Origin: a virus
DNA: 17,002 nucleotides
Strand: one strand, 5' to 3'
Virus record (IMG/VR): IMGVR_UViG_3300045988_176326
Coordinates: 1 to 17,002 of that record
In this document: piece by piece, positions 1 to 17,002 of the stretch
Layout of the letters: every line of letters begins with the position of its first letter
Position numbering within the stretch: the first letter of the stretch is position 1
Made by a program: the position numbers and the translations under genes
Notes under the pieces: model-generated
Databases searched by the model: none
What the model saw: only the letters and a program-made list of their open reading frames with translations
What the model was told of the DNA's origin: nothing

Positions 1-266
1 GTTTGCACGATGGGCGGAACGTCCGTAACAGGCTGGGCCTGACTGTAGGAGATATGCCCCGGTTCCAGCACCAGGCAGGAGCCGTCCTTGCATACCACCG
101 TCTTTTCCGGCGTCACGTCCACGGAATGACCGCAGCCAGTCACGGTGATATAGCCAGCAGCGGCCAACGCCCCGATAATGGCACCGATGACGTACTTGAC
201 CCAATTCCCCCAGCGGGCGGATGCCGCCTGCTGGGCCTTTTCAATGTCTTGTTTATTGATGTTCAT
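1..266 (-). CDS. Putative phage lipoprotein, 5' part only (gene runs off the left edge); candidate spanin or entry-exclusion lipoprotein
   Basis: Hand translation of the minus strand from ATG 266..264: MNINKQDIEKAQQAASARWGNWVKYVIGAIIGALAAAGYITVTGCGHSVDVTPEKTVVCKDGSCLVLEPGHISYSQAQPVTDVPPIVQ... There is no stop before position 1, so it is absent from the ORF track. It has a basic n-region, a hydrophobic core and a V-T-G-C lipobox. The ATG lies 3 nt after the stop of the upstream gene. Confidence 0.55.
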   Translation of the reverse strand, partial: MNINKQDIEKAQQAASARWGNWVKYVIGAIIGALAAAGYITVTGCGHSVDVTPEKTVVCKDGSCLVLEPGHISYSQAQPVTDVPPIVQ

Positions 267-269
267 GGT

Positions 270-677
270 TTATTGTTTAGTGAAATGCTTGAAAAACTCC
301 ACGGCGGCGGGTTCCGTGATGATAAAAGCCGGGTAGTCCGAGGCTGTAAAAATCCTGCGACCTTTTGTCTCCGCATGGACGGCTTCAACAGTCAAAGACA
401 CCGCATCAATCATTGTATAGGCACCATCCTCCGCAAGGGTCAGGGCATCTTTTCCCAGCCTTGCCCACACCTGCACCGCCTGCCAGTCCTCACCCAATCC
501 CACCAGCGCAGCAACTACGGACTCCATTGCCGGAGCCTGTTCCGCTGGTATCTCGTCCGCTGTGTAGCGGTCTGTCCGGGTGTAACCGTCCGCGTCCTGA
601 TAAATGGGCGTCAGGGTGAATTCCTGCCATGTTCCAGGCTTCGGAAACTGAATTTGTATTTCTGCGTCGTTCATCAT
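270..677 (-). CDS. Hypothetical protein downstream of the fibre gene (possible fibre assembly/accessory protein)
   Basis: 135-aa ORF. ATG 677..675 shares one base with the TAA of the fibre gene (TAATG). I recognised no motif; the function is inferred only from its position directly after the fibre gene. Confidence 0.6.
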   Translation of the reverse strand: MMNDAEIQIQFPKPGTWQEFTLTPIYQDADGYTRTDRYTADEIPAEQAPAMESVVAALVGLGEDWQAVQVWARLGKDALTLAEDGAYTMIDAVSLTVEAVHAETKGRRIFTASDYPAFIITEPAAVEFFKHFTKQ

Positions 678-2614
678 TAGAGGGGTATGTTAATGTCCAC
701 AAAATCTGCCGTTTCTTCGGCTTCAATATCGTTTCTTGCCAATGCTTCCAGCGCGTAATAAACGGGATTGATGTTGCCGGGCTGGTAGAGGGTGCGCACC
801 GCAGACCCCACCTGCATGTACACATCCCCGCTCGCGTTCCCCGGCAAATCAGTAACTATCGAACTAATCCCTACGCCCGTTTCAAAGGCATTAACGCCGC
901 GCACCGCCGCAATTTTATGCAGCTGCACCGTCTGCCCTCCGCCCGTCAGCAAATAGAGGCTGCCGTACGAAATATATTCGCTCTCGAATTTGTACTGGGT
1001 TCGTTGATGATAGATAATTTTATTAACGATTGAAGGTATAGGCTCGTTATGGGAGGCCGGAATAAAGCTGGTTGTGGTTTTCACTTTCCAGCCATCTGCG
1101 GCTGTCAGCGCGTAAATCTCACGCACTCGCACCGTATAGCCGTTGCGCTGTGTGTCTCTGATATTATCAAAGGTAATGTCCAGAATTTCGCCGCTGTTGT
1201 GGGCCAGATTGTTACCGGGGATGACGCTGTAAGAATCCAGCGTTAAATCAGATCTTGTCGTTTTGCTGCCTCGTCCGATGCCTATGGTAATTTTGCCTGC
1301 GCCGGGTATGCGCCACGGAATGGAGAATCCCGCAAAGTTGGAATAATTATGTTGACCGTTAGGCCCTGTGAAGGGAAAGACAATCGTGCTGTGAGTCCCG
1401 GCAGGCACTCTAACCTGCGCATACTGGCCGGGAATGAGAGCGGTAGTTGCCGCCGTCCCCGTAGCCGTAATGCTGCCCGTGTTGAGGTAGGCGTGCTGGG
1501 AAAAAATGTCCGTCACTCCGGCCAAGCCTGCGGCATGCAGGCGGTTGACCGCGCCCGTATCGGTCGGCGCACCGACAGCAAGAGGGATGTTGACTCCGCC
1601 GTTGGCGTTGACGGTGCTTGAAAACGTGGACGCCCCCGCGCAGTTGAAGCTGGCGCCCTGGGAAATATTCAGGATGCCGGATTCTAACATGAATGTCCCT
1701 CGCAGCCAGCCGCCCGATTGGAGATCAACGGACTGATAAAACCGGGTAATTCCGTAAATCTGGTTCAGGGTCCCGGCGCTTCCGCTTCCGTCCGGGTTGT
1801 TGACAACCAGAGGCCCGTTGATAGTAGCCGATTCAGCGGTCAGGGCTCCCCCGATGTTGACGTCGCCGACGTTGGACGTCAGCGTCCCGGGCTCTCCCTT
1901 TTCCCCTTGTAGTCCCTGGGGTCCTGCCGGACCTTCCGGGCCCTGGGGGCCCTCCGGGCCTTGAGGCCCCGCCGGTCCTGTATCTCCCTTCGGTCCCTGC
2001 TCCCCGGTTTCGCCCTGCGGCCCGCGTTCCCCGGTTTCGCCGCGTGGACCTTGCGGCCCTTCGGGGCCGGTTTCTCCACGTTCACCCTGCGGGCCTGACG
2101 GTCCCTGAGGACCAACATCCCCGCGGGGAATCGTGAAATTGAGCAGATAGTATCCCACTTCGGACCCCTTGACGGCTTCCGCGTTGGCGGGCGTCCCCGG
2201 TTCCCCGGTGGTGACCTGACCCACGGACAGATTAAAATTCTCGGCGTACTTTTTGGCCTGCTCCGCGTACCAGGCGGCGCTGGACGCGTTGTCAAGCATG
2301 ACCTGCACGCAGCCGCTTCCTTCCGGAAGCTGCACGACGACCGCGCCCGCCACGGCCTGCTGTTCGTCCGGCAAGTCCGGCGTCACCCGGCCCGAAGAAA
2401 CAAAGCGTCCGTAGAGGAGCGGGCTTTCCTCGCTGCCGTCGTCCATGAAAACGTCATAGGACCACATGCCCGCGGGAACCGAAGCCCAGGAAATTACGCC
2501 GTTACCCTCATCGTCGCGGGAAAAGCCGAACTCGGCGACGCCTGTCTTGAGACGGACAGCGCCGCGGAGGGTGACGCCGCTCATATCGACGGGATCCCCC
2601 TGAAAATCTACCAC
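677..2614 (-). CDS. Tail fibre / receptor-binding protein with collagen-like triple-helix segment
   Basis: 645-aa ORF. The first canonical start is GTG 2614; an ATG at codon 11 preceded by GGGGGA is an alternative, and the frame is also open further upstream. There are 26 uninterrupted Gly-X-Y triplets (aa 165-242), followed by a Gly/Ser/Thr/Asn-rich C-terminal region typical of phage fibres. Confidence 0.8.
1889..2122 (-). repeat. Collagen-like (G-X-Y)x26 coding repeat inside the fibre gene
   Basis: [78 protein letters not shown] counted triplet by triplet. The DNA shows the matching 9-nt-period GGNCCN-type repetition. Confidence 0.95.
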
Positions 2615-2683
2615 ACGGACGACCAGCGACTGGTTCAGCCCCGTGACGGTCCGGATATCGTATTTGCCTGCCTGCTGCCTGGG

Positions 2684-2716
2684 AAAAAAGAGGATGCGGG
2701 GGCGCAGCGCGCCCCC
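2684..2716 (-). terminator. Candidate intrinsic terminator / stabilising hairpin between the tube-like gene and the fibre gene
   Basis: Minus-strand RNA GGGGGCGC-GCU-GCGCCCCC (8-bp GC stem, plus-strand 2698..2716) followed by GCAUCCUC then UUUUUU (plus-strand A-run 2684..2689). The U-tract is 8 nt away from the stem, so it is not a textbook terminator. Confidence 0.4.
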
Positions 2717-2728
2717 TGGTGAAACGCG

Positions 2729-3286
2729 TCAGGAACCCGGAGTCGGCGTCTCGTCCTGCACATTGGAGGGCGTGAACTGGTACTTGCCGCGATAATCCAT
2801 CTCGAACTCGAACTGGGGTGAAGCAATCGCCGTGGTGTGTTCGGGGTCCTGCAGGAGGCGCAAGGCGCCATGCGCCGTTCCGACCAGATAGATAGTACCC
2901 ACGTCGTTCTGATACCAGAAGTGAAGATACCCCTCAATCTTGTTGTCGCCGCCATGTCCGACGGTAGTCGATTCCTCTCCATTGGAGGGAGGCGCTCCCA
3001 GAGCGAAAGACAGCTGGAACCATTCGGGGGACATGTCCGGCGTGGTGAAGGTCATCCGCTTGCCGGTCGTCGTGTTCTTGCGCTGCTGGCGGTAGCCCAG
3101 CGCGCCGCCGTAAAAGCGCGTCACTTCTCCTTCGACCTGGGTTGCGACGGATTGGAAAGCCCCCAAAAGCCCGAAACTCACCCAGGGCTGTTCAGGCCCG
3201 GCTGTCGGATCGGCGGGCGGAGCCGTGGGAGGCGTCGGAAACTGGTCCGGCCCGGTGACGTAGGAAACTCCCCCGTCTTCGGTCAC
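2729..3286 (-). CDS. Virion structural protein (tube/adaptor-like by position); 5' end uncertain
   Basis: 185-aa ORF from GTG 3286. The same frame is open at least 35 more codons upstream (TISSTRATTYDPTFTNRNVTPQITGVLAIFLPDGIK) with no ATG/GTG/TTG. It lies between the neck genes and the fibre and is followed by a strong hairpin. No family motif recognised. Confidence 0.55.
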   Translation of the reverse strand: MTEDGGVSYVTGPDQFPTPPTAPPADPTAGPEQPWVSFGLLGAFQSVATQVEGEVTRFYGGALGYRQQRKNTTTGKRMTFTTPDMSPEWFQLSFALGAPPSNGEESTTVGHGGDNKIEGYLHFWYQNDVGTIYLVGTAHGALRLLQDPEHTTAIASPQFEFEMDYRGKYQFTPSNVQDETPTPGS

Positions 3287-3393
3287 CTTGATGCCGTCGG
3301 GGAGGAAAATCGCCAGAACGCCGGTAATCTGCGGCGTAACATTGCGGTTTGTGAATGTGGGATCGTATGTAGTAGCCCTGGTGCTGGAAATGG

Positions 3394-3591
3394 TTAGTAG
3401 ATGATGGATGCCTTGCCGTCGGCTTCCAGTTTATCGGCGAGTTCTTTTGTAGCACGGATGCGCGCCCCTTTCAAGAAGGTTGAGCGCCCTATCCTCACTT
3501 CTTTGGCGAGAATGAGAATGTTCGTGTCGATGACGGCGGCCTGCTCCGTCTTCTTCTCCGGTTCGGTGTTTGATGCAGTTGCTTTGCTCAT
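3394..3591 (-). CDS. Hypothetical small protein (65 aa)
   Basis: ATG 3591..3589 overlaps the TGA of the upstream gene (ATGA). It has a charged N-terminus and a short C-terminal domain. No motif recognised. Confidence 0.55.
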   Translation of the reverse strand: MSKATASNTEPEKKTEQAAVIDTNILILAKEVRIGRSTFLKGARIRATKELADKLEADGKASIIY

Positions 3592-3851
3592 TTGATGTCA
3601 ACGAGGTTGAGGGTGGACAGAGCTTCCGCGACGGGCGCGGGAAGTTCCGGGGTGTCGGTTTTCATGGAGAGGCTGAGAACCAGCCCTCCGTCCAGTTCGG
3701 CGCGGGTGCGAATGACCCGCACGGCCTTCTTGTCAGTGGTTTTCTTATTTTCGTTGGTCGTTGCCGGCGTTTTGCCGGCGGTTTCGGAAGATTCGTCCGG
3801 CTTCGGGGCGCTCTTCCGCACGGCCTTCTTGTCAGTTGTTGATGTGTTCAT
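3588..3851 (-). CDS. Hypothetical small protein (87 aa) with duplicated TDKKAVR motif
   Basis: ATG 3851..3849 overlaps the end of the upstream gene by 20 nt. The Lys/Thr-rich N-terminal half contains the heptapeptide TDKKAVR twice, encoded by a perfect 21-nt DNA repeat. Confidence 0.55.
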   Translation of the reverse strand: MNTSTTDKKAVRKSAPKPDESSETAGKTPATTNENKKTTDKKAVRVIRTRAELDGGLVLSLSMKTDTPELPAPVAEALSTLNLVDIK

Positions 3852-4359
3852 TGAATTGCGGATGGTTTCTCATGTTAATATTAACCGGGACACGGTAATC
3901 CACGGTCAAAACGTTCATTTGCCTCTTCTCGCCGTCAATGATGGCGGAGGAGGAAAAACGGCCTTTGATTTTGGGTTTCATCATCGCCGGTGCGGAAAAG
4001 GGAAGAGGATTCCAGTTCCACAGGGCTTCTTCAATCACGTCCCCCACCGCCCGAAGATAATAATCAGGCGTCAGGCATGCCGCCGGGAACAGGGACGCGT
4101 TGTGATAAATGGAGGCGATGATGAAATACTGACGCCACATCGTCGGCGCTTCCGTTTGTCCGTGCCCGTCCTGGTATTCTGCCGCGTCCCCGGGACACAC
4201 CAGAACAACGCCGTTGTTGCCCATCGCCGACATGATGATGTCGTTGGCGGCGTACTGTGGGTCAAAGGGACGTTCGAAGATGTGGCAGTTCAGGGCTCCC
4301 AGGTTCTTCAGGCGCTCAATGATGCGCCGGCACATGGTCTGGTCGATGGAAGGGATCAT
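3832..4359 (-). CDS. Neck / tail-completion protein candidate (Mu gp37-like position)
   Basis: The internal ATG 4359..4357 of track ORF 3832..4464 forms an ATGA overlap with the upstream stop, giving 175 aa (MIPSIDQTMCRRIIERLKNL...). The function is inferred from synteny with Mu-type head-completion genes only. Confidence 0.5.
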   Translation of the reverse strand: MIPSIDQTMCRRIIERLKNLGALNCHIFERPFDPQYAANDIIMSAMGNNGVVLVCPGDAAEYQDGHGQTEAPTMWRQYFIIASIYHNASLFPAACLTPDYYLRAVGDVIEEALWNWNPLPFSAPAMMKPKIKGRFSSSAIIDGEKRQMNVLTVDYRVPVNINMRNHPQFNEHINN

Positions 4360-5021
4360 GGTTCGTTTCCGATGTTGGCGAGGTAGGTTTCCGCGGCGCG
4401 CTGCGCCATCCGGTCCATCGTCGGGAGAATTCCCGGCGTGGGCGGGATCGTGACTTCGCGGCACAGCACGTAGAGCACGTCGCCTGTTCTGGCTCCCTGC
4501 CGGAACAGCTTGCGGGCCGCTTTCTTTCCGGTAGATGATTGTGCCGTCTTGAGGATGAGGACGCCGGTCACATTGCCGTTGCGTCCTCCGTTTTTGGAGG
4601 GGATGAATTGCAAGTCCTCTCGGCGGAAGCCGGCGCTGTAAATGCTCCGGGCCCCGCCATGGCCGCGGGGGGCGTTGATGGTAGGGATGGCCAGGTTCCG
4701 GATCGGGTTCCCGGTGATTTCCGAGGTGCGCCCCGTGGGCCGGAGCGGGCCGCCCAGATAACCCTGCGTGCCGATCCAGTGAAGACCGATGCCGCGCCAG
4801 GCGATGGAGACGCTGACGCCCTCGGCGGTTTCTTCCATGGTGGTGGCGTCCGCCGCGCCGTCGTAGTAGTCCTTGCCCTGCTGGCGCAGGGTTTCCTGGA
4901 TAAGCAGGCTCAGGGCGACGCCGGCCTTGCGGATGGCGGTTTTGTGCCGGGCCGCGGACGGCTCCATGTCGGCAAACGCCCGGTCAATCGCGGTTTGGTC
5001 AATATGGACGGTTACAGCCAT
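4356..5021 (-). CDS. Virion morphogenesis protein candidate (Mu gpG-like position)
   Basis: 221-aa ORF. ATG 5021..5019 overlaps the upstream gene by 10 nt. It directly follows the MuF-like gene, as gpG follows gpF in Mu. Sequence similarity could not be verified. Confidence 0.5.
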   Translation of the reverse strand: MAVTVHIDQTAIDRAFADMEPSAARHKTAIRKAGVALSLLIQETLRQQGKDYYDGAADATTMEETAEGVSVSIAWRGIGLHWIGTQGYLGGPLRPTGRTSEITGNPIRNLAIPTINAPRGHGGARSIYSAGFRREDLQFIPSKNGGRNGNVTGVLILKTAQSSTGKKAARKLFRQGARTGDVLYVLCREVTIPPTPGILPTMDRMAQRAAETYLANIGNEP

Positions 5022-6148
5022 TTGGAGGGTAAAACGTAAGGGGTAGGCAGTTCCACGCGGAGGGCTCCGGCAACGTCTTCCACTTTCTTGACGTGCCCGG
5101 AATTAAGGCGCCAGGTGAATTCCCCCTCTTCCTTTGGGGAAACGGGGATATACTGGCGGGAGGTCGCGGCGGCCACGTCTGCGGGCCGGGCGTACCAGAC
5201 GCCTTCCGGCTCGGAGGACAGGCGGTCCAGCAGACGGTCCAGGTAGAGGGCCGCCAGCGTTCCGGCCACGGCTCCCCCGGCTGCCGCCAGGCTGAAGGCC
5301 TGGGCCTGGCGCAAGGGGATCTCTTCCGGGAAATCCCCGGACAGGACGTCCGCCAGTTCCGCGTCCGTGTAAGGGCGCGTGCCGTTCGGGTCCGTGTAGG
5401 CAAAGGTGGTATTGCCGTCGTTCCCGGTCTTGACGCGCACGGCGTCTTTCAGGATGCGGCGGATCTTGTTCCTGTTGGATTCCGTCACGCCTTTGGCGTT
5501 GCTTTCCAAGGTTGCGTTGAAGCTGGGGGGAGCGGGACGGACGCGCGACACGGCCAGCCCGGCCGCGCGGGCTTCTTCGGCGCCCACGGGGGCAATGTTC
5601 ATGCCGGACAGGTAGTCAAAGGGCGGGTAAGGCGTGCCAAAGCGCGAAAGGCGGATCCAGATATCGGAGGCCGCCAGCGCATAGCCGACGATTTCCCCGC
5701 GGATGAAGCCGGATGATACCGCTTCCGTGGCTTCTTCTTCCAGCCCGGCCCGGGCACGGTTCCAGCGTTCGGCCCAATAGCGCGGGTCTTCCCGCCCCTG
5801 GGAGCGGTAAAATTTGAAGGCGGCCGTGTCTTCGTCCTGCATCCAGTTATACCAGTTCCGGTAGCCGTGAGCCATGGCCGCGTTAGTTTCCATGACGACC
5901 TGGATGCGGACCCATGAGGACAAATCCTGAATGCCTCCCTGCCCCGTCGCCGGGGGGCGGTAGCCCTGCTGGCGCAGGGCTTCGCGGATGGCCCGCTGCG
6001 CTTCCTCGTAGCTCAAGGCCCCCGAGGCGACCTGGGACGCCTTGTCCTCAAAATCGGACAGGATGACGCCGGGTTCCACCCCGGACACGAAGAAGGCGCG
6101 TTCGGCGTAGTCGTTGTCGATCATCTCCATTTGGGCGGCGGTCATCAT
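5012..6148 (-). CDS. Minor head protein, MuF / SPP1 gp7-like, with long C-terminal extension
   Basis: The internal ATG 6148..6146 of track ORF 5012..6367 forms an ATGA overlap with the upstream stop, giving 378 aa. The segment WVRIQVVMETNAAMAHGYRNWYNW resembles the R-x(4,5)-(T)E-x(3)-A-x-x-G core I recall for the Phage_Mu_F family. About 200 further residues follow, including a hydrophobic stretch AFSLAAAGGAVAGTLAALYL. Confidence 0.55.
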   Translation of the reverse strand: MMTAAQMEMIDNDYAERAFFVSGVEPGVILSDFEDKASQVASGALSYEEAQRAIREALRQQGYRPPATGQGGIQDLSSWVRIQVVMETNAAMAHGYRNWYNWMQDEDTAAFKFYRSQGREDPRYWAERWNRARAGLEEEATEAVSSGFIRGEIVGYALAASDIWIRLSRFGTPYPPFDYLSGMNIAPVGAEEARAAGLAVSRVRPAPPSFNATLESNAKGVTESNRNKIRRILKDAVRVKTGNDGNTTFAYTDPNGTRPYTDAELADVLSGDFPEEIPLRQAQAFSLAAAGGAVAGTLAALYLDRLLDRLSSEPEGVWYARPADVAAATSRQYIPVSPKEEGEFTWRLNSGHVKKVEDVAGALRVELPTPYVLPSKWL

Positions 6149-6621
6149 CGGTAGGTGCTTCGCATGGGGTTGAACCAGGGGCGGCGCGTGTAGCGCGGCA
6201 TCATGTAGGCGGGATCCGCGGGCGCGGAGCCGTCCACGCTTTCCGGCAGCATGTCCCCTTTGGCGTAGAGCGCCAGCATCGCGTCCGCCGATTCGGCGGC
6301 CTTCTGGCGCGTCTCGGTCAGGTTGAGCTGGTAGCGCAGGTAGAGCTGCCGGATGATCAGCGGCCATGCCAGGGACCGCATGCTTTGCGGAATGTCGTAC
6401 ATGCCGCTGTTCTGGAGCGATTGCCGCAGGGCGAGGTTGTTGGCCAGCGCCCCGCGGATGGTCATGCAGACATCGTTGACCGCCTCCATCATGACATCCC
6501 GGTAGTCCAGGCTGCGCTGTTCCCCGGCTGTTACCAGGGCATCGCGTTCGGCGGTGTTGAGACCGAGCAGCCGATCGGCTTCGTCGGTGGAAATCGTGGA
6601 CCAGGCAGGAAAGGCGGACAT
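6145..6621 (-). CDS. Head-tail connector / head completion protein, Mu gp36 (DUF1320)-like
   Basis: The internal ATG 6621..6619 of track ORF 6145..7032 gives 158 aa. The part of that ORF upstream of 6621 overlaps the capsid gene and is Arg/Pro/His-rich. The segment IPQSMRSLAWPLIIRQLYLRY...TETRQKAAESADAMLALYAKGDMLP fits the DUF1320 pattern. The gene sits immediately after the capsid gene. Confidence 0.6.
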   Translation of the reverse strand: MSAFPAWSTISTDEADRLLGLNTAERDALVTAGEQRSLDYRDVMMEAVNDVCMTIRGALANNLALRQSLQNSGMYDIPQSMRSLAWPLIIRQLYLRYQLNLTETRQKAAESADAMLALYAKGDMLPESVDGSAPADPAYMMPRYTRRPWFNPMRSTYR

Positions 6622-6641
6622 GATGGAGGCGGGCGTTAGGG

Positions 6642-7382
6642 TTAATCGCCGGTGGCCGTCGCGTCGATGCGGACGATGGCGCTGGGGTTCGTCAACTTGG
6701 TCAGCGAGTAGACGCGGTTTGTGACGAGCGTCAAGGCCGGCGTCGGCTTGTATTCGGTAATGACTTCTCGGCGAAGCTTGCCGGAAAGACCGAAGGTCTT
6801 GACGGCGGAGGCGTCGAACTGCGTCGGGGAGTCTTCCTTGTACAGGACATAGACTTCGTTTTCCATGATGGTTTTCGCGTCGCCGGAAGCGTCGCGGTAC
6901 GGCATGGAGGCGATGTAAATATCCCGGATGGGCCGGATCAGAGCCATGCGAAGAAGGTCTTCGTTGAACAGGCCGACGCTGTTGAAGGAAACCACCTGAC
7001 GCGCGAGCGTGTTGGAGCGAAGCAGCTGCCATGCGTTGATGCCGAAGACAATCGTGTTCGGCATGTGTCCGGTTGCGGCGTTGATGGACAGGATCGCCTG
7101 GTCCAGATCCGCCAACGGGTTTTTCTGCTGGTTGGCCCAGTCACCCATCCCGGAAGCGGCCGGAAGCTGGCTCATCAGAAGCTTGGCGCGTTCGTATTCG
7201 TACGACGTCACAAACTGGGATTCGATGAGTTTGTATTCCGCCAGGGTGATGGCCTGCGCCTTTTCCCGGTTGACGCCCAGCAAGGCGTCAGGGATGGGCA
7301 GCGTCAAGCCGTAGCCCTGAAGGGTGTCGGTTTCGTTTCTTCCGCGCAGGACGGTCTGGCGGGGAGGTTCGCCCGGCCCCAC
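6642..7382 (-). CDS. Major capsid protein, lambda gpE-like family; probably 5'-extended towards 7595
   Basis: Lies downstream of the protease/scaffold and the DUF2190-like gene. The motif PNTIVFGINAWQLLRSN resembles lambda gpE NIIVFDPKGWALFRSF. The track start is GTG 7382 (246 aa, short for this family), but the frame stays open and protein-like for 71 more codons up to the TAA at 7598..7596. Confidence 0.75.
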   Translation of the reverse strand: MGPGEPPRQTVLRGRNETDTLQGYGLTLPIPDALLGVNREKAQAITLAEYKLIESQFVTSYEYERAKLLMSQLPAASGMGDWANQQKNPLADLDQAILSINAATGHMPNTIVFGINAWQLLRSNTLARQVVSFNSVGLFNEDLLRMALIRPIRDIYIASMPYRDASGDAKTIMENEVYVLYKEDSPTQFDASAVKTFGLSGKLRREVITEYKPTPALTLVTNRVYSLTKLTNPSAIVRIDATATGD

Positions 7383-7602
7383 CTGGATGGGCTGGACGGT
7401 GAAGGCCGATTCCGTGTCCCAGACCTTGTACTGGAAATTCAGGTCATAGACCGGGACGATCGGAGCGATGCGGCTGATGATGGAGTTCTCTTCGGTGTTC
7501 CCGGACCCCGCGGAATAGGAGGTCAGGACATCGGTGAACTGAACGGCGGAGCAAAATGGAGTAGCCCTTGTTCTTGGTCTTTCTGTTGGTTGGGGTTAAT
7601 AG

Positions 7603-8034
7603 TTAGGCTGCGGCGACCTGGTAGGACGGAACGAAGCCGATTTCCACAAGGCCCTGTTCCCACTGGGCATGAATAACGCGGGCATAGACGGTGTCGCCGC
7701 TGGCGGCGGCCTTCCATGTCCCGTTGGCCGTGATGGTGACGGGCGTTCCGGCGTTGATGGTTCCGGGCGTGTCGGATAGAGCCGCCTTGATCAGGCCGGC
7801 ATACATTCCGACGAGCGCGGCGACGCAGGTTCCCTTGTTGGGCTGTCCCTGCAGGACGACGCCGAGCAGCTGCGTCTGCGTGGGGATGGCGGACAACGGA
7901 GTTCCGACAAATTCGGGGATGTCAGGATTGGCGGTCAGCGCCACGACGGTTCCTTCCTGTCCGCACAGGTCAACGCCTTCAGGGGCGTTGAAATAGACGA
8001 TGGCGCTTTTCTGGGTTACGTTGAGTGATGGCAT
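7603..8034 (-). CDS. DUF2190-like small beta protein (head decoration / capsid-associated candidate)
   Basis: 143-aa ORF with ATG 8034..8032, Gly/Val/Ala/Thr-rich (LGVVLQGQPNKGTCVAALVGMYAG...GTPVTITANGTW). It sits between the protease/scaffold and the capsid gene, where DUF2190 proteins are commonly found. Confidence 0.55.
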   Translation of the reverse strand: MPSLNVTQKSAIVYFNAPEGVDLCGQEGTVVALTANPDIPEFVGTPLSAIPTQTQLLGVVLQGQPNKGTCVAALVGMYAGLIKAALSDTPGTINAGTPVTITANGTWKAAASGDTVYARVIHAQWEQGLVEIGFVPSYQVAAA

Positions 8035-8052
8035 TGGTTGATATGGGTTAAG

Positions 8053-9165
8053 TTATCGGTTGGCGGAGACGATGAAGCCTTCTTCGGTCGCTTTCTGGTA
8101 GGCGTCATAGCGCTTCATGCCGTCCTTGATCAGTTCGTTGACGCGGTTGTTGAATCCGTCAATGGATTCCTTCTTGCGGAATGGGTCAGGGGGATTCAGC
8201 GTCGCGCGGCGGTTCAGAGGCGTCCTTTTCGGCAGTTCCTTCTTTTCCTCCTGATCCGGTTTTTTGGGCGGAGTCTGGCGGTTGAGCGCACGGATAAAAG
8301 CGTTCAGCGCGGCGGGGCTTTCCCGGAGAGAGTTTTTCAGCTCTTCCCGGCGTTCTTCCGTGAATTCCTCGCGTTCTTCCTCGTCCAGCGCGTTTTCGTA
8401 CGTGCTGACGGCGTCGTCCACTTCGGCGTTCACGTGGTCTTTCTCACGCTTTTCCAGCGAGAGCAGTTCATCAAGGCGTCCGAGGATCGCCCTGCTCATG
8501 TCGTCGGTGCCGTCAAATTCGACATCCAGCTTGTCAAGCAGGGAGTCGAACAGGGCCCGCTGGGCCTTGTCCATCTCCTTGGACGGATATTCTCTATCGT
8601 CGTTTTCCATATTGGTTTTCTGGGTTGTTTCCCCCTCTTCGGGGCTTTTGGGGTCGCCCCCGGCCTCGTCGGAGGCGGGGGAAGTCTGTCGGTTGACCAG
8701 AGGCCGCTTTCCCTTGATGCGCGGCCGGTTGGTCAGAGCGAAGCCGGTCAGACGCGACGGGCGGTAGACGCCGTCCGTCAAAGTCATGCCTTCGCCATAT
8801 TCGGTGGATGATTGCGTGTATTCCTTGTCCTGCAGCATCTTCAGGCCGCGCGGCGTCCATTCGATGAACCCGTAGAGTTCCAGCGTGCCGGAAGGGTCGC
8901 GGTAGGTGTCCAGCCTCTTGAGCCATCCGAGGGCCCGAGTATCGCGGGAAAGGTCGTGGCTCAGGTGGTCGCCGTCGATGAGCATGCCCGGGCCGTCAAA
9001 GGTGCGGGCGTTGAAGTCGTCCACCATGTCCCGGATCGCCTGCTCGTCGATGCGCAACACGGCGGGACCCTCGCCGTAGTCAACGTCATGGTCTCCGCTT
9101 TTCTCAACGTGGAACCAGCCGTTGGCGGGTCGGGACAGGTCATTGATTTGTTTCGTGCTGATCAT
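8053..9165 (-). CDS. Prohead protease / scaffold fusion, Mu gpI-like
   Basis: 370-aa ORF. The N-terminal half carries IDGDHLSH, ALGWLKRL and GFALTNRPRI, matching the D-x-E-H / AAGWI / LTN-x-P landmarks I recall for Mu-like prophage protease I. The C-terminal half is a highly charged Glu/Lys/Asp/Arg coiled-coil-like scaffold region. It lies directly after the portal gene with a 26-nt overlap. Confidence 0.8.
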   Translation of the reverse strand: MISTKQINDLSRPANGWFHVEKSGDHDVDYGEGPAVLRIDEQAIRDMVDDFNARTFDGPGMLIDGDHLSHDLSRDTRALGWLKRLDTYRDPSGTLELYGFIEWTPRGLKMLQDKEYTQSSTEYGEGMTLTDGVYRPSRLTGFALTNRPRIKGKRPLVNRQTSPASDEAGGDPKSPEEGETTQKTNMENDDREYPSKEMDKAQRALFDSLLDKLDVEFDGTDDMSRAILGRLDELLSLEKREKDHVNAEVDDAVSTYENALDEEEREEFTEERREELKNSLRESPAALNAFIRALNRQTPPKKPDQEEKKELPKRTPLNRRATLNPPDPFRKKESIDGFNNRVNELIKDGMKRYDAYQKATEEGFIVSANR

Positions 9166-10588
9166 CGGTAAATCCTTTCATGAGTCCGGCGTAAATCATT
9201 TGCTGAAGCTGTTCATAAGCATCGGGCGGAATGAGTGCTTTTTCCGGTTCCCTGTTGGCCGCCGCCGTCACCGGAACGGGGTCCTGCGTGTCCTCGATCG
9301 ACATGCCGATCTTTTCTTCAATCTCGGTCTTCTCGGGGCGGACGCCTCCGTCGGCAAGCGCGGCGATTTCCTCGGCTTTCTGCAGCGGGGTCTGGACGGT
9401 GTCAAAAGTGATGTGGAGGCGGGCCAGCGGTTCGCCGTCTCCCAGGACAAGCGGGCTGATGGCGGCGTTAAAAGCTTCGGCGACCTTGGAACAGACCGCG
9501 GAGACGACCGAATTCCAGCTATCCGTGTGCGCTCCCCCGGCCAGCGTGCCGGATCCTGATTCATTCAGGACGGTCAGAGTGCCGGCCATTACAAACCGCA
9601 CCTGGTCCTTGTCGGACATGTTGATTCGGGATAGGAAATAGTTTTCGTTGATGTTGGAGGCTTTCAACGGTTCGGCGGTGCAGCCGGGAGGAAGCACAAT
9701 GGAGGCTCCCGATTTGAGTTCCTCACAGGCCCGTTCCAGCGCGTCCATGACGGCGGCGCTCGCGTCCTTGGGCGCCGTGATGATGACCGGGGCGCTCCCG
9801 TAGCGGTCCATATGGTTGTCCCACGTAACTTTGGCGTGATTCCGCTCAAAAGAGGCGCGGGTTGCCGGAAAAAGAATGGGGTTCCGGTGCTCCATGACCA
9901 CGAGCGTTTCTTCCTCTACGCTCTCGCCCGTGTCGACCCCGATGTAGCACTGGGGATTAAACTGCCATTCGTTCAGCTCTCCGGGCCGCACCCAGTATCG
10001 CTGCGGGATGAATTCAAAGCGGCGGCCCCAGGAATCTTCGATGTATTGGAGGTGGGCGTACCCGTAAAACATAGCGGAGGCCAACTGCCCAAAGGCCTGT
10101 TGAAGTCCGGTGACGGAGTGATAGAATTCTTCCAGCGCGTTCTGCTGACGCTGGGCTTCCGGGCTGTCGTCCGCGGCGTCAATCTTCCATCCCTGCATGG
10201 AGACGCTTTCAATGAGCCGGGAATAGAGCATGCCCATCAAGCCGTCCGAGTAGATGACCTCGTCCCAAATGAGCATTTGGCGGGCAAAGGCTCCACGCCG
10301 CGCTTCGTTCCGGGCGTCAATCAGGGTTTGCAGGTCGGCGCCCTGTAACGGGTCCCAATATTCGTACCATTGAGGCTGGTTAGGCTTCCGGCTCTGTTCC
10401 GTCAACGCTCGCCGGGCCAGGTCCGTTTCAAGCTCCTTGATTCTGGTCTCCTGTTGGGCTACCAGCTTCGGGGCGTTGAGGATATTTTTGACGGCGTTAA
10501 ACCTGAGGCTAAAGAAAAGGTGGTTGCAGGGGAAGGAGTTGGACCTTCGATTCGGGGACAGGAACCCCGCGTGATACCGTTTCACCAC
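9140..10588 (-). CDS. Portal protein (possibly Mu gp29 / DUF935-type)
   Basis: 482-aa ORF between TerL and the prohead protease, with the size and position typical of portals. The start is GTG 10588 (or GTG 10585). The first 30 or so residues look non-globular, so the true start may be further in. Confidence 0.8.
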   Translation of the reverse strand: MVKRYHAGFLSPNRRSNSFPCNHLFFSLRFNAVKNILNAPKLVAQQETRIKELETDLARRALTEQSRKPNQPQWYEYWDPLQGADLQTLIDARNEARRGAFARQMLIWDEVIYSDGLMGMLYSRLIESVSMQGWKIDAADDSPEAQRQQNALEEFYHSVTGLQQAFGQLASAMFYGYAHLQYIEDSWGRRFEFIPQRYWVRPGELNEWQFNPQCYIGVDTGESVEEETLVVMEHRNPILFPATRASFERNHAKVTWDNHMDRYGSAPVIITAPKDASAAVMDALERACEELKSGASIVLPPGCTAEPLKASNINENYFLSRINMSDKDQVRFVMAGTLTVLNESGSGTLAGGAHTDSWNSVVSAVCSKVAEAFNAAISPLVLGDGEPLARLHITFDTVQTPLQKAEEIAALADGGVRPEKTEIEEKIGMSIEDTQDPVPVTAAANREPEKALIPPDAYEQLQQMIYAGLMKGFTDDQHETNQ

Positions 10589-10601
10589 CCTGCGATTGCT
10601 T

Positions 10602-10639
10602 ACATATCGTCATATATTGATATCTTGATATGTTGTCAA
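10602..10639 (-). promoter_or_regulatory. AT-rich dyad/direct-repeat element with promoter-like hexamers between terL and the portal gene
   Basis: Minus strand: TTGACA (10639..10634), 17-nt spacer, TATATG (10616..10611). Inverted repeat ACATATC (10602..10608) / GATATGT (10627..10633). Tandem TTGATATC/TTGATATG at 10617..10632. Confidence 0.3.
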
Positions 10640-10641
10640 CC

Positions 10642-11988
10642 CTAATATCTCCCGTAAGCGCGTTTTGATGACACGGGACGGGCGTACCAGGCTCCCAGCG
10701 TCCGCGCCAGTCCGCTGTTCCGGCGCGCGTGCCAGGCCATCACAAGGGCGTCGGCCCGGTCTGGGGAACGAACGCCCCGCTTTGCCATATCTTCTTTGCT
10801 TTCAATGCGGACGCGGCCTATTGCGTCGGTTTGGAGTCGTGGAGCAACCAGCTGCTCAATCGTATCCTCGTCAATGTCGAGGATGAGTTCTTTTTCTTCG
10901 ATGGCGCGGGCGAGAGCCCGCCATGCCTGGGCTCGCAGATTGACAAAGGCTTGTGTGTCATCCGCCGGAAACCCGCCGCGGTAGGAGTGCACCGGAAAGC
11001 CCTCGGCGCGGAAGTCATCAATGATGGGGAGCCCTAGGCCGTCGCCGTCGGCAAAGATGCGGTCGGCAGAGATGCCGAGTTCGGCGGCCTTCCGGCGGAA
11101 ACGTCCGCGCGCTCCTACGGTGTCCGGGTCGGACCAGTGGTCGGCGATGAAAAAACGGTTGCCCTGCCCGGCCGCAAAGACGTTTTCATCGCCTCCCGCG
11201 GCAAAGTCGAAGCCGCCGCAGGTCTCTCCGGTGTCCAGGAAGGGAGGCGGGTTGTTGACCAGCTCCATGAGAGCGCGGCGGGAAATGACGGATTGTCCGT
11301 CAAGGTCGGTGAATTCACCAAGGATGGCCGAGCGGTAGAAGGAGGACTGCTCACCATATTCTTTTTTCAGGCGTTCGGCCTTGCCCGGGTCGTTGATTTC
11401 AATGTGCGGGCAATCCTCGTATTTGACGCGGATTTTGTAGTAGAGCGATGAATTTTTGTGAAAGCAGTCGTAGAAGGTGCCGGAATCGGCGCCCGGCGAC
11501 GAGGTGATGAACGCGTGAAAGAGCGTGCAGCGGGAAACGGCGGTGAAGATGGAGTCCGGAATGGTTTTGGCCTCGTCCAGGACGTAAAAGACAGGATCCA
11601 CGTCGGGCGAGATTTTTGGATGCCATCCTTCCGCACGTCCCGCGTTGTCGGTGGAGAAACCCACGGCAAAGCCTCCCTCCGGCGTGCGGATCTCCGTCTT
11701 GTTGAAGGTCCAGCCGGAAAAGAAAGGATTGTCCATGTAGCGGCGGAGCGCGGGAAAGAGCTGCTTTTCCACCTGCATCCACGATGAGGACGTAACGGGG
11801 ACCTGTCCCCGCGGAAAACAGGTGAGAAAGTACAGGATGGCGGGAGCGATGCAGTTGCTTGTCTTGCCGGATCCGTTAGGAGCGACCAGAGCCACGCTTT
11901 TCCCTCCCAGGGTCAGCTTACCCAGGGACAACGCCTTGATGGACTCCACCTGCCATGGATAGGGGTCAAGGCGGAGGATATGGCGCAA
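10642..11988 (-). CDS. terL: Terminase large subunit
   Basis: 448 aa. Walker A VAPNGSGKT, Walker B-like FYVLDEA, a C-terminal nuclease-type acidic motif GFDFAAGGDE, and a late SPDRADAL. Follows terS. The track start is TTG 11988; there is no ATG near the 5' end. Confidence 0.9.
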   Translation of the reverse strand: MRHILRLDPYPWQVESIKALSLGKLTLGGKSVALVAPNGSGKTSNCIAPAILYFLTCFPRGQVPVTSSSWMQVEKQLFPALRRYMDNPFFSGWTFNKTEIRTPEGGFAVGFSTDNAGRAEGWHPKISPDVDPVFYVLDEAKTIPDSIFTAVSRCTLFHAFITSSPGADSGTFYDCFHKNSSLYYKIRVKYEDCPHIEINDPGKAERLKKEYGEQSSFYRSAILGEFTDLDGQSVISRRALMELVNNPPPFLDTGETCGGFDFAAGGDENVFAAGQGNRFFIADHWSDPDTVGARGRFRRKAAELGISADRIFADGDGLGLPIIDDFRAEGFPVHSYRGGFPADDTQAFVNLRAQAWRALARAIEEKELILDIDEDTIEQLVAPRLQTDAIGRVRIESKEDMAKRGVRSPDRADALVMAWHARRNSGLARTLGAWYARPVSSKRAYGRY

Positions 11989-12021
11989 GAAGAAGCTGAC
12001 GGGGATTCGTGTCCTGACGGG

Positions 12022-12471
12022 TTAGGGATGGAGTTTGCCGGCGATGGTTTCCAGCGCGGTTTTCTCGTCTTCCTGCAGCTGGGCTAGCTGATCGGGGTCC
12101 AGCGTGATTTTCCGTTCCAGCGGCGCGCCGGGAACGCCGGCGACATCCTGGCGGACCCGGTCTCCGAATTTCTCCGGCGCGAAGCGGGCGGCGACTTTCA
12201 GCCGGGTTTCAATGGCGAGCTTCTTCGCGGCGACGGAGGCGGAGCCGCATTCCGGGTCAAGGGCGACTTTCGCGGCTTCGTCGGCCAGCTCCTGACAGGC
12301 GTCAATCATAGCTTCCGACTGCGCTTCCCGCGCGCGTTGAATGAGTTTGGAAAACTCCGGCTTTGTTTCACGCCAGTTCCAGACCGTCCAGACCTCCGGC
12401 ATGTGGTCATCGGAGCAGATGGATTTCATGGTTTCTCCGTTGGCAAGGCGGGAGGCTATTTCGGCGGCCAA
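12022..12471 (-). CDS. terS: Terminase small subunit (HTH type); probably 5'-extended to about 12516
   Basis: 149 aa from TTG 12471. IASRLANGETMKSICSDDHMPEVWTVWNW...FSKLIQRAREAQSEAMIDACQELAD...RLKVAARFAPEKFGD matches the common small-terminase layout (N-terminal HTH, then a helical oligomerisation region). Lies directly upstream of terL. The conserved-looking KRKPGRPSLYTEE lies upstream of the TTG in the same frame. Confidence 0.75.
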   Translation of the reverse strand: MAAEIASRLANGETMKSICSDDHMPEVWTVWNWRETKPEFSKLIQRAREAQSEAMIDACQELADEAAKVALDPECGSASVAAKKLAIETRLKVAARFAPEKFGDRVRQDVAGVPGAPLERKITLDPDQLAQLQEDEKTALETIAGKLHP

Positions 12472-12539
12472 TTCTTCGGTGTAGAGGCTCGGCCGCCCCG
12501 GTTTTCTTTTGGTAATAGGTTTATTTTTCCTGCGGCTCT

Positions 12540-12569
12540 ATTATAGGAGGCAACGGATATCCAATTCAA
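12540..12569 (-). promoter_or_regulatory. Near-consensus sigma70-type promoter facing terS (candidate late promoter)
   Basis: Minus strand: TTGAAT (12569..12564), 18-nt spacer, TATAAT (12545..12540). Sits about 70 nt upstream of the TTG start of terS and downstream of a terminator. Confidence 0.5.
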
Positions 12570-12640
12570 GCGCGTTGTTTGTTCTTGATTCGGCACGGGG
12601 GCCGGATGGCGGATCCTGGAGGCTCCATCCGTCCCGGAAT

Positions 12641-12677
12641 AAAAAAGGGGCGGCTTCGAAAAAAACCGCCCCTTTTT
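12641..12677. terminator. Bidirectional intrinsic terminator
   Basis: AAAAAA-GGGGCGG-(12-nt loop)-CCGCCCC-TTTTT. The 7-bp all-GC stem (12647..12653 / 12666..12672) is flanked by an A-run and a T-run, so it reads as hairpin plus U-tract on both strands. Confidence 0.65.
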
Positions 12678-12790
12678 AAGGGAAATGGGCGTTGCCGCCC
12701 GGATGATCTTGCGATCGTTTTAATCCACAGCCCCGAAGGGCTGAACGTTCAGAAAGAACGCCTCCTCCTATCATTTTTTGATGGAGGACG
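12641..12790 (-). ncRNA. Candidate structured RNA / leader: three hairpins ending at the intrinsic terminator
   Basis: On minus-strand RNA: CCUCC-AUC/GAU-A-GGAGG hairpin (12764..12787), CAGCCC-UUCG-GGGCUG (12728..12743, cUUCGg tetraloop), GGGCG-GCAA-CGCCC (12687..12700, GNRA tetraloop), then the terminator. I found no convincing promoter for it, so the call is tentative. Confidence 0.25.
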
Positions 12791-12825
12791 ACAACGAAAA
12801 AAATCTTCTTTTTTCATTTTTTCTC

Positions 12826-12854
12826 TTGCTATACTAAACATTGTTTAGTATATT
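12826..12854 (+). promoter_or_regulatory. Promoter-like element with embedded perfect palindromic operator for the plus-strand cassette
   Basis: TTGCTA (12826..12831), 17-nt spacer, TATATT (12849..12854). The palindrome ATACTAAACA-T-TGTTTAGTAT (12831..12851; 10-bp arms, 1-nt centre) fills the spacer and touches both hexamers. Confidence 0.5.
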
Positions 12855-12924
12855 GACCTTGTTGACGGGAGGTAAGGGACCGAACGAAGACACAATCCAA
12901 AACCAAATCAGAAAGAACAAGACA

Positions 12925-13206
12925 ATGAACGACAACAAAATCATCACCACGGAAGACGGCGAAGAAATCAATCTGAGCGCGCTTGAACGCGAATTCGGTA
13001 GCTATGATTTTGAAGGACACACCTACTATGCTGCTCGCCAAATGGAATTAACCAATCGTCTTTTTGCCGGATGCTACAACGACGCGGAAGACGAAAACGG
13101 AAACCCCGTGGAAATCTTCATGACTTTCACGCAGGTGAAAGGTGAAGAGATAGACCCGGAAAACCTTAACTGGTTCCAGGACTCCGACCGCGTTGAAGCC
13201 CTCTAA
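12925..13206 (+). CDS. Small highly acidic protein (93 aa), unknown function; anti-defence / DNA-mimic candidate
   Basis: ATG 12925 inside track ORF 12841..13206 (which starts at a TTG within the operator). Counted 8 Asp + 14 Glu versus 2 Lys + 4 Arg (net about -16). Lower GC than the flanks: 25/60 and 27/60 G+C in the lines starting at 12901 and 12961. No strong SD. Confidence 0.65.
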   Translation: MNDNKIITTEDGEEINLSALEREFGSYDFEGHTYYAARQMELTNRLFAGCYNDAEDENGNPVEIFMTFTQVKGEEIDPENLNWFQDSDRVEAL

Positions 13207-13214
13207 CCATGATT

Positions 13215-13238
13215 CCAGGGCGGTGCATGCCGCCCTGG
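13215..13238 (+). other. GC-rich intercistronic hairpin between the acidic gene and the HTH gene
   Basis: CCAGGGCGG-TGCATG-CCGCCCTGG (9-bp stem, 6-nt loop). No U-tract follows, and it ends 7 nt before the ATG of the HTH gene. Confidence 0.45.
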
Positions 13239-13245
13239 CACAGCT

Positions 13246-13455
13246 ATGACTATTCAAGAATTTGTTGATTGGGTGCAGTCCAGATACCATTTGCGATCCA
13301 AAACTTCTGCGGTCAAAAAGGCTGCGCAAATGTTGCGTGTGACGGAAATGGCGGTGTGGCAATGGTTGGGCGGGTCCAGAAAAACGAGTCCGTCGATGGA
13401 TCTTCTGATGAATTTAATCATGGAACGAGGGACGACCAAAAATCTCCCCCGCTGA
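13246..13455 (+). CDS. Small HTH DNA-binding protein (Cro/YdaS-like, 69 aa); candidate autoregulator of the cassette
   Basis: SAVKKAAQMLRVTEMAVWQWLGGSR fits the helix-turn-helix pattern (A-A-x-x-L-x-V-[ST]-x-x-x-V-x-x-W) of Cro/YdaS-type phage regulators. Second gene of the plus-strand pair. Confidence 0.7.
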   Translation: MTIQEFVDWVQSRYHLRSKTSAVKKAAQMLRVTEMAVWQWLGGSRKTSPSMDLLMNLIMERGTTKNLPR

Positions 13456-13462
13456 TTTTCCT

Positions 13463-14200
13463 TCATCCTCCCTGTTCCGCTTCTTCTCTCAATTCCCGGA
13501 AAGAAGACCATTCGCAGGTGATGACGCCTCCAGCTTCATGCATCCGGCTGACAATGGCGGGACCCAACGCAGGTTCAACCTCTTCCGCCCGGAGGTTGGA
13601 TATGATGCAAGTGGGTTTCCCTGACTGGAAGCGGGCATCTACCAGCCGATCGATTGAGTAGGCCGCGAAGTCTGAACGCTTCAGCTCGTGGAACTCGTCA
13701 AGAACGAGAAAGTAGGGCCGCTTGAAACGGGACATCACGCCCTTTTCGCGAGCTTTTTCGTCCTGACGCAGGGCAAGGCAAAAATCATAAGCCTTGCTGT
13801 ACCGGCAAGACCTTCCAAGGCGCGTCAGCCCACGGGCAATGGATGAAGCCATGACGGTTTTCCCTGTGCCGCATGGGCCATGCAGCGCTACAATCGCGCC
13901 GGGCGTTTTCACCAGCGCGCTTACGCGACGCCTGGCGGCTTTCCACGGCGTTTCACCGTCCGGCAACGTATCCAGGGCATGAAGGGCCCGGCGCGGGAAT
14001 CCGGAAGATGACAGAAGGCAGAACTCGTCCTCCCGGCGCTGCAGTTCTTCCCTCATGGCTGCCTCCAGGGCGGCGCGTTCCTCCGTTTCCGGGTCGTCCG
14101 TTACCAAGGCTTCCAGGCGGTTCAGGATCCCGGCTATTTCCTGGTCGTCGCACAGGGCGGCGGCGGAATGTACATTGTTCATGTTAATGTTAATAGCCAT
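13463..14200 (-). CDS. DnaC/IstB-like AAA+ ATPase (replicative helicase loader)
   Basis: 245 aa. Walker A GPCGTGKT, Walker B FLVLDEFHE. Immediately downstream of the replisome-organiser gene with an 11-nt overlap. ATG 14182 is an alternative start. Confidence 0.85.
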   Translation of the reverse strand: MAININMNNVHSAAALCDDQEIAGILNRLEALVTDDPETEERAALEAAMREELQRREDEFCLLSSSGFPRRALHALDTLPDGETPWKAARRRVSALVKTPGAIVALHGPCGTGKTVMASSIARGLTRLGRSCRYSKAYDFCLALRQDEKAREKGVMSRFKRPYFLVLDEFHELKRSDFAAYSIDRLVDARFQSGKPTCIISNLRAEEVEPALGPAIVSRMHEAGGVITCEWSSFRELREEAEQGG

Positions 14201-14945
14201 AAGTTTTTGATTGTTGAGTAGTTTGTTGTGGTTCCGGAGTGTTTCTTTTCCGGATGTTGTCGAGGTATCGCAAAGCGAACGCCCTCACAGCGGCCCGCCA
14301 ATTGGCTACCGGCACCCCCTGCCTGTCTACCCATCCGGAAGCTTCCCGGTCGTTGAAGAAAAGCAAGGCAATTTGTTTAACATCGGAATGTTGAAGAGGA
14401 AGAGCCCCTTTGAAGGCCTCTGCTGTCAGGAAATCCTCCACCTCTTCGGACGTCTCCGGCAACGGAATGGCGCGTTTTTCTTTTTCATTGGCCCTCGTTA
14501 GAGGGACAATGTTTTCTTTCTTCTCTTCTCTTCTCTGGTCCGCATGTTGTCCGCATGTTGTCCGCTTCCTGTGCGGACGTTTGTCCGCATTATCGTCGTA
14601 ACCCATTCTTTCCAGGCGTTTTCTTTCTGCTTCCATTGCGCGGCGTTTCGCGGATTGGCCGTTGTGCCGTCCAAAGTTGGGGAACTCAAGGGAGGCAGCG
14701 CGTCCCTTGAGCCAGCCCACCTGGCGAAGCGCATCGGCGAAACCGTTCAGGTCCGCAATGTCGTCAATGTCTTCTTCCGAGATGTCCATCCCGGAACCTG
14801 TGAAAGAGTGAGTGTCCGCCCAGGACCATACGGAAACAAGACGTCCTACAATGTCGAACCTGGATAAATGAAGAGCGCGGGCCATGCGGCGCACTTCCGG
14901 CTTATCGTTCAGTTCTTTTTCCACTTTGATCCAGTCTCCGGCCAT
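14190..14945 (-). CDS. Phage replisome organiser / replication initiator (lambda O-like role)
   Basis: 251 aa. The N-terminus MAGDWIKVEKELNDKPEV...GRLVSVWSWAD resembles the phage replisome-organiser N-terminal domain pattern. A basic/charged linker carries DNA iterons. The C-terminal domain contains WVDRQGVPVANWRAAVRAFALRY. It is followed by the DnaC-like loader. Confidence 0.7.
   Translation of the reverse strand: MAGDWIKVEKELNDKPEVRRMARALHLSRFDIVGRLVSVWSWADTHSFTGSGMDISEEDIDDIADLNGFADALRQVGWLKGRAASLEFPNFGRHNGQSAKRRAMEAERKRLERMGYDDNADKRPHRKRTTCGQHADQRREEKKENIVPLTRANEKEKRAIPLPETSEEVEDFLTAEAFKGALPLQHSDVKQIALLFFNDREASGWVDRQGVPVANWRAAVRAFALRYLDNIRKRNTPEPQQTTQQSKTYGY
14538..14590. repeat. Iteron cluster (candidate origin of replication) inside the organiser gene
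   Basis: GTCCGCATGTT at 14538 and 14549 (tandem, 11-nt period), GTCCGC at 14560, inverted GCGGAC at 14573..14578, GTCCGCAT at 14583. A polypyrimidine tract TTTTCTTTCTTCTCTTCTCTTCTCT lies just upstream (14511..14536). Confidence 0.5.
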
Positions 14946-14957
14946 ATCAAAAAAGCG

Positions 14958-15428
14958 TCAGTTGGGGGTTGTAGATTTCATAAAGACCAGGAAGACGGTC
15001 TTCCCGCGGCGGTGTCCGAACAAAGGTTCATGGCTGGCCAGCTTCAACACTTCTGCCGTGCTGACCTGATCCTCACACCATTTGAACACCAGAACGCCGC
15101 CCGGTTCCAAAACCCGGAAACACTCCCGGAATCCGGCCTTCAAATCATCCCTCCATGTCTTCCGATCCAGTTTTCCGTATTTCTTGGCCAGCCAGGACGA
15201 TTCCCCGGCGTGAATCAGGTGCGGAGGGTCGAACACGACAAGGCGAAACGCCCCGTCACTGAAAGGCATGGCCCGGAAGTCTCCGACGACATCCGGCTTG
15301 ATTTCCAGAGTGCGCCCGTCGCAAAGCGTGTGTGTTTCCTCCCGGCGGTCCATGAACACCACGTCAGGATGGCGGCGGTTAAACCAGAACATGCGGGAGC
15401 CGCAGCAGGCGTCAAGAATGGCTTTCAT
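14958..15428 (-). CDS. Small SAM-dependent methyltransferase with DPPH motif (probable orphan DNA amino-methyltransferase)
   Basis: 156 aa. Motif I-like ILDACCGS at aa 4-11 and motif IV-like DPPH at aa 67-70. ATGA overlap with the upstream gene. No adjacent endonuclease gene. Confidence 0.75.
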   Translation of the reverse strand: MKAILDACCGSRMFWFNRRHPDVVFMDRREETHTLCDGRTLEIKPDVVGDFRAMPFSDGAFRLVVFDPPHLIHAGESSWLAKKYGKLDRKTWRDDLKAGFRECFRVLEPGGVLVFKWCEDQVSTAEVLKLASHEPLFGHRRGKTVFLVFMKSTTPN

Positions 15429-15817
15429 TCCCCCTCCTTTCCGTCCGCCGCCATATCCACGCCAAACGCCGCGACGTATTTCTTGGCCTCTTGCGGGTCT
15501 TGCAAATAGCCCAGCAGGAAACGCAAGGCATCTTCCACCGTGGCTTTTCGCATTTGGAGATTGTTGTAAAGCTGCTGAACGGCAGCGCCCTTGGTGTTGC
15601 CGTAGGCAATAAACCCATAGTCATCATACAGGTTGCACAATTCCTGGAGCATATCGACATTCCCGATAAAAACGGAATATTGCGGCCTGCACCAAGATCG
15701 ATACGTTCCGATACGGTGCTTGTTGGCCTTGGCCCAGGCATCCACTTCCGGGGGCAGTCCCGCGGCATAGGGTTTCCGTGCATGATCACGGGGTGGCAGG
15801 TCAAAGAGGTATTTCAT
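15425..15817 (-). CDS. Hypothetical protein (130 aa)
   Basis: The internal ATG 15817..15815 of track ORF 15425..15901 forms an ATGA overlap with the upstream stop and is preceded by GGAAGGGGA. No motif recognised. Confidence 0.6.
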   Translation of the reverse strand: MKYLFDLPPRDHARKPYAAGLPPEVDAWAKANKHRIGTYRSWCRPQYSVFIGNVDMLQELCNLYDDYGFIAYGNTKGAAVQQLYNNLQMRKATVEDALRFLLGYLQDPQEAKKYVAAFGVDMAADGKEGE

Positions 15818-16149
15818 GATTCCCCTTCCTTTCTCGGTTCCCAGCGGTCCATGATTTCTGCGATATTGGCATGAGAGCATTCGCAACATGGAACATCCCA
15901 TTCAGAATAGTCTGAATATTTACAATTCCCACAGTACCTCTCTTTAACCTGCCACACCCGGCACGCGGCCCGCTTCTGCCATGCGTCGCGGATGAGTGCA
16001 TTTAATCCGCACATGTTGCGCTGCATATGCCAAAAGGAAAGCCCCATATCGGGCACATCAACAAGCAACTCTTTTAATCTGTGCGCTTTGAGCCAAGCGC
16101 GAGCGCGCCCGTATTCGTAAAAAGCTTTCTGTTCAGACGTCAGTTTCAT
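15814..16149 (-). CDS. Hypothetical Cys-rich protein (111 aa), probable zinc-binding C-terminus
   Basis: C73-x2-C76-x11-C88-C89-x-C91 (CGNCKYSDYSEWDVPCCEC). Its ATG 16149..16147 overlaps the TGA of the 33-aa micro-ORF. Confidence 0.65.
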   Translation of the reverse strand: MKLTSEQKAFYEYGRARAWLKAHRLKELLVDVPDMGLSFWHMQRNMCGLNALIRDAWQKRAACRVWQVKERYCGNCKYSDYSEWDVPCCECSHANIAEIMDRWEPRKEGES

Positions 16150-16247
16150 TTTTTTATTTTGTATATAATATATTGAATGATAAGAATAACTAATAATATA
16201 ACTAAAATTGAAAATATTAAAATATCGAATAAATCAATAATTATCAT
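16146..16247 (-). CDS. 33-aa single-pass membrane micro-protein, not in the ORF track
   Basis: Hand translation: ATG 16247..16245 ... TGA 16148..16146 = MIIIDLFDILIFSILVILLVILIIQYIIYKIKK. It makes ATGA overlaps with both neighbours. Only 12 G/C in 102 nt. Confidence 0.6.
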   Translation of the reverse strand: MIIIDLFDILIFSILVILLVILIIQYIIYKIKK

Positions 16248-16618
16248 TGCTGGACTCCTTTCTGCTCAATCTCCCAGGGCCATTGATCCACCTCATCACA
16301 GTAAATGATGGAAGCATTTCCTGCGTAGTCGCGAACGGTTATTTTGCATAAATCAAGGTCCTTAGAGACAATCGTAACGGGATAAATACTGCTACTATAT
16401 ACGAGCTTGTCCCCCGGCCAGACCCTCATGATGGGAGGAAACAAAGAAACAAGCCTATCCATATCTTCAATGCACGCTTTCTTGGTTTTCCAAAAATGGG
16501 AACTCTGGAAGAAGCAGTTGTAGCAACCAGCAACCCAATCGGTTGTTATTCCTCGGACATCATATCCTCGTATGGCTTTCAAAGGTGTGCCGCAAAGAGG
16601 GCATTTAGGCGTTTTCAT
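16244..16618 (-). CDS. Zn-ribbon protein (124 aa), unknown function
   Basis: The internal ATG 16618..16616 of track ORF 16244..16837 is preceded by AGGAGGGACG inside the rusA 3' end (14-nt overlap). MKTPKCPLCGTPLKAIRGYDVRGITTDWVAGCYNCFF gives C6-x2-C9...C32-x2-C35. Lower GC (27/60 in the line starting at 16321). Confidence 0.7.
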   Translation of the reverse strand: MKTPKCPLCGTPLKAIRGYDVRGITTDWVAGCYNCFFQSSHFWKTKKACIEDMDRLVSLFPPIMRVWPGDKLVYSSSIYPVTIVSKDLDLCKITVRDYAGNASIIYCDEVDQWPWEIEQKGVQQ

Positions 16619-17000
16619 CGTCCCTCCTTTCAAACACGATTTCCACCTTGCCGGCGCGTCCCAGGTCGTGAATCCGCTCAATCCCGGCGCAATCCAGCGT
16701 CCGGTCGTCAATCCCCAGGGCCTTGCAAGCTCCATCCAGATACGCCTTGCAGCGCGCCAGGCAATTATCCGCGTCCGGCTTCGGCCCCTTGAAAAACCAG
16801 ACCACCCGGTAATGCGTCGGTTGCATCCTCCGTCCATTCAGGGCTTCATAAGTCCTGCCCCAGGCTATATTCCGGGCGCGGCTCTTGGCAGCCGTCTTTT
16901 TGTACCCGGCCACAATGGCCCCCCTCTGCGTGAGAGGGGCCTTGGCATTCGGAGACAGGCAGCGCGGCGTGTGGGGCAAAGTAATGGTCAGCGTGGTCAT
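16605..17000 (-). CDS. rusA: RusA-family Holliday junction resolvase
   Basis: 131 aa, a typical RusA size. KPDADNCLARCKAYLDGACKALGIDDR matches the catalytic D-x-D-N ... K-x-x-x-D region of the RusA endodeoxyribonuclease family. ATG at 17000..16998. Confidence 0.85.
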   Translation of the reverse strand: MTTLTITLPHTPRCLSPNAKAPLTQRGAIVAGYKKTAAKSRARNIAWGRTYEALNGRRMQPTHYRVVWFFKGPKPDADNCLARCKAYLDGACKALGIDDRTLDCAGIERIHDLGRAGKVEIVFERRDDENA

Positions 17001-17002
17001 CA

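What the first reader, a model, noticed from the sequence alone, without database searches (positions are those of the whole stretch)
16146..16247. Hidden 33-aa transmembrane micro-protein encoded in a 12% GC island, exactly slotted between two genes by ATGA overlaps
The stretch looks like an AT-rich spacer (12 G/C in 102 nt, within a phage where typical lines are 55-67% GC). It is in fact an intact ORF encoding MIIIDLFDILIFSILVILLVILIIQYIIYKIKK. Its ATG overlaps the TGA of the Zn-ribbon gene, and its TGA overlaps the ATG of the next gene. In such AT-rich DNA, stop codons are frequent, so 33 open codons bounded precisely by both neighbours is unlikely to be chance. The product is a single hydrophobic helix with an acidic N-terminus (D5, D8) and a basic C-terminal KIKK. 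That is the design of type I toxins, holin-like or antiholin peptides, and small membrane-protein regulators. The ORF is below the length cut-off of the supplied track and of most gene callers. The same DNA could also act at the DNA level, as a curved AT tract or as a nucleation site for H-NS-like silencers.
Basis: partly seen in the sequence, partly recalled or inferred. Interest (0 to 1): 0.65.

Follow-up and report, generated by a model that had tools for sequence, protein, structure and literature searches.

The report
Conserved phage membrane micro-protein gene
The AT-rich 102-base stretch is a real, conserved gene for a 33-residue membrane-spanning peptide in the early operon of an Akkermansia phage; the family is already in databases as unnamed "hypothetical proteins", and its job is still unknown.

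Summary
A 33-codon ORF lies on the minus strand (16247..16146). It has 12 G/C in 102 nt and 4-nt ATGA overlaps with both neighbours.

It is a genuine gene. I found 24 DNA alleles (22 peptides) in 57 loci, and all are 99, 102 or 105 nt long. In a set retrieved by a DNA motif alone, 27 of 27 evaluable loci keep the frame. dN/dS is below 1, and pN/pS is 0.16 for the C-terminal QYIIFKIK motif. Every context has a Shine-Dalgarno (SD) tract upstream. AlphaFold predicts one helix (pLDDT 96), with an acidic N-tail and a basic C-tail.

It is not hidden. Public gene calls already contain this exact protein and its relatives.

It sits in the early recombination/replication operon, not in a lysis cassette, and has no antisense partner. 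Type I toxin and holin membership therefore fail. The DNA-level ideas (curved tract, iterons) find no support.

The downstream gene lacks its own SD at every junction that follows this ORF, which suggests translational coupling.

About half of the GC drop comes from amino-acid composition. The rest comes from extreme AT-biased codon choice and is unexplained.

A second micro-membrane gene ("type B", 50 aa) often follows it in tandem.

Function is unknown. This is a new member of a known kind, of moderate interest.

The parts
16146..16247 (-). Type-A micro-gene: 33 codons plus TGA. It encodes MIIIDLFDILIFSILVILLVILIIQYIIYKIKK, a predicted single-pass N-out/C-in membrane peptide.
   Evidence: Sequence and translation. 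Family of about 48 clusters at 90% identity. 19 representatives at 50% clustering. 24 DNA alleles, all in frame. dN/dS below 1. Single helix, pLDDT 95.6. KD19 hydropathy 3.37, the highest in the window.
16255..16260 (-). Shine-Dalgarno AAGGAG, 7 nt upstream of the micro-gene ATG. It is encoded in the tail of the upstream gene.
   Evidence: An SD-like purine tract is present upstream in all 24 allele contexts.
16244..16247 (-). ATGA overlap: stop of the upstream CxxC gene and start of the micro-gene.
16146..16149 (-). ATGA overlap: stop of the micro-gene and start of the p111 gene. No SD precedes this ATG, so it is the inferred site of termination-reinitiation coupling.
   Evidence: 25 of 27 relatives have ATGA and 2 of 27 have TAATG. 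0 of 8 distinct A-to-p111 junctions have an SD, against AGGAGG in 17 of 31 junctions after other genes.
16244..16618 (-). Upstream gene: 124 aa, CPLCG...CYNC (putative zinc ribbon), with the tail ..QWPWEIEQKGVQQ. No known family.
15814..16149 (-). Downstream gene p111: 111 aa. It has the motifs MKLTSEQKAFYEYG, KRAACRVW, CxNC..CxxC and the tail WEPRKEGES. It is an Akkermansia-phage-restricted family of unknown function and is translationally coupled to the micro-gene.
   Evidence: The AF2 model is unusable, pLDDT 54.
16112..16284 (-). Shared mosaic block of about 173 nt: tail of the upstream gene, SD, micro-gene and head of p111. It is identical or nearly identical in loci whose sequence beyond it is an unrelated allele.
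   Evidence: 0 differences in the 102-nt ORF in 8 loci, against 46-65 differences per 120 nt in diverged flanks. RusA is 89-98% and MTase 91-95% identical in the same loci.

Best explanation
This is a bona fide protein-coding micro-gene. I call its family 'type A'. It lies in the early recombination/replication operon of a temperate Akkermansia-type tailed phage.

Shown:
- The frame, the length (32-34 codons), the upstream SD and the stop/start overlap with the next gene are conserved across 24 DNA alleles in many mosaic contexts.
- Substitutions are biased toward synonymous change, most strongly in the C-terminal IQYII(F/Y)KIK motif.
- The N-terminal MII(I/V)DLFDI motif is also nearly invariant, while the hydrophobic core drifts among I, L, V, F, G and S.
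- The peptide is predicted to be one continuous helix.

Inferred:
- The peptide inserts in the cytoplasmic membrane as a single span. By the positive-inside rule, the short acidic N-tail (net -2) faces outward and the KIKK tail (+3) faces the cytoplasm. This is the same design as YidC-inserted peptides such as the Pf3 coat protein.
- It acts early in infection through its conserved membrane-interface motifs on a host or phage membrane component. Possible roles are host take-over or exclusion.
- Ribosomes that terminate at its UGA re-initiate at the overlapping AUG of p111, which has no SD of its own. p111 synthesis is therefore tied to translation of this rare-codon-rich ORF.

The 12% GC has two sources. 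One is the Ile/Leu/Phe/Lys/Tyr composition, which would give about 33%. The other is extreme AT-biased synonymous codon use. The molecular target and the phenotype are unknown. The confidence given (0.8) is for 'translated single-pass membrane micro-protein gene'; confidence in any specific physiological role is at most 0.2.
For: Anatomy:
- The ORF, the SD at 7 nt and both ATGA overlaps are present.
- The element is a phage, and this region is its early module. The gene order is RusA, CxxC gene, micro-gene, p111, p130, DNA MTase, replication initiator, DnaC-like loader, then terminase, portal, capsid and tail fibre.
- The closest phage record is Akkermansia phage DTMo-2021a.

Conservation:
- The family has about 48 clusters at 90% identity, nearly all 34 aa long, and diverges to about 48-65% identity.
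- A full HMMER scan finds 19 representatives at 50% clustering.
- Retrieval by a 20-nt 5' DNA motif, independent of gene calls, gave 27 evaluable loci. All have an intact ORF of 99-105 nt; 25 have ATGA and 2 have TAATG at the 3' junction.
- 24 DNA alleles and 22 peptides occur in 57 loci, and every length is a multiple of 3, which includes a 3-nt indel.
- No other frame is open in all alleles.

Selection:
- Nei-Gojobori dN/dS is 0.13-0.74 for all informative pairs.
- pN/pS is 0.16 for codons 25-34, 0.47 for the N-terminus and 0.60 for the core. Synonymous change between distant alleles is near saturation.

Structure:
- AF2 gives a single helix over residues 2-32 with pLDDT 95.6.
- KD19 hydropathy is up to 3.37. 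Tail charges are -2 and +3.

Coupling:
- No SD precedes p111 after type A at 0 of 8 distinct junctions. After other genes, AGGAGG is present at 17 of 31 junctions.
- The mRNA over the ORF is less structured than shuffled controls, z = +2.6.

Codon use:
- 11 G/C in 99 nt is observed, against 32.2 +/- 2.8 expected from this phage's codon usage.
- TTA encodes 5 of 6 Leu codons, against 2% of Leu codons in the phage's core genes. ATA encodes 5 of 13 Ile codons, against 6%.
Against: - There is no direct evidence of transcription, translation, membrane location or phenotype. The peptide strings are absent from the papers and small-protein supplements I could search.
- The dN/dS values rest on about 20 synonymous sites and on non-independent pairs.
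- The motif-based sample is conditional on a conserved 5' end.
- The conserved ends of the ORF coincide with mosaic recombination boundaries and with the next gene's initiation region. Part of their conservation could therefore be at the nucleotide level.
- One contig carries a frameshifted copy (L099), and a few assemblies show frame fusions at the poly-A junction.
- No family in Pfam, PHROGs, NCBIfam, PADLOC or the PDB informs function.
- Conservation shows no one-sided helical periodicity that would point to a helix-helix interface.
Confidence: 0.8

Rival explanations
1. The ORF is mainly a translational coupling or leader device. It is translated only to deliver ribosomes to the SD-less p111 start, possibly throttled by rare TTA and ATA codons. 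The peptide itself has no function.
For: p111 has no SD at 0 of 8 distinct junctions after type A, but usually has AGGAGG after other genes. The mRNA is unstructured. The 3' 35 nt are highly conserved. Rare codons dominate the ORF.
Against: - The amino-acid motif QYII(F/Y)K(I/V)K is kept through synonymous changes, with pN/pS 0.16.
- The transmembrane design, the charge asymmetry and the 32-34-aa length are kept in all alleles.
- Most p111 homologues lack the micro-gene. About 65 of 80 loci have neither micro-gene type.
- Type A also precedes genes other than p111: type B in 8 of 27 loci and other genes in 3 of 27.
- Coupling is therefore more likely a consequence of insertion than the reason the ORF exists.
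Confidence: 0.07
2. The selected feature is the AT-rich DNA itself, and the ORF is incidental. Possible roles are an unwinding element, a bent tract, a promoter or a nucleation site for a silencing protein.
For: The stretch is 12% GC in a 58% GC phage and is the lowest in the window. Codon choice is near the minimum possible GC, 11 observed against a minimum of 7. The DNA is 100% identical across mosaic contexts. Two promoter-like hexamer pairs fall in or beside it on the coding strand.
Against: - Alleles range from 12 to 33% GC while the peptide is kept.
- A/T tracts are spaced 5-8 bp and are absent in GC-richer alleles.
- There are no iterons or meaningful repeats.
- Promoter-like hits are not above the shuffle expectation, 3 found against 2.1 +/- 1.6.
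- The frame is intact in 27 of 27 loci, indels are multiples of 3 and dN/dS is below 1.
- AT-shifted codon use is also seen in the neighbouring accessory genes.
Confidence: 0.03
3. It is a lethal membrane peptide, either a type-I-toxin-like or holin/antiholin-like effector. It would depolarise or permeabilise the membrane to time lysis or to abort superinfection.
For: It is about 33 aa long, with a very hydrophobic single helix and a charged C-terminus. It is rich in rare codons, which could limit the dose. It often occurs in tandem with a second small membrane peptide, type B, reminiscent of effector/modulator pairs.
Against: - It is embedded in the early operon by 4-nt overlaps.
- No promoter or terminator signal on either strand stands above chance, and there is no Rfam RNA.
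- It is not adjacent to any endolysin, spanin or lysis cassette, and no other plausible transmembrane small gene lies on the coding strand of the window.
- There are no matches in Pfam, PHROGs, NCBIfam or PADLOC.
Confidence: 0.1
4. It is a chance open frame in AT-rich spacer DNA.
For: An open frame of this length arises by chance in 3-4% of trials. Long open stretches also occur in two other frames of the window's copy.
Against: The frame is kept in 24 independent-looking alleles. The per-allele chance of an open frame is about 4%. An SD is present everywhere, dN/dS is below 1 and indels are in frame.
Confidence: 0.01

Closest known systems
Phage-encoded small single-pass membrane proteins made early in infection, such as T4 Imm/Sp (superinfection exclusion) and Bacillus phage SPO1 gp56 (cell-division block). 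This comparison comes from my own knowledge, not from a tool.
   Same: It is a small hydrophobic protein encoded in an early, non-structural, non-lysis module of a tailed phage. It is an accessory gene, present in some relatives and absent in others.
   Different: It is much shorter (33 aa against about 80-100 aa). It has no sequence similarity to these proteins, and no phenotype or target is known. It also lies inside a tightly coupled polycistronic operon.
YidC-inserted N-out/C-in mini-proteins, for example the 44-aa Pf3 coat protein (from my own knowledge).
   Same: It has the same design: a short acidic N-tail, one hydrophobic span of about 20 residues and a basic C-tail, with no signal peptide. 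It probably inserts by the same route and in the same orientation.
   Different: It is not a virion protein, shows no homology, and comes from a tailed phage rather than an inovirus. The resemblance concerns how it would insert, not what it does.
Bacterial small membrane-protein regulators such as AcrZ, MgrB, MgtS and KdpF (from my own knowledge; general background in the review PMC10730256 listed).
   Same: It is under 50 aa with a single transmembrane helix. Conservation is concentrated at the membrane interfaces, which is compatible with binding a larger membrane protein.
   Different: No partner is known, and there is no one-sided helical conservation. It is phage-borne and restricted to Akkermansia-type phages.
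Type I toxins (Hok, Fst, TisB, Ldr).
   Same: Size, hydrophobic helix and charged C-terminus.
   Different: There is no antisense RNA and no own promoter or long 5' UTR. It is translationally coupled inside an operon.
Holins and antiholins.
   Same: Small transmembrane protein with a charged C-tail.
   Different: The genomic location is wrong: an early module with no endolysin or spanin nearby. It has a single span and no dual-start motif.
The co-resident 'type B' micro-protein family of Akkermansia prophages: 50 aa, MIFDIAQLIVF..GYYLYL.GK.KG..acidic tail.
   Same: It occupies the same slot upstream of p111 and has the same predicted topology, an AT-shifted codon use and a shared FDI motif next to the transmembrane helix. 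It is often found in tandem as A then B then p111.
   Different: Profile comparison detects no homology (probability 0.4-4%). B has an extra amphipathic helix and an acidic tail, and is 33-38% GC. A and B are separate genes, not alleles of one gene.

Membership tests
Protein-coding gene (generic criteria) | The reading frame and length are conserved among diverged relatives | tested here: met
   24 DNA alleles, all 99, 102 or 105 nt long. 27 of 27 motif-retrieved loci are intact.
Protein-coding gene (generic criteria) | Purifying selection on the amino-acid sequence (dN/dS below 1) | tested here: met
   dN/dS is 0.13-0.74. pN/pS is 0.16 for the C-terminal motif. The number of sites is small and the pairs are not independent.
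Protein-coding gene (generic criteria) | A ribosome-binding site at proper spacing | tested here: met
   AAGGAG lies 7 nt upstream in the window. An SD-like tract is present in all allele contexts.
Protein-coding gene (generic criteria) | Direct evidence of translation | not testable with these tools
   No Ribo-seq or proteomics data were available. The peptide strings are absent from the searched supplements.
Type-A micro-protein family (defined here) | 32-34 aa, with N-terminal MII(I/V)DLFDI, a hydrophobic core, C-terminal IQYII(F/Y)K(I/V)K and a stop that overlaps the next gene's ATG | tested here: met
   The window peptide matches all of these features.
Type I toxin-antitoxin | Small hydrophobic peptide under about 60 aa | tested here: met
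   33 aa, KD19 3.37, single helix.
Type I toxin-antitoxin | A cis- or trans-encoded antisense RNA antitoxin with its own promoter and terminator | tested here: not met
   There are no opposite-strand promoter or terminator hits at the locus, and total hits are not above shuffles. There is no Rfam match. The consensus scans are crude, so this is absence of evidence rather than proof.
Type I toxin-antitoxin | An independent transcription unit | tested here: not met
   It has 4-nt overlaps with both neighbours and is one of four consecutive ATGA junctions in an operon.
Type I toxin-antitoxin | Growth arrest on over-expression | not testable with these tools
   This needs an experiment.
Holin / antiholin | At least one transmembrane domain and a charged C-terminal tail | tested here: met
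Holin / antiholin | Encoded in a lysis cassette next to an endolysin or spanin | tested here: not met
   The neighbours are RusA, a CxxC protein, p111, p130, a DNA MTase and replication genes. No lysis genes were recognised in the window.
Small membrane-protein regulators (AcrZ/MgrB type) | Under 50 aa with a single transmembrane helix | tested here: met
Small membrane-protein regulators (AcrZ/MgrB type) | Specific binding to a larger membrane protein | not testable with these tools
   Conservation gives no helical-face signal, P = 0.47-0.58. This is neither for nor against.
Type B micro-protein family | Detectable sequence homology | tested here: not met
   hhalign probability is 0.4% and 4.2%. 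The full HMMER scan with the A profile finds no B members. The apparently B-like L104 variant is an A allele with a 4-codon deletion.

The most novel reading that the evidence does not exclude
Types A and B would together form a previously unrecognised two-peptide early membrane module of Akkermansia phages. The arrangement is A, then B, then the zinc-finger protein p111, all stop/start coupled. The extreme rare-codon (TTA/ATA) content of A would act as a translational gate. That gate would set the dose of a potentially toxic membrane peptide and, through obligatory re-initiation, the dose of the SD-less downstream genes. Early gene expression would thereby be linked to host tRNA supply or growth state. 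A variant applies to the window allele only: a -1 slip on A AAA AAA just before the stop would fuse the transmembrane helix to p111 and make a membrane-anchored form.
Probability: 0.12. Interest if true: 0.6.

Novelty: new member of a known kind. Interest (0 to 1): 0.35.

Why it matters
Akkermansia muciniphila is a prominent gut commensal whose phages are barely characterised. This work defines a compact family of 32-34-aa membrane peptides, and a second 50-aa family that often accompanies it. Both are widespread in gut metagenomes: the window's exact peptide occurs in 311 blocks of the public collection, and two 34-aa relatives occur in 341 and 131 blocks. Both families are clearly under protein-level selection yet are completely unannotated.

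The locus gives a clean, testable case of a phage micro-protein. It has an unusual feature, near-minimal GC from synonymous codon choice, and an evident coupling to a downstream gene that has lost its own ribosome-binding site.

It is not a new kind of biology. Phages carry very many small proteins of unknown function (over 2 million small genes according to PMC11323111). No function can be assigned here.

Tried and rejected
- **Family libraries.** Pfam, PHROGs, NCBIfam and PADLOC scans of the micro-protein, type B and their neighbours gave nothing informative.
- **PDB sequence search.** There were no hits for type A. Type B gave weak DARPin matches over a short helical or low-complexity stretch in which almost none of the matched stretches passes the E-value limit on its own. 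I rejected these as spurious.
- **A-B homology.** hhalign was run twice and a full HMMER scan was made. None supports homology. The B-like N-terminus of P0091-95 and L104 is a 4-codon deletion of an A allele.
- **p111 structure.** The AlphaFold model has pLDDT 54, too poor for a fold search, so none was run.
- **Phage tRNA.** I checked whether the phage tRNA decodes the rare AT-rich codons. It is tRNA-Arg(CCT), which is unrelated.
- **Helical periodicity.** Conservation shows no significant helical periodicity.
- **DNA and RNA elements.** There are no iterons or repeats and no structured RNA in the AT island.
- **A-tract phasing.** The tracts are not phased and not conserved.
- **Host of the ~40% GC phages carrying type A.** A cluster look-up gave no organism names.
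- **Literature.** Literal-sequence searches of papers and of the Sberro and MetaRibo-Seq supplements gave no occurrences. Fremin et al. 2022 is not held in the library.
- **Tool limits.** The search for homologous proteins refuses queries under 40 aa. I got round this by aligning the peptides under a 66-aa read-through ORF.
Full report
**1. Observation**

The ORF is real and lies on the minus strand, 16247..16146. It has 33 codons plus TGA and encodes MIIIDLFDILIFSILVILLVILIIQYIIYKIKK. It contains 12 G/C in 102 nt. It is the lowest-GC 100-nt stretch of a window whose mean GC is 58% with an SD of 8%.

Its ATG overlaps the TGA of the upstream CxxC...CxxC gene, giving ATGA at 16244-16247. Its TGA overlaps the ATG of the downstream 111-aa gene, which I call p111, giving ATGA at 16146-16149. 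A Shine-Dalgarno (SD) sequence, AAGGAG, lies 7 nt upstream at 16260..16255.

Taken alone, the in-window statistics are modest. An open frame of this length and composition arises by chance in 3.3-4.2% of trials per frame. ATGA junctions are simply the style of this operon: the CxxC gene, the micro-gene, p111, p130 and the MTase are joined by four consecutive ATGA overlaps.

**2. Context**

The window is a tailed-phage genome segment read on the minus strand. The gene order is:
- RusA-like resolvase;
- the CxxC protein;
- the micro-gene;
- p111;
- p130;
- a DNA methyltransferase;
- a replication initiator;
- a DnaC-like loader;
- small and large terminase, tRNA-Arg(CCT), portal, protease/scaffold, major head protein and tail fibre.

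The only similar phage record is Akkermansia phage DTMo-2021a. Homologues of the neighbouring genes are named only as Akkermansia 'hypothetical proteins'. The micro-gene therefore sits in the early recombination/replication module. It is not in a lysis cassette, and no other credible transmembrane small gene lies on the coding strand of the window.

**3. Comparative evidence that it is a gene**

*Type B at the same slot.* In DTMo-2021a the same slot holds a different 50-aa hydrophobic ORF of ordinary composition, MIFDIAQLIVF...GYYLYLIGKVKG...EENENDA. I call this 'type B'.

*Occupancy of the slot.* I examined 80 IMG/VR loci that carry a p111 homologue. The position just upstream of p111 is a mosaic cargo site with many alternative genes. 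Two small hydrophobic ORF types recur there: type B, and an AT-rich type A of 33-34 aa like the window's.

*Size of the family.* A profile search finds about 48 type-A clusters at 90% identity, almost all 34 aa long. A full HMMER scan of 1.84 billion representatives finds only this compact family, with 19 representatives.

*Unbiased intactness test.* Protein databases are biased toward intact ORFs. I therefore also retrieved loci by a 20-nt DNA motif at the 5' end, without reference to gene calls. All 27 evaluable loci carry an intact ORF of 99-105 nt. 25 end in ATGA and 2 end in TAATG with the next gene.

*All loci together.* There are 24 distinct DNA alleles encoding 22 peptides in 57 loci. 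Lengths are 99, 102 or 105 nt only, and the window allele differs from most by a 3-nt deletion. Every context has an SD-like tract upstream, and no other frame is open in all alleles.

*Selection.* Nei-Gojobori dN/dS is 0.13-0.74 for all informative pairs. By region, pN/pS is 0.16 for codons 25-34 (IQYII(F/Y)K(I/V)K), 0.47 for the N-terminal MII(I/V)DLFDI and 0.60 for the core. Synonymous change between distant alleles is near saturation.

*Caveats.* There are only about 20 synonymous sites, the pairs are not independent, and the motif-based sample requires a conserved 5' end.

*Exceptions.* One 998-nt contig has one extra A that fuses A to B (L099). A few single-contig assemblies show frame fusions at the junctions.

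**4. It is not hidden**

The exact 33-aa protein is a called gene on contigs in 311 blocks of the public collection. Two 34-aa relatives are called in 341 and 131 blocks. One of them is in NCBI nr as DAM88726.1, 'MAG TPA: hypothetical protein [Caudoviricetes sp.]'. From my own knowledge, Prodigal's minimum gene length is 90 nt. What is missing is annotation and study, not detection.

**5. Protein properties**

AlphaFold2, run with the family alignment, gives a single helix over residues 2-32 with pLDDT 95.6. Kyte-Doolittle hydropathy over 19 residues reaches 3.37, the highest in the window. The N-tail has a net charge of -2 and the C-tail +3. By the positive-inside rule, which is established knowledge, this predicts an N-out/C-in orientation. 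The design matches YidC-inserted mini-proteins such as the Pf3 coat protein. This is an analogy about insertion, not homology.

The conservation pattern is invariant interface motifs with a drifting core. That is compatible with specific contacts at the two membrane surfaces. Conservation shows no one-sided helical periodicity (P = 0.47-0.58).

**6. Mosaicism**

The 102-nt ORF is 100% identical in eight further loci. Beyond about 35-40 nt on either side, their flanks are unrelated alleles, with 46-65 differences per 120 nt. Where RusA and the MTase are homologous in the same loci, they are only 89-98% and 91-95% identical.

The shared block runs from the tail of the upstream gene (..WPWEIEQKG, which encodes the micro-gene's SD) to the head of p111 (MKLTSEQ.AFYEYG). 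Similar SD-containing junction sequences recur at other gene boundaries in the operon (repeat D1).

The simplest reading is recent recombinational spread of a small cassette through conserved junction sequences. These loci were retrieved by exact peptide identity, so only synonymous differences could have appeared, and none did.

**7. Coupling to p111**

The mRNA across the ORF is less structured than shuffled controls, with z = +2.6 and an unpaired centroid structure.

p111 homologues preceded by ordinary genes usually have a strong SD, AGGAGG, at 17 of 31 distinct junctions. Those preceded by type A have none at proper spacing, at 0 of 8 distinct junctions. The window junction reads ...CAAAATAAAAAAATGA.

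I infer that p111 initiation here depends on termination and re-initiation at the ATGA. I regard this as a consequence of where the cassette sits rather than its purpose, for three reasons:
- most p111 genes lack the micro-gene;
- type A also precedes type B (8 of 27 loci) and other genes (3 of 27);
- the peptide itself is under selection.

**8. The AT-richness**

Under the codon usage of this phage's core genes, the peptide would be encoded with 32.2 +/- 2.8 G/C in 99 nt, or 33%. The observed value is 11, which is z = -7.7. The theoretical minimum is 7.

TTA encodes 5 of 6 Leu codons, against 2% of Leu codons in the phage's core genes. ATA encodes 5 of 13 Ile codons, against 6%. GC3 is 0.12, against 0.56-0.76.

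Composition therefore explains the drop from 58% to about 33%. Synonymous choice explains the rest.

AT-shifted codon use is shared by the neighbouring accessory genes: the CxxC gene (z = -6.1), p111 (z = -4.9) and type B (z = -5 to -7.5). The shift per codon is largest in type A.

Across alleles GC ranges from 12 to 33%. Oddly, the AT-richest alleles sit in phages whose flanking DNA is about 45-55% GC, and the GC-richest alleles sit mostly in phages with flanks near 40% GC. This remains unexplained. Candidate explanations are a rare-codon throttle, unstructured mRNA that favours coupling, or a recently spread AT-rich lineage.

**9. DNA-level alternatives**

There are no iterons or meaningful repeats. 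Promoter-like and terminator-like hits are at the shuffle expectation. The only Rfam family hit is the tRNA. A/T tracts are spaced 5-8 bp rather than about 10.5 bp, and they vanish in the alleles of 27-33% GC. Side effects of so AT-rich a segment cannot be excluded, but it is not what is conserved.

**10. Relation of types A and B**

Type B is a separate family of 49 clusters, diverged to 48% identity and present in Akkermansia muciniphila genomes. It has the same predicted topology plus an amphipathic helix and an acidic tail.

A and B often occur in tandem as intact, stop/start-coupled genes in the order A, B, p111. Examples are L102, L037, L052, L077, L105, L106, L109, L113, L116, L120 and L129. 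They are therefore not alleles of one gene.

Profile comparisons show no homology beyond a shared FDI motif. The apparent intermediate is an A allele with a 4-codon deletion. A functional pairing is possible but untested.

**11. Comparison with known systems**

- **Type I toxin:** the size and hydrophobicity fit. The defining antisense RNA and independent locus are not found.
- **Holin or antiholin:** the transmembrane helix and charged tail fit. The defining lysis-cassette context is absent.
- **Small membrane-protein regulators and early phage membrane proteins** (T4 Imm/Sp, SPO1 gp56; from my own knowledge): the general design and the early, accessory position fit. There is no homology and no known partner or phenotype.
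- **Libraries:** Pfam, PHROGs, NCBIfam, PADLOC and the PDB have no match.

**12. Verdict**

The core of the interpretation, a real transmembrane micro-protein gene slotted by overlaps, is strongly supported. The claims that it is hidden, that it resembles a type I toxin or holin, and that it acts at the DNA level are not supported.

The most likely mechanism has three steps, all inferred from conserved features rather than shown:
1. An early-expressed single-pass inner-membrane peptide is made.
2. It acts through its conserved interface motifs on an unknown membrane target.
3. It secondarily couples ribosomes to the SD-less p111 gene.

Confidence that it is a translated membrane micro-protein gene is about 0.8. 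Confidence in any specific physiological role is at most 0.2.

It is a new, uncharacterised member of a known kind, phage small membrane proteins. Interest is moderate at 0.35. That score is raised mainly by the near-minimal-GC codon usage, the tandem A/B arrangement and the prevalence in the phages of an important gut commensal.

Noticed in passing
window 10521-10594 (-): A phage-borne tRNA-Arg (anticodon CCT) lies between the large terminase and portal genes. It does not decode the rare ATA or TTA codons of the micro-gene.
   Followed up: yes
window 15423-15441, 15815-15833, 16613-16631, 16821-16839; also 16248-16284: A 19-nt repeat recurs at these positions. On the coding strand it reads GAAAGGAGGGGGAATGAAA-like, and three of the four copies lie at gene junctions. 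It combines an SD embedded in the previous gene's tail with an overlapping stop/start. Unrelated genes share the tails ..WPWE(I/L)EQKG and ..WEPRKEGE. These look like conserved boundary sequences that promote exchange of mosaic modules.
   Followed up: partly
L002-L081, about 2100-2500 (slot upstream of the p111 homologue): The slot is a cargo site with many alternative occupants. They include an ASCH-like protein of about 137 aa, a 62-aa basic protein (MKAPAKRRKYGLNVWKAHLKIDAMH...), a 70-aa protein, zinc-ribbon-type proteins, a second p111 paralogue, type A, type B, or A plus B.
   Followed up: partly
L102 3001-3254; L037, L052, L077, L105, L106, L109, L113, L116, L120, L129: Type A is frequently followed directly by the 50-aa type-B micro-membrane gene, in the order A, B, p111 with all junctions overlapping. 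This may be a functional two-peptide pair. No A-B homology is detectable.
   Followed up: partly
window 16146-16160 (-); P0108, P0072, P0074, P0098, P0026/L099: The window allele ends A AAA AAA TGA, and p111 is in the -1 frame. A -1 slip or a 1-nt deletion would therefore make a transmembrane-anchored p111. Single-contig assemblies show such fusions: micro-gene plus p111-like, upstream gene plus micro-gene, and A frameshifted into B. The 7-A run is not conserved in other alleles, so these are probably errors or rare variants.
   Followed up: partly
window 12640-12800 and 12841-13206 (+): A second low-GC patch (12742-12798) lies in the intergenic region between the early and late modules. Terminator-like GC hairpins with T-runs lie around 12640-12690. 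A 121-aa ORF on the opposite strand has no known family.
   Followed up: partly
window 15814-16149 (-) and homologues P0112-P0231: The p111 family is restricted to Akkermansia phages and prophages. Its conserved motifs are MKxTPEQKAF.EYG, IRDAWQKRAACRAW, a CxNC...CxxC zinc-finger-like motif and a WEPRKEGE tail. It has no Pfam family, and the AlphaFold model is poor (pLDDT 54).
   Followed up: partly
L100-L103, L111, L114, L119, L128, L130: Type-A alleles of 23-33% GC occur in phage contigs of about 40 kb whose flanks are only about 40% GC. Their host is unknown. The family may extend beyond the A. muciniphila phages with flanks of about 45-55% GC.
   Followed up: partly
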